From: a virus
Taxonomy: Duplodnaviria > Caudoviricetes
Reading direction: 5' to 3' (one strand)
Virus record (IMG/VR): IMGVR_UViG_3300010365_001248
Coordinates: 99,913 to 163,912 of that record
Length of the DNA: 64,000 bases
This document shows positions 1-64,000 of this stretch, piece by piece. How positions within the stretch are numbered: position 1 is the stretch's first letter; every line of letters starts with the position of its first letter. The notes below the pieces were generated by a model. The model did no database searches. It saw only the letters and a program-made list of their open reading frames with translations, and was not told the DNA's origin. A program made the position numbers and the translations under genes.

Positions 1-565
1 CATCATAAGTAGCTAATACTAAAGGTTCTACACCAAAAAAAGAAGGAGTATCCATCCATTCACCTGTCATAGAATCTTTAACTTTATTCATTTGAGCTAA
101 TTCTCTCACAGACCAAGGAGATTCAGCAGTATAATTCAAACGTTCAGCTAAACTTTTATTAACTAAATCAGGATTAGGGGCGGAAATATATTTACTAGTT
201 AGTGTTCTATCCTCACCTAATTTAGATAATTGATAAGCATTATTATCAGTAATTTTTAACCAAGCATCATTTAAATAACCATTATCTTTAAATAAATTAT
301 CTGCTTTTTTAACATCTTGTAAAATACCTAATTTTTGATACTGAGCTTCAGCAGAAGCATAAACATTATCAAATAATTTATCCTCAAATTCTCCAGTAGT
401 TGGATTAGTAAATTTTTCTTTAATGACCTCACTGTTTTTATAAGTATCTTTATCATAAAAAGAAGTATTATCAGTAGTCATTCCTTTATCAACTAAGTCT
501 ACAATGGAGGCATTACCTCCATTGTCTACTAGACTTAGTAGTAAATCATATTGTTTATCTTCCAT
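1..565 (-). CDS. N-terminus of very large virion cargo/ejection protein (runs off window start)
   Basis: ATG at 565 (MEDKQYDLLLSLVDNGGNASIVDLVDKGMTTDNT...), open to position 1; follows the large cargo genes as in crAss-like phages. Confidence 0.6.
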   Translation of the reverse strand, partial: MEDKQYDLLLSLVDNGGNASIVDLVDKGMTTDNTSFYDKDTYKNSEVIKEKFTNPTTGEFEDKLFDNVYASAEAQYQKLGILQDVKKADNLFKDNGYLNDAWLKITDNNAYQLSKLGEDRTLTSKYISAPNPDLVNKSLAERLNYTAESPWSVRELAQMNKVKDSMTGEWMDTPSFFGVEPLVLATYD

Positions 566-3500
566 TCTTTATTGTATTTTCTGAAAGTTGTACATCTGTG
601 AGTTTATGGTCCATAATTTTACCATTAATTTCAGTAGTACTACGTGAATAATGGTGATTATTATCGCCAAAGGCATCTATTTGCATTGGAATATAAATAG
701 CTCCTGACCAAATTTTTGATAAATCCTCAGCTTTAATTTTATTCTTAGAATCTAAACCTAAAGCTTTATTTATAGTAGTAGCCATAGATTCTCTTAAAGT
801 AGTTCTATCATCAGATATTTCTGTTCCTAAACCATTAGGAGTATCATAGGCATCTACCATATCAAACCAACTATCATTTGTCATCTTAAAAGCTTTTTCA
901 TCTGCTCTAGCATAACAAAATAAGAAAGGTGAAAAATTAATAATAGAATCTAAATTAATATTTAATTCTTTACAAGCTAATTGAATCTATCCTAAACTTT
1001 CAGGAGTAAAATTAGCTTTTATATTATTAAAGGCTTCAGCTGTTACTTTTTGATTATTTCTAGTAGTAATACCAGCTCCATTTAAATATTTAATAAGTTT
1101 ATTTAATTGTTCATAAGCCTAGAAATTAGGAGTACCATCTGCATTAGTTGGTAAATTAGCTTGATAAAAATAATTATTAGTTAAAACAACTTTATTCCAA
1201 TCATCAATTTCTTTACCTAAGAAAGTAGCTCTAGAAGTGTCACCAAAACTTTTAATATCAGATTTATTTAATAGTTGACTACCTGTTAATGGCTATTCTC
1301 CACTAACTTTTTTACCTTCAATAGTTAAAGTGCCTTCATGTACTTTATGAACACTACTAACATTACCTGCAGTATGTTCAAGATCAGGTCCTCCAATCAT
1401 AACATTCATAACTTTATCTTGACCAGATAAGTGCATAATATCACGTTGCATAGGAGTAATATCAGTTTCTTCTAATTTACGTTGGGCATCTTTTGCAGCT
1501 TTTTCATGATCCTAAAGTTGAGTAAATTCAGTTTCACTAATTTCATTAATTCTTTGAGGAGCTAATAATTCAATTATATAAGTAGATAAATCAACTCCTG
1601 ATTCTTTAGCTTTTAAAGCAGCTAAAACCTATTCTTGAGTAGTCATACTTCTATATAAAGAATTTAAAGCATAACTTAATTGCTCATAATTATTTTTATT
1701 TTCTTGTTTTAATTTATATAAACCTTCACCTATAGTATATTTATTTGTATTTACGTCAGTTAAAAGTTGATTTAAAATACTACCTGTTCCTGAAACAATT
1801 TGACCATCTTCAACTCTACCTATAGCATGAGCTATAACTTGATTATGTCCTAATTTTTCTGTTAAAGCTTTAACTTTATCTAATAAAGATTTAACACTAA
1901 TTCCATTATTAATATCAGTAATAATATTGCTATTAAATGAGGCAGACATATCTCTATTTCTAGTATCAAGTGCCTCGCCATAAGTTACTATTCTATTACC
2001 TTCTACTTCATTTAAATAAACTTTTTTATAGTTTCCTTCAGGATCTTGTACCATAATTTTACCTAAAGAATCAATATAAGCTTCGCCCATACCTTCTATA
2101 GTTTGAATGTGTTTAAGTGACTCATCATAAGCTTTTTTATGATCTTCAGCCTATTTAATTTTACTTTGAATAGCTAAAGCTTGAGCTTCTATATTAGCTG
2201 TATTACCTAATTCAAGACCAGAAAGTAATCTACCTATAGCACCTTCAATTAATTTTCTATCATTATCTAGGGCACTAGAAGTTTTTAAAAGTTCTAATAA
2301 TTTACTCGATCCTGCTGAGTCGTCTTTTTTTTTATTTCCTGAAGCAGCTCCTGTAAACCAAATAGGTGGTTGAATAGTTTCACTTGGAGTTCGTACTGGG
2401 GTAAATTCAGTAGTAACAATACCTCCACCAAACTAATATTTACTAGCTCTATAAAGTCTTTTAATGGCATTTATAGTAGTTCTCTAAAATCTATCATTAT
2501 CTTTATTTATTGTTTTAGAAAAACGATCCTCATCTTTCTAACGTTTCTTTAAAGTTTCTTTTTGTAAAGAAGTACCATCTTTAGCATAAGCTGGTTTAAT
2601 AATAGGATTAGTTTGTGGTTTAGGTTTATTTATATTAACTCCTTTAGATTCATAATAATCTAGGTGCCCCTATTGTATACCATTTTTAATAATATCAATA
2701 ACTACTGCTTGTTCTTCAGGTGTTGCTGTTTGACACCAAGCTTGGAATTGACTAGGAGCATATAAATAATTATGAGCCTAAACAACTAAATTTGCAGGTA
2801 AATCTGGATGACTTTTAATATAAGAATTAATACCATTTTGACTTGCAAATTCTTGCTCATACATATCCTAAAGAGCCTCACGTCTATTTTTGAATTTCTA
2901 CCAATCAGTTTGCCAAACTTTACGTCCATTATCAAGAATATTAGTAATACTTGCATTACGTAATTGTTTGTTCATCAATTGATTCATTCTAGATTTAGCT
3001 ATAGCTAATCTGTTTTCCATAGCTACATCATGACGTATATTTTTATTTTCTTTTTCTTGCTACCAAGCTATTTCAGAAGTTTGTTGTCTTTTAGCATTAT
3101 CAGCTGCATTTCCTTGTGTTATAGCATCATTAGCAGCAATCTACGATTGTAATTGAGCTGCATGTGTTTGAGCCATATCACTAGATATAGGTTTAGAAGC
3201 AGCATTTAATAAATTACCTGCATTCTATTCTCCCTATACTTTAGATAAATAATCTCCATAAATAGCATGATGATGTTCAACAGGATCTTTTAATATAGGT
3301 TTTTCGGCTTCTTGAGCTAATTTATAATTTCTTAAAGTATTACCTATATTTAATCCCATACCTGCCATATCATATAAATGATCCCAATCTAACCAAAATT
3401 TATTTTGTTTAGTATCCTCTTCAGGAGGAGGAATTAAAGCAGGATTTTTAGCTGGATAATTTTCAGACCATTCAGTCCAATTAAATTTACTAGAACCAGG

Positions 3501-4022
3501 AGTTATAGAACCAGGAGTTATAGAACCAGGGGTTATAGAACCAGGGGTTATAGAACCAGGAGTTATAGAACCAGGAGTTACACTAGTTGGAGTAATAGTT
3601 GTTTTAGTTTGAGCTGGTGTAACAGTTTCTCCTGATACAATTCCTTTATTTTTTATATTAGCATCTGTCTAATCATAAATTTTTTGAATATCCTATTTTG
3701 TAGGATTTCCCTAATTTGTTTGATTATTATCTACTTTTTTATAAGCTATATTATTAAATTTATTTAAATAAGCATTATAATAATTAGTAGAATCTCCTTT
3801 TAATTGGAAAGGTTTTTGAGACAATAATTTCCAAGAAGGATCAATAGCTCCAGTTTGTATATAAGGAGTATTTTGAGTAGTAGCAAAGGGGTTAAATTTT
3901 ACCCCATTACTATTAGTCCACTCAACTTCTCTTTGTAACTATTGAATATCTTGATATTGACCTGTTTTCCAAAAATCGTCCCAATTATTATATGTAATAT
4001 TACTGACTTTAAATGGAACCAT
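555..4022 (-). CDS. Large virion cargo/ejection protein, ~1155 aa (TAG=Gln)
   Basis: ATG 4022 in frame with ORF fragments 1629-2090 and 555-884; 3468 nt; TAA at 555; contains ITPGS repeats. Confidence 0.7.
3491..3580 (-). repeat. Six tandem 15-bp coding repeats encoding (I/V)TPGS x6
   Basis: tagaaccagg(a/g)gtta repeated six times. Confidence 0.95.
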
Positions 4023-7000
4023 ATTTATTTATAAATTTTTTATATATATCAAAATCTATTTTTCCTCCTGTTTTCTTTAAATTTATTTTTAAAGCTTCTG
4101 TTAACTCTTCTGGAGTATATTGTTTAACATTAGGAATATTTTCAATTTTATAATTTTTTCCATTTATAAATAAATTAGTAGAATAGTCTAACTATTTAAT
4201 TTTAGAAGAATTATTTGAAAAAGATTTCTTTAAATCTTCTATAGTTTTTTGTAATGCCTCTCTATATTCTGTAGATGCTTCTTTAATACTTTTTGTAAGT
4301 TCTTGATTATTATTAGGAATTTTAGTATTTGTAGAATTATAAGCTTTTCTTAACTTCTCTAAATACTATTTTGCTTCATCATGATTATAAAGTTTTCCGT
4401 TAATTTCAATATTGGCATTTCTATGAGTTACATTATTTGGATCAGCACTATCAAAAGATTTTTTTAAATCATCTCTTTGTGCATCATAATCTCTCTATAA
4501 TTTTTCCTACTAATTAGAAAGATATTTTTCATTTCTTGAATTAATATCTTTAGCTAATGTTTCTCTATTTATAGGACTAGTAGATTTAGATCCATTTTTA
4601 TTTGCATTAAAAGATGTAACTGGGCGATCCCTACGTACTGCACTAAATACTCGTTTAATATTAGGTGTAAAATTTTCTGCATCAATAGTAGGTAAATTAC
4701 TAAGCTTATTCTATATAGCGGAAAGCCAAGAATCATAATCATTAAAATATATAACTGATTCCCCTTTTTCATTTAAAACTTTATTCCCCTTATTATCAAC
4801 TTTTGGTTTACCTACAATATTATGATCTACAATAACATCACTTTCAGTACCAAATATTTTTTTAGGAGCTTTACCTTCAATATAAAGTTCATTAGTATTT
4901 AAATTCTCTTTTACTGGTCTTAAAGGATTATTAGTTGTTTTAAACCATTCTGTTGGTTTCCATCCTGGAGTCCAATTAGGATCATTTACTACTTTAAAAG
5001 AATTGCTTCCAAACATATTTTCTAAAATGTCATTCTATTCTTTTAAAGATTTAGCATTCTTTAATGCTGTAGCATCATTTCCTTCAACCACAAGATGCTA
5101 AATATTTCCTTCAGCATTTTGAACTTTAACTCCTACTTTATTAGTAGATTCTGTCCAATTATTTTTAGAAAGTTGACGTTTAACTACAGATTTACCAGCT
5201 GATGTTAAACCTGCAATTTGAGTTAAAGCATTTAGCATGTGACGCATATCTTCAGTAGAAATAGGTTCATCGGTAAATAATTTTTTAAAAGAAGATGCCT
5301 CATTATATAATCCATAACTATTTAAAGCTAATAAGATAGGACCTGCATATTTTCCTAAAGTAGCAACTGCTTTAGCTACTTTAGTTGCTGCTCCTATTTC
5401 TGGAATTAAAGCTAGAGCATCAGTACCTAAATTTAAACCAGTATTATAAAAAGCTTCTTTTAATGTAACTGCTGGATCAGTAAAATCAGCTATAGCATTT
5501 ACAGTAGTACCAGCTAATCCAGTTGCTGCTGCTAAAGGAACACCTGCTCCAGTAACATTCAGAACTGCTGAAGCTAAATCCGCTACTGCTGCTCCTAGTC
5601 TAGTAGAGTCTTGCCAAGTAAAACCTGCATCAGAATGATTAACACTCCAATTATCCTTATCTATAGGTCTACTTTTTGCATAAGCAGTTTTATAATCATA
5701 TTTTTCAGGAAAAAAGAAAGCATCTTTAGATTTTTGATTATGATAATTATGAATTTGATAATTATAATCAATATCTTTAATAGGGGCATCTACTGTTCCT
5801 CCTAATTGCTTTTTAACTATTGATTTAATTGTATTTATACTGTCAGCATAATCAATATAGTTCTAGGTAGAATCAAATTTATAATTATTTAAAGTTTTTA
5901 ATATTAAATTAATAGTATTTATATCCCAATTAGTATCTTTTGTTAAATCATCAATAATAGTTCCTAAAGATTTAGAAACATATTTTAATTTATTTGTTTT
6001 AGGATTAACCTCAACTGTCCATAAATATTGACTATTTGGATTATCTTTACTTAATTGCCCAGGTAATACAAAATAAGAAGGTTTAGTAATATCTGGAGTA
6101 ATTTTAAAAATATTTTCATTTATATCATATTTTTCATAAGGTAATAAATTATAATTACCTAAAGACAAACGTAATTTAACTAAATCATTAAATCCTGAAT
6201 ATTCATATTTCCATAAATTTTTACCAAGAGCAGCATCTGCTTTAAATTTACTCAAAGTATCTTTATATAAAGATTTTATAGTTTCTGGAGCATCTGCTTC
6301 AAGCTCTGATGGAAATAATAATTTATAATTTTTATTATTATCATTAATACCTAATGATTTATTATAACCTATTATAAAAGGAACATAAGTTCTATTTTCA
6401 CCTTTAACCCATGTAGGATTTCCTAAAGATTGTGATATATTATCATAAACAAGAGAATTTCCAATATGAGTTTTAAAGGTTTCACTATTAGGTTTTGAAT
6501 TAAAATTTGTATTTCTTATCCATTGATATAAATGTTTAAATTCAGGTTCATCCTTTTGTAATTCTGGAGCTAATTTATTATAAAGCATTACTGGTGAAGA
6601 TTCCATTAAAAATTCGTTTTCTCCTTTATAATAAGGATTTTCAATTTTAGATTGTTTATCATCTTTTTTATCTTCAGTCGAAGTCTTGTCTTCTGTACCT
6701 GTTGAATCTCCACTAGAACTACCTTCAGAACTACCTTCAGAACCTTGAGTAGAACCTTCTTTTTTAGGAGCTTCCTATTTTACAAATTTATACCCTGGTG
6801 TGGTAGTAGGCTATTTAGCAGTCTCTGATTCAGGTAAATTATTATAAACCCACTTCATATAATAGTGAGCTATATCATCTAAATTCTAGGTAATGATTTC
6901 ATCTTTACCTTTTTTCTTATTACGAATATTATAAATTGTCTGCCCAGTAGAACCTACTCCTTGTACATAAGGGACATTTCCAGCATCATCTATATTAAAA

Positions 7001-7167
7001 TTAGGAGTATTAACTTGATTAATATTTACATCAATTCTAGAAGCTAAATTTTGTATAGAATCAGCAGGTAATCCAAAATTCTTTTGAGCATAAATTAGAA
7101 AAGTGTCTTTATTTTGCCTAAGGGCTTTTGTATATAAATCTTTCTATTCTCTATTTAATTGATCCAT
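4009..7167 (-). CDS. Large virion cargo/ejection protein with hydrophobic Gly/Ala segment, ~1052 aa (TAG=Gln)
   Basis: ATG 7167 in frame with 5863-6606 and 4711-5016; TAA 4009; hydrophobic helices at ~5330-5600. Confidence 0.7.
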
Positions 7168-7172
7168 ATTAT

Positions 7173-7208
7173 AAAAAATAAAGGGTCCATAATAAAATTA
7201 TGAACCCT
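7173..7208 (-). terminator. Intrinsic terminator
   Basis: AGGGTTCATAAT-TTT-ATTATGGACCCT hairpin followed by U-tract. Confidence 0.75.
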
Positions 7209-7214
7209 AGTTAA

Positions 7215-7505
7215 TTAATAATTCTGAAAATAAGCTTGACCATTTTTAAGTGTACCGGCTTTTCTAACAAGTGTACCGCCATTTCTCATAGCAGGAGCTT
7301 CAGCTGCACCACCTTGAAGCATTTCCATGATCATTTGTGCCAATGCCATTGCAGCATCTGGTCCAAGGGCTTCAATAATTTGTTGAGCCATTTGTTGTAG
7401 CTGAGCCATAGGATCTTCAGCAGCTCCTTGAGGTGCACCAGCTTCTACAGGTTGAGTAGCTTCAGGAGCCATCTCACCACCTTCTTGAAATTTCTTAAGT
7501 TTCAT
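7215..7505 (-). CDS. Small Ala/Gln/Met-rich crAss-like virion protein
   Basis: Intact 96-aa ORF with KFQEGG and MRNGG motifs, own terminator, no TAG. Confidence 0.75.
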   Translation of the reverse strand: MKLKKFQEGGEMAPEATQPVEAGAPQGAAEDPMAQLQQMAQQIIEALGPDAAMALAQMIMEMLQGGAAEAPAMRNGGTLVRKAGTLKNGQAYFQNY

Positions 7506-7605
7506 TTTAATATATATTATAAGTTAATTTATCTACATGAGTAGAATATAAAATCTATGTTGAAAACTAGACAATAGTTATAATTAAAGTTATTATAAAA
7601 CAATA

Positions 7606-8190
7606 TTATTTTGGCAATTCTACATATTGTTTTTCTCTGTGATCCTGAGCATAAAGTTCTTTAAATAAAGCTTTACCTAATTTTTTACATATTTTATTAT
7701 AATTTTCAGGATCATCTGAATATTCATTTGCCAATTTAGCTAATCGAATAAATTTTAAAGTAGATTTTCTACTAAATATTCTTTCACCTCCTTTAAGTAA
7801 CATTTGAGTAGATCCATCAGATCCTATAACTTTCATAGTATAATCTTGTAAATCATCAAAATCTACTTCATCTCCTACATTAATTCCTGAATTAGCATTT
7901 ACTTCTAATAAATATTTACAATTAGAAAAAGGAATTAAAGTTTCACTTTCAGGAGACGCTGTATAAACTGAGGTTACTGTTTCAGCTTTATTTATAGCTA
8001 TTTGATCTAAAGGAATTTTAGTATCTTTCATCCAAAATTTATAAGTTCCCTATTTATCAAATATAAAAAGCATCCCTTCATCAGGGGGTAAATAATCTAT
8101 ATTTTGTAATCCTTGTTTACGTTCTTCTTCAGTTTCTGCTACTTGGCAAATATAAACTTTATCATTTATAGTAATTTTTACCTTATTCAT
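7606..8190 (-). CDS. DUF192-family protein (TAG=Gln)
   Basis: VAETEEERKQGL...EGMLFIF..Q.TYKFWMKDTKIPLD signature spans one TAG; ATG overlaps upstream TGA. Confidence 0.85.
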
Positions 8191-9020
8191 GAAAACATTT
8201 TATTAGATTTATTAATACTAAATTGAGTTTGTAATTTACTTACATAAGCAGGGTCTATAGCGTAAAATCTACGTTTCTTATTATTTCCCTATAATTTTTG
8301 AGCAAATGTAACAATATCATCATCTTCTTTTACTCCATAAAGATTTTTAACTAATTTAGTTGTATCTTGTATATATTCCTTCATATTTTTATATACTCGG
8401 AATTCAGGGTGAATTAGATTATTATTTTTATCCCTATCATTTCCTTTATGAGTAGGACCTTTCCAACGTCCTTTAGTTATATTACCAAAATTATAAGCAG
8501 CTTGATTAGCAGAACCATATTTAGATTCTACGGCATCTTTAGTAATTAAATTTTTAATAAAATTATCAGATAATCCTAATTCACGTCCAGCTTTAAAATA
8601 ATCTTGAACCCATAAAAAAGGTTTACCTTTATATTTATTTCTTTGTGAATGATTGTTATGAGGTAAATAACCGTCAAGGGTATTTGATTCATCTATATAA
8701 GCAACTTGATGATAATTTGAATCATATTCATCTTCTTCAGAAGAATTCTCAGATTGCTATTGATCCTAAGTTTTAGGTGTTTCAGTTTGATTATCAGGAG
8801 TTTCCTCATTAGCTTTAGACGCAGCATTTTGAACTTTTTCTTTTACATAGTCAGAAATACTTAAATAATCAGGATCTTTTATTTTCCAATTAGGTAAAGG
8901 TAGATCCTCATTATATTCACGGACTGCTTGAAAAGGATTTGAGGCTTGTGCCATTGTAGTAGTAATAAGATGAGATTGTCCCTCCCCATTTAAATATTCT
9001 TGATGATTATTATTGAGCAT
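8187..9020 (-). CDS. Glucosaminidase (GH73/FlgJ-like) peptidoglycan hydrolase (TAG=Gln)
   Basis: AVESKYG...YNFGNI...FRVY...YAIDPAY motifs appear after read-through of TAG at 8766; 834 nt. Confidence 0.75.
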
Positions 9021-10521
9021 TGTTTAATACTAATTTAGTTCCTTCTTTTGCTACTTCGATAAGTCCCGTATTATCTTGTGTATTTGCAAGTATTTGATAT
9101 ACTAATTCTTTACCTACATTTAAAGCAATTTCATCTTGTTCTTTACCTTTAGCTTCATAAAATTTATGATAGTTTTCTTCTAAAAACTAGGAAACTTCTA
9201 AACTAAAAATAATTTCATTTAATTCTATTTCAGCTTGTTGATTTCCTTCATCATCTATAACAGGAATACCTTTTTTAGTAATAGAAGAATCATCAAATCC
9301 AGTTTCTTTTAAATTATGTTTATTTTTATGTAAAGCTCCTTCAGGTATAACATTTTGATCCGATTCAATATTATTAGGAGATTCTAGTTTACCTCCTTCT
9401 TTTAAATAAGTAGTTAAAAAATCATCAAATGATTCAATTTCTTTATAATTTTCAAGAAAATCATCAAATGATTCTATTTCTAGTTTACCTCCTTCTTTAG
9501 CTGATAATCTAGAATATCTAGGATCATATCCTCCATTTAACATTACTGTATTATGAATATGATTAATATCAGACATAGATTCAGCAGCATTTTTTAAATC
9601 ATCATTTTCATTAGCAATCTAAGCCATAATAGTTTGTTGACGATTTGCTTCATTAATTTTAGCATTATCTCTATTACGAGCACGCCTACCACCTAAACCT
9701 AAAAATCCATGTCTTAATCCAGAAAGTTGAGACGCTTCATTAGCTGCTGCTAAAGTAGAACCATAAGAACCTCCTACTTTTTCAAAAGTATAATCATCTT
9801 TCTAAAAAGTTTTATTATAAGGACCTACACCTGCATAATCCATAATAGAATCAGCTAAATTAATACTCTTTAGTATAGGAGCTGCTGCATTTGCAGGAGG
9901 GGGTAATTGAGAAGCTAATTCAGCTCCAGCTGCAATACCTCCCCTCATCATAGTAGTTCCTTTAGAATCATTCTAATTAGATCCTAAAGCATACATTCCC
10001 ATCTAAGCTAAACCTAAACCTATATTAACATTTTGTAGCCAATTTTGTTGTTTAGTTTTATCAATAGGTTTTAAATTACTGAATCCTCCATTTCCTTTAC
10101 TAAAAATAATTTGTTCACCAGGTGATTGATTATTATCTCCAGGTAATTTATTATCATCATAAAATGAGGGATCTCTTAAAGTATCTTCTTCGTTTTCTAA
10201 AGATTTATCTAATTCTCCTGATTTTTGGAGCTAATTTAAATGTTGTTGCTCTGGAGATTCTTCATTATAAATTTTATACTAATTTTTAATTGTCTCATCA
10301 AAATTCTAATCCTATAAATAATTCTAGTTCTAATTAATTTCAAATAAGGGATCATTTATAAAATCAGTTTGAATATTATCTATTAATTTTTGTTTATTTC
10401 TATTTCTAGATAAAGCTTGAACAACTAAATCAGTAGTAGGATATTTATTATCAGGAAAGGAGAATCCTCCTTGCCCTTTTAATACTTCTTTTTTTATTTT
10501 CTAAAATCTAATATTACGCAT
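9010..10521 (-). CDS. crAss-like virion/cargo protein, ~503 aa (TAG=Gln)
   Basis: In frame with 9187-9576; C-terminal NVIPEGALHKNKH...AEIELNEIIF domain; repeated KEGGK motifs. Confidence 0.7.
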
Positions 10522-13500
10522 AACTATTTGTATATAACGTATTTAAGAAATCTATTATTGCTAATTCATCTCCTGTATATCTGATTTTGATTTTAATAAA
10601 CCTATCTCGTAAAGGTACACTTTGAAGGTTTTGACCTTCGCCATAAGGACCCATTTGATAAATAGAAAGACTATCACGCCAATTGCTAAAATCAATATCA
10701 TTAAGTCCATAGCCTATATCACTAAGAACTTCAGGGATTTGAACAAGTCCATTATTATATTTAATTTGATCATAAGCTTTAGTAGGTATTGGTGCATTTT
10801 TAACTAGTAATGGTGGTCTATTTACATCATTCCAAGTAGATTGTTTAAACATATTATAATTAACTGGTTTATATTCATTTTTAAATAAAATATATAAAGG
10901 AGGTATATTAATATACCAAGTATCCTCAATATATCTCATATTACTATGAATTAAACTATTTGCATCATCATCACTAAAGTCTTTAAAATCAATTCCTTTA
11001 ATATGGTTACAATATCTAAATTCTTGTCTATTAGGATAATATGTAATTTCTCCTCCAGATAAATATCTATAATCTTTAGAAGTAGATGAAGTAGCTGTTA
11101 CATAATAATCTTCTACCTCATTAATAGTATCTTGTCTAGCTACATAATGATGAGGTAAATCAATAGATACTTCATTCTATTCAGGCTATAAAGTTAAGAA
11201 ATTATTATTATAACAAATATCAGCACCATTAGCTTGCCATAAAGCTCGTAAAGCTTCTTGTCTATAATAAGCATTTAATTTATCATTAGAAAACTCATAA
11301 GCTTCTCCTACTACTTCAAAATGGAAACTTTCAGGTTTAGCTTTATTTGCTATTAATTGTAAATTCTAAAAAACTTTATGTTGATCGGGACGATCAACTA
11401 CAATTACTTCAAATTCAAAAGGATGTTGTTTACCATACCAATAACAAGGGTATATTTTATCTGCAATATCTACAATTCCTGCAAAACCATGTTTCCAAAA
11501 ATCTGTAGATAAAAATTGTAAATTCCATTCAGGAATTATAGCAACCATAGACTCATAAGTACCTGCATTAGCATAATTAGATAAATCTTTATCTCCTTCA
11601 GTATAAATATAATAAGCTTGTCTTGGATCTAAATCATTTTCTAATTTAACTTTAATAGTAGCTTTTAAAGGCAATAAAGTGATTAATTTATCAGGATTAA
11701 TCTATTTGTCTACACTATTATTTCTAGGTCTACAAAGTCTTTTATGATTTCTATTAATAAATATAGGTAGTTCTTCTACTGCTTCAAAATATTCTTCAGG
11801 ATTTTCAGTAGTATGTTTATCTTTATAATTATCCCAATCAGGATAAACATGAGTTGGTTGAGAATTTCTATAATATAATTCTGATTTTAATTCCCATAAT
11901 CTATTAGCATTTACTAATAAATGGTAACCATCTTCTTGTTTATCTAATTCAATATATTGTAAAGTTCTAAAAGGATCATAATCTCCTTTAGTAAATTCTA
12001 TAATATAATCTAACCCTTCAGGTAATACTCTATTAGATAAAGTTAATTTACCTAGATCATACCATTGTTGATCATTCGTTAATAAATTTTTACGAATAAC
12101 AACATTATCACAAGTAATACCATCAGCAAAAGAATTTTCTGAATGACATTGACCTAATTTAGCAATCCATTTAGAAGTATTTCTATCAAAACTAAAAGGA
12201 ATATTATTAATATTAGCCATAAAACTAGGCACCCAAGAATAGAAAGTAACAAAAGTTATTAATTGTTCATTCCAACATAAATTCCAAACACATTCTTGAA
12301 CACCATAAGTATCATCATAGAAAGTAAACATTACATCCTCTTTATAAGCATTATAACAAGTTTTAACATTTTTTAAACCTAAAATTGGATCTAATTCTCT
12401 TTCGGATAAAGTAATATTACTATTTAAAAATTCTCCTACTTTAAAATCAGAAAGTATAGTTAAATTAGTACCATTAGTATACCAAATTTTTTTAGCTACA
12501 GTATCAACTCCATAAACTCCTTTAGGAGTAGAAAGAATAGAATCCTGCCATTGACTACCATAACAATCTGATATAACTATTAAATCACTCAATACATTAT
12601 TAGTATTTAAATACTATTGACCTGCTTTTAAATTTTCTAAAGGACCTTGAGGGTTTATTTGAATCATACTAATTCCGTGTTCAAATACTACTAATAAATT
12701 ATTATTTAAATTTACAATTTTAGTAATTTCTCCATATTCTCTAGTATAATCTTTATAAGCAGGGCCTTGAAATACTCTAAAACCATTTTTAAAGGCATCA
12801 TTAACTTGAATATCAGAATACATTATTCTAGTACCAAACCAATTTTTAATAGCAGGTACGTCAGGTTCTTCATAATTATTTCTTTCAGATAATGATTTTA
12901 TAAATCCATTATTATAAGCTTGAGATTCAGGATGTTTATAGTTACCATCAGTATTCATATCATAATAAGGATAATAACCTCTAGGGTGCATTGTCATTGC
13001 CATTTCATCAACATTAGAATAATCTAAAGTTCTAATATTTAAATTTTTAGAAGAACGAATTCTAAAAGTAATCCACATTCCTAATTTAATAGCATTAACA
13101 TCTCCTAAATTTATTTCTCCATAGCTAGTAGGATCATTAGGATCATAATGATCTTTCCATGAACTACTATCTACTATTTTATCATTATAAGGAGCTGAAG
13201 GATCTTGAAAATTTCTATTTAGTCTATGAGTAACTTGACATAAATAACAATCACCTCTATGTAAGATCCATTGATAACCTATTTGAGCATTACTTGCAGC
13301 AGAAGTTAAAGAAGCATCTTTTTCTATTTGATTATCAGCAATATCCAGCATAGCAAATCTTTCTGAAATAGCCTCAAAAGGAGATTGATCGTGCATACGA
13401 ATCGCAAAATAATCTGGCATTTGTGCTTCATTATAATTAGGAATATAGATATTAACAATACAAGCTGGATTTAAAACATCTTCTTTATCAGAATAGCCTA

Positions 13501-16500
13501 AATAAGCACCAAAACTTCCTCTAATAATTTCAGAATTTATCTTTTTATTATCTTTAGTAACTTGTGTTTCTCCATTAGAAACAACATCACTATCATCATC
13601 ATTATCATAGTCAGTTTGATCTTCAGCTGCTTTATAATCCTAACCAAGTTCTTCTATTCTAAAAGCTTCTTCAGCATATCCTGCTCTACTTCTAAATTTA
13701 ACTCCATCAATACTAACTAAAGGAACATCATCAGGAACTCCAATGATTTTAGCAGTAACATCAGAATTCATTCTATGAGTAGCAATTTCTCCTCTAAGAT
13801 TAGGATTATTATCTAATAATAAATTAAATAATTTAGGATAATCTTCATATTTAGTTAGATAGAAATAATTAGGTTCTTCTAATCCTCCATTAGTAAAATA
13901 GTTTGTTCTTTTAGTAGAAAGAATATTTAAACTTTGAGTATTAGTGAGTTTAATTAAATGATCATTTCCTGTAAAAATACTATTATAAAATGCCTAATCT
14001 GTTTCATAATCTGGACATATAATAGCATTAGTACGACTTAAATCAGGATTTTTAAGTATAGCTCTTTCTTTAAAATCATGAGTTAATAATCTACTAGAAG
14101 CTAATTCTTTAATATCATGATATTTAGAACTATATTCTGGAAATCTATCTTTAATATTTCTACCATCAATAGATTCACCTGGATTTAAACTAATTACATT
14201 TTCTTTTTTCAGTCGGTCATGACCTTTACCGTGATTAATAGCCTGAGCTATAGCAGCAGCTCCAGTACCTACAGCAGCAATTCCAATAGCTACTGCAGCT
14301 GTAACACCAGCAGCTGTTAAACCTGCTCCTAATGTACTTAAAATTCCCATTAAACCTGCAGCGGCACCTACTGTTGCAGTTCCTCCAGTAACAATACCGG
14401 CAGCAACACCTAATACAGCAACAGCTACAGCACAAGAAATTAAAGCTATTTTCTTGAATAAACCTCTACCATTAACTTTAATAGTATATTGGTATCTAGA
14501 TAAAAATCCTTCAGAAATATCTACTACATCACTAATATCTTTTATAATAGTATGACTTGTTCTTAATGAATCTTTAATCTGATCAATAAAACCCCCACAA
14601 GTAGGAATAACAGGAGTATGAGCTTCCAAATCAGTATTAATAGTAACACCTTGAGCTAGAATAGTAGGTATTCTTTTTTGTCTAACAAAAAAGTAGCCTT
14701 TTACTAATTTCTTTAATTCATTAATAGTTTCTTCATCAGTTTCTACTTTTAAAGCAAATATAGTATTTGTGTCTTTGGTATCATCATTATACTCAAATCG
14801 AATAACTCCTTTAGAATTTTCTAAAGGAATTGTTTCTAAAATAGATGCGTCGTTTTCATCTTTATCAGGAATCAATAAATTAGTTTCTTCATCAATAGTA
14901 ATATAATGTCTAGAACCATCTTTATTATACATATCATAATGTGAATATGTACATATATCAGAAATATTATCTCTTCCTCGTATATTAAAAACTGGAGATA
15001 ATTCTCCATTTTTCATTATATAAACAATTCCTAACCTATATATTTGATCAGGAAAATAGCCCACAGAGTAATAAATATTTTTATCGTCATAGTATCCTTT
15101 ATTTTTAGACGTTATAACATAGTGTTCATCTATATTGTGATCATAATTTTCATATTCTACTTTAGGTAAAAATCGTAAAGATAAATCAGCTAAATCTTTA
15201 TAAGGAATTTCTTCTTTCTATACATTTCCTAAGAAAAGCATATTTTGAGCTACTGTACCTGTTTTAGCATTATTAATAATATTATAAAATAAATTAATAT
15301 CTTGTAAGGTACGTGGTAGAACTTCTTCAAAACCAGTAATAGTTATATTACAAATTCCTTTATTATTTATAATAAATTTTTTATCAATTTCTCCATAAGA
15401 AATAGCTGCATTCATATTTAACTAAGAAGAAGCTTTAGAAAAATAAACTTTAACATAACTATAAGCTTGATCTACATTAGTTAAACGGAATTTAATTAAT
15501 TTATAAGAATTTTGATTTTCACTACCAGTAGTAGCTTTAGTATCAAATCCTACAAATATACTAACTAAACCAGATTCTGCACAAAAATCAGTTTCATTAC
15601 CATCAGCATCTGTAAGTTTAAAATAAAAATGATAATTACCTACTTGTAAATTACCTCCAGCTAAACTACCTAAATATTCTACTTTAGGGATATTTATAAT
15701 AGATTTATATAAATTAGTATCAATTTCAAATTGATCTCCCTAATCATATATATTAGTATCAGCATCTCCTTTTCTATCTACTATTTCATAGGTATTTTTA
15801 CCTGTAGCACTAAAACGTGAATTAATTAATTTTGGAATTTGTTTACCATCAGTTAAAATTAAATTAACTGAGCCATCATAACTATATTGAGGAATCATAG
15901 TTACTGGATGTTTTAAATCAAACTATAATTCATCTGTTATAAAATCAACTAATTCTCCAGGCTATCTTGAAATAATAGTAGTATCTGAGGCATTTTCCCA
16001 ACCATTCTAAGCATTAACTGTTTCATAAGCTAAATTCTAAAATTTAATACGTAAATGAATAGGGATTAAATTATTTGTAAAATCTAAGAAATTATTAATT
16101 TCAGCTAAACCTATATAGACATAGTAATAATCTCCTACTGAATATTTATAAGTATTAGGATCATAAGTAACATCAGCTGAATTAATAGAATAAAAAGTAG
16201 CTAAAGTAGATTTTATATCATTTATAGTAGCTTCTGAAGTTGCTTCTCTAATAGGATTTAAATATACTATATCTATAGTTTCATAATAATCTTGTCCATC
16301 TTTTTCGTATTTCTTCTATTTTAAAAATAAAGCTGTATTTTCTTTAGAATAATATTTAGGAAAAATATTAAATAATTTTTTTAATTCTTCTATTGAATAT
16401 AAAGATCTATTATATTCAAACATTGCTTTTGTTAATCTATAATTACGAAAAGCATTATATTCATATACTAATTTACCTTTTTGAGGCAATAAATGATATA

Positions 16501-16549
16501 GAACATTTACTCCTATAGGTTGATTAAATAGTGTTATATAATTTTCCAT
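10514..16549 (-). CDS. Tail muzzle/stabilisation-type protein, ~2011 aa (TAG=Gln)
   Basis: Seven ORF fragments (starts 16549, 15415, 15064, 13420, 12592, 11674, 10939) share one frame; motifs YRLGIVY, YGSQWQDS, FYSWVPSF, RDRFIKIKIRYTG. Confidence 0.8.
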
Positions 16550-19500
16550 TATTCCATTCTTTTATAAGGTATAGATAAAGTTCCTGCCATTGAATTACCA
16601 AAAATAGGAGAATCAAATAAATGCCATGCATTATCATGTTTATAATCTTTAGGTAGTTCATTTCTAACATAATAAGCAACAGTATTAAGGCTAGTTTCCC
16701 AATTCCAATTATCATAATTAGAAATAATATCAAATAATTTAATTCCTCCACTATCACAATCAGAATTTTCAATAAAATATTTAGTATCTAATCCTGCTAA
16801 TTTATAATAAACTAAAGAATTTGTTATAGGGTAACATTTATTATCATCTGGATCTTTATAATATTCCTAATCTGAAATAAATCTTTCTATATAAGGTAAT
16901 TTAATTTTTAGATTTTGTACTGTTTGGGCATTTCCATTATATTTAAATTGCACACAAGGTTTAGTTAAATCTTTATGTAATATATTAGATATTTCAGAAA
17001 TCCATAATTTAGAATTTAATAACCCTATATAAATATCTGGTTCAGTTTTCTAATTAATCTAAATAATTAAATCTTGTAAATTTTGAATAAATCCAGTATT
17101 CTATAAAATTTGTGTAATAACATCAACTTCAGATTCTAAAGATGTTTTTTGTTTATTAATACCATAAATAACTGCATTATAACTTAAATATTGATATTTT
17201 GCTACATCTTCAGCAGTTATTTTAAATATATAATAATTATTTTCATATTTATAAAATCTTAAATTTTGTTTTGGAGAATTAATTATACTAGGATTACTAT
17301 CTAAATGTGCCCAAGAAGTACCTCTATCCCTTCTATCTTCATTTCTAGCATATCGATGAAAACACAAAGGATTACCTCTACCAGTATCACTATTTTTAGC
17401 ATCCCAAGAATGAGGAGGATTCTAAAATTCAGCAAACCAATCATTACCTATATACTGATCCATATGATTTCCAATTACACTATAAAATGTTAATATACCT
17501 AACTAATTACTTTCTAAATTTAGTAAAGACATATTTAAAGGAGTTCCTCCATGTCTAAACCACGAACCAACAAAAGTAGAACTCTCATTTAAACCTCTAG
17601 GATTTATATAAACTGCAGACTATTGTCCACCATTAATTTCAGCTATTTTATTTTGTCCTATTCTATCTAAATAAAGATCTGTTTTTAATCTAGTTTGAAT
17701 CGTTCCATCTAAAGTACGCATATCATTTTCTGAATCAGTTGCCCAAATAATAGTTTTTATAGGGTCTTCTGTATTCCATATAAAACAAGCATTACAAACA
17801 TGCTTTTCTTTCCAAGGTTTTTTATCTACTAAATAAACAGATTTAGTTTGTTTTTCAGGAATAGAATCATATTCAAATACTCTCTTTAAATCTTCTTTTA
17901 ATTTTAACTTTAACTCACTAGTAGATTTATTAGTTAATTGTGAATTATTTATTTTTTGTCCAGTAAACTAAACAGTATCTTGATAATTACCAAAAGATGG
18001 ATAATAATTAATAATTTCAGAATTAGTATTAAAATCCTCAGTATAAATATCCCAATTTACATAAGATTCTTCATCTTTATCGGTATCATCTATATTTAAT
18101 ATAGCTAGATCTCTATTCCATTCTTGAATATTTTCATTTACTCCAAATGATATAGAATCAATAAAAGAAGCTACATTAGAAGTATTAAAAAATAAAGTTT
18201 TATAATTATTAACTAAATCAGGTAATATAGTGACTGTAAATGGATTATTTTCAGTATTTTCTGTATAAATAGTTGTTTTTTCGTCAATTACCTAGGTTTT
18301 AGTTTCTGGAGCTGTACCTTGTATATAAGCATTAACTGATAAGTCTAAATCAAAATCAATATCATTGTAATTTAATATATTATTATCAAAATAATAAGTA
18401 TTAAATTTATTATTAGTCCAATACCAATAACCCTCATCAGCTGTAATATAATTACCAGGTTGTTCTTCTTCATCCCAAGATACTGTCACATAATATAAAT
18501 AATAAGGGTGTAATCCTTCAGGTTCAGATTGATCATGATAAGCATATTGAGTAATTCCTGCCAAATTACCTAAATCATCAATATAATTAGTTAGAGGAAT
18601 ATTTACATTTTTATTAGGTAAAAAAGTAATACCTGTAGTTTCTGAAAGATCTAATCGAGTAGCTGAAAATTTATTTGGATGATTAGGATTTGCTTGCATT
18701 CCCTCATGTAAAGATCCATCTAAAGGAACTATTACTTGAAAGGTCCCATTATAAGAAATCATTTTAGGTAAAGTATAAGTACAAACTTCTCCGTATAAAT
18801 CATAAAAAGTTAATTTAATAGTATTTAAAGTATGCCCTACACTATTATAAGAAGTCATATTTATATTTAAAGTAGATTGATATTCAGTATTATAATATTT
18901 AAAAGAATTAATTTCTTGTTTATAAATACCTATCTACATTAAATCAATTTCTCCTTCTACAGCTAAATTATCTAAAATACCATAAGGCATAATAGGAGCT
19001 ATTTTATAGTGCCATACTAAACCTGATAAACATTGATATTTATCTTGATTTTTTAATGGAATTTCAAAAGGATCTGTATTTTTTAATATAGGTAATTTAA
19101 ATAGCTAAACTAATAACTAATCAGTAAGTTGACTAGTATTCTTATTATCATCCCTACCAGGATCTACTATATAAGGCAATTTTTTAATTTTTAATAAAGT
19201 ATCTACTTCATTTGCTTTATAATCAGAATATTGAAAAGAATATTCTTGTTCACTATATTTTTTAGTACGCTAATTAAAATAAGATTTATAAGTAAATTGT
19301 TTACTCAATAAATTTTTAATGGTATTTTGATTTTCTGGAAATAGTGGTACTATCTAATCCTAACCCTAATTATCTTCTTTTAATATAACTACATTAAATT
19401 GATTGTAAACATCTAAAGCATATTTATCTAAATATTGTGAATAAACTCCTTTAAACGTTTCTGGGTGATAATTTAACGAAAAAGAATAAAAAGGATCAGT

Positions 19501-19740
19501 TGAATATTCATATACTTTTTGAATAGTTTTCATAAATGAAGGAATTGTCCAAGAATCTTCCATATAATTTTCTGTATTAACTTCTGTAAATTTCACAGTA
19601 TAAGTATTTCTATCAGCAATATCTTCTCCATTTAGTTTTGTATCTAATAAAACCCAACCTATAGGGTTAATATTAATATTTTCAGATTCCCATAAAAAAC
19701 TTAAATTTAGCTATATTTGTCTTTTTAAAGTAGTTGCCAT
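16549..19740 (-). CDS. Large tail structural protein, ~1063 aa (TAG=Gln)
   Basis: ATG 19740 in frame with fragments starting 19596, 18858, 17367; TAATG overlap with next gene. Confidence 0.7.
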
Positions 19741-21185
19741 GAGAATGTATTTGAATTAACTAAAATCTATGTAATAGGTACTTCTAATGTAACAGATTCT
19801 GTAGTTCCTATTACTTCTTCATTATTATTTAATACATTTATAGAAGGAATGGTTAAAGAAAATGAAACTGATGATACAGGAATATCAGGGTTTGCACATA
19901 AAATAATTGAATTTTTAGGTAACAATTTTTTTAAGTGAAAACAATCATTATCATAATAAATTTCTTTGTACTAATCGGATGCTAATATATTTAAAATTTC
20001 TTCAGGAGTAGTATCTTCTATTTGTTGTACTAAAGTTCCATTTAAAACACAATTATTTAAATTAATATTTCCTTCCCAATTTACATCTGATAAATTTAAA
20101 GTAGTATTATTAATAATTCCTTCAGCATTAAATATTTTTAAATTTAAAGGAATTGTACATTCATTATCTGCATAATATTGTACTTCTAAAGGTTCAATTG
20201 TAAAGTATGGTAAATTTAAAGTACTTTCTGTAATTACACAATTTTGTAATATTTCAGAATTAAAAGATAAATTATTAGACGTATTTTTTTGTTTAATACA
20301 TATAGCAGATTTAAAAATATCTCCTTCATCTTCATAGTATACTATCTAATATTGATATTGTATATCATTATTATTTAAAGATATAATATCATTATTAATA
20401 TTTGTAATTTTACCATATATATTTAATCCAAAAATATCTGTATCAGATAAAGTATCTCCTATAGTTAAATCTTCTAATAAATTTTTACTTTCTACAGATT
20501 TTGCTTCTATTTCAAGATATTTTACATTTAAAGTATTTACTTGAATATTATCTGAATATAAAGTCTAAGTAGAAAGAGGAGCATCTATTTTTATAGTCTA
20601 ATTACTATTTATTGTATTTACAGTTAAAGTATCAAATTCAGCATTACTTTGAACAGGATTGTTCTAAATTATAGGAGTTAATAGTTGGTTTTTATATATA
20701 TAGGGGGTAGAATCTTCTAAAATATATACTAATCCCTCAGTTAATTTAGAAGCTAATACTGCCTATTTAGTTTCAAAAATTAATCCTATATTTTTTAATA
20801 CTCTACTAAACTATTCCTCATTTAATTGTTGTTCTTCCATAAAAGAAATAAATGAAGAAAGATCTTGATTAATATTTATATGTTTACTAGAATTTCCTAT
20901 AAATATTTGATTATCCTCAGTTATATAAATACCATTAGCAGAACCTATTTTAGATTCATCTTGAATATATTTTAAATCAATACTAGATTCTGTATTAATT
21001 TTACCATTCTTTAATAAATCTATAAATTTACCTCCCCATTGAATTTTAATATCTCCTTTTGTACGAAGAATTAAATTAGAATCAGAAGTACCTAATTCCG
21101 AATAAGATTTACCAAATTGTGTTTTTTTAGAAGTAATAGATTTATCTATTAAATCTTGAATTTCATTTTCTAAATTTTTATCCAT
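19725..21185 (-). CDS. Conserved crAss-like tail-region protein, ~486 aa (TAG=Gln)
   Basis: FGKSYSELGTSDSNLILRTKGDIKIQWGGKFIDL N-terminus; 1461 nt to TAA. Confidence 0.7.
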
Positions 21186-22014
21186 TATTATTTACTTCAA
21201 TACCAGATACTGTACAAGTAAAACTTGTGGGCATTTCTAACTTTATTTGTAAAGCTAATTTACCTGGATATTTACTATTAAATACAGCATAACCATCTGA
21301 TAATAAATTTCTATAAGCATCTAAATTTGGCTATTGAGCACTAGAAGTTTTATTCTGAGCTAAATAATAATCAGGTGGATTAAACCATTTTACAGTGCCT
21401 CCTAAATCAACTATTTTAGAATTATCATCTATACAAATAATAGAAATTCTAATTAGTTTAGGAAATTTATTAATTTCATGAGCATCATTATAAAGATCAG
21501 TTAAATAGGTAATTTTTTCAGTATCATTAGGTGAAAAAACTTGTGTAACATCTTTATCTAAAGAAATTAAATATTGATCTCCTGGATTTAATTTAGATAA
21601 TCCAATCATATAAGTTTGCTCAGTATTTAATAATTTACCTGTAGCTTGATTATTAATTATTTCCTAAAAAGTATTACTTATAGATACATCTGGTTGATCT
21701 AATTCATCTGTAGAAATATTTCTTTCAGGAGAAGGAAAACAACCTATCTAACATTTATTTTCTAAAGGATTATAAGAAGTTATATATATAATATCTCCAA
21801 ATTCACAAACTCCTACTGGAATGAAACCTGTAGGTAAAAAGGCTGTTTCTACTCTACCATTACCAAAATCATTTTGTAAAGCAGATTCATTACCATTTTT
21901 AGTAATTAATGTAGCATTTAAAGCGGACACTAACACATCATTTGGAGTCTGTAAGGGATTTAAGTCCATCACTAATCCTTTCTAAAAGTGATTGCTTGCT
22001 ATCTGTTGAGACAT
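21178..22014 (-). CDS. Tail stabilisation/hub protein N-terminal-type domain (TAG=Gln)
   Basis: F(Q)KGLVMDLNP...LNATLIT...QNDFGNGRVET...SYNP...IGCFPSP; joins ORFs 21748-21972 and 21331-21609. Confidence 0.75.
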
Positions 22015-22582
22015 GTTTTTTACATTTTAATAATTCGTATCTTCTATTAGATACCATTAAATCTTTAAAAGGAGTTTTAGGTTTAAATTTAATTAATTGA
22101 GGTTTAAAAACAACCATCTTTTTTCTATGAATACAAAAACCTAAATCTGTATCCCATTTTACTTTATAAAGATAAGCTTCTTGTAAATTCATAGTTTCAA
22201 TAAAATCTAAACTTTTACATAATATTATATCATGTAATATATAACCTCCTCCAGTTCTTGGATATTTATAAATATAATCATTTAAAGCAAAATAATAATA
22301 ATTATCCCAAACTATTCTTTTCTTTTTATATAATAATTTTAAACTTTTTTGTAATCTCTATAAATAATTATATTTAAAAAATTTTTCTGTATTTAAATTA
22401 GTACCAATATTTACTGAAAATTGATTGTTAACACGGGTATAAATTTTACAATTATTTCTAGAAAAATCTAGAATATTAGTAAACATTGATAATAATAATC
22501 TTTTTATTTCTTTCTCAGAATACTATGGAAAATGCTGTTTTAACTAAGGAATATAATCATAAATAGTTTTAATTTTAATCAT
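21938..22582 (-). CDS. Basic protein, putative IHF/HU-like (TAG=Gln)
   Basis: ATG 22582 in frame with 21938-22192; position matches the IHF-like pair of crAss-like tail modules. Confidence 0.5.
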
Positions 22583-22995
22583 TTAACTAAAGATTTATCA
22601 TATGTTGTTTTAATTAATTTATCCAATAAAGTTCCTGATACTCTAAAATGAATTTCTTTATAAGAATTATTTTTTTCTGTTATAAATTTTAATTCATAAG
22701 CTGTAAAATTTGTTAAAAACCAATCTACCCAATTAAACCCTCCTTTTTTATAAATTTGTTTAAAATCCTCTCCTTCAATCGGATTTAAAAATATAGAAGC
22801 TTTATATCCTCCTGTAGTAGGTAGATTAAAGTGTGTATCATTTTCAATAATATCGGATAAGATTATTTCAAATGCTTTATTTACAAATTCTCTTTTTTCT
22901 TTTTTATTTAACTTTTGACCTTTATAAGTTAAAAGTAAATCAGAAGCACTAATTTGAGAACCATATAATTTTGTATACATTATTAAATTAAACAA
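22579..22995 (-). CDS. Putative IHF/HU-like protein
   Basis: Intact ORF (start may be ATG 22980); IILSDIIENDTHFNLP motif; synteny. Confidence 0.5.
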   Translation of the reverse strand: MFNLIMYTKLYGSQISASDLLLTYKGQKLNKKEKREFVNKAFEIILSDIIENDTHFNLPTTGGYKASIFLNPIEGEDFKQIYKKGGFNWVDWFLTNFTAYELKFITEKNNSYKEIHFRVSGTLLDKLIKTTYDKSLVK

Positions 22996-23022
22996 AAAAA
23001 AGGAGTCTTGAAAAAGACTCCT
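22994..23022 (-). terminator. Intrinsic terminator
   Basis: AGGAGTCTT-TTTC-AAGACTCCT followed by U-tract. Confidence 0.85.
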
Positions 23023-23025
23023 ATG

Positions 23026-23712
23026 TTATAAAGTAGGTTTAAAACTTTTATGGTATAATTTATTTGGCATTCTAGATAGTGCATCTAAAATTTCATCCAT
23101 ATTATTTTGATTAACATATTCAGGCTATCTAGCTTGAGTACACTAATCTAACCAATCATTTTTTAAAACCTAACAAATCTATCCTGCTTCTTTAGTTTTA
23201 TTCTACATATATTCTTTCCATTTACATGTATAAGCTATATAAGTAGCAATAGCCTATGCTTCTTGATCAGTTATTTCTGGTAAACCTTCTTCATCTAAAA
23301 GTTCTCCATAAAAAAGAATATTAATATGAGAAAAACAAGGATTTACATATAAACACTATTTTTCTTGTCTATAATGTATAAATCTTCCAGGAATATAGGT
23401 TTGATCAGTTTCTTTTTTTCTGCTTTCAATATAATTTTCTGTAATACCTGAAAAAGTATCTTCAAATAAATGAATATTATCAGATATATTATAATCTTCT
23501 CCATTCACTGTAACTGCTTCTATTATATCACAATTACAAGGTAAATTTACTACACCGTGATGAACAGGTAAGACTGCTTTATATAACCTAGTTCTCTTGT
23601 TTCCAATTTTACCGAAAGCAATTAGTCCAATTTCAATTAAAGTATCTTCATCATTACTTTTAATACCAAATAAAGTAGAAACTAATGATAAAGCATATTT
23701 AAAATTATTCAT
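23026..23712 (-). CDS. Tail ring/tubular protein (TAG=Gln)
   Basis: LPCNCDIIEAVT...LDEEGLPEI motifs; 687 nt after read-through. Confidence 0.7.
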
Positions 23713-24440
23713 TAATTACCAGTATTAAACTCTTGATTGTTTGGCTCATTAGCAGGAGCTAATTGTCTATAATATTTGAGTTTTTCTTCTACAAGAGTAT
23801 TTTTTATTTCAATATCTATAAAGCTTAAAATATCTGTACCTTTAGATTTCTATTCAATTTCATTAATATTAACAGGTCCATCAAAAGTTTTAACACAACA
23901 ATTTTCAATTTCATCTACTTGTCTAGGATCTTTAAAAGCAGCGACAATTGAAACTTTTTGTAAAAATGGAGCATTAAAAACAAAACAATCTAAAAAACCT
24001 TTTTCATTAGGAGTAGTATCAATCCAAACAAAAGGTTTATTTTTGCCTCGCTTTCTATATTTTAAAGTATTATATTCAATTAAAGAAGTTACTATAGTAA
24101 AAGGATAAATTCTATCTGTAGAACCTATATAATTAATAGCTAAATCTCCTAAATCCCAAATAATTTGAGGAATCTAAAAATGTATTATTTTATCTTCACA
24201 AATATTATCACATTTACAACGATCTAAAGCTTCGCAATCTGTATTAATACAATCTATAGAAAGTAAAATATCATTAATATCTAATATTCCTTCAAGAATA
24301 TATTTTTTAATAATACTTAATCGCATTGCTACTACTTCTTCTTCAATCTATCTTCTACTTAATGCTAAATTTTGATGATAACCTTTTAAACCAGAAACTA
24401 CATCATTTATAATGGCAGATGTTAATTTTTCTATTCGCAT
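23712..24440 (-). CDS. Tail ring protein (TAG=Gln), absent from ORF track
   Basis: MRIEKLTSAIINDVVSGL...YIGSTD...KPFVWID...AAFKDPRQ; 729 nt; TAATG overlap. Confidence 0.7.
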
Positions 24441-24835
24441 GATAATTCACGATTAGTACAATTATGCCTATAGCATATTAAGCATTTAATTTTTGTAAGT
24501 TCTTCTTTTACAGAAGCTATTTCTAAACATTTCTATTGATATTTTTCAAGCCACTTTGCATCTATCTCTTCTAACTCCTTTCTATTCTTCCTCAGCTATT
24601 CTCTAAAGTTGGCTTCAGATTCATAAAAATCCTTTATAGTTTGATCGCACATAGACTTTAAATAAGAACACTAATCTTTACCAAGATTAAATTCTTTTTC
24701 TTTATTATCAAGTAGGGCAGAATGTGCTTCAGCGGCAGCTTTCTTTTTCTAACTTTTTAAAGTGAGTAAATAGTGCACTAAACTTCCTCCTATTGCTGAA
24801 AAAAAGTATGGTAAAATCGCTAATATAAAATCCAT
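24422..24835 (-). CDS. Holin-like membrane protein (N-terminal TM helix, coiled coil, C-terminal Cys cluster); 5 TAG codons
   Basis: MDFILAILPYFFSAIGGSLVHYLLTLKS...CLICYRHNC; 414 nt. Confidence 0.55.
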
Positions 24836-24846
24836 TTGTATATACT

Positions 24847-24879
24847 AAAAAACGTAGAGAGATAACTCTCCCTACGTTT
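24847..24879 (-). terminator. Intrinsic terminator
   Basis: ACGTAGGGAG...CTCTCTACGT hairpin plus U-tract. Confidence 0.85.
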
Positions 24880-24899
24880 ATATTAAAAATATCTTTAAA

Positions 24900-26039
24900 T
24901 TAAAAAAATCCTTTATAATCAGTTTCTTTTGCACCAGAAGCTGCTGCTTTTTCTGTAACTAGAGCATTAGTATCTCCATTAGCTTTTGCAAATGGATTAG
25001 GTGTTGCTTCAGCTGCAGTAGCTAGTTCTGCTAAAATAGCATCAAAATCAGTTAAAACTGAAGCATTTTCATTAACCCAGAAAATATGGTTAGTTTCAGA
25101 TAGCATTTTTTCACCAACTGCCATTACACCACCATTATTAGAAGGTGCCTAAACAGTAATAATATACTGAGTGTAAGTTGCACCTGGAATAGGTTGCTGC
25201 CATTTTGTTGAAGAACCCCATTTAAGATTCTCAATAGTAGGAAGACGAAGATCCTGCTGAAGTTGATCAGCTGTACCAAAGGCATTTTTACCTACTGAAA
25301 GACAAGAAATAACTCCTAGTTTATCAACTGGACATCCATTAGGCTTAGAAGGATCACCCTTATCTGCTTTTAGAACACCTACAGGAATTGAATAATCATC
25401 CCAAGGTCCAAATTCAGCAACTTTAACTAAAGCAAATCTTTGCCAAGTTTCTTTTGCTGTAAGAGTTAATACAGCACCATTTACACTATAATCTAGCTGA
25501 TCTGTATCAAGTTGGAAAATCTTGTTATTTGCAATTAGATCATAAACTTTCTGAGCTACATCAGCAGCTGATTCTCCTTTTACATATGTAAACTCAAGAC
25601 CAAAAGGTAGACCCTTTACATAAAAATCATTTGAGTAATAGAAAGGATTGGCTCCATCTACAGAAAGATATACAAATAATTTATACATCTTAACAGGAGA
25701 AGTTATATTAAGATCTATAAACTTGAGAAAATCAATTTCAATCTTTGCTAAATCTCCAGCAATTGAAGGTGCTTTAAACATTCTAGTTACTTTACCATAA
25801 CGATTATCCCACATTGAATTAAAATTCATTACGTGAGCTACTTGAACAGTAATATTCTGACCATCTGGATCATTTTTTACTGCTCTAATAATAGATTTCT
25901 TTCCTGAACCTGATAAAGAAGAAGGGAAATTAATTACTTCTGCAGGAACATGTCCTTTTACAAGTTCTGAAAAACCATTTTTATCTTCAAGACTGTTAAT
26001 AACAGTCGTTGTATTCCAATTAAGACCTGATAATGCCAT
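24900..26039 (-). CDS. Auxiliary capsid/structural protein, 379 aa (one TAG)
   Basis: Joins 25149-26039 and 24900-25124; TTTVINS start and DLRLPT...P.PGATYTQY...HIFWV motifs. Confidence 0.7.
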
Positions 26040-26059
26040 AATTAATAAAATTTAAATTG

Positions 26060-27448
26060 TTAAGATTCTTGATTAGTATTTCTTGCAATAGATTGATCTA
26101 CAGCAATTTTACTTTGAAGTCTCTAATCAGAGTTGTTTTCTAAAACTAGTCTGACTAATATATTGATAATCTCTTGAACTACGTAGTCAGGATATTCCAT
26201 TATTTGTGAAGTGTCTTGAGTTAACATCATTTGCTCATGAGTTAAATTAACTCTCTGAGGACTTTTTAAATAATCTGCTCTAACTTGTACAAGTTCAAAA
26301 ACATCATCTGAACCACATCTAATTTCCATATTAATTGTAGATGGGTTACTTAAACGTGAGGCAATCGGTCTTTCAACAAGAGATACATTAGTATCTTTCT
26401 TGCCATCTCCATCTAAATCCATCTTAAAAGTTCGTGGAAAATTTGAAGAACCCGAAGCAGAAGTTAAATCTGCTAGATTCTTAATAGTTTTATCCGCATC
26501 AGGATAAACCATTGTTGCTGCTCCAATAGCTTCTATAGTTTCTTCTAAAGGATCAATTTCAATAGCTTCTGCTGTAACTAATTGATTATTAAAATCATCC
26601 CAAGTTAAACTAGGATTAACTTTAATAAGTTTACCAGTTAAATCAGCATTAATATACTAACTAGCTGGAGTCTATTCTTTTGTAGAATCTACTATATAAA
26701 CTAATTTAGGATCTTCATTTATTTGAATGAAATATTTTCCTTTAGGTAATTCTACAGTACGAGATTCTTTATCTGTACTAGAAGAATTAATTAAAAGTGT
26801 TTTTGTAATTTTAACAACTTGGTATGAAAAACCATTTGATACTACAGTATAACGTTCAGGATTATGAGGTTTACCTACCATATCAGTTCCTTGTAAATTA
26901 CCATTATCATCAAGTGCAATAGGATTATAAGGAGCTGTATCTTGGTATAAATTTCTATTATGAATATAGAAATAAGGATAATAAGGAGATGGATAATTAA
27001 AAGCATCATCCATTACCATTCCCCAAGAATCTGCTGTTAGTCTTGTAGCTTTTCTACTCATTATAGAACCTGCTGGGTAACATTCCCAAGTTTTCTTTGT
27101 TTTAAAAACACAAATACAATTTAATAAATGCAAATAATCTATAGGTAATTGTACTTTATAAGTACAACCTTCTGCTGAAGATAAATCAATATAGTGTTCA
27201 CCTAGATCAGTATCTTGAAAATAATCTTCCTAATGTTTAATTTTTTCTGGTTTCATTTTAGCAGTACTTTTAAGTACTCTAATATCATCCGTAGTTTGCT
27301 GATTAGTTTCAAATACATTATATATTAAATTTATATATTGTGATATAGCTTTATTTGCAAAATAATTAAATTCAACAAGACCTAATTCTGGAGCTTTATG
27401 TTTATTTAGCTCAATTCTGACAGCTTGTAGTACTTGTTTAATTGTCAT
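26060..27448 (-). CDS. Head-tail connector ring protein, 462 aa (TAG=Gln)
   Basis: IELNK..AP...EFNYFANKAI...LPIDYLHLLNC...DYLKSP...EYPDYV; joins three ORF fragments. Confidence 0.75.
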
Positions 27449-27450
27449 AA

Positions 27451-28320
27451 TTATTCATTTGAACCTGGAGTCATATCAGGAAAAACTTCTCCTTTAATAA
27501 CATTCAGGGTTTTTTGATTTTGTGCCTGTTTCATCCATTCAATTACAGAATCTTCAGAAGAACCTAAAATTGTATTTCCATCTTCTCCATAAACCCAGAT
27601 TCCTGCTTTTGAATAAATAATACGTTTTTCTTTTGCGGCAATAAAAAGTAATTTTAATGCTAAATCACCGCCTGTAAATGCCTCAATAATTTTATCTGGA
27701 GTCTTTTGAGCAATTTGATATAAGAATTGTTTAATTTCTGCTGCAACATTATTCTGCATATTTCTACCAAATACACGAGCTACTAAAAGTAGTTTATTAA
27801 GTGATTCACCTTCAATCATATTAGCCGCTTTCAGTTGTTTCTCAAAATTAGTAACTGCTTTTTCTGCCATTTCTCCAGGTCTGTCAATATAAAGTTCAGC
27901 TCGTCCATATCTAGCAATTTTCTGAGTATTAGTAGAACCATCTATTTTATAGTTACCGCTGGCATCTTTTGCAGTTCTACTTTCAGCAATAAGATCACTA
28001 TTTTTAATTGCTTCCCATTCACAACTTTGTTTTAAATCAGATAGATCAAATGTTTGACCATCTCTAACTTCAATTACTGCATTTTCTGGAATAAAATATG
28101 CATTTGGATCATTTTTATCTGCATCAGATAAAATCATATCTCCATCTTTATTTACGCGTCTTACACAACTAGGATATACTCCTCTTTTATCTTTTTGAGG
28201 ATTAAAATAATATGCCATACCTGTTTTACCAAAAACGCTTCTTAGTTTAATAATATTTTTTGAGGCTACTTCGTTAGCCATTAATTTATCATTTTCATTA
28301 ACTTTCTTTGCCATAATCAT
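27451..28320 (-). CDS. Conserved protein downstream of MCP
   Basis: Intact 289-aa ORF; synteny. Confidence 0.75.
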   Translation of the reverse strand: MIMAKKVNENDKLMANEVASKNIIKLRSVFGKTGMAYYFNPQKDKRGVYPSCVRRVNKDGDMILSDADKNDPNAYFIPENAVIEVRDGQTFDLSDLKQSCEWEAIKNSDLIAESRTAKDASGNYKIDGSTNTQKIARYGRAELYIDRPGEMAEKAVTNFEKQLKAANMIEGESLNKLLLVARVFGRNMQNNVAAEIKQFLYQIAQKTPDKIIEAFTGGDLALKLLFIAAKEKRIIYSKAGIWVYGEDGNTILGSSEDSVIEWMKQAQNQKTLNVIKGEVFPDMTPGSNE

Positions 28321-28322
28321 AT

Positions 28323-28355
28323 AAAAATAACAAGAGGGAACTAGGTCCCTCTTGT
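28323..28355 (-). terminator. Terminator after MCP
   Basis: CAAGAGGGA-CCTAGT-TCCCTCTTG plus U-tract. Confidence 0.85.
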
Positions 28356-28361
28356 ATTAAA

Positions 28362-31300
28362 TTAAATCTAACCTTGTAGGATAAATGACTTATAAGGATT
28401 AGCTACACATACACCACAGTAACCCATGATACCCTTAACTTGACCAGCAACTAGTGTAGAAACTTCTCCACCTTCTTTACCAGTACCACGACCAGGACCA
28501 TTCTGTACGTAAGGAACATATTCAGCTCCCTTAACAGTAAGCATCTCAATAGGTGCGTGTCCATTATTAGTTGAACCTGAAGTTAGGTCAAGACACATAC
28601 CGAAAGGATACTTATACTCTCTTTCAAGAGTTCTATCCATCTTAAATGAAATAGTATTATTCATATAAGAATAAGAATTGAAAGTAGCTCCTACTTTAAT
28701 CTTACCATTCTCCTTTGACCATAGCCAAGCTCCATCTGTACGATAGTGAGCTAGATAATCAAATAGAACTCTCTGAACAATACCAAATAACTGAGGATTA
28801 CATACAAATAAGAATGTATTTCCTTCAGGACTATCACACTTAGAAATCATCTGAGTGATGATTTGTTGGAATGTATTAACTGTAAAGTTATTTGCAGCGT
28901 ATTTGCTTGCAAAACGTGAAACCTGAGCGATAAGACCATCGCCACCTTGAATCATAATGTTAACTTTCTATTACTAGAAAGATCAGACTATATCTTTAAC
29001 TTATATATTCAAAAATATATCCTTTACAAACTCTTCTTTCTTTTCTACATACTTTTAAACACGAAGGAAATTCCTTTTTACAATCAGTAATAGAATCCCA
29101 AATTTTAATTAAATTATGATCTTTATCATATTGAGCAATTTTTACAGGATCTTTTTTGTAGTAATTTATTTCTGGTAAAACATCTGTTTTTAAATAACTC
29201 CAATAATAATTATTACATGGAGTATTTAATTTTATATGTTTTATCATGGTTGAATGAGTTACTTTACAAAAACGACATGCTGCTCCTAAAGATTGAAAAG
29301 TTTTATAAAATTTTTTATCTAAAGTATAGCAATAACAATTTCTTTTTTGCACAAATAATTTATTAGATTTTTCATTTAAAAAATCATTAATATCCTCATT
29401 AGCATATAAAAAATAACATTCATATTTTAGTACTCTCTCATTAATAATTCTAATACATTCTTGTTTAGGTAAATCTAAACCGTTTGCCATTTCTTGAATA
29501 TTTTTATATTTTTTAATTAATAATCCTTCTTTATTATATTGATAAATACCATTAGTAGCATTCATTTTATAATTTTTTGGATTAATATAATTTGAATAAC
29601 TAAATATATATTTTTCATATGCTTTTTCTTTTAAAATACAAGCAGATATAGTATCGTGTCCTAAATTTAATTTATTAGTACATTCTGTAATAGAATTATA
29701 AGTATTAAGTAAATTTCCATTTAAATCAAAAACATAAATTTGTTTACAATGTCTTGGGGGAATTTTTCCTCCAGGAATAAGATTATAAACATCTTTACGT
29801 TTAATAAATTCTTCAGTAACTATTTCTGCCTCTTTCTATAAAGCTTCTTTTTCAGTATTATAAATAAATAAAGTAATTCTTTTAAAAGAATTAACTCCAT
29901 ATTTTAAAATAGCTCTATGAAATAAAGTTTTGCCTTTATTATAGCTAGAAGGCTTATTTATAAAAGCACCACATCCTAAATATCCATCAAATTCAAATGG
30001 ATTTTCTGTTTTATGTACTCCTATATAAAATTTTTGATTTTTTAAATTAATTGTTATATATACGATATATTTTATTAAGCTATTTCCCATTTCCATTAAA
30101 TTAATTAATGTACTCCTTAAAAGGATAGTCGTTGAACTTTAAGTACGATTACTTTTAAAGCCTATCTTTTGTACTTCTTAGCTGCTGATTGTCCTAAATA
30201 TTAGGAGTTTCCAGCAATTAAAGAAAATTCAGTCTTAATATTACTATTAAGCTGCCCATTTTAGTTTAGGTCTACCAGTAGATCTACTAATCCAAGTAGA
30301 TTGTCCATCTACGGACATTGTTGATTTACCAAATAAAAGTTCGCCCTCACGTGCACATAAGAAATTCTTATGAATAGTCTCATCAAATGCTGGGAAGTTA
30401 AATAGAGCTTCAGAAGCTTTACCATTTCCTTCACCTTTAGCAATAGAGATAAGTTTATCTTCCATTAGAGCATAACGATCTGATTTAGAATCTTCTACAC
30501 GAATCTGAGTAATATAATTACGCATCTTCTCAGTTGAAGATTGATATTTAACAAACAATTAATTCAAATAGTTTCCTATTTGTTTAGACTATCTCTTAAT
30601 TTAAATATTTAAATATGAATCCTTTACAAAAATTTCTTTGTCCTTGAAGAACTTTATTAGCATTAGAATATCCTGCTTTTCTACATAAAGTAAGATTTTC
30701 AAAAATTTCTAATAAATTTCCTTTTTTGTCATAACGACCTATTTTAGGACTGTTTTTAGTATTAAAAGATTTAGGTTTTTTGGTCTTTATTTTTTTCATT
30801 GTGGGTAATTTTTCATAAGACCATTGATAATTTAAAAAAGTACCTCCAGTACGAATAGCTCTAGAAATATGAGATCCATTAGGTAATGTAGGATCTAATG
30901 TTCTAGCTGCTATATTTAAACCAGAAAAGCTTCTAATATAATTACCATCTAAATCATACATATATACTTCTTTTTTAGGATTTTTTAGATTATCTTCATT
31001 TAATCTTCCTCCTAAAGCTAAATTATAAACATCAGTTCTTTTTAAAAAATCTTTATCTACTAAAAAAGCTTCTAATTTATAAGCATCTTCCTCATTATTA
31101 AATTCTTTTATAGTGGTTCTAATAAAATTTTTTATTCCATATTTATTTACTGCAAACTAAAAAGGAGTTTTTGAATTTTTATAGGAAGCAGGTCTAAATA
31201 TATTAACTCCATTTCCTATGTAACCATCAAAATCATCAGATTCTGTACCATGTACTCCAATATATATTTTATTATTAATTTTATTAATAGTTTGATATAC

Positions 31301-33442
31301 TATATATTTCATATTTAAATTTTAAATTTATTCCATTTCGGAGTTTATTTCTCCTACATCCATTCGGATTAGTCGTTGAACGTTCTTTAGAGCTTCCTAA
31401 AAGGCTTGCTTGATCTAAAGCTTCGCTGCTGATTGCCATTTTACAGGTTTCCAGCAATTAAGAATATGATTATACTGAGGCAATGTTTAAATATCAGTTT
31501 ACCACAGTCAGACATTTCTGGTTTACGATTGGAAATAAATCTTGTTAAAGTACCAGCAGAATAAGTTTCAACAGCGTGTTCTGCTATTACATCAATAGTA
31601 GAATAATCATCTGCCATAGCTTGAGCAGGTACCTCATAAAGATTATCAGCCATACGTGTAGGATGTCCAATTACACAGAACTGCTCACCATCATCATCAA
31701 CTTTGAAATATTCATCAATTTGGTAATAATTTTCTGCAAAGTAGAAATATAGATCAGATCCTTTCTTTACAGGAGCAGCTGCCATAGGTACACGTTTAAT
31801 TTCATTTGTTTCCAAATATATTTCTATATATTACTATATAGTTTAGACTATATCATTTACTATGTTTATGATATTTAAAAATATATTCTTTACAATATTT
31901 ATCTCCAAGCATAATATTTTTTAAATTTGAGGATCTTAAATTATATTTTTCTTTAACTTCTTTAATAGAATTTAAAGTTTCTATAAAATCTCCATATTTA
32001 GTAAAAATATCTACTCGAATACTATTTCCATGTGATGTGGGTTTTTCAGGAATAGTAGTTTCTTCTTGTAAAGATATATAAAAATTTTTATACCAATTAT
32101 TGTAATATCTAAAAATATCAGATATTTTACTCCATGAGTATAAATTTAAAATTGGCATAATTTCTTTTCCAATAAATTTCCCTATAAATTTATGTTCTTG
32201 GTAAACATAATATGTTAAATCTTTATATTGGAGCCTAGGTTTAGGTTTAAAACAATCAGTTAATTTATAAGATATATAATACTACTTTTGACATAAAGAT
32301 TCTAATTTGATATTCTTATTTATATTTGCACATGTAGTATTTAAAAATTTAGCACATTCTGATTGTGAACTAAATTCATTTAATAACTTACCATCTTTAT
32401 TATATAAATAAACTGTTTGAGGTTCTTTAGTAATATAATCATTTATATTAATATATTCAGAATAACTCCAATAACTATTTAAAAATTTATATTTACCATA
32501 TATAGGGGAATGAAATTTAGTAGCAGGATATCCATAAAACTCAAAAGCATCTTTAGAATATTCCCATTTTTTAACTAAATTTCCCTCTAAATCAAATTGA
32601 TATAAAGGAATTCCGTTATTATTACAAATTCCTCCAACTACAACATTATAAACATGTGACTATTTAATAAATTCTGTAGTTACTAAAGCCTCTTCTTTTT
32701 TATAGGCTTCTTCAGGAGAATCAAATTCAAATAACGTAACTCTTTTAAAAGCAGCTGGTCCATATTTTTTTACTGCACATTGAAATGGTGTTTTAGGATA
32801 TTTATATGTAGAAATTTGCTATTCATATACTCCACAACCTAAATACCCATCAAATATATCAGGATTTTCAGTTTTATGAACCCCTATATATATTTTATAT
32901 TTACCGTTTATTTTTGATTTAAAATTTATTGTTAGATACACAATATATTTCATAGTAATTCAGTTTTTTAATTATTAAAAAATAATTTACACTTCTCAGT
33001 TAGTCGTTGAACGCTGTTGTAATTACAACCACGCTGCTGATTGTCCTAATGGTCTAGGAGTTCCCAGCAATTTAAAGAATTTTTGTTATTATTCGATATT
33101 AAATATCGCGGAGGTCTCAACTAATGAAATGTTTAATCTCCCCAGATTAAACTTTAAGACCATTTATGTTAGTTTAAGTATTTTCAATATATTTTACAAT
33201 ATAAAGGAGCAGGAAATTTACTCATATACCATATTTTCTAGTCCCTTAAATTCATCAGACTTTTTATCTTTTGACCAAATATTTCCTAGTGCTTCTGTTA
33301 AGAAAGTAATAGTATTTTCTGGATATAAACGAGATAAAAGACCTAGCTGATCAGGACGTTTACCTAAGAATGCAGAAAAGTCCTGATATGTACGTGTCTT
33401 GCCCATTTCAGGTCTCTTCGTCATAAGTTTAGAAACTAACAT
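28362..33442 (-). CDS. Major capsid protein, 5 exons (33442-33220, 33142-33135, 31812-31501, 30555-30268, 28952-28362), 473 aa spliced
   Basis: Exons total 1422 nt; junctions give MVYE-WEI-ETNEIKR, SDCG-FVKYQS, TGRP-IQGGDG; every 5' splice site is U|AAA and every intron ends in G. Confidence 0.88.
28953..30267 (-). mobile_element. Group I intron 4 of MCP with homing endonuclease
   Basis: Core motifs AATTGCTGGAA, AATCAGCAG, GTTCAACGACTA, GATATAGTCT; terminal G at 28953. Confidence 0.9.
28996..30096 (-). CDS. GIY-YIG homing endonuclease with NUMOD1-type repeats (TAG=Gln)
   Basis: YIVYITIN..NQKFYIGVH; repeated YQY.K.G.LIK units; joins two ORFs over TAG at 29836. Confidence 0.85.
30556..31500 (-). 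mobile_element. Group I intron 3 of MCP with homing endonuclease
   Basis: Same P/Q/R/S core motifs; GGT|AAAC 5' site; TTG| 3' site. Confidence 0.9.
30596..31312 (-). CDS. GIY-YIG homing endonuclease with NUMOD1-type repeats (TAG=Gln)
   Basis: MKYIVYQTIN..NNKIYIGVH; 717 nt; TAG at 31157-31159. Confidence 0.85.
31813..33134 (-). mobile_element. Group I intron 2 of MCP with homing endonuclease
   Basis: Core motifs at 33000-33075 and 31840-31856; P1 GGAGAUU/GACCUCC with U.G at the splice site. Confidence 0.88.
31853..32953 (-). CDS. GIY-YIG homing endonuclease with NUMOD1-type repeats (TAG=Gln)
   Basis: MKYIVYLTIN...KIYIGVHKTENP; 1101 nt; several in-frame TAG; TGA stop overlaps intron S element. 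Confidence 0.85.
33135..33142 (-). other. 8-nt micro-exon of MCP (GGGAGATT; supplies W-E-I)
   Basis: Restores frame between exon 1 and exon 3; flanked by G| and U|AAA. Confidence 0.8.
33143..33219 (-). other. 77-nt core-less group I-like mini-intron (intron 1 of MCP)
   Basis: P1 GAGU/GCUC with U.G, 8-bp P10 with the micro-exon, GUAA-capped hairpin, terminal G; no P3-P8 core. Confidence 0.75.
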
Positions 33443-33464
33443 TTTATTTTTATTTTAAATTAAC

Positions 33465-34517
33465 TTAACTGTTGAAAAAGTTAGGTTTAGTTTGTTTAGT
33501 AGATCTAATTTCTACAGCAGCTTGCTAACTTAAATCTTTTTTTGCCTGTTCATACCCACGTTTGAATGCTCTGGCAGATTCCGCTTCAGCTTCTTGAAGG
33601 AATTGTGGACCATACAATGCCCAAAAAGCATTTTGCACCATGGCTTGCGGTGATTGCATATCTATAGAATATTTAGTATTACCTTGATTATCTCTAGCTA
33701 AAAGATAATTAGCTAAATTATTTTGATCTTGATAATCTAATTCTATAGCTCTACCAGCTACTGTATTAAATTGTTTTATTTCATTTACAATAGAATTAGC
33801 TAAAGCTTGAAATTTAGCTTCTTGTTCTTGTTGTACTTGTTCATTTTGTCGATATTCAGCTTCTTGTTGTTTTTGTCTGAAATTTTCACGAATAGCGGCT
33901 ACTTCTTTAGTATAAAAAGCTTCATTTTCTTTAGCTCTTTGAATAGCTTGAGTTAGTTCTTCTTCAGTAACATTTTCTCCCAATTTATTCATTAAATCAA
34001 TAGCATAAACTTCATCATCAGTCCAATCATCAATATCAAAATGTTTATTTTGATCTGCATAATTATCTTGAATTTGCTGAGCATAAGCTTTCATGAAAGA
34101 ATCAGCATCTAAGCCTGATTCTCTAATTTGATTAATTAATCTAATTTCAGAATCATCCAGATCTGTTTCAGGATCTGTATTAGCTGAACTTAAAATATCT
34201 AGTTGTTCATTCTCAGTTAAAGAATCCCAAGAACGTGTAAACATAGCTCCAGATGAATCTTTCCAAGGAATTGCATTTTTATCTGAAATACCAATTCTTG
34301 CTAAAAATTTATCTGTAAATGAATCATCATCAGAAACTTCAGGAGTTGTAGTTGTAGATGGTCCTGCTGGCGGAGTAGGTTTTGGAGTAGGATCTTCATT
34401 GCCTGCGGCAGCAATAATCTAACTAAATAGTTCATCTTCGGTTTCTTTAGGAGCTTCATTAGAGATACTATTCGGATCTGGACCAAATAGTTCTTCCATT
34501 AATTCATTATCTTCCAT
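33465..34517 (-). CDS. Acidic capsid scaffold-like protein, 350 aa (TAG=Gln)
   Basis: ATG 34517 in frame with 33525-34244; acidic, helical; immediately upstream of MCP. Confidence 0.7.
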
Positions 34518-34552
34518 AAAACATTAATTTTAATTAAAATATAAATCTTTTG

Positions 34553-34585
34553 CAATATTTATAATACTGTAATTTTATTTCCAAA
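34553..34585 (-). promoter_or_regulatory. Candidate promoter of scaffold-MCP operon (TTTG-N20-TAAATATTG)
   Basis: Variant of Bacteroidetes -33/-7 consensus; similar ATTG-N20-TAACTATTG at 7572-7604. Confidence 0.4.
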
Positions 34586-34597
34586 AGGAATAATGAA

Positions 34598-34822
34598 TTA
34601 TTTTTTCATATCAGGATTATATTTATAGAATAAGGCTAAAGTTTGAAATCTTTCTTTAAAAGCACCTCTTTCTAAACGTCTTTTCCAATCCTCTAAACTA
34701 CCTGTATAATAATGATTTATCCATAATTTATTACCCCATTGAGCTTTTTGTTTGACAATATTTGTTTCAGTTAAGATATTGTATAACCTTTGGCTGTCAT
34801 TGTATCGTAGAAATAATTCCAC
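34598..34822 (-). CDS. Small ORF or gene remnant at edge of fibre cassette
   Basis: Overlaps end of BspA gene by 52 nt; AT-rich 3' part with KAQWG motif. Confidence 0.3.
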   Translation of the reverse strand: MELFLRYNDSQRLYNILTETNIVKQKAQWGNKLWINHYYTGSLEDWKRRLERGAFKERFQTLALFYKYNPDMKK

Positions 34823-35949
34823 ATATATCTTGCTTTAACTATATTAGAGAATCCGGATATTGTTGTGTTAGTGTATGTAGCATCTCCTGATATATCTGAG
34901 AAATTATCAGCCAACCATTGTAATGAATCGTTAGTGAGAACACTATTGGTAGAATAGAATTGAAGTGCTGTTGTCTTTGGTTTAGACTTGATCTTTAAAT
35001 CTTTTAGCGAGGTGCAACCACTGAATATACCTGACGCATTAGTCACCTTAGAAACATCCCAACCTGATAAATCAAGTGATTGTATCGTGAGGCAACCATA
35101 GAACATACTTGACGTATTAGTCACATTAGCAACATTCCAATCTGATAAATCAAGTGATTGTAGCGAGGAGCAACCATAGAACATCATTGACGTATTAGTC
35201 ACTTTAGAAAAATTCCAACCTGATAAATCAATTGATTGTAGCGAGGTGCAACCATAGAACATAGCTGTCATATTAGTCACATTAGAAACATCCCAACCTG
35301 ATAAACCAATTGATTGTAGCGAGGAGCAACCAGAGAACATACGGGTCATATTAGTTGCACTCATTAACCCCGGTCTGTATTGTTCAATCTCACAAGTAGT
35401 CATTTGTACATTATCGTAAAAACAATATGACAAATACGTTTCGAAATAGTCTATCTTTATCTTGACGTTAACAATGTTTCTGTCTTGCCAAATGCAAAAT
35501 CTAGAAGAAGTGTTATCATTGTTATGTGACAAGTAATTAGGCATATCAAGATTCATTGCAAGAATCTGATTATCATTAGTTGTGTTTTTTCTTTTTATAT
35601 ACTTAGCTTGTCTGAACAACTCATTGTTCATATTAAACCACGTGTCAACATCACCAGCCGTGAAAGAAGCATCTGTCCACGTTGAACCATCATCACTATA
35701 TTGTATTTCCCACACTTGACCTGATTTAACCAATACCCAATTGCCATCTTGATGCTCTAACCATCCCGGGACATGATAAGGTGGTTCTATTCCACCACCT
35801 CCACCACCACCACCTTCAATCTGCAATATGTAATCTGGATACACATCTAACTTTTCTGTATCAGGAACATTCACACCTTTTGCTGTGATAGCTGATTTTA
35901 TCCTTTCTTTAGCGTCTCGAAGACGCGTAATCTCTGTTATTATGCTCAT
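34771..35949 (-). CDS. BspA/DUF285-type leucine-rich repeat surface/fibre protein
   Basis: Repeats FxGCSSLQSIDLSGWDVSNVTNM; fibre-type N-terminus IKSAITAKGVNVP. Confidence 0.85.
   Translation of the reverse strand: MSIITEITRLRDAKERIKSAITAKGVNVPDTEKLDVYPDYILQIEGGGGGGGGIEPPYHVPGWLEHQDGNWVLVKSGQVWEIQYSDDGSTWTDASFTAGDVDTWFNMNNELFRQAKYIKRKNTTNDNQILAMNLDMPNYLSHNNDNTSSRFCIWQDRNIVNVKIKIDYFETYLSYCFYDNVQMTTCEIEQYRPGLMSATNMTRMFSGCSSLQSIGLSGWDVSNVTNMTAMFYGCTSLQSIDLSGWNFSKVTNTSMMFYGCSSLQSLDLSDWNVANVTNTSSMFYGCLTIQSLDLSGWDVSKVTNASGIFSGCTSLKDLKIKSKPKTTALQFYSTNSVLTNDSLQWLADNFSDISGDATYTNTTISGFSNIVKARYMWNYFYDTMTAKGYTIS
35025..35360 (-). repeat. Near-identical 78-bp tandem coding repeats (about 4 units)
   Basis: gaacat recurs at 35101, 35179, 35257, 35335. 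Confidence 0.9.
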
Positions 35950-36206
35950 ATCTGACTTAATAATGTTTCTATATCACCAACTAAACCATCAACATAAGAT
36001 TTAGTTGCGATTGTATTTGTATCTACTGAAATAGTGTCATTACTGATATTTATACCATCACCCTGGGTATATGTTCCAGCTCTTTTTAATTCATTAATTG
36101 CACCTGAAATTGTTTTATTAGTAGTTTCTAAGTTATAGTATTCTTTTTCATTAATAATTCCTCCTACTAATCTAGTAATACCAGCTGCATCTAAAAATTT
36201 TGTCAT
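35946..36206 (-). CDS. Short fibre adaptor protein
   Basis: MTKFLDAAGI start; LETTNKTISGAINEL and YTQGDGINIS fibre motifs; C-terminal VGDIETLLSQI. Confidence 0.7.
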   Translation of the reverse strand: MTKFLDAAGITRLVGGIINEKEYYNLETTNKTISGAINELKRAGTYTQGDGINISNDTISVDTNTIATKSYVDGLVGDIETLLSQI

Positions 36207-36222
36207 AAATTAAAAGTTAATT

Positions 36223-36257
36223 AAAAAAATAAAAATAGGGTTTGCCCCTATTTTTAT
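36223..36257 (-). terminator. Intrinsic terminator
   Basis: TAAAAATAGGG-GCAAA-CCCTATTTTTA plus U-tract. Confidence 0.7.
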
Positions 36258-36280
36258 TAAAATCTTTAAAATTAATTTCC

Positions 36281-37312
36281 TTAAGGAACATAAGCAGCAA
36301 TAGCTGTATCAATTTCTGCGTTTGTAAGAGCTCCTAGATCAGTAATATCAGCACATACGTGTGTATGTGAGGCATTAGCCTTACCTGCAATAGCTTCTTC
36401 TAGTATTCTTCCTTGGTTAGCAGAAAGAGCAGAAGTGGTAGAAGTTGACTCTAAGGAATCTATAACCTCAACTAATTCTGGAAAGTCTGTAATATCTGAA
36501 ATTGAGTGAGAGTGTTGTGTATTAGCTTTTCCTGAGATAGCTTCATTTAGTACTTTACCCTGATTAGCAGATAGAGCAGAAGTAGTAGAAGTAGAGTCTA
36601 GAGAATCTATAATAGAAGTAGCAGAAGGTTTATCAGTTAGGTCATTAAAGCTTCCGCTTGTTGCTACTGTTGCTAAGCTTGATATATTAACTTTATTAGA
36701 TAGAGCATCACTTAAGTTCTTACCTTGGTTAGCAGAAAGAGCAGAAGTGGTAGATGTTGAATCTAGAGAGTCTACAACACTGATAGGATCTGGAAAGTCT
36801 GTAATATCTGAAATTAAGTGAGAGTGTTGTGTATTAGCTTTTTGCTGTAGTGCATTATAAACACCTCCACTTGTTATTAGACTTGAAGATCCGACTGTTG
36901 GAGTATTATCTATAGAGCCGCTATCACTTGGGTTAATCCATACAACTTCATCACCTACCGGAGCAGTAGAGCCGATATGAACTTCTTCGCTACCTTGTCC
37001 TTGTCCATCAACTCCATCATTAATTTGTACAGTTTTAGTTCCAGTAGTATCAGTAATAGATAGAGTAGTAACTTTTCCAACCTTAGATGCTGAAATAGTA
37101 GGGCTCACTCCATCTGTAATAGTAGTAGTTGTTGTTCCATTAGCGTCAGTAATAGAGATAGTAGCCGTATCACCAGACTTAGAAACGGTAGCTATTGGTG
37201 AAATTCCGTCTTGTCCCTTTAACGTTCCGCTTTCAGACCAATCAGTTTCTCCAGTATTGCTAATCTTATGTGAACTAAAATCAGCACCTTTTATAATTAA
37301 TCCGTTTTTCAT
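36281..37312 (-). CDS. Fibre protein with repeats (probable start ATG 37312)
   Basis: DGISP/DGVSP repeats, 3x DSLxSTSTTSALSANQG, HSHxISDITDFP repeats. Confidence 0.8.
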   Translation of the reverse strand: MKNGLIIKGADFSSHKISNTGETDWSESGTLKGQDGISPIATVSKSGDTATISITDANGTTTTTITDGVSPTISASKVGKVTTLSITDTTGTKTVQINDGVDGQGQGSEEVHIGSTAPVGDEVVWINPSDSGSIDNTPTVGSSSLITSGGVYNALQQKANTQHSHLISDITDFPDPISVVDSLDSTSTTSALSANQGKNLSDALSNKVNISSLATVATSGSFNDLTDKPSATSIIDSLDSTSTTSALSANQGKVLNEAISGKANTQHSHSISDITDFPELVEVIDSLESTSTTSALSANQGRILEEAIAGKANASHTHVCADITDLGALTNAEIDTAIAAYVP

Positions 37313-37379
37313 TTTAATCCTATTTTCAAGTTTTAATTTAAAAGAAGGCACTAGTTTTAATCAAGTGCCCTCTCATCAA

Positions 37380-40300
37380 TTATATTAACGACTGAATAAA
37401 TACTTTAATCTTAGAAGCTATCATTTCATGACCTATCGCATTAGGATGGATTCCATGAAAGTCCCCATCTGTTTCTGAGTCCAGGTTATAAACTAGATCT
37501 CTAACTTCTCTAATCCAAGGTCTAAGTCCACTCTCGTAGAATAAGTTTAAGAAAGGAATAGAGTTTTGCATACAGATATCATGAAGAGCCTCTACGTAAG
37601 CTACAGCATTCGCATTACTAGGGTTTAACCCATTCCAAGGACATGGTGCTATAATTCCTAACTTCATTGCTGGATTGATTGTATAGATAGCTTCGATAGT
37701 CGCTTTCATACATCCGCAAATAGTAGTAGTTCCTGTATCCCCTGGAGTTCCTAGTGTAAAGCCTTGAGTTAGATCATTAAAGCTTCCAAAAATAGTTACA
37801 ACATCAGTATTAGCCGGAATTAATGTAGCTCTTTGATAAAATGCACCGTTAGTAGTTGGATTATCTACATCATCACGACTTTTATATCCAGTACCGCTAA
37901 CGCCCATATTAACTACATCAAATCCTAGCCATTCTTTAACATAGTCGTAGTAGAATTTAGTAGATCGTGTATTTTTCTCTGTCAATGAATCACCTATAAC
38001 TACCCACTTCTTACCTTTATATAGATTTGCCACTGAACTTGCACAAAGACCTATACCATCTACTTCACTAATGTTTCTATGGTAAGGTTGATATTCAGTC
38101 ATTCTATAGTGTACAGTAATTATAGTTTGACCGTACATTGTTTCTATCTCAGATTCAGTCGGAAGAGTTGACATTCCCCACACTAGCGTAAATCTCAGAT
38201 ACTTAGCATTAGAAGCAATTCCTATTTCAATGGATGTATCTTCTGAAGGAATATCACTAGGACCTCTTACTACATTCATATCTTCATCTAACTGTACAAA
38301 CCTCTTAGATGATTCTGTTACAGGTAGATTATAGAAGTGAAGGTTACCAGTAGCTCCTCTTTCATTAGCTGGAGGAATAGTCATTAAGTTAGAAACAATA
38401 GACTGAGCATCTTCTATCAAGGCTCCGGTATTAGGATGCAATCCTTTTCCTCTTGTACAACCTGAAAGATTAAATAAGTTATAGCCTTCTTTATAATCTA
38501 GGTCTTTCTTAAAAATAGCTTCCGTAAAATCATAGTCACCCTTTAGTCTCAAGAATGGAGGATAACCGCCGGGATAAGCTGAGAGAATTAGGTAGTAAGC
38601 TTCAGAGTAGATAGGGTTAGAAAGATCGATAGTTCCCTGTATACCTTCATTAGCTACCGGAAAATCTAGTGTAGGAAGGGAGTTCTTATGCTTATCGTAA
38701 AAACAGATATGATAAGAATTTCCAATACTTCTAGTTTTATATTCTACGAATCTAGCACCCTTAATGAGAACTAGGCCACTGCACTTATAATCATTACTCT
38801 CTACAAATTCATGAGTAGTAGCGTCAATATAACCATTAAGAGGTAGGTCAATATCAGCGGAGACTACTTTATTTACGATACTAGCTGTCTTATTAAGTAT
38901 TTCTATATCCTCTGTATTCTTAACAACCTGATCATTTCCTCCTACTGACATACCCATAATAGAAGATACGGTGCTCCAGTAAGGCTCGAATGGAATATCA
39001 AGAGCAGAGACCATTAAATTACTATAGTCATTAATCGTAGGAGTAGTTGGATATACGTTATTTATTACAGTGAATCTTAGGTACTTAGTATTTGCGGGAA
39101 CAGTTTTAGCAGCCGTATCTAGAGAAGTTTGAAGATCTAGTGCACCTATTAATTCTCTATTCGCATTATACCAGCAACCGAATCTATGAGCGTTATTTCC
39201 TCCGTCATATGTAGGTAGATTCTTGAAATAGATAGTACTAGTATTTTCAGGTATTCTTATCCAACCGCTTAATACAGACTTTTCATAGGATGCTATTTTA
39301 TCTAGGTTATTAATTTCGTATCCTATCTTACATTTCTTCGGATTGAATAAGTTATTGCCCTCTGTAAATTCTATATCCTCTTCATGTATGCAAGTCTCTA
39401 GATCAAACTTACCTCTTAATCTCAGATAAGGAAGGTAGCCACCAGTATAAGCAGACATGATGATATAGCAGACTTCTGAATATTCCGGTCCGGTTATATC
39501 TAGAGTACTTTCAGTTCCGTCATTAATTATAGGAAAATCTAATGCAGGAATTGAATTTTTATTTTTATCATAGAAGCACATTTGATAAGAATCTCCAATA
39601 CTTCTAGCTTTATATTCAATAGTATGTACACCCTTTACGTAAACATATCCACTGCACTTATACTCACTACTTTCTATAAATTCATGAGTAGTAGCATCAA
39701 TATAACCGTTAAGGGGTAGTTCAACATCGGAGTAAGTAGTTTGGTTTCCTCTCTCCAGTGCTGAATAAATCTCGTTAGCAGCTTCAGGGTCAATACTTCC
39801 ACTACCTCCACCTCCTTCTACAGTATCAAAAATAGGAGCCGCTTGAGTTAGGATTGTCTTACATAACATCTGTCCAAGTAGGTCTCCTAACAGTTGATGT
39901 CCTTCCTGAGATGGGTGCAGATTATCATTGCTCATACCTGCGTGAGTCGTATTCAACTGAGAAGATAGCAAGTCCATATAACCCCATCCTTTTAGCATAC
40001 AGAATTGACGCTGCACACGAATATAGTCTTCACCAGTATCGCCGTTCGGATTCTTTCCAGTAGTAGTCATTGGGTAATCTCCAGGCCACTTGCAGTTATA
40101 TGGTCCAACGAGATAGAATTGATTTAAGATTGCTCCATTAGCTGTTTTTATTGTTGATTCTAGATCTAGTAGAGCAGCCACGTATCCCTCGGGGTTTAGT
40201 GCTGCAGTATTAATGGATTTCTCTATACATCCTGTAGTTTCATCAGTTGTTTCGATAAAAGGTTCTGCATCTAGTGCTACCTTATCCATTAGTACATCAT

Positions 40301-42260
40301 TAACACCAAAAATCAATACTCCTAGGAATGGATCAGTTTCTCTATTTACTCCACCCTCTTGACCATTATATCCTCCGGTAGTTACTCTCCAGTTTGCTTC
40401 AATACGATCTTTATATCTTCTACAACCATAAAATACATAAATATTGTCACGTGGATAATCAGCAGAAGTAGGAGCAATACAAGAACCGGCAATACATCTA
40501 GGGACAGGAATAATACCATAATCGCTAACTAGTACATCCAAGGCAGTTTTATAGGCTCTTGTTGATGCACCTGCTAGAATAGAATCTCCAAGAACTCCGA
40601 CACGATAACCTACATATCTATTATCTTTTAGCTGACGTGGTGGGTTTTGGACTGAATCTGGAGTCTCTTCAATAGTAAGTAGATCCCACATTGTAACATA
40701 GAACGAACTCCAACCGATAACACTTCCGTCTGCAGCCTTAATCATAATAGACAGCATATCCCCTATAGTAATTGTCACTGGGTCATTATGTCCGTGCCAA
40801 TTCCAAGGAAGGTCAGAAGTTTGTGGATAAGTTCTAAGCCAGCTAGGTGATTGAGTTACTGTTCCTGATGCTATAGCAAATTCATAACCGGCAGCAATAG
40901 TGAAAGTAAATGTTCTACCTTTCCATGGATCAACGTTTACATTATGGATTATGATACGTGTACTTTCTCCAGCGGTACAAGCAACTCCATAACCACACCA
41001 ATTTGTCGAACTAGTTCCAGGGTCGCTCAATCCATTATACTTTACCATATTTGGAGAAGGATCGAACAAGGAAGTAAGATAGACCTCGTTATTCATTCGA
41101 CAGGTTAGTACTTTCTTCAAGAATTCAGCGGTAAAAACAGTTTCTCTACCGAATCCAACGTCAATAGTACTACCAGTGAATCCAATGTCAATAGTACTAC
41201 CAGTGGATTGATTTAGTGTGAATGTTCCTTTAGTTTCTCCATTCTGCTTAATAGTAATAGTAGAATCATTAACGGTAGGTATATCTCCTGCATTAGCCTT
41301 ACCTGCAATAGCTCCATAAACTGTGTCATTAGAAGTTGTATCTGAAGGATTTCCAATCTTTTCATCAACTGAATTGATTGCTCCATATACTGTAGAATCT
41401 GATGAAGTATCACTAGGATCACCGATGGTCGTTTCTAAAGATGATATAGCACTTGCATTATCTGCGACAGCTTTTACCAGACCGCCTTCAGCATCTCCTA
41501 CTGCTGTTTGAAGATCTTCTACGTCTTTTGCAAGACCAGCATTACTGTCTCCTACAACATCATTTAAAGTACTAATATCAGAAGCATTAGTTGCTATATC
41601 TGCTGCATTTTGAGCAATACGTGCATAAATAGAACCATCAGCATCAGGCCCATCATCATCACAACCTATTGCAACTGTTGCATTATCAACAGCATCACCT
41701 ATAGAACCTTTCATTGATGTAGACCAAGGACCTACTGATTCTAGTAATTGAGTAACTGCAACACCTATAGTCTCTATATCATAACCTTGGAAATCAGAAG
41801 GAACTACAAAATCTGTAGATTGACCAACAAGACTTTCAAGAGCAACTATTGAAGCAGTAAGATCTGCTCCTGAAATACCAGAACCATTTCCTACAATAGT
41901 AGATAAATTACCAAGACTAGTATTTATAGTGGAAATCCAAGAAGCAAAATCATTATAACCTGAAGCAAGAGTACCTAATTTAGAATCAATTTGATTCTTA
42001 GTATAATAATCTGCAAGATCTGTAGCTGTTGTACCAATCTTTTCCCAATCACCTGGAGTACCTGTCCAAATATACTCATCATAGATATTAGAAGTTGCTG
42101 TAGTCTGACCAGGAACTAGATAAATAATATTACCCTCACCTGATGCAGGAAGATCCTGAACTACTTCAAGTCTTACATTAGCTGCAATTTGTTCATTGAT
42201 AGACTGTTGAATTTTTCCCCATAGATAGGCAAGACCTGCGGAATCTAAAAATTTTGCCAT
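37380..42260 (-). CDS. Tail fibre/spike with two SGNH hydrolase domains, 1626 aa
   Basis: GDS...DNLHPSQEGH and GDS...GIHPNAIGH catalytic motifs; coiled-coil N-terminus; internal duplication LPLNGYIDATTHEF. Confidence 0.85.
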   Translation of the reverse strand: MAKFLDSAGLAYLWGKIQQSINEQIAANVRLEVVQDLPASGEGNIIYLVPGQTTATSNIYDEYIWTGTPGDWEKIGTTATDLADYYTKNQIDSKLGTLASGYNDFASWISTINTSLGNLSTIVGNGSGISGADLTASIVALESLVGQSTDFVVPSDFQGYDIETIGVAVTQLLESVGPWSTSMKGSIGDAVDNATVAIGCDDDGPDADGSIYARIAQNAADIATNASDISTLNDVVGDSNAGLAKDVEDLQTAVGDAEGGLVKAVADNASAISSLETTIGDPSDTSSDSTVYGAINSVDEKIGNPSDTTSNDTVYGAIAGKANAGDIPTVNDSTITIKQNGETKGTFTLNQSTGSTIDIGFTGSTIDVGFGRETVFTAEFLKKVLTCRMNNEVYLTSLFDPSPNMVKYNGLSDPGTSSTNWCGYGVACTAGESTRIIIHNVNVDPWKGRTFTFTIAAGYEFAIASGTVTQSPSWLRTYPQTSDLPWNWHGHNDPVTITIGDMLSIMIKAADGSVIGWSSFYVTMWDLLTIEETPDSVQNPPRQLKDNRYVGYRVGVLGDSILAGASTRAYKTALDVLVSDYGIIPVPRCIAGSCIAPTSADYPRDNIYVFYGCRRYKDRIEANWRVTTGGYNGQEGGVNRETDPFLGVLIFGVNDVLMDKVALDAEPFIETTDETTGCIEKSINTAALNPEGYVAALLDLESTIKTANGAILNQFYLVGPYNCKWPGDYPMTTTGKNPNGDTGEDYIRVQRQFCMLKGWGYMDLLSSQLNTTHAGMSNDNLHPSQEGHQLLGDLLGQMLCKTILTQAAPIFDTVEGGGGSGSIDPEAANEIYSALERGNQTTYSDVELPLNGYIDATTHEFIESSEYKCSGYVYVKGVHTIEYKARSIGDSYQMCFYDKNKNSIPALDFPIINDGTESTLDITGPEYSEVCYIIMSAYTGGYLPYLRLRGKFDLETCIHEEDIEFTEGNNLFNPKKCKIGYEINNLDKIASYEKSVLSGWIRIPENTSTIYFKNLPTYDGGNNAHRFGCWYNANRELIGALDLQTSLDTAAKTVPANTKYLRFTVINNVYPTTPTINDYSNLMVSALDIPFEPYWSTVSSIMGMSVGGNDQVVKNTEDIEILNKTASIVNKVVSADIDLPLNGYIDATTHEFVESNDYKCSGLVLIKGARFVEYKTRSIGNSYHICFYDKHKNSLPTLDFPVANEGIQGTIDLSNPIYSEAYYLILSAYPGGYPPFLRLKGDYDFTEAIFKKDLDYKEGYNLFNLSGCTRGKGLHPNTGALIEDAQSIVSNLMTIPPANERGATGNLHFYNLPVTESSKRFVQLDEDMNVVRGPSDIPSEDTSIEIGIASNAKYLRFTLVWGMSTLPTESEIETMYGQTIITVHYRMTEYQPYHRNISEVDGIGLCASSVANLYKGKKWVVIGDSLTEKNTRSTKFYYDYVKEWLGFDVVNMGVSGTGYKSRDDVDNPTTNGAFYQRATLIPANTDVVTIFGSFNDLTQGFTLGTPGDTGTTTICGCMKATIEAIYTINPAMKLGIIAPCPWNGLNPSNANAVAYVEALHDICMQNSIPFLNLFYESGLRPWIREVRDLVYNLDSETDGDFHGIHPNAIGHEMIASKIKVFIQSLI

Positions 42261-42279
42261 AATTTAATTAATTTTTAAT

Positions 42280-42462
42280 TTACGGATTTATTATTTCATC
42301 TATATCAGCAATTGATAATGCAGGGATAGTTACCCAATTATCATCTGTGATAAAACATTGTTTCTCATCATCCCATATTTGCTATGCATAAGCCGCTTGC
42401 CCATCACCAGACATAGTAAATATAGAACCGTATACTTTAATATCTTTAGGTTTTGGATTCAT
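42280..42462 (-). CDS. Small fibre-associated protein (TAG=Gln)
   Basis: MNPKPKDIKVYGSI...QIWDDEKQCFI...ALSIADIDEII; 183 nt. Confidence 0.6.
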
Positions 42463-42464
42463 AA

Positions 42465-43316
42465 TTAGCTTAATGTATAAGTCTCCGTATAAGGAGTTTG
42501 AATATCTGAAGTTTCTTGATATAAACGATAGCATTTATAAGCTTTAGTCTAACCATTAACATTCAGATTAATAGTCTAAGGATTTGCCATAGGTGTCTCA
42601 AAAAAACCATTCATAACTTTATTAATAGGTTTATCAGAAGGTACACAAAACCATACTAATTGTTTACCTGTACTAAAATTAACGTTAAAATTACTTGCAT
42701 AAGAAGTTTTAACTGTTTTTCCTAAAGTATTTACAATTTCTTGTGAAATAGTTTTAGATTGAGAACCTTCATAAGGTACTGCTCCATAATACATAGGTAA
42801 ATAAGCATTAATTGTTATTGTTTTTCTGATAGTATCACCACCTTCTTCTGTAGCTACAATAGTTACTGAAGTTGAACCAATAATAGTTAATTCTTTAGTA
42901 AAACTATGTGAATTGCCGTCATTATATTCATATATAGTACCATCGGCAAAAGTAATAGTTTGTTTTACTATGTTACTAGATCCCGAATTAGGCTAAGTAG
43001 TAAAAGTTAAAGTTTTTGGAACACCTTCTTCCATTATATCAGAAGGTGAATAACTAATATTAATAGTAGAAGATAAATCTGCTGTAAGCATCTATTTAAC
43101 TACTTGTTTTAAAGGAGTATCAATAAAAGTTGTATCAGCCGGAACTCCTCCAACAGTAACATTAGAAGTTACAGTGATTTTACAATCACAAGAACCTCCA
43201 CCACCGCCACCTGATTGTCCAGCTGCCTATTCTATTTTTTCAGCAATTGCTGCTGCAGGAACATTATATCCTTGAGAGGCAACTGAATTTGACCAAAATA
43301 TTGGTAAATATGCCAT
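42465..43316 (-). CDS. Beta-rich decoration/fibre protein (TAG=Gln)
   Basis: ATG 43316 in frame with 42576-42794; VGGVPADT and PMYYG...WFCVP motifs. Confidence 0.65.
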
Positions 43317-43322
43317 ATTTAA

Positions 43323-43754
43323 TTATTTTATAGTAATATAAACATCTTCTTTATTAGCTAAAGCGTTAGCTACTTTTTGATCAAGAAGATCACTATGGTA
43401 TTTAGAATGAATAAGTTGTCCTTTAATCTTATTTTCCCCGACTAAAATACATCCTAAAGAATCTTTAGCTGTATTTCCTGCATGTATACGAATACCAGAA
43501 AAACCAGGTACATTTTTAATTTCTATCATTTTTTTACCATATTTAGGACTCCAAGTTCTTTCAACTTTATAACGTCCTGTAGGTATTGCTGTTTCTCCGT
43601 ACACTTTTATTTTTTTAATTTGATTTTCAGACATAGAGTAGGTTAAATTACGATCTTTATCTTCTAAAGTATTAGAAAATAATATATTATCAATATAAAA
43701 ATTACCAATAGTGTATTTATCTTTTTTATATTTACGTTCAATTAAAAGTTCCAT
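43323..43754 (-). CDS. DUF5675-family protein (putative endolysin/peptidase)
   Basis: TIGNFYID...TLED...AIPTGRY...GIRIHAGNT..DSLGCILVG. Confidence 0.85.
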   Translation of the reverse strand: MELLIERKYKKDKYTIGNFYIDNILFSNTLEDKDRNLTYSMSENQIKKIKVYGETAIPTGRYKVERTWSPKYGKKMIEIKNVPGFSGIRIHAGNTAKDSLGCILVGENKIKGQLIHSKYHSDLLDQKVANALANKEDVYITIK

Positions 43755-43763
43755 AATAAATAT

Positions 43764-43794
43764 AAATTATCCCCAACATAAAGATGTTGGGGAG
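43764..43794 (-). terminator. Hairpin/terminator
   Basis: CCCCAACAT-CTTT-ATGTTGGGG. Confidence 0.55.
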
Positions 43795-43798
43795 TATA

Positions 43799-44389
43799 TT
43801 ATTCTGTTTCAATAAATACTTCATTCTATTTATTTATATAAGGATTTTTTTCAATAGTTTTAACTTTTGTTACTAACTATTTTCGTTGAAATAATCTACC
43901 TAGCCAAGTTTTTCTAGGTTTACCAATTATTTCTTTCTTATTATAAATATAGATATACTATAAACTTTGAATAGAAGGTTCTAAATATATAGAATTTGGA
44001 TATTCAACTTTTAAACAAGTTGCAAACCATTCATCTCCTACAACAGTATCAATAGAAGTATTTTCTATTAAGAATGTATCTTTAAATATTATAGAATCTT
44101 TTTTAGAAAAATTATTTTGCTAATAAGCTAAATATTTTAATTCAGTATCTTTAATTTTTAATATCTTTCTTACAGAATCTAATTTCTATAAAATAGAATC
44201 ATTTAAATACTAAAACTAATCTGTTTTTAATTTTAATACATTATTTTCTAATTGATGTTTTTCATAATTAATTTGAAGAACTTTATAATTAGTATTTATT
44301 TCTGCAATATCATTATTTTTTTCTTTAATTACAAATAATAAATAAAAACAAATTAAAATTAATATAGCTATACATAAATATTTTTTCAT
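43799..44389 (-). CDS. Spanin-like membrane-anchored coiled-coil protein; 7 TAG codons
   Basis: N-terminal TM helix, coiled coil, C-terminal WLGRLF...EKNPY; adjacent to DUF5675 gene. Confidence 0.6.
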
Positions 44390-45408
44390 ATACTAAATAA
44401 ATTATTTAAATAATCATCTAAATCAGATCCTGATAAAATACTTAAACTAACTTCTCCATTATCATCAAAATTTCTTTGTATCTGTTTTTGCCAAATAGTT
44501 TTAGCCGCTTTATGTCCTGCTACTCCATTCCAAAGTTGAGTTGGTCCTAGCATATCAGAAGGAATTCTATAATGAGTTTGTTTATGACATTGACAATCAT
44601 CATTACAATTATATTTGTGTAGATAAGAATGAGGGAATTCATAAATAATTACTTTAAGATTTCCTACTTTTAATAAAGGTTGAATATATCCTTCTGAAAA
44701 ACAAGAAGCATCTTTAACATAAATATCACTTCCAATTACTTTAATAGGTTCATCTTCTTTTTCAACGTATATCATACCATCTTCTTCAGCATGAATAGTA
44801 TCTGTATATACTTTAGTTTCATAAGATTTAACCCCATCAATTATTTTTCCATTAGAATATATAAAAGCTATATGTAAAATACCAGAACCTTTAATAGTAG
44901 CAACTTTTGTCCACATTTCTTGAGGAGCATCTGTTTCAGTATAACTTAAATAACCTCTAAAGATAAAATTATCTATTTCTCTAACATTAACTAGATCATA
45001 ATGATTACATACTCTATGATCTATACCTAAAGCTTCTCTAGCTTTCATTTTATCTTGTTCAGTTACAAATTCATTTAAAAAGTTGTCTTTATCAAGAAAA
45101 TGAGGATCTTTATGAGGAAAACACTCATCTACTACACAAGGGAAACCTTCAGGTTTAACTGGAGGCATTGGAGGCATATGCATTACAGGATGCTAATGAT
45201 GTCTCCAAACAGGAGATAAATAAGGAAATTCATGAAAACAATGATGAGGGTGCGGATGTTCCCAAAACCAAGGTCCTAAAGGATAATAATCTAAAAGCAT
45301 ATTATGAACTTTAGGATGATGATGGTGATGATGGTGTGGAAAACGAGGATCATTCATATTTTCAGGAAGTATTTCTGGTGTATTATCCTCTGGATTTAAA
45401 TTTGCCAT
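44386..45408 (-). CDS. His/Pro-rich virion protein (TAG=Gln)
   Basis: Joins 45193-45408 and 44386-45183; FLNEFVTEQDKMKAREALGI motif. Confidence 0.7.
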
Positions 45409-45647
45409 TATTTTATTTTTTTAATTTCAACTAAATCTTTTTCACAAGCTAAAGGGTTATGGCAAGGTTTGTGCATTAAATTAGTAATAAAAAATTCCTT
45501 TAGCTCTTGAAAATTACAGGGCTTTAAATCACTCTCAATAAAAGTAATTAAAGTAAGAAGATCATTATAATCTTCTTTATGTCCTTTAAATAGCTATTCT
45601 AAAATCCATTCATATTCTAAAATAGCTTTATTTTTTAGAGCATCCAC
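45408..45647 (-). CDS. Small hypothetical protein (GTG start, TAG=Gln)
   Basis: MDALKNKAILEYEWILE(Q)LFKGH...; 240 nt; TAATG overlap. Confidence 0.5.
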
Positions 45648-46404
45648 AATCACTTTTTCCTTTAAGTTTGTCAATAGAATTGCAGAATCCTCCACAACCA
45701 TTGATTAAATCTAAAATTCGTTGTGCTTCAAAATATTTATCAAAATCTAATAAATATTTAATAATATTAATAGTCATAAATATAAAATCTCTTTTATAAA
45801 TTTGATTAGCATTATCCTATGTAGGACATCTTTGAAGTAATATATCAAATAATTGTTTAGCATAAGAATAATAGCAGCACCATAATTTAGATAAAGGGAA
45901 AACTTTTTTTACTTTTTTATCTACATTAGTTGTAACTGTATCTTGAATATAAGAGATTAAATCTTTAGGATCTATAATTTCATCTATAATTCTTCCTAAA
46001 TTATCTTTAAAACGATAAATTATATCTCCCTGACGATTAATATAAAAAACATAATCTAAATGATCTACAGGATTATGTACTGATTTTACCCAAGTTTCAG
46101 TAGGAATAATAAAATAATATAAAATATAATAACCGTCTTCATTAAACTAGATATCAAGCGTATCAATATCTCTTTTCATATTAATGTGTTTAAAAGTTAC
46201 CATTTTATATATTTTATCTTTAGAAGTATCTCCTGAAGCATCTTTTTTAACTACTATTAATAGAGATTGTGATTCTGAATATTTTTTATCTGAATAATTT
46301 TTATAATTATAGTATTCAGGAATATAATAATCATAATACTTGGAAGCATCTTCTACGATTAAATGCCCTTTTGAATCTAAATTAAAATTTACTTCAAGTT
46401 TCAT
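45628..46404 (-). CDS. Portal-adjacent structural protein (TAG=Gln)
   Basis: DGYY...RDFIFMTINIIKYL...C-terminal CGGFC...DCGC; 777 nt. Confidence 0.7.
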
Positions 46405-48811
46405 ATATTTTTTATAGTATCATTATAAGGATTTCCATCCTTCTATTGTTTAAGTTCCAAATCAATCTGTTTTTCTTTAAGTGCAATTTCTTGTGTTTTA
46501 TAAGTACGATTTGTTTGAGCTTCATACCATTTAACTTGATAATCTAAGTTAATTTTATGTTGTTCTAATCGCATTTTTTCTGCATTTAAGTATTTTAATT
46601 CAGATTGAGCTACATCTAATTCTTGTTGTAATTGTGTATTCTAATTAGATAATTCTTGAAGTTTTTGTTCTAATTGTTGTATCTAATCATTTTCTTTCTT
46701 TTTAATAGCTAAAGCCTAATTAATTTTAGCTTTTAACTCAGAAAGACTTTTTGTAGTTAAAGCTTCAAAAATTGTAGATGCATCTAATAATCCATTAGAA
46801 ATAAAATCAGGAATTAACTGTTTAATCTACATTAATTCTTCCATAATCTAAGTAGAAGGAACTATATGAATATCAAAATCAGTTACTGTAAAATATTCAG
46901 GAAGTGCTGTAAAAATTTTCTATTGATTATGTCCTAAAATTAAAGTTCCTGTAATTCCGTTTTTATATACTGTTTTAGCAATATTTAAGCTATCTATTAA
47001 AATTTCATTTGTTACCATATCCATTTGTTGATAAATAGGTTTAGTTATTTTAAACGAATTTTCAACACCTTGTTTAATATTAGATACGGCATCTCGTTGT
47101 TCTATACCATTAAGTCTTTCTCTAAATACTCCTGTAATTTGACTAACTTCTTCTTCAATAGACTATAAAGCTAAATCTATAGCTTGTATAGCATTAGGAG
47201 ATAAAGTATCATCAAATCCATTAAATATAGTATTTAAAGGAGCACTGCCATCAATTCTGCCTTCCTATGTAGTGTCAATCATGGCTAAACCATTCTTTTT
47301 GTAAGCTTCCCATTTTTTAACACGTTCAATAAAATCTGGTCCTAAATTTTTTGGAATCATAGAAAGATCTAGAATTTGCCCTTTAACACCACTATTAGCT
47401 ACAAGAATATCTCTATAGTAATGTAAAAGGTCATACTACATTATCTTCATTAGGGTCGTTAATCCTAACCGTTTACACTGCTCTAATTTTCATTAGAAGT
47501 TGAGACTATATCATACTTAATATTATTAATAATTTTTATATTAAGTTCCCGCACTTCGATTGAACTTTCAATCTACATAATAGTCGTTGAACCTTCCTAA
47601 AAGGCTTGGCTGCTGATTGCCCTCGACTTAACGTTAGGAGTTTCCAGCAATTCACGGGATTTATACAGGACTAGTAAAAGTCAATCCTGTTGATGAGCAC
47701 ATTTTAAAATTAAACTATATGGCTAACTAGAACGATTTAAATAATATACTCCATTAATACTTAAAGAACATTTTTTAGGATTACTTATAGATCTATAAGT
47801 ATTATCATCTACTGGATTAATAATATAAATATCTCCACCAATTCTAATAACAGAATATCTGTGCATAACATTATTTGCATCTACATCTAACCATTCAACT
47901 TCATAAACTGGAATTAAATGATTATTTAAAGAAGTTCTGTCTTGTGTAGGTAAAATATCTTTATCTTCACCCTAAGTTATTGGATGTAGATATTCTATAG
48001 AATTAATCTGTATTCTTTTATAATTAGCTTCACTAGTAGATTCTATCTCTTTTTTTATTTTGTTTCTATTTTCTTTAGAAATTTTATTTCCATACATAGA
48101 TAAAATAGTGGAAGGAGTGAGCCATCTTCTAGCTACTGCTTTATTAGACTCCTTAACATAAGGAGAATTTGGATTCATTTCAATAAAAGTATCTCGTGGG
48201 TCTAATACTTCTATATTAATATTATTGTTCGCAAGGGATGGTTTAACTTGATAATAAGTATAACCAGTAATTAATAAATCTAAAAGGAGCATCCTTAATT
48301 TAGTTACTATATCAGCATCTTTAGATTGTAATAAATACTGTATTACATTCTGTGCAGCTATTTCATACTCAGATATAAAATTTTTATCTATATCACTAAT
48401 TAGAGTATCTAATTGCTATTTAATATGAGTATCTGTATTTTCTTGCCCATTAATTTGTTTTAATAAAAAACGGGTTAAATGTTCTTCAAGTTCTTTTTTA
48501 ACTGCTTGCGTAATAGCTAATTGTTTATCTCTAAAAATATTGGAAATTGTAGATTCATCTTTACAAGAAACTTTTGGAACAATAGGAATTCCTAAATATT
48601 CACCAACTAAAGCATCTATGTGCTTTCTAAGTAAAGGAGTGAATTTTACTGATGTTGGACTTCCTATTCCAAAATTTTCTTCTAAATATCTAAATTGTTC
48701 AGCATCTCTTTTACCATTATAATAATTGTAGGCTCTTTGGAGTTCTGTTTTATCATAAACTAATTCCCCAATAATAGAATTAGTCTATTCAATTAATTCA
48801 TCTTTTGTCAT
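46401..48811 (-). CDS. Portal protein, 2 exons (48811-47684, 47438-46401), 721 aa (TAG=Gln)
   Basis: AYNYYNG...FTPLLRKHIDALVGE...QQD|QYDLLHYYRD...TGVFRERLNGI; spliced length 2166 nt. Confidence 0.9.
47439..47683 (-). mobile_element. ORF-less group I intron in portal (245 nt)
   Basis: P1 CAGGAU/GUCCUG, P10 UACUA/UAGUA, same core as MCP introns, terminal G. Confidence 0.92.
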
Positions 48812-49067
48812 AAATTTTCTTTAAAGTAAAGTAAGATTCTCTCCATAAACTTCTGCTCTTTAGATTATCGAATAAAAACTAAAGAAACTCTTTATCAGGT
48901 AAATCTGCTGTTATTGTATATGTAGGGTATTCATTACCATGAAAATATAAACTGACTTCAAAACCAATAGGATTTAACGCTTTAGCTTCAATTTTACCCG
49001 TGAATTCCATATTGGTCAAGCACCTCACGAAGTCTCGGGTCGCGGTAATCACGTCTTCTTTCGTCAT
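48798..49067 (-). CDS. Small conserved protein between terminase and portal (TAG=Gln)
   Basis: 270 nt after read-through of TAG at 48879; ends TGA. Confidence 0.65.
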
Positions 49068-51777
49068 AATATTCTCTATTTATTTCTACTCGCATCTACT
49101 GTTGATTTTGTAATTTGCCAAATTTAGTATGACCATTAATGTCAGTATAATAACCAAAATGTTCAAAGACAGCATCATCTTTTTCAACTACAAAAGGTAT
49201 TTTTCCTGATAATTCTTCATCAGCAAGTAGTGCCATTGCCAAAGCAGCTATAATATCAAACTTAGTTTTATTTTCGTCATTATATCTGATTAATTCATCA
49301 AGTAAATTTTCAAACCAAATAGTATGACTATAGTCTTCAACATGTCCTGCAATTAAATCTGTTTGATGATCAATTATAGCGGCTGTAGCAGGTGTACCAT
49401 AAGATGTAGATTTACCTGAACTAACATTAGCTAAACTAGCTCTAGGTCTTTTCATAAAGTATTGTAAACTATCGTGTTCACGTGCCCAAGTTACCAGAGA
49501 CATACGGGTTGCTTCTATATTTATTTTAGCATTATAATATCTAGCTAAACAAATACCTATTTTAAAAGCCTCTCTTACATCTTGAGGTCTATCTTTATAA
49601 ATACATACTATTTGAGGATCAGAAAGTCCGTGGGCTCTTTTATAAATAACCATACAAAAATCAGATGGGTCTTTAGTAGCTGAAGAAGTTTGACTTTTAC
49701 CAATATCAATACCATCTATACCTGCCACATAAAGATTCTACATTTCTTGAGTTTCACAGAATCCTTCATCATTTTTATGAGCTTGTATATAAATACTTGA
49801 CCATAAAGGATGCTCTAAAATCTAAATTGGTCCATTTGTATTTTCTATCCATCTAAATCCTGTAAGATTTTTAAAATCTTTCTTATTTCCTTTAAAAGTA
49901 TAATCTAAATAACCTTTAACAGGTCTTGGTCCGACTTTATGTAATTTTATTTGGGCAAGTTGATTTGTAATCAACATTTTATTAAATTTATTCTGACCTT
50001 CTAATTGGAAAGCTTCTTCAGCTGTCCAACAACGTTCAGCACATTTCTTTTGATAATTTTCAGGATCAGAAAGTAAAAAATCTCTTTCTTCTTGAAGAAA
50101 TTTTTTATATTCTTCTATTTTAGCTAAACCTCTACCTGCCTGAAATTCAGGTAAAAGTGCCTATTCATAATAAGGAATGAAAAAGCCAGTTTCTACAACT
50201 GTACCATCAGGAGTCATATCGTGTCTATATGGTAATACTTTAAAAGCTCTTGGGTTTTCATAAATTTTACGTAAACCTTCTAGGGCTTTACCTTTATCAC
50301 CACCTGTCAATTATGTTATCATAAAAGCTTTTTATCTTTTATTTCTTACAATTTGATTCTTGTAAGTTCAGCGTACATTTTCACATAAAATGTGTCGGGC
50401 ACTCTTGGCAATATTATATTCTTATATTTATAAGGTTCAATTGCTACGCGTTACATTGTTTAAATATATTATTATTTAAATTAACACGGTATTAGCGTCT
50501 CAGCCTTCACCGTTTTTACCCGATTAGTCGAGGCACATTATTAATAAATATATTATATTTTTTAGTCATAAAGTTACTAATATTTTTAATAATTTATATA
50601 AATCCACCACCAATTAGTAGAGTCCCTCTTGGAACTCCTTGAATTTCAACAAGTTCCTGACCTTGTACAAAAGAAGTAGTTAGTACTGGATTAGAACCAG
50701 CCTCATCAATAATTAATAAATCAACACGATCACCTCGAATAACACCAGGATCTTTACTTCCAACGCCACGTACTTCAGATCCCCATCCGTATTCCTCAAA
50801 CTAACCCTATTCATTTTTTTGAAAGAATCCAGCTTTTTTATGCATATCTCTATCAATAGAATAAAGATTTGCCATACCTCCATCTGTTTCTGTATTTAAA
50901 TATGTTAATGCGTGCTTAATTTTAGCAAAAGTTCCCTATACGTGATCATCTCGATAACAAGTTATTAATGTTTTACTTTTTTCTATTATAGAAAATAATC
51001 TAGCTGTAATTGATGCATTGATTTCTGAAAATCCTCAAATTGTTATCCTATAGGCTTTTTATCCTATAGTTCTTATAGTTTCCTATAAGTTCAGCATATA
51101 TTTTCATCCTAAATAATAGGATGTTCCGAACTCGTGGGCAAATTATTACTCTCTTTAACGTTCATTGCCTATGCGTTACAGGCGTCAGTGATTAACTGTA
51201 CGTCCTCGGTATTAGCATGAAATATTTTAGCTTTTACCGATATTTCGGAATTTTTCAATCTATATTACTATAGAAAGCGACAAGATTTTATCGAACGGGC
51301 TTTCATTAAACAACAATGTTTATGAGCTTTTCTTGCTAAAGCTAAATAATGAAAAAATTTATATTGAGAAACAAAAAAATCAGGAAATCCATATTTTAAT
51401 CCAGAACCAGAATCTACAGTAGCATCTGCTAAAGGTAATGTATAAAAATTCAAAAAGAAATAATGATCTCCTGTTAAAGTATAACCATGAGAAGTATATC
51501 CATATTTACATCTTTTATACTATTCAATCCAATATTCATCATATCGTTTACTTCCCCTCAGATATGGACAATAATGCCCAGTTTTTTCTTTTACTCTACG
51601 TGCTTCCATAAACCATTCGGGATTAAAGTCAAGAGCTTCTATATCAGTAATAGGTTTATACCCAGTACATTCATAAGAAAGTGTGGGATCAAATACCTCA
51701 ATTTTATCGTTTATAGTAAAATCCCAAATTCCTTTTGCATGATCTTCTGCACGTTTTAAAGCTGCTAAATCCGTCAT
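48994..51777 (-). CDS. terL: Terminase large subunit, 3 exons (51777-51290, 51035-50606, 50307-48994), 743 aa (TAG=Gln)
   Basis: Splicing rebuilds Walker A region KARSIGFSE, Walker B LIIDEAG, GGTGGD; nuclease YVAGIDGID. Confidence 0.92.
50308..50605 (-). mobile_element. ORF-less group I intron 2 in terL (298 nt)
   Basis: Core GCTAATACCG, TGTAACGCGTA/TACGCTGAAC; removal restores IGG|TGGD. Confidence 0.85.
51036..51289 (-). mobile_element. ORF-less group I intron 1 in terL (254 nt)
   Basis: P1 CGAU/GUCG; core GCTAATACCG, TGTAACGCATA/TATGCTGAAC; removal restores the Walker A region. Confidence 0.9.
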
Positions 51778-51779
51778 AT

Positions 51780-52340
51780 TTAAATATTATAAGGATGAAA
51801 TCCATCTACTTGACCTGCACGTATTGTAGAACCTTCTTGTAAATCCTATTTTACTATTTCTTCAAGTTCTTTTAAAGTCTAATGACATTTATTTATATTT
51901 TGCATTTCGGCAATAACGTCTTTGGCTTTAAAAATAGTTGTTCCTGTATCAGTTCTTTCATTTAAATCCACAATATCTTCAAAATATTCAATTAATTTAT
52001 CTGCTGCAGTTTTTGCAGCAGATAATAATTTAATTGATTTATTTGAATCTTGTAAGGCTTGATATTTTCTACAAGCTGCTCTAAATATAGGATCATCAAA
52101 TTCTTCCTATGATAAAGCAGCATCAGAAAGAGCTTCTTCATGTCTTTCTTGTTCAGAATAATCACGATAAGGAGAACTCCAATCTATAGCTAAATAAATA
52201 TAAGTAAGTTCTCTCATCATTCTTGTTTTTAGCTTAGTCTTGTCTCTTTTAGAAAGAGCTACAAATTCCTTAATTAATAAAACTTCAGGTTCATTAATTT
52301 CAATTTGCTTTGTAAGCTAATTAAGCACAAACATTTTCAT
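51780..52340 (-). CDS. Conserved helical protein upstream of terL (TAG=Gln), absent from ORF track
   Basis: MKMFVLN...LLIKEF...ELTYIYLAIDWSSPY...AACRKY; 561 nt. Confidence 0.7.
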
Positions 52341-52354
52341 AATAAATAATTTTT

Positions 52355-54181
52355 TTATTTTCTTTTACGTAATCTTTCAGGTACTCTACCATATTGTTGA
52401 AAATCAAGGGCTTCTTGTTCAGCTTGCTCTTGATTCCAATCAGGACGAACTTTATATAAACCTGACTGAGGATCATAATATTTTTCAGGAGTAGTAATTA
52501 TATCCATAAGCTCTAAATCTTTGTATAAAAAATCTCTTCCTTTTCTTTCTATAGCTTCGTCTGATGTTTCAGGACGTGTAATATATCCTTGAGTAGGATT
52601 ATAATCATACACAGGTTGACGTTGCTCATGACGTAATTGATAACCTAGATATAATTTATCTAAATCTCTACCAGTCATATAAACAGGATCTCCTAAAGTA
52701 TCAGTTCCAACAGGAAAACTTTTTCTTAAATATAAAGCTTTTTGTATATCTAAAGGTTGACCTTCTTGAGCTTTTGTTACTTTAGCTCCTCCACAATTTT
52801 TTTGAGCTTTTTGCATACAAGCTTTACAGAATTTACCTCCTTTTTTAAAGTATACTAATTCTTCACCTTCTTTACATGGAGAAGTTAAACTTTTAATATA
52901 AGAAAGTTTTGTACCAAATTTTGCCATAGGAGTTTGCATTGCTTCATCAGCTATTTGGGCTAACTATTCAGGTTTTGCATTTTCTGTTATATTCTATAAA
53001 GCAGCTAAAGTTTCTTGTTTTTTATTTTTCACTTCTTCTTGAATTTTTTGCATTTCTTTATTCTAATTCTCAGAAGTTGGTTTAGTTCCTTTCTTTTCTA
53101 GTCTTTGTCTAGCTAAAACAATTAAAGCTCCTGTTAATATTTTTTGTTGAGCTTTTTGTTTATTAGAAAGTTGATTTCCATTTTGCATCATTTCAATTTC
53201 TCCTCCATTTTTACTGAAATTAATTTTCTAAGTAGGAATAAAATTAGAAATTAATTTCCATAATCCAGTAACTGGATCTTGTGTATATTGAGATTTCATT
53301 ACATCTTGAACTTGTTTAGTAGGTAAATTATTTACAAAAGGCATATATGAAGAAAGAATATCTTCTTCATTTTCCATAGGTAAATTTTTAGCACTAGTGG
53401 GATCAAGTGCACTCAAATAAGTTTTTAGTGCTAATTTGCGTGCCCAATTATCAGTTTGATTAAACTCAGTAAATAAATCATTATATAAATTTGTTTTTTC
53501 AGTATCAGATAATTGTCCAATAGGTTTACCTAAAGCTTGTAATTTACTATCCCATAAATTCTTTACTTCTTGGGCTTGAGCAACTTTATCGTGGTCAACT
53601 TTTTGTTGTAATAGATAAGTTTTAGAAGCATCTATACCATGATCATAACTATTTTGAATATTTTGATCTTTAACAGATTTACCATATCCATTTACAGCAT
53701 TTTCATAAAGACCTCCATTATTCATTCCATAATGGGTAGTATAATAATTTCCTGAGATAGCTCCCATTCCACTATAAATAGCTTGAGGCTTTCCATATTG
53801 ATCTACTACAGTACCTACATATTCCCCAGGAATATTTTCAATAGCCCTTTGAGCTCTACCTGCACGTCTTTCCCAAGAATGTCTTGGATCTTGTCCTGAT
53901 GCAACTCTCATACTATCTTGAACAGCTCTCCATTCTCTTCTAGAAAGATTATTAATTCCTAAAGATTGTCCATATTTACGAAAATCTCGTCTAGAATCTA
54001 ATAATCGTGGATCCATTGCAGTATTAGCTACTAAGCGACTCAAAGGAGAATTAGAATTAGCAGCTGCAGCCATAGCTTCATTGCTAACTTTATGTCTCAT
54101 ATAGTTACCTGCAAAACCCCTAGCACGGATTCCGCTATTTGGATCATATTGAGCTGTTGCTTCTTGATTATTAATGTACAT
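52355..54181 (-). CDS. Virion cargo-like protein, ~608 aa (TAG=Gln)
   Basis: Joins 53228-54181 and 52355-52939; AKFGTKL...CKEGEELVYFKKGGKFCKAC. Confidence 0.7.
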
Positions 54182-54401
54182 CTATTTTTTCTAAATCTTT
54201 AAAATTAAAAACAGCTTCTTGCATTAAATTAGAAGTTGTAAACCATCTACAACGTATTCCTTTTAATTTAGAAGCTTCATCTGTAGTTAGTAAATTATTT
54301 TCTTTACGTATTACTAACATTAAAGGAGATGGAATTAGATCATGCTATTTTAACCTAACTACATCTCCTGGAGTAAAAAATATTTTATTAACGTTTTCCA
54401 T
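54171..54401 (-). CDS. DUF2158/YodC-like small protein (TAG=Gln)
   Basis: FTPGDVVRLK...PLMLV...RCRWF...VFNFKDL. Confidence 0.65.
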
Positions 54402-54942
54402 ATTCACGTGTTTCTAAATCTGTATTAACTACAGCTAATACTCTACCTTCATGAATCTCAATCCATCCTTGATGGAAGAAAGGAATAGGAATTGCACTCT
54501 GAACTGTGTAATAAACTACATCTCCTTTCTTTACATATTTACAAGCAGGACCAGTTTCTAGAACCATACCTGTTACAATTCCAAGGTCATCTTTATCCCA
54601 CTCACCAGATTCTTGACTGAAGTGTTCACCTACACCCTGATCAAATAAAATAAGTCCAGACTCTGTTTTTCTTTCTCCCATAAAAGGATTAGTACTATAA
54701 GGCTGGATTAATACATATTCTCCATAAGGCTTTAATGCTAGTTCTTCTAAACTAGCTCCTAGATTTTCAATAGTTTGTTCTGCAATTTTTTTATTTTTTT
54801 CTAGTTCTTCTGCTTTTTTACTAATAGCTTCTTCTATTTTAGTACGCTGTTGTCTCTTTTCAATAGAATCTTTATCAAGAGGGGGAAATACACTAGATGC
54901 AGACATTAAAAGATCGCCTGCTATTTTTTCCTTTTCAGTCAT
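54388..54942 (-). CDS. groES: Co-chaperonin GroES-like protein
   Basis: LKPYGEYVLI...KTESGLIL...GMVLETGP...VKKGDVV. Confidence 0.8.
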   Translation of the reverse strand: MTEKEKIAGDLLMSASSVFPPLDKDSIEKRQQRTKIEEAISKKAEELEKNKKIAEQTIENLGASLEELALKPYGEYVLIQPYSTNPFMGERKTESGLILFDQGVGEHFSQESGEWDKDDLGIVTGMVLETGPACKYVKKGDVVYYTVQSAIPIPFFHQGWIEIHEGRVLAVVNTDLETREYGKR

Positions 54943-55208
54943 AAATTATTATCATTTAAATTATTATTAATATCTTTCCATTTATTTTCTGGACAATTTT
55001 CGTTATCTACACGTATTTTACTATTTAAAATACAACCACATAAATCACATATTGCAAAACCTTTATAAAATTTATTATGAGAACAAGTTATACAAATTTT
55101 ATATCTTTGTTTAGCAAGATCATCTTTTTCATTAAATATATTTCTATAAGTACCTAAAAATATATTCTTTAATTTTTTTAAACTGAGTTCCATTTGTGAG
55201 CTGGGCAT
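54939..55208 (-). CDS. Small Cys-rich putative Zn-binding protein
   Basis: ICITC...CDLCGC...CPENKW. Confidence 0.7.
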   Translation of the reverse strand: MPSSQMELSLKKLKNIFLGTYRNIFNEKDDLAKQRYKICITCSHNKFYKGFAICDLCGCILNSKIRVDNENCPENKWKDINNNLNDNNL

Positions 55209-55396
55209 GAAGATTTAGGATTTTCTATTTTTTGCTTTAAAAAGCAATTACAACCTCTATAATAACCTGGTTTAGGTTTTATACTAGTTTTACCAGATAT
55301 GGGTTCTAAATAGAGTTTTCCATTACATATTTCATTAATTTGATCGCATATAGGGCAAGCTCTACAAATAATAGTGCGTTCCTTTATATAATCCAT
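55178..55396 (-). CDS. Small Cys-rich putative Zn-binding protein (paralog of neighbour)
   Basis: ICRACP...GCNC...CPAHKW. Confidence 0.7.
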   Translation of the reverse strand: MDYIKERTIICRACPICDQINEICNGKLYLEPISGKTSIKPKPGYYRGCNCFLKQKIENPKSSCPAHKWNSV

Positions 55397-56214
55397 TAAT
55401 AAACTATTTTTTGTCTTTTTTCTTTATTACAATCTAGTTTATATTGTTTTTTATAATATATTAAAAGTTTTTCAACTTCTTCTTTTAAATAGTCTACAAC
55501 ATAAATTTTTTGTTTAATACCTTTAGGATTAAAATGCACAATAATTAATTTATTTATTTCTAAATTAGGATTTATTTGTTGTAGCATATAGGCATAAATA
55601 CTTAATTGAAGTGTATAATGTTTAATATTAATATCTTCAATAGAAGTTAAAGGAAATTTCATTTTAATAATATTTTTAATTTTCTAATTAAAATGTCCTC
55701 GTTTATCCATATGTTTAACAAATTTATAATCCCAGATATTAACTTTATTGTTTTTAATGGAAACTAAATCTGGTTTTCCATCTAATATATAAGTGCCTAG
55801 ATCTAGTTGCAGGTATAATTCTGAATACAATCCGTCCGCTAAAGTATTTAGATTTGTAGGTGAAGTTTTATAAGTATAAGTTTCATCGAATTCTAAATCC
55901 TATAGTTTAGTATTTTGTTTAAAAGCTTCTTCAAATTCTTTATGTTTCTTTATACCATTATCACAGGCTTCCTGTCTTTCAGCTTCCCATTGTTTTAAAA
56001 TTTTCTATCTTGTAGATTCATACTCATCTAAATCAACTAAACCTTCTAAAGAAGGTAACTATTTATTTTCAAGTATTTCTTTTCTTATAGGTTGCCACTA
56101 TTCTGCTGGAAGCAAAGATTCTAAAGCTCTGTACCCAGACCATAGGTCACTATCAAAAGGATGTTTAAATTTTTCTATTAATTCTGTTACATGAACAATA
56201 TTACTTTGATGCAT
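55396..56214 (-). CDS. PD-(D/E)XK nuclease (TAG=Gln)
   Basis: GKPDLV...IWDYK...HYTLQLSIYAYML; 819 nt. Confidence 0.8.
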
Positions 56215-56230
56215 AAATATTTACAATAAT

Positions 56231-56935
56231 TTATTGCAAGATTATATCTTCACTTTGTCTTGTAGGATCTAAATTTTGATTTAAAGCATAAATATCATAA
56301 TTATCTTCAGAAGATTGATATTCAAATACTGCAAAATTAGAACCCATAATTCTTTTTGGAGCATCTAAAACTGAAGGAATACTAATCCACATAGTTACAG
56401 GATCTGTAGCATTATTTGGTCTTTCAAAGTGTAATTGCCCTTTATAAGTAGTTCTAATTGGATTATCTACTGATTTAGTTAGTATTTCTGATTCTTGAGC
56501 ATCGGAATTCCAAATAATAGTTTTTATTGCTTCATATTTTGTAATAGTAGCAATATTACTAACTCCTATAACTTGATTATCTGTATCTTTAACAATAATC
56601 TAAATTATACAACTAGAATTAAATTGTTTAGAAATGGTGATATTATTATAAATATCAAAAGCACTACTAGGAATTAATTCTTCAACACTATTTACTAATA
56701 AATAATATGTATAATCTGTACTTTGAGGAAATGTAGAAAATCCTGTAATTTCTATTGAATTATTTCCTAATTGAGAATAAGAATCTGGAGTAATAATAAC
56801 TGTATGAGGTAATTTTTTATCTATTTCGTCTATTACTTCCTTTTTAAGTTTATAATGATACTCAGCCAAAGCTGTAGCATCTATTAATTTTCCATCATAT
56901 TGAGAAATTAATTGATCAAATTCTTGTTTAGTCAT
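56231..56935 (-). CDS. Hypothetical fibre-like protein (TAG=Gln)
   Basis: 705 nt after read-through; LIDATALAEYHYKLK N-terminus. Confidence 0.6.
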
Positions 56936-56995
56936 ATTAATAGTATTAAATTGTTTTTAAATCTGTTAACAATAATTATATAATATTATTTAAAT

Positions 56996-57034
56996 AAAAA
57001 ACGCCCAACTTCACAGTCGGGCGTCTTTTCTTTT
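56996..57034. terminator. Intrinsic terminator, possibly bidirectional
   Basis: ACGCCC...GGGCGT stem flanked by A- and T-tracts. Confidence 0.75.
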
Positions 57035-57221
57035 AGTATTTAATAGATAAAGCATTCATTTTATCTAAAAAATCTAAAAACCATTGTTCATTAATTAATG
57101 AATTGTCTTCAATTTGTTGTATTAACCATTCTATCTTTGCTATTTCTTCTTTTGTTTCATCTTTAAAATTTTGAATTATATCCTTTTTAGATAAAGGATG
57201 CATGATTTCATGTAATTCCAT
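57033..57221 (-). CDS. Hypothetical protein
   Basis: Intact 62-aa ORF downstream of tRNA. Confidence 0.55.
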   Translation of the reverse strand: MELHEIMHPLSKKDIIQNFKDETKEEIAKIEWLIQQIEDNSLINEQWFLDFLDKMNALSIKY

Positions 57222-57240
57222 TAAATATATGATTAATTAG

Positions 57241-57329
57241 TTAGGGAGCTGGGACTCGAACCCAGATCGACGCCTTCAGGGGGCAACCAGATTTAGAGTC
57301 TGTCATAATAACCATTATACCACTCCCCA
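57241..57329 (-). tRNA. Amber suppressor tRNA, anticodon CUA (presumed Gln)
   Basis: Cloverleaf: acceptor UGGGGAG/CUCCCUA, anticodon loop CU-CUA-AA, T-arm CUGGG-UUCGAGU-CCCAG; 21-nt variable region; CCA not encoded. Confidence 0.93.
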
Positions 57330-57331
57330 AT

Positions 57332-57383
57332 ATATTTAATCTATCTTTATGCAAAGATAGATTAAATATTTTATTTTTCCAAA
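57332..57383 (-). promoter_or_regulatory. Bacteroidetes-type promoter (TTTG-N20-TATCTTTG) overlapped by a 17-bp perfect inverted repeat
   Basis: Matches -33 TTTG / -7 TAnnTTTG consensus; arms 57332-57348 and 57353-57369. Confidence 0.8.
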
Positions 57384-57385
57384 TC

Positions 57386-57796
57386 TTATTTAACTATTAG
57401 TTTTTTCAAAGCTACATATTTTTTATGATTTTCATCAAGTGCGGCTTTTACAAAACGATTAGCTACTGTAGTGAACTCTTTAATACCTTCTTGAATAGTT
57501 GCTGGATCATTTGAATTAAATTTCTGATCAATTTTCTTCAACTCACCAGGAGCAAAAGAATCAACTATTTTAGAATAAAGATCTACTTTTGTCAAATCAT
57601 CTAGATATTGATCAAAAGCATCACGAATAATCTTGTTACCATCTTTAGTAGAATCATATTCTACTTTAAGAGAATAACCTGAATCAGAAGAATTTACAGA
57701 TACATTGTATCCGCTATCATTATAATTAAATGACTTTCCTTCTCTAAGTGCTGTAAGGATTTTTTCCTCAATTTCATGTAGCATTTCCATACTCAA
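57386..57796 (-). CDS. Hypothetical protein
   Basis: Intact 136-aa ORF, no TAG. Confidence 0.65.
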   Translation of the reverse strand: MSMEMLHEIEEKILTALREGKSFNYNDSGYNVSVNSSDSGYSLKVEYDSTKDGNKIIRDAFDQYLDDLTKVDLYSKIVDSFAPGELKKIDQKFNSNDPATIQEGIKEFTTVANRFVKAALDENHKKYVALKKLIVK

Positions 57797-57835
57797 GTCT
57801 ACTATATGAAATAGAATTATGAAAGTTAATAAATG

Positions 57836-58462
57836 TTAATTATATACTAAAATTATATAATTAGCTAAAAGTTTTGCCATATCGTCTTTAGTAAATACTT
57901 TTTTAGGCACTCTTGTTTCTTTTGGAATATTTAATTCTACTGGAGTTTCTTGAATATTATCAGGAATTTCTAAAGAAGAATAATCAGAAGAATTAATTAC
58001 AGGATAAAAATCATTATTTAAATAAACAGTTTCTATTTCTTTTTGAGAAGATGGATGTATACTAAGTTGTCCATTATCTAAAAGCCCATTAGTTAAAATT
58101 TGTTTTTCTTGATAAGGTTCAGCACTAATTTGATAAGGATCCTCAGCTACCACGGTAGGTGTTTCTTGAGCTATAATAGGAGATTCTTTAACAACCTCTG
58201 GAGTAATAACTCCTTCAGGTAGTGTTCCCAAATCCCAATCTTGATTTACTTTAGGAGTTATTCTTTTACCAGCTAATTGTTTATTAATTAAAGCCTAAAC
58301 TGCTGCATAATTATCTCCTAAAGCTGCTTTACGAGCTGCCCCATTATCAAATTTACCCTAAATTGTTTGTTTAGCCAATTCTTCTATAGAAGTTCCTGAT
58401 GGTTGCCCTGGACTATTAGGTATTAATTTTACAGTTTTAACTGTAAGTGTTTCTTTGTTCAT
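57836..58462 (-). CDS. CW_7 (Cpl-7-type) cell-wall-binding repeat protein (TAG=Gln)
   Basis: SIEELAKQTI(Q)GKFDNGAARKAALGDNYAAV(Q)ALIN matches the CW_7 pattern; acidic Pro-rich tail. Confidence 0.75.
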
Positions 58463-58486
58463 ATTATTTACACTATTATTTATATA

Positions 58487-61400
58487 TTAAATTACATTTA
58501 CAAATCTACATCCGCTCATTTCTGGAATACAAATAGGATTATTTATGTTATAAATAGTTTTATTATTTGCAGTTTTTTCTATATTTAAACATAAGTCATT
58601 CGTAGGTTTAAATAAAGCTTCAGGGTAAGTATTAATTAAATTATTTTTTTGTTCTTCTTTAAAAGAAATAATTTCTGTAATTATATTATCCTCTTTTTTA
58701 ACTTCAAAGTAGGTTTCTATATCGTTAATTGGTATAGAACAAGTTTTAGTATCTGTATCCTTAATTGTAATAGAAAATAAAAAAGAATTAACTTCTTTTT
58801 TACAATATCTTTCCACCTAATTAGAAAAAAGATAAGGTTTATGTTCTTCTTTTACTTCTCCATTATCATCTGTTATTTCACATAAATAGATATGTTTATC
58901 CCTTCCTTTATAAGTAGATTGTTTATACTATGTAGCAGACTACGAAGGATCTATAATTAAACCATACCATTTTTCAAATTCAGGAAAATAAAAATCAACT
59001 CCGTCTGTAATATAAGGTGCTACTTCATCAGCATCTTTATGTACCTAAGGTGTTGTGAGGCTATAGTTATAAGTATCTCCTATTTTAGTATATTTATAAA
59101 TTTTAGACAAAATACCTACATTTGCATTATATAATGTTGGATCATTTACATGTTTACATAAAGCATAAGCATCATCTCTTAATTTAGGCAATAATATTGC
59201 TCCAATGTTTGCTCCTGCAGAAGCACTTCCAAAATCATTACCTGTATTAATATAAGTGTGCCAATGTACAAAATAACCTGTTGTTGGTTTAAATATATAT
59301 TTCTATGTTACTGGATCTTTATCAGTAAATAAATCCTAATTTAAATTTGAATCAAATTTAAAATATCCTATAAAACGTCCTATATCAGGTCCATGTAAAA
59401 TACTTGTATTTAATATTCTACCTGTATTAATAGCAGATATTTTATGAGTATCTTCCCAATGATAACCTGAATTTCCAGTAGGTTCTGCATCAGGACCTAC
59501 AAATTCAAAACATTGACACTAACTATAAGATGAGCCCATATTTCTATTTTTAATAGTTAAATTTGGATCTTCTATATAATAAATTTTTGTATCATTTGGT
59601 CCAGATTTTACAATATATTTTCCAGATGAAGGTTCTGTTGTTTGCCAACGATAAAAAGACTGTGGATTCCAATTAATAATAGGTAAAACTGTATTACCAG
59701 AAGGATATTTTACAAAATTATTTCCATCACCTTCAGCAACAACACCCTAACCTAAAGATTTATCTTGATCATCTGAATCAGTATAAGTTAAACCTATAAT
59801 ATTTAAACTATTTATTCCAGAATAATAATTAGGCATTTTTATAATATCATTATATACATTAAAAGTGCATCCACTATAATATACTTTATCAATTGGATTT
59901 CCTGAATCAAATATTTCTGGAGAAGGATTATTAGAATCTATTTTTAATATATATTTTTTATTATAAGGATAATATTTAAAAGATTCCTTTTCATTTTTTA
60001 TATTTTGATAAAATTCTTCAAAAACTTTAATATCAGTATTTAATTCTTTAGCTTGAGGTAAAGTTAAAGTTATTGATTCTGTCTAATTAGTATCTTCTAA
60101 AGTAATTTTAAAATCACATTTAATTTCATTATTTTCTACTCTAACATCTCCATTAGTTTGAATAACAGTTTCTTCAGTATTTAACCATTTTTGTTTTTCG
60201 AAAGGAGTGGCTAAACGAATTTTAATTAAATCACAAGTAATATCTGTAGCAGTTTTATGTGCAGCATTAGTATCTACATATAAAGCATACCATTCTCCTT
60301 CAATAGGTTTAAAATCTAAAAAATTACCTTGTTCAGTATGAACAATACTCTAAACTGACCAAGGTTCTACACTAACTCCGTCAGATGTATTCCATGAAGT
60401 AGAATACTAAGTAGGAAAAGCATATTGATAAGTAGATAAAGCTAAGGATTTACCTCCTACATGAAAATGCCAAAAGTTATTACCTATAACTGGATTAGTA
60501 TTAGTTTTTAATCTATAGCCTTGCTTGAAAAAATTATCAGGATTTTTACCTATCTAAATTAAAGCTATAACATTCCCATCAGGTAAAGTTCCTGCTGCTT
60601 TAGTTTCTGTAGCTTTAGTATAAATAGTTAAAGATCCGTCATTATTTACTTTAAATAATCCTCCTGCTAGTTGATTATCAACTGAACCTACATTATATTT
60701 ATTTGAAGTTAAATGATAAATAGACTATTTTTGGATTTTAGAGCATGTAATTTCTTCATCATCTCCAGCAATTAAAAATCCACAACCTATACCTATTTTC
60801 CATTGTAAATCTGTATTATTTAATAATTGAATTCCAGCTTCATTATAAATAAGAGTAGCACTATTATGATTATTATTTTTTATACCATTTAAATCGGCAT
60901 CATAAAGATTTCCTTCTTTTTCTACCCCATTTTCTGTGTATTTATAAGTTCCTATTACCTCAGAATTTTTAGCAGCATTTATATTAACTGCATATTTATA
61001 TTTTGGTTCATATACTATAATAGCAGGTTTTTCAGCAGTACAAATTGTATATAAAGCATTATTATTAGAAAAAGAAGCCATACAAATATCTGAAAAGGAT
61101 TCTTTCTGAGTTAACAAACCATTAATATGTAGTCCAGTTTGTCCTACAAGTGTTTCTCCATAAATTTTAGATGGAATAGTTAAAAAAGTACAACCACTAT
61201 AAGTTGGTAAATTAATAGAACTAGAAAAAATTCTAGGAGCAGTTGTATCTTTACCTAAATCTAAAGCTAAAGGTTCACTTGGAGTATAATTAAAATCACT
61301 TGTATTATTTATTGTATACTATTCATTAGTAGTATTAATAGTTACTTTATTTAATAAATTAGTAATAGTTTGTTTTGTAGTACTTAAAATATTGTCATTT

Positions 61401-61618
61401 TTATCTTTAATAAAAAATTCATATTTAATACTTGAAGAAGTATATTCTACATTACAATATGTTTGAAAGGTATTTTGATTATCTGCAGAAATTAGTAAAG
61501 GTCCTTTAATAGAATCTGAACCATGCCAGAAAATAATATCATTATTATTAGTATCCTTACCTACTAACATTCTTATTTCTGAATTATTATATTTTAAGTG
61601 TCTATAATTTTCTAACAT
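58487..61618 (-). CDS. Large beta-rich fibre/receptor-binding-like protein, ~1043 aa (TAG=Gln)
   Basis: Fragments starting 61618, 61117 and 58816 share one frame; 3132 nt. Confidence 0.6.
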
Positions 61619-61630
61619 ATTAATTTAAAT

Positions 61631-61656
61631 AAAAAGAAGAGGAAAATCCTCTTCTT
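61631..61656 (-). terminator. Intrinsic terminator
   Basis: AAGAAGAGGA-TTT-TCCTCTTCTT plus U-tract. Confidence 0.8.
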
Positions 61657-61657
61657 A

Positions 61658-62392
61658 TTAATTAGTTTTTCCTACAATTTTAATAGTTGTAGGATTATCA
61701 TTATCTATATTCCAAGCAGTTAAAGTTATTTCAGGAAGAGTAACTACTTTATTAGTAATATCTAAATTAGATCCATCAAAACTTATATTATCTATTTTTC
61801 CTCCTTCAGGCAAAGGTATATTCTCAGTCGTTGTGTTAGTTGTTACTACTAAATTATTATTAATAATTTGTAAATTTTTAATATAAGGAGTATTAATTTC
61901 ACAATAATCAAGCACCCCTTCCGAAGTTAAAGTAACATCTATATATTTAGCCCTATTAGATGAATAATCCTCTGTTTCTAAAAAAATAAAATGTATAATA
62001 CTATTTAGATTATGACGTCCGATTTGAGGACAATTCTATCTATAATAAAATTTGTATTTTTTAAATTTATCTACATCTGTATTAGTATATACTGTAAATA
62101 ATGCTTGTAGTTCTGATTGGTTTAGAGTTTGCCAATTTTTTCCTTTTTTACAAATTATTGCATTACTACCTGATTGAGGCTAAAAATAATAATGAATTTC
62201 AGATTCAACATTTCCATTGGAATCAGGAAACTCACCATTAACTGACTTTACATTACCACTAAAATCATATTCACTAACATAGCAGCCTTTCTATTCATCA
62301 TAAATTTGATCTGCTGTTGTTAATATATGGTCTGAATCGGTAGAGTACAATGAACCTCCTGAAATCTATTTATTTTTATTTATGGTTGGCAT
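61658..62392 (-). CDS. Fibre-associated protein (TAG=Gln)
   Basis: ATG 62392 in frame with 61658-61915; N-terminus resembles 42280-42462. Confidence 0.6.
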
Positions 62393-62397
62393 AATTA

Positions 62398-63177
62398 TTA
62401 CTGATTAATTTTATAAATTATCTATCCTGGAGAAGATGTACCAGCAGTTCTATATATTCTATAAGATTCTGTTAAAGAAGAATCATGCTGATATACATTT
62501 AAAGTATTAATTTGAGAATAATTAACAGCAGTTCCCATAGAATCTTTAATAGAATTTATAGTATATTTAGATGGCACTATAAAGTATGTATAGGCTCCTG
62601 CAATAGTATTTGTTACAGTGTGGGATTTAGCTGCAAAAAATTCTCTAACTACACAATCACTATCATTATCCATATCATGAATTTCAGTAGCAGTTAAAGA
62701 AGATTTAGTACTAAATATTAGTTTAAATTTGCCCTCTATAGTTACTGGTAATGATTCTGTAAGTACATTACCTGTATTATCTTTAATACTAAAATTAACT
62801 GTTTTTGAAGCAGTATCTTTTTCAATAGTAATAAGTTTTTCTTTATATCCTGATTCAGTAGTAATTGGAAAGTTAGTTCCGTCAATTACTATTTCAGTTA
62901 CAGGATTAGATTGTGTAGTAAAATTAACTCTAGCAGTAATATTAGTATTTATACCTTTTTCTACTTTTCCAGGATTCAAACTTTGTGACCATGTAGGTGC
63001 TTTATATGGAGTAATTAATGTAGAAAGTAATTCCTAAATACTTGTAAAAGTATCTCCTTTTTTAATTCCACCAATATCCATAGTAGCTATTACTTGCGGA
63101 GCACCTACAGCATTAGAATCCATTATAATAGGATCTGTAGTACCACTTTTTATTTTATCATAAACGAACTATGTCAT
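62398..63177 (-). CDS. Beta-rich decoration/fibre protein (TAG=Gln)
   Basis: ATG 63177 in frame with 62422-62979; IGGIKKGDTF...YTYFIVP; resembles 42465-43316. Confidence 0.65.
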
Positions 63178-63181
63178 AATT

Positions 63182-64000
63182 TTATTTATTAGGTTTTTTA
63201 ACATATCTTAATTGGAGTCCCTGAACTAAATCTATAGAAGGTAATATTTCTATTTCTGGATCTAATAAAGAAATATCTGCATATTTAGCTTCTCTATAAG
63301 TATTTAATAATTGACTAGAAACTAAATCTTTAGTCCAATAATAATAATCTGATTTTTCTTCACCATTTTCTATGTGCCCAGGAGTAAAAATTAATACTTC
63401 AAAAGTATTTTTAAAATAAACTATTTTATAAGTTTCTTTATCCTCAATATGATCTATATTAGCAGCTAATTCTAACCAATCTAATTCAGTAGGTTCTTCT
63501 AAACTTCTGTAGTAGAATCATTTATAGCAAATTCCCAATTAGAAATACCATATTTATCAAGATTTTTATCTATAATTTCTCCATCAGTTAAATTATAATT
63601 CCAATCATTTTTAGGATATTCTTTAAGGGCTTTTACTTTTTGATGTTTATAATTTTCAACTTCATCCCACATACTCTTTGTAGAAATCTTGTCTGAAAAT
63701 CTATAAGTCCCATTAGGTACTTCTGTAGTAGAATCATTTATAGCAAATTCCCAATTAGAAATACCATATTTATCAAGATTTTTATCTATAATTTCTCCAT
63801 AAGCTACAATATTACCTGTATATAAAGGAGAATCAGCTCCTAAATTTGCAGAATTCCAGAGAGTACCGATAGAAAAAGTTAGGTCTCCATATAGGTCTAC
63901 TGTACTTACGTCTAAAGCTCCACAACCACAATTACAACCTTCGTCTTCTTGTTCCGTTGACCCTACTAATTCGAAAGCCCCTACTACATCTACTACTGTC
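63182..64000 (-). pseudogene. C-terminal part of a DUF1566/C-type-lectin-fold-like protein, frameshifted at an 82-bp duplication
   Basis: LWNSANLGADSP..TG...YGE in one frame; PTELDWLEL...YYWT...GLQLRYV in another. Confidence 0.55.
63503..63800. repeat. Exact 82-bp direct repeat (63503-63584 and 63719-63800)
   Basis: Identical sequence acttctgtagtag...atttctccat. Confidence 0.95.

Follow-up and report, generated by a model that had tools for sequence, protein, structure and literature searches.

The major capsid protein (MCP) gene in the window, that is, the whole 64,000-nucleotide stretch of phage DNA analysed here, is interrupted by a 77-nt insert that derives from a group I intron and carries no catalytic core; this mini-intron is followed by an 8-nt micro-exon, GGGAGATT, and then by a complete group I intron, here called intron B. 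On balance we lean towards the mini-intron being a degenerate, non-autonomous form of a full-length intron known from sister genomes (intron A), removed by transesterification using the core of intron B, with the mini-intron leaving first. Whether it amounts to a naturally occurring group I intron of a helper-dependent ('satellite') kind, excised by its neighbour's core in an ordered, hairpin-gated two-step pathway, is in our judgement an evenly balanced matter.

Gene layout and the coding need for the micro-exon

All features described below lie on the minus strand. MCP exon 1 (33220..33442) comprises 74 codons and the first base (T) of a Trp codon, and shares homology with the N-terminal part of crAss-like capsid proteins, with Crass_capsid Pfam matches on the downstream ORFs of relatives. 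It ends ..ATG GTA TAT GAG T at 33220, then AAA, and in unspliced RNA a TAA stop comes directly after it. The core-less mini-intron (33143..33219) begins AAA after this U and has its terminal G at 33143; the micro-exon (33135..33142) gives bases 2-3 of Trp75, Glu76 and Ile77; and intron B (31813..33134; 1322 nt), which starts 8 nt downstream of the mini-intron, has a guide GACCUCC (33116-33110), P2, a P3-P9 core and a terminal G at 31813. Within intron B lies a GIY-YIG homing endonuclease gene (31853..32953) that is open only with in-frame TAG read through, and that occurs in relatives as intact ORFs of 352-364 aa. The capsid gene continues through the exon ETNEIKR...SDCG (31501..31812, starting GAA ACA AAT at 31812), intron C (30556..31500), the exon FVKYQ...TGRP (30268..30555), intron D (28953..30267) and the last exon IQGGDG... 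(28365..28952), the penultimate codon of which is TAG. Introns C and D are likewise group I introns with GIY-YIG genes, and a U precedes the initial AAAC of introns B, C and D.

In an earlier note on this DNA it was claimed that a direct join of exon 1 to the ETN exon creates a stop (GAG TGA), and that inclusion of the 8-mer gives MVYE-W-E-I-ETNEIKR; both statements were confirmed on the minus strand. Skipping of the micro-exon, by which exon 1 would be spliced directly to ETNEIKR, would yield that stop, which counts against the helper-dependent reading. The same note predicted YEWxxETN in intron-less homologues, and this was borne out by YEWEIETN in phages more than 95% identical and by FEWEVETN at 48% identity. 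Three phages (P0009, P0011 and P0015; >95% identical at exon 1) have ..NMVYEWEIETNEIKR.. continuous, the intron-less capsid at 48% identity reads FEWEVETNYIKR, and other relatives show YEWEI or YDWEI uninterrupted, followed by intron B. Of the 47 aligned capsid homologues, 43 have the Glu-Trp pair, as do all sister phages free of the mini-intron; the micro-exon is invariant in all aligned mini-bearing loci (19/19). These insert-free relatives fix the boundaries of the mini-intron uniquely and strongly support the gene model of a mini-intron plus an 8-nt micro-exon. Because the Trp codon is cut by the insert behind its first base, Trp75 and Glu76 would be lost in any ribosomal hop. A single intron with shifted splice sites was also considered and rejected, the only U...G choice that leaves the frame open being a junction of Tyr73 to Glu78 (MVY-ETN), which has no guide pairing and loses the Glu-Trp pair.

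The mini-intron as a remnant of intron A

The splice signals that had been read in the 77 nt were found as described. P1 (GAGU/GCUC, with GCUC at nucleotides 10-13 of the mini-intron) has the U.G at the splice site; P10 (AAUUUCCU/GGGAGAUU) has 8 bp, two of them G.U, and lies directly 5' of the P1 strand; a P2 hairpin of 6 bp is closed by a GUAA tetraloop (33188..33203); and both the AAA start after U, common to the other MCP introns, and the terminal G are present. The guide, with AAUUUCCU (P10) followed by GCUC (P1), occupies 33207..33218. The absence of a core was likewise corroborated, the P4, P4', J6/7-P7 and P7' strings of the sibling introns being absent from 33143-33219. Compared with the group I family (Rfam RF00028), the mini-intron possesses P1 with U.G, P10 and the terminal G and lacks the P3-P8 core with its guanosine-binding P7; in a search of 32940-33240 the Rfam group I match begins at 33145 and covers the micro-exon and intron B (43.4 bits, E 4e-10). 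Searches of whole loci with this model missed introns A and B, both of which were detected by short-range searches alone. The P1 of the mini-intron is short (4-5 bp), which counts against the helper-dependent reading. Taken alone, the mini-intron folds no better than shuffled sequences (z -0.31), and its 3' 37 nt have no significant similarity to introns A, B, C and D, at their ends or in their interiors. A repeated miniature element was rejected, the 77 nt being found once in the 163,912-bp genome.

At exactly the site of the mini-intron, five sister loci (L005, L006 and L011-L013) carry the full 1292-nt intron A, of which P1, P2 and the core are aligned by the Rfam group I model (42.5 bits, E 6e-10). 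The first 17 nt of intron A and the mini-intron are identical and include the P10 and P1 guide, which lies within the first 13 nt of intron A. The P2 of intron A consists of 6 bp and GUGA, and relative to the mini-intron three of its pairs are changed with pairing preserved; introns A and B are alike in their J3/4-P4, P4' and J6/7-P7 strings. The group I ancestry proposed for the 77 nt is established by the full-length intron that sister genomes carry here, and the sequence comparison identifies the mini-intron as a descendant of the mobile intron A inserted between GAGU and GGGAGAUU.

Among the metagenome loci fetched, 24 contain the mini-intron, in five variants of 77 or 78 nt; they come from more than 10 accession series and include contigs of 165-173 kb. 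An assembly artefact was rejected, since the same arrangement is seen in dozens of independent assemblies. The insert is absent from L003 and L037-L046 (L044 among them), all of which have intron B without it, so that four allelic states coexist in the population: none, A, B, and mini-intron plus B. A search of IMG/VR for relatives of exon 1 returned nothing. Both the guide and the final 12 nt of the mini-intron are nearly invariant, the interior is variable and includes a 1-nt indel, and P2 has been kept through compensatory changes, a pattern which suggests that the RNA structure is under selection. In the proposed spliced frame of 13 loci, 21 codons vary synonymously only, 8 vary with amino-acid changes and there are no stops; on either side of the insert, purifying selection acts on the spliced capsid frame. 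By analogy with the insert of T4 gene 60, the remnant likely persists by occupying the site cut by the endonuclease of intron A, the genome thereby escaping the enzyme.

Coupling to intron B and routes of removal

Intron B is present in every mini-bearing locus that extends far enough to include its position. An exact-pattern scan of JGI metagenomes and IMG/VR for the 3' end of the mini-intron joined to GGGAGATT-GAAAC returned only unrelated chance matches in another gene, and the exact pattern of mini-intron plus B had one match in IMG/VR, also unrelated. A two-part hairpin of 17 bp (33113..33161) is predicted to form from the 3' third of the mini-intron, the micro-exon and the first 22 nt of intron B. 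Its outer helix of 8 bp would pair nucleotides 59-66 of the mini-intron, GGUCUUAA, with nucleotides 15-22 of B, UUGAGACC, and its inner helix of 9 bp is GUUUAAUCU-GGGG-AGAUUAAAC (33152-33131); as predicted, the structure encloses the terminal G of the mini-intron, the micro-exon and the 5' splice site of B, and masks part of the B guide. The predicted energy is -15.8 kcal/mol (z -2.69, 2/200 shuffles), the inner hairpin has z -3.96, and the 156-nt fold is weakly better than shuffles (z -1.63). Compared with the 5' end of B in genomes free of the mini-intron, which reads GGACUAC...GAUCUCC, four paired positions differ and all four strengthen the pairing with the mini-intron, one of them weakening the P1 of B itself. 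In the A65C variant of the mini-intron the outer helix is weaker and B unchanged, A58 then being able to pair with U23 of B. The mini-bearing genomes may all belong to one lineage, so their sharing of B and the changes at its 5' end do not count as independent observations; taken with the predicted hairpin, the constant company of intron B points indirectly to a dependence of the mini-intron on its neighbour.

Having lost P3-P9, the mini-intron is unable to catalyse its own removal. It would contribute only substrate parts, namely the P1/P10 guide, the GNRA-capped P2 and the 3'-terminal G, and intron B would supply the catalytic core, whose sequences are nearly the same as those of intron A. 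Before excision of the mini-intron the hairpin would mask the guide and the 5' splice site of B, and because its guide is masked, the folded core of B would accept the P1 of the mini-intron first. This excision would join exon 1 to the micro-exon, recreate the Trp codon and destroy the hairpin, upon which the own P1 of B (GGAGAUU/GACCUCC) would form and B would splice normally. The spliced RNA would be expected to contain the spliced sequences TATGAGT-GGGAGATT-GAAACA and TATGAGTGGGAGATT, and its product the peptides MVYEWEIETNEIK and GLENMVYEWEIETNEIK. We infer from the sequence features that the insert leaves at the RNA level, that the core would come from B and not from C, D or a trans-acting excised intron, and that events follow the order given. 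The terminal G of the mini-intron sits upstream of the core required to bind it, which counts against the helper-dependent reading; such an arrangement is, to our knowledge, undocumented for a natural intron.

It is possible, though we think it unlikely, that the chemistry is as proposed and the helper not specifically B, with removal in trans or from distant cis by any related core; introns C and D, at least two more introns of the genome, and linear introns that, once excised, work as multiple-turnover ribozymes would be candidates, possibly after B had left. P1 docking in group I ribozymes is sequence-independent, at least five introns of the genome have common P4/P4'/J6-7/P7 strings, and the 8-bp P10 would still be able to form if B spliced first; however, the hairpin between the mini-intron and B and the remodelled 5' end of B would be left unexplained, trans reactions are slower than cis ones, and no mini-intron without B has been seen.

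Removal at the level of translation appears improbable. After splicing of B, ribosomes would take off from GAG (Glu74), slide for about 80 nt and land on the GAG of the micro-exon, producing MVYE-IETNEIKR with the peptides MVYEIETNEIK and GLENMVYEIETNEIK. A take-off codon directly before a stop and within a small predicted hairpin (GAG UAA; GAGUA/UGCUC), as is looked for in bypassing, is indeed present, and the matching GAG is preceded by a G-rich stretch. Yet the hop between matched codons would not restore a collinear protein, as Trp75 and Glu76 would be lost in spite of the wide conservation of the Glu-Trp pair; the gap between the GAG codons is about 80 nt against 50 nt in gene 60; and the hairpin with the 5' end of B exists only before B is spliced and so could have no role in bypassing. 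That the insert is not removed in any of these ways seems to us very improbable: the allele would then be defective and complemented, or the capsid would consist of two polypeptides (residues 1-74 and a downstream restart), or an unknown protein enzyme would cut and rejoin the RNA. In favour of this reading, 'unknown forms of gene fragmentation' have been reported for Zeta-group crAss-like phages (PMC7886860). Against this, the allele is that of the assembled genome in many samples, occurs in five variants and is flanked on both sides by sequence under purifying selection; for a restart, the sole downstream in-frame ATG comes after the conserved EWxxxxNxIKR motif, and the ATG within the mini-intron is out of frame and lost in two variants.

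Significance and comparison with known systems

By definition, a group I intron is a self-contained ribozyme. Helper-dependent removal of the mini-intron by B, if true, would provide a natural non-autonomous group I counterpart, in the manner of non-autonomous transposons or degenerate group II introns, and would mean that capsid production of an abundant gut phage hinges on the cooperation of two selfish elements; it would also offer a concrete way for competing introns 8 nt apart to settle their conflict, and perhaps protection from the endonuclease of a rival intron. Gene callers and intron finders based on cores or endonucleases overlook such inserts, with the result that essential genes are truncated or mis-framed in intron-rich phages, and inserts of this kind could explain some of the frameshifts and short breaks in genes that have been reported, without explanation, from crAss-like genomes of the Zeta group. 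No published description of a core-less helper-dependent intron of this kind was found, and the Twort nrdE work named in the earlier note as a precedent reportedly bears a title beginning 'Two self-splicing group I introns...'.

Several known systems share part of this arrangement. For crAss-like phages of the Delta and Zeta groups, Yutin et al. (2021) described capsid genes with group I introns, and showed a capsid ORF in five fragments with endonuclease domains in three of the four spacers (PMC7886860). Those phages resemble the present one in the gene affected, a genome of about 164 kb, TAG read-through and many introns; the introns were identified by protein domains only, and no core-less intron or micro-exon was described (PMC7886860). 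Tandem group I introns flanking an exon of 23 or 34 nt are known from Twort orf142 (I2/I3) and the Coxiella 23S rRNA pair, and tandem Tetrahymena introns have been engineered; parts of both introns are able to cooperate as one large ribozyme, and use of a distal 5' splice site is possible (PMC10136302). These tandems likewise place two group I elements in one transcript around a very short exon; in those tandems, however, both cores are complete and the exon is skipped, whereas here the upstream element is core-less, the only core is that of B, and an exon of 8 nt has to be included. Micro-exons of a few nucleotides bordered by group I introns, of 3 nt in Podospora and 1 nt in placozoan cox1, are mitochondrial (PMC8971849, PMC5436844); they resemble the present case in size and borders, and are organellar and not of phage origin. 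Degenerate group I introns in the nuclear rDNA of lichen fungi have, like the mini-intron, lost sequence needed for catalysis; they do not self-splice in vitro and are removed in vivo, yet they are about 200-300 nt long, keep much of the fold and reside in rRNA, and their removal is presumed to require a machinery of the host instead of an adjacent intron (PMC8527467). Like the mini-intron, the gap of T4 gene 60 is short and non-coding and interrupts an essential phage gene, with a stop after the last codon before it; that gap, however, lies between codons, with matched GGA codons, and a hop restores the protein, whereas the mini-intron splits a near-invariant Trp codon and retains the guide pairings of a group I intron along with the terminal G.

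Gene structure and coding value of the micro-exon

The major capsid (MCP) gene of this crAss-like phage lies on the minus strand, where exon 1 (33442-33220; 3' end ..AAT ATG GTA TAT GAG T) is followed by a core-less insert of 77 nt, here called the mini (33219-33143), an 8-nt micro-exon, GGGAGATT (33142-33135), and, from 31812, the next large exon, which opens GAA ACA AAT. An earlier note had proposed that the octamer is needed for an open frame, and this was seen in the sequence: AAA directly 3' of exon 1 creates a TAA stop in the unspliced frame, direct joining of exon 1 to the next large exon gives GAG TGA, and the octamer restores the frame by giving back TGG GAG ATT (Trp-Glu-Ile). When exon 1 and the next exon were used as tblastn queries against GenBank phages, two records were found, both with the matches 6 nt apart, and the 473-aa ORF of MT835470 reads ..SMYFEWEVETNYIKR... 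In the 90% cluster containing the window's exon-1 peptide (18 sequences), members of 200-201 aa carry an uninterrupted ..GLENMVYEWEIETNEIKRVPMAAAP.., an intron follows ..YEWEI or YDWEI in those of 88-89 and 77 aa, and those of 74 aa stop at the same place as the window. A phmmer search returned 64 capsid homologues; the matches of at least 95 aa were aligned with the longer cluster members, and Glu-Trp is present in 43 of these 47 sequences, the four exceptions diverging upstream of the site. The note's prediction of YEWxxETN is therefore borne out exactly. On these comparative grounds the micro-exon is real coding sequence, and the model of a mini-intron plus micro-exon is well supported.

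Many distant crAss-like capsid ORFs (P0018, P0028, P0029, P0031, P0032, P0034, P0038, P0046, P0047) end a few residues past the EW motif, mostly after EWEV/EWEI, and the site of intron B, the full group I intron following the micro-exon, looks to be a family-wide hot-spot for introns. The GIY-YIG genes in the three full introns of the window's capsid gene (31853-32953, 30596-31321 and 28996-30138; minus strand) are each interrupted by in-frame TAG codons; TAG is also the penultimate capsid codon (28368-28370) and, in the L045 capsid, occupies the position of the window's CAA (Gln); this fits a reading of TAG as Gln in this phage group.

Splice signals and ancestry of the mini

The mini begins AAAUUUCCU GCUC; its GCUC pairs with GAGU of exon 1, the junction itself being a U.G, and next to it each of the eight micro-exon bases has a partner in AAUUUCCU. 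On the 3' side of this guide comes a GUAA-capped hairpin of 6 bp, and the terminal base is G. Introns B, C and D, the full group I introns of the gene in that order, each start AAAC after U, like the mini's AAA after U. Searched with Rfam, 32940-33240 gave a single match to group I (43.4 bits, E 4e-10), which starts at 33145 with the micro-exon taken as 5' exon and therefore belongs to the downstream intron B, not to the mini; AATTGCTGG, AATCAGCAGC and GTTCAACGACTA, strings common to the sibling introns, are all missing from the 77 nt. The observation that splice signals, with a start shared by the other capsid introns, stand here with no core is thus confirmed. Outside the capsid gene, the P4/P4'/J6-7/P7 strings of the sibling introns recur in two further introns (window 47504-47652, minus strand; genome 63160-63321, plus strand).

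In sister phages a full-length intron, intron A, occupies the mini's site. The Rfam alignment (42.5 bits, E 6e-10) covers its P1, P2 and core, its first 17 nt are identical to those of the mini, and the two P2 elements (UGUACU-GUGA-GGUACA in A, UAUAUU-GUAA-AAUAUA in the mini) differ in three pairs with pairing and GNRA loop kept. J3/4-P4, P4' and J6/7-P7 are common to A and B; past about position 45 the mini resembles none of A, B, C or D, and it is single-copy in the 163,912-bp genome. The common start, the conserved P2 and the alignment of A mark the mini as a derivative of A or of a close relative, one that has kept the substrate-side elements and lost P3-P9 and the endonuclease gene; its group I ancestry is well supported. 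Part of B's endonuclease gene (about 32484-32519; B positions 616-651) also resembles the guide and P2 of the mini, its first 34 nt (33186-33219): in L039 the two agree at 29 of 35 positions (score reached by 0/1000 shuffles; 5/1000 for the window's own B). The gene in intron A shows no match of this kind.

Allelic states, maintenance and association with intron B

For the cluster members, 43 contigs were compared and classified by insert state; flanking DNA in phages of the four states is 96.5-98.4% identical to the window. L044 has no insert, L005, L006 and L011-L013 have only the full intron A (1292 nt at GAGT|GGGAGATT), and L003, L037-L043, L045 and L046 have only intron B (at GGGAGATT|GAAACA), which there opens GGACUAC... 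(UGAC... in L037 and L038) and carries an exact guide, GAUCUCC, for GGAGAUU. The window and 24 loci have the mini (77 or 78 nt) together with B, which opens AAACAUUUCAUUAGUUGAGACCUCC; five contigs (L032-L036) have an insert at site A and end short of distinguishing its type. Intron content of the capsid gene is highly polymorphic inside one phage species: in some sister phages a LAGLIDADG_2 gene replaces the GIY-YIG gene in the next capsid intron (L005, L006 at 8005-8639) and additional introns divide later exons differently. Intron B (31813-33134) is longer in the window, at 1322 nt, than in the other mini-bearing loci (1279-1282 nt), the difference being additional sequence in the endonuclease region.

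The mini-bearing allele was assembled from many samples, including as 165-173 kb contigs. Five variants of the mini occur (changes at positions 5, 15, 58 and 65 and a 1-nt insertion near position 44), and its last 12 nt, the micro-exon and the first 31 nt of B are invariant across the mini-bearing loci compared. Thirteen loci include the exons on both sides; read in the proposed spliced frame, they contain no stops, and variation is purely synonymous at 21 codons and changes the amino acid at 8. This makes both a dead allele and an assembly artefact very unlikely, and the mini, being maintained, must be dealt with. Separately, about 11 linked substitutions, which look like compensatory stem changes, occur as a block in the P6 hairpin of B (33013-33032; B positions 103-122) in 5/19 related loci.

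Among the classified loci, neither the mini without B nor full A together with B was seen, and when JGI metagenomes and IMG/VR were scanned for the pattern of a mini joined directly to the ETNEIKR exon, only unrelated genes matched. A 9-bp hairpin, GUUUAAUCU-GGGG-AGAUUAAAC, is predicted at 33131-33152 (dG -9.2 kcal/mol, z -3.96), in which the mini's terminal G is the first loop base and B's 5' splice site lies on the 3' strand. An 8-bp extension would pair mini 59-66 (GGUCUUAA) with B 15-22 (UUGAGACC), and the entire 57-nt structure (dG -15.8 kcal/mol, z -2.69) was equalled by 2/200 shuffles. As UUGAGACC overlaps B's guide GACCUCC, the predicted hairpin and B's P1 would be mutually exclusive. 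Mini-linked and mini-free B are 94% identical overall, but identity falls to 80% over the first 50 columns of the alignment and to 72% over the final 36. Four substitutions (G1A, G2A, U to G at B17, U to C at B21) lie in segments that take part in the hairpin, and each strengthens the predicted pairing; the one at B21 also puts an A.C mismatch in place of A-U in B's own P1. The mini variant with A65C has A58 as well, able to pair with B U23. Since the mini-bearing genomes may all be one lineage, co-occurrence and the hairpin-matching changes are suggestive of a link to B, not independent evidence for it.

Proposed splicing mechanism and comparison with known systems

Dependence of the mini on a neighbouring core, as the note had proposed, is the candidate mechanism best supported by the sequence comparisons. 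The mini would supply P1, P10, P2 and the terminal G, and the core would come from B. With B's guide and 5' splice site held in the hairpin, docking would be open to the mini's P1 alone; guanosine would attack GAGU|A and exon 1 would then attack the mini's 3' site, an excision that would join exon 1 to the micro-exon, recreate UGG and take away one hairpin strand, after which B's P1 could form and B splice. In the main variant, C, D or introns already excised would splice the mini in trans; at least five introns of the genome have the core strings in common.

Some signals for a gene 60-type ribosomal hop over the insert are present: a small hairpin contains GAG with UAA as the next codon, and another GAG lies downstream. 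The insert splits the Trp codon, however, so that a hop would delete Trp75 and Glu76, and after B's removal no role would be left for the hairpin that involves B's 5' end. A split capsid, or an insert that is never removed, conflicts with the selection data and would find no suitable restart codon.

A literature search found no published description of phage mini-introns, nor of phage group I introns that are degenerate or core-less. For Delta- and Zeta-group crAss-like phages, Yutin et al. 2021 (PMC7886860) reported capsid genes with group I introns, showed an ORF in five fragments with three endonuclease-bearing spacers, and mentioned 'unknown forms of gene fragmentation'; no core-less intron is described there. 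Degenerate lichen rDNA introns (PMC8527467) and mitochondrial micro-exons (PMC8971849, PMC5436844) are partial analogues. Tandem group I introns with a short exon between them are able to act as one composite ribozyme and use a distal 5' splice site (PMC10136302, which also summarises the Twort orf142 and Coxiella cases).

What the first reader, a model, noticed from the sequence alone, without database searches (positions are those of the whole stretch)
33131..33152. Micro-exon sequestered in a perfect hairpin: possible ordered-splicing switch
Seen: on the minus strand GUUUAAUCU-GGGG-AGAUUAAAC forms a 9-bp stem. Its 5' arm is the end of the mini-intron; its 3' arm covers the 5' splice site of intron 2; the mini-intron 3' splice site sits in the loop. 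This stem competes with intron 2 P1 (GGAGAUU/GACCUCC) and with the mini-intron P10. Inference: it blocks intron 2 excision until the mini-intron is removed, so the donor core is not lost first.
Basis: partly seen in the sequence, partly recalled or inferred. Interest (0 to 1): 0.8.

Follow-up and report, generated by a model that had tools for sequence, protein, structure and literature searches.

The report
Splice-site hairpin of a core-less mini-intron
In a gut crAss-like phage's capsid gene, a 77-base leftover of a self-splicing intron that has lost its catalytic part folds back onto the 8-base exon and the guide sequence of the next intron, which should force the leftover to be removed first, an arrangement I could not find described and could not test on RNA.

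Summary
The hairpin is exactly as described: 33152-33131, minus strand, 9 perfect pairs, GGGG loop. Natural alleles in 46 related phage contigs fix the gene structure. Some have no intron here and read ..VYEWEIETNEIK... Eleven carry only intron A, nine only a full 1292-nt group I intron "M", and 26 (window type) carry a 77-nt remnant of M plus A. The mini-intron (33219-33143), the 8-nt micro-exon (33142-35) and both splice sites are therefore real.

The mini keeps M's guide sequence (P1', P10') and terminal G but has no core. Together the two stems make A's P1 8.6 kcal/mol worse than the alternative fold.

A-only introns have a strong P1 and barely pair with the mini. Window-type A has a weakened P1 and pairs strongly with it. 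Full intron M, which has no A downstream, has a homologous 6-bp hairpin around its 3' splice site. The hairpin is therefore primarily an M-type 3'-splice-site element, and ordering is an added, plausible effect.

No RNA data could be obtained. This scan has noted core-less mini-introns beside phage introns in other genomes before.

The parts
33220..33442 (-). Exon 1 of the crAss-type major capsid gene (MLVSKL..NMVYE; U33220 is the first base of the Trp codon completed by the micro-exon)
   Evidence: ORF. Uninterrupted homologues L001 and L002. L001 ORF matches Pfam Crass_capsid PF23898. Intron-free close alleles P0008, P0010 and P0014 read ..NMVYEWEIETNEIKR...
33143..33219 (-). 77-nt core-less mini-intron, a remnant of group I intron M; starts AAAUUUCC, ends AAUCUG (terminal G33143)
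   Evidence: Absent from 11 A-only alleles that are otherwise collinear. A full 1292-nt intron M occupies the same site in 9 loci. First 17 nt are identical to M. No Rfam hit of its own. Not repeated elsewhere in the genome.
33207..33223 (-). P1' (exon GAGU 33223-33220 with GCUC 33210-33207; U33220.G33210 wobble at the 5' splice site) and, directly 5' of it, the P10' guide UUCCU (33215-33211), which pairs with GGGAG 33142-33138
   Evidence: Read from sequence. P1' pair probability 0.84. The same helix is aligned as P1 of full intron M by the Rfam group I model.
33188..33203 (-). P2'-like hairpin UAUAUU-GUAA-AAUAUA at the position of M's P2 (GUAC-UGUGAG-GUAC)
   Evidence: The sequence is replaced but a hairpin is retained. 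It competes with the extension of P1' in the minimum-energy fold.
33154..33161 (-). Outer stem, 5' strand (GGUCUUAA, in the mini-intron)
   Evidence: Pairs with 33120-33113 in the minimum-energy folds; pair probabilities 0.6-0.99.
33131..33152 (-). The reported hairpin: 5' arm 33152-33144 (mini-intron tail), loop GGGG 33143-33140 (holds the mini-intron 3' splice site), 3' arm 33139-33131 (micro-exon AGAUU plus intron A AAAC)
   Evidence: Invariant in 26/26 window-type loci. Homologous 6-bp hairpin in full intron M.
33135..33142 (-). 8-nt micro-exon GGGAGAUU (with U33220 it encodes Trp-Glu-Ile)
   Evidence: Contiguous with exon 1 in A-only alleles and with exon 2 in M-only alleles. W-E-I is present in intron-free alleles. 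W/Y-E-V/I in distant homologues.
33110..33120 (-). Intron A guide region: outer-stem 3' strand UUGAGACC (33120-33113) overlapping the P1(A) guide GACCUCC (33116-33110)
   Evidence: Differs from A-only introns (UUUAGAUCUCC) at two bases, both of which improve pairing with the mini-intron; one of them breaks a P1(A) pair.
31813..33134 (-). Group I intron A with a GIY-YIG/NUMOD1 endonuclease ORF (32953-31853, three in-frame TAG); terminal G31813
   Evidence: Rfam RF00028 43.4 bits, E 4.5e-10 for 33145-32961 and 22 bits for the 3' end. NUMOD1 hit. Boundaries fixed by intron-free and M-only alleles.
31501..31812 (-). Exon 2 (ETNEIKRVP..SDCG)
   Evidence: P0025 reads ..SDCG|FVKYQ...

Best explanation
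The hairpin is the 3'-splice-site hairpin of a helper-dependent remnant of group I intron M. The 77-nt mini-intron kept only the substrate parts of a group I intron: P1' with a U.G wobble, the adjoining P10' guide, a P2-like hairpin and the terminal G. It lost P3-P9 and its endonuclease gene. Its 3' half pairs with the 8-nt micro-exon plus the first 4 nt of intron A (the 9-bp hairpin) and with intron A's guide sequence (an outer 8-bp stem). While the mini-intron is present, intron A therefore cannot form its own P1, and its catalytic core is left unoccupied. I infer three steps. First, the P1'/P10' helix docks into that free core in cis. In this view the two-tier stem acts as an extra peripheral arm that joins P1'-P2' to A's P2-P3. 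Second, the mini-intron is excised by ordinary group I chemistry. Third, loss of the two masking strands lets P1(A) form, so A splices second. Shown here: the anatomy, the splice sites, the descent from M, the predicted dominance of the masking fold, and its restriction to mini+A alleles. Inferred: that the mini-intron is spliced, which core does it, and that the order is enforced in vivo.
For: (1) Splice sites and the required mature sequence are fixed by natural alleles: none, A-only, M-only and mini+A. (2) The mini+A allele occurs in 26 loci from many samples, on contigs up to 173 kb, so an essential capsid gene must be expressed from it. (3) The mini always occurs with A (26/26), and I saw no mini-only allele and no full-M+A allele among 46 loci. 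(4) The first 17 nt (P10' and P1' guide) are identical to M, against about 74% identity over the rest. The exon codon that pairs in P1' is GAG in all 35 M or mini alleles but GAA, GAC or GAG in A-only alleles. (5) The masking fold is -27.3 kcal/mol against -18.7 with P1(A) forced; hairpin pair probability is about 1 and P1(A) 0. (6) The mini's 3' half binds window-type A with -12.1 kcal/mol but A-only introns with only -2.2 to 0. P1(A) alone is -3.6 against about -9 kcal/mol. (7) The hairpin is kept, with changed flanks, between M-only (UCAAUC/GAUUGA) and mini+A (GUUUAAUCU/AGAUUAAAC). This includes one G-C to A-U double change where the downstream sequence differs. (8) An engineered group I ribozyme can excise a core-less intron from another RNA (PMC4094466), so the chemistry is feasible.
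Against: There is no RNA evidence at all. The mini+A alleles are one clade with very low diversity, so the association with A's altered 5' end is effectively one evolutionary event. Conservation of the guide could reflect recombination with M alleles, since the U/A polymorphism at 33215 is shared by mini and M alleles. The perfect stem could have arisen by template-switch correction of a quasi-palindrome rather than by selection. Introns B and C on the same transcript, and 10 or more other group I introns in the genome, could supply a core, which would make order unnecessary. After excision the mini-intron would stay paired to A by 17 bp (estimated Kd in the nM range) and would have to be displaced. 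The energies ignore tertiary structure and proteins.
Confidence: 0.45

Rival explanations
1. The hairpin is only the inherited 3'-splice-site hairpin of intron M. Masking of A's P1 is a tolerated side effect. The mini-intron is removed in any order by whichever group I core is available: B, C, excised introns in trans, or a co-infecting phage's M.
For: Full M has the homologous hairpin with no intron A downstream. There are many related cores on the same transcript and in the genome. The invariance among 26 loci is uninformative.
Against: It does not explain the outer stem, or the two guide-sequence changes that weaken A's P1 while strengthening pairing to the mini. With P1(A) disfavoured by 8.6 kcal/mol, A is unlikely to go first anyway. 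Recognition of an untethered P1 hairpin in trans is known to be weak (general ribozyme enzymology, from my own knowledge).
Confidence: 0.2
2. The 5' splice site has shifted and the capsid protein is split. Intron A uses GGUCUU|AA (33161-33156) with GAGACC as its P1, with a U33156.G33118 wobble. It removes the hairpin and micro-exon as intron sequence. The capsid protein is then made as a 74-aa piece plus a piece starting at the in-frame AUG 10 codons into exon 2 (MAAAPVKK; exon 2 starts at 31812).
For: The outer stem looks like a good P1 with a U.G wobble, and both guide substitutions improve it.
Against: Ligation to exon 2 is out of frame with exon 1. About 15 residues of the block conserved in distant homologues (E-W/Y-E-V/I-x-T-N-x-I-K-R) would be lost. 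P10 for this site is only 2 bp. A split gene would not need the splice-site shift at all. The upstream AUG at 33163 is not conserved, with U33162 being G or A in 11 of 26 loci.
Confidence: 0.08
3. Ribosomes hop over the insert, as in T4 gene 60. Take-off is at GAG (33223-33221), followed by UAA, and landing is at GAG (33140-33138), giving ..VYE-I-ETN...
For: Matched take-off and landing codons, a stop codon right after take-off, and a stem-loop starting at the take-off codon. The gene 60 gap travels with a mobile element (bioRxiv 10.1101/2022.08.31.505936).
Against: The product lacks the conserved Trp-Glu. The gap is 80 nt, not 50, and contains a cognate GAA. The hop still needs intron A to be spliced, which the hairpin masks. 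The retained P1'/P10'/terminal G point to splicing, and the insert demonstrably descends from an intron.
Confidence: 0.04
4. Repair scar in a crippled allele. The inverted repeat arose by fold-back or template-switch repair after endonuclease cutting, and the mini-intron is not removed. These genomes rely on co-infecting relatives or are dead ends.
For: Two homing sites 8 bp apart invite messy double-strand-break repair. Several simultaneous changes that perfect a stem are typical of quasi-palindrome correction (from my own knowledge).
Against: The allele is the commonest of the four in the collection, occurs on near-complete genomes from many samples, and is combined with two different endonuclease modules. 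All other capsid exons are intact.
Confidence: 0.08

Closest known systems
P(-1) hairpin of the Tetrahymena pre-rRNA (5'-exon stem that competes with P1; Woodson and Cech, cited from my own knowledge, paper not retrieved)
   Same: An upstream sequence pairs with the exon bases that must pair with the intron's guide sequence, so P1 formation and splicing are held back by an alternative local hairpin.
   Different: Here the masking strand belongs to another intron and would leave with it. A second stem masks the guide sequence itself. The loop carries a splice site.
Tandem (side-by-side) group I intron modules and 'ratchet' splicing in fungal mitochondria (Hypomyces cox3, Ophiostoma ips cob/cox3; review PMC8393795), and mitochondrial mini-exons (PMC10352661)
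   Same: Two group I modules lie next to each other, the upstream module is predicted to go first, and exons of a few bases lie between introns.
   Different: In those cases both modules have cores. Here the upstream one has none, the setting is a phage, and an explicit masking structure is present.
Staphylococcus phage Twort gene with three group I introns and exon skipping (Landthaler and Shub 1999, as cited in PMC3073962)
   Same: Several related group I introns in one phage gene, with mis-joining (exon skipping) as a real hazard of closely spaced introns.
   Different: All Twort introns are complete ribozymes, and no 8-nt exon or masking hairpin is reported.
Engineered group I 'spliceozyme' (PMC4094466)
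   Same: A group I core removes an intron that has no core of its own and joins the flanking exons.
   Different: It is artificial, acts in trans, and the ribozyme carries the guides. Here the dependent intron carries its own guide and is tethered in cis.
crAss-like Zeta-group phages with intron-riddled capsid genes (PMC7886860)
   Same: Same kind of genome: 145-192 kb, a suppressor tRNA, up to 14 introns, and a capsid gene in five fragments of which only three gaps encode intron proteins.
   Different: That paper does not describe core-less introns, micro-exons or splicing order.

Membership tests
Group I intron (Rfam RF00028): intron A | Conserved core P3-P8 with guanosine-binding P7 | tested here: met
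   43.4 bits, E 4.5e-10 over 33145-32961, plus 22 bits for the 3' end. This is below the 50-bit gathering score because the endonuclease ORF splits the model.
Group I intron: intron A | 5' splice site after U paired to G in P1; intron ends in G; precise absence in relatives | tested here: met
   U33135.G33116; G31813; intron-free and M-only alleles.
Group I intron: the 77-nt mini-intron | P1 with a U.G wobble and an adjoining P10 guide that aligns both exons; terminal G | tested here: met
   GAGU/GCUC, UUCCU/GGGAG, G33143. The same helix is P1 of full intron M by the Rfam model.
Group I intron: the 77-nt mini-intron | Own catalytic core (P3-P9) | tested here: not met
   The 77 nt align only to about the first 97 nt of M, with the P4/P5 5' strands deleted. 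No Rfam hit. It is therefore a derivative of a group I intron, not a self-sufficient member.
Anti-P1 (P(-1)-type) regulatory hairpin | Alternative helix that uses the P1 exon strand and is more stable than P1 | tested here: met
   +8.6 kcal/mol penalty for P1(A); pair probabilities 1.0 against 0.0. In silico only.
Anti-P1 (P(-1)-type) regulatory hairpin | Measured effect on splicing rate or order | not testable with these tools
Programmed translational bypass (T4 gene 60 type) | Matched take-off and landing codons, a stop after take-off, and a product collinear with homologues | tested here: inconclusive
   GAG/GAG and UAA are present, but the product would lack the conserved Trp-Glu and the gap is 80 nt.

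The most novel reading that the evidence does not exclude
A natural helper-dependent group I intron. It has lost its whole catalytic core but is still spliced, because its own P1/P10 substrate helix docks into the core of the next intron 8 nt downstream. A two-tier RNA switch built from its 3' half keeps the helper's own P1 closed until the dependent intron has left. The remnant may persist because it keeps the M homing site occupied, and so immune to the M endonuclease of competing phages.
Probability: 0.35. Interest if true: 0.85.

Novelty: new variant of a known kind. Interest (0 to 1): 0.7.

Why it matters
Group I introns are defined as self-sufficient ribozymes. A natural intron that keeps only its substrate helices and relies on a neighbour's core would be the group I counterpart of degenerate group II and group III introns, and a natural version of the engineered spliceozyme. 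It would also be a step on the conceptual path from self-splicing to trans-acting splicing machinery.

The masking structure would be a rare case of enforced splicing order in a bacterial virus. It sits in the most highly expressed late gene of an abundant gut phage lineage.

Nature has already provided the allelic series (no intron, A only, full M only, mini+A), so the idea can be tested directly. It also matters for annotation: such capsid genes are currently called as fragments, and 8-nt exons are missed.

Tried and rejected
- Relatives in the scanned collections: protein- and pattern-based scans of viral contigs and metagenome contigs found nothing. I searched for exon 1, the hairpin, intron A's P2, and the two possible half-spliced forms. 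Relatives came instead from the protein-cluster route.
- One pattern hit (L013) is an unrelated intron in another phage.
- The mini-intron is not a repeated element: BLAST against the 164-kb genome gave only AT-rich chance matches.
- Single exons hit no PHROG; the full-length homologue did.
- The hairpin is not terminator-like.
- A capsid start at AUG 33163 is rejected. It is out of frame with exon 2, and the AUG is lost in 11 of 26 loci.
- Single-intron readings (VY|ETN or VYE|ETN) are rejected by the intron-free alleles.
- My first placement of intron C's 5' splice site was wrong and was corrected from natural alleles.
- Covariation within the 26 window-type loci is not possible, because the hairpin does not vary.
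- The L5 loop GACCA is complementary to UGGUC in the mini-intron, but I treat this as chance: about 0.15 expected, and 33162 is polymorphic.
- The Foley et al. 2000 and Landthaler and Shub 1999 papers are not held.
Full report
**What the region is**

The window is the last 64 kb of a 163,912-nt IMG/VR virus record. It carries a tRNA with anticodon CUA and many in-frame TAG codons. The genome has at least ten matches to the Rfam group I intron model. This profile fits the intron-rich, recoded Zeta group of crAss-like phages described in PMC7886860.

On the minus strand a capsid gene lies in four large coding blocks, separated by three group I introns that each carry a GIY-YIG/NUMOD1 endonuclease ORF. 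Uninterrupted homologues exist in two gut phage records (L001, L002). The L001 protein matches Pfam Crass_capsid and a PHROG major head protein.

**The observation**

A 9-bp hairpin alone is not beyond chance, since about 16 distinct ones occur in the window against 6.5 expected in random sequence. Its weight comes from its context.

**Gene structure, fixed by natural alleles**

The exon 1 ORF belongs to a 90%-identity cluster of 18 protein variants with different lengths. I fetched 46 loci, which fall into three classes, and a fourth class is known from proteins alone.

| Class | Count | What it shows |
|---|---|---|
| No intron at this junction | proteins P0008, P0010, P0014 | reads ..NMVYEWEIETNEIKRVP.. 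|
| A only | 11 loci | ..GA(G/A/C)U GGGAGAUU followed directly by intron A |
| M only | 9 loci | ..GAGU followed by a full group I intron "M" |
| mini+A (window type) | 26 loci including the window | ..GAGU, 77 or 78 nt, GGGAGAUU, intron A |

- In the four M-only loci that include its 3' end, intron M ends ..CAAUG before GGGAGAUUGAAACA. It is 1292 nt in L017, has its own core and a 360-aa endonuclease, and scores Rfam E 6e-10.
- The 77 nt (33219-33143) are therefore an insertion after a U that ends in G, at the insertion site of intron M.
- GGGAGAUU (33142-33135) is a true 8-nt micro-exon.
- Intron A runs from 33134 to 31813. The Rfam model also places A's P1 on GGAGAUU/GACCUCC.

**What the 77 nt are**

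They align to about the first 97 nt of M.

- Bases 1-17 are identical to M. These are the guide: UUCCU pairs with the micro-exon (P10'), and GCUC pairs with exon 1's GAGU with a U.G wobble (P1').
- M's P2 hairpin is replaced by a different hairpin with a GUAA loop.
- The 5' strands of P4 and P5 are deleted, and everything from P4' to near the 3' end (core and endonuclease gene) is gone.
- The element has no core of its own and is not repeated in the genome.
- It contains an in-frame UAA, and its length is not a multiple of three.

The mini+A allele is the commonest of the four. It occurs on near-complete genomes from many samples, combined with two different endonuclease modules in intron A. 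The capsid protein must therefore be made from it.

**The masking structure**

Minimum-energy folds show the reported hairpin nested inside a second stem, GGUCUUAA (33161-33154) with UUGAGACC (33120-33113). The second stem covers most of intron A's guide sequence.

- Both strands of A's P1 are therefore sequestered by the mini-intron's 3' half.
- The fold with these stems is -27.3 kcal/mol. Forcing P1(A) gives -18.7 kcal/mol.
- Pair probabilities are about 1.0 for the hairpin, 0.6-0.99 for the outer stem and 0.0 for P1(A).
- The hairpin can form before A's guide is even transcribed.

**Comparison with A-only introns**

All 11 A-only introns begin (G/U)GACUA.UAUUUCAUUGUUUAGAUCUCC. This gives a perfect 7-bp P1 plus a 4-bp extension. 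All 26 window-type introns begin AAACAUUUCAUUAGUUGAGACCUCC.

| Quantity | Window-type A | A-only introns |
|---|---|---|
| Binding by the mini-intron's 3' half | -12.1 kcal/mol | -2.2 to 0 kcal/mol |
| A's own P1 hairpin | -3.6 kcal/mol | about -9 kcal/mol |

Two guide-sequence substitutions improve the outer stem, and one of them breaks a P1(A) pair. This fits co-adaptation. The caveat is that the window-type alleles form one low-diversity clade (6 variable columns in 175, none in the hairpin), so it is effectively a single evolutionary event.

**The hairpin is older than the mini+A arrangement**

In the four M-only loci that include its 3' end, with no intron A downstream, the tail of M pairs with the exon just past its 3' splice site. 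The hairpin is UCAAUC-[AAUG|GGGA]-GAUUGA, with pair probability about 0.95.

The AAUC/GAUU core is shared with the window's hairpin. The flanks differ in step with what follows GAUU: exon GA in M-only alleles, intron A's AAAC here. This includes one G-C to A-U double change. A 3'-splice-site hairpin is therefore a feature of M-type introns, kept by compensatory change. In the mini+A context it has been lengthened from 6 to 9 bp and supplemented by the outer stem.

The hairpin was not invented as an order switch. Its overlap with P10' is only two bases, so a 7-bp version could present the splice site in its loop to the guide.

**Most likely mechanism (inferred)**

While the mini-intron is present, A's P1 cannot form and A's core is free. 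The two-tier stem acts topologically as an extra peripheral arm between P1'-P2' and A's P2-P3, so P1' sits where a P1 normally would.

1. Guanosine attack at 33220|33219.
2. Exon ligation at 33143|33142, guided by P10', removes the 77 nt.
3. The masking strands leave, P1(A) forms, and A splices.

Group I cores can excise core-less introns when engineered to do so (PMC4094466). Exon skipping among close phage introns is documented for Twort (cited in PMC3073962). Upstream-first "ratchet" splicing of tandem modules has been proposed for fungal mitochondria (PMC8393795).

I give this full chain a probability of about 0.45. I put removal of the 77 nt by group I chemistry at about 0.75.

**Rivals**

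- The hairpin is merely inherited, and order is irrelevant because other cores act.
- A shifted 5' splice site after U33156 gives a split capsid protein. This is out of frame and loses a conserved block.
- A gene 60-like ribosome hop from GAG to GAG would lose the conserved Trp-Glu and still needs A to be spliced.
- A repair scar in a crippled allele. This is contradicted by the allele's abundance.

**What could not be done**

Scans for half-spliced forms found nothing. There is therefore no RNA evidence.

**Earlier notes of this scan**

Unchecked AI notes report core-less mini-introns of 29-46 nt just upstream of full group I introns in capsid genes of at least three other phage genomes. One note describes neighbour-dependent P1 pairing suggesting splicing order. 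The general phenomenon has therefore been seen before in this scan on other DNA. The population series and the explicit two-tier masking structure are what this locus adds.

Noticed in passing
window 47481-47693 (genome C1:147393-147605), minus strand: The best group I intron match in the genome (82 bits, above the Rfam cut-off) lies in this window. The whole-window gathering scan missed it, so Rfam's fast filters seem to lose introns in this AT-rich DNA.
   Followed up: no
genome C1:32616-33703 and C1:63112-64384 (outside the window): Two clusters of three small group I intron matches each, within about 1.1-1.3 kb. The exons between them can only be about 100-300 nt, so further micro-exons or remnants may be hidden there.
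   Followed up: no
window 30267/30268: Intron C's 5' splice site lies after ..STGRP (CCU|AAAC), not at the end of the open frame. The ORF tail KLKWAA is intron read-through, shown by intron-free alleles P0017, P0018 and P0025. Introns A, B and C all begin AAAC, and M and the mini-intron begin AAAU.
   Followed up: yes
window 31853-32953 against L024 2990-4048: The endonuclease gene in the window's intron A is 90-100% identical to that of A-only genomes. Most other mini+A genomes carry a different 352-aa endonuclease (about 60% DNA identity) in the same ribozyme frame, so endonuclease modules are being swapped within one intron.
   Followed up: partly
L016 4507-5139 and L017 4505-5137: In the M-only genomes L016 and L017 the next intron site in the capsid gene holds a LAGLIDADG endonuclease ORF (PF03161) instead of the GIY-YIG one seen in the window, so several intron sites in this gene are polymorphic for different elements.
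   Followed up: no
window 57240-57329, minus strand: A tRNA with anticodon CUA (amber suppressor), 90 nt long. That is long for a Gln tRNA, so the amino acid inserted at TAG is not settled by this alone. I read TAG as Q only by convention.
   Followed up: no
window 33045-33050 and 33158-33162: The P5 loop of window-type intron A (GACCAU; AAA or AUA in A-only introns) contains GACCA, complementary to UGGUC in the mini-intron. This could be a tertiary contact but is within chance, and U33162 is polymorphic.
   Followed up: partly
window 33221-33223: The exon codon that pairs in P1' is GAG in all 35 alleles with M or the mini-intron, but GAA, GAC (Asp) or GAG in A-only alleles. This could reflect constraint from P1' or co-conversion with the intron.
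   Followed up: partly
window 31813-31825 and 31804-31812: Intron A's own 3' splice site also sits in a small hairpin, AUUUG|GAAA-CAAAU (5 bp, GAAA loop starting at exon +1). It is weaker in A-only introns (AAUUG). Splice-site-spanning hairpins may be a trait of this intron family.
   Followed up: no
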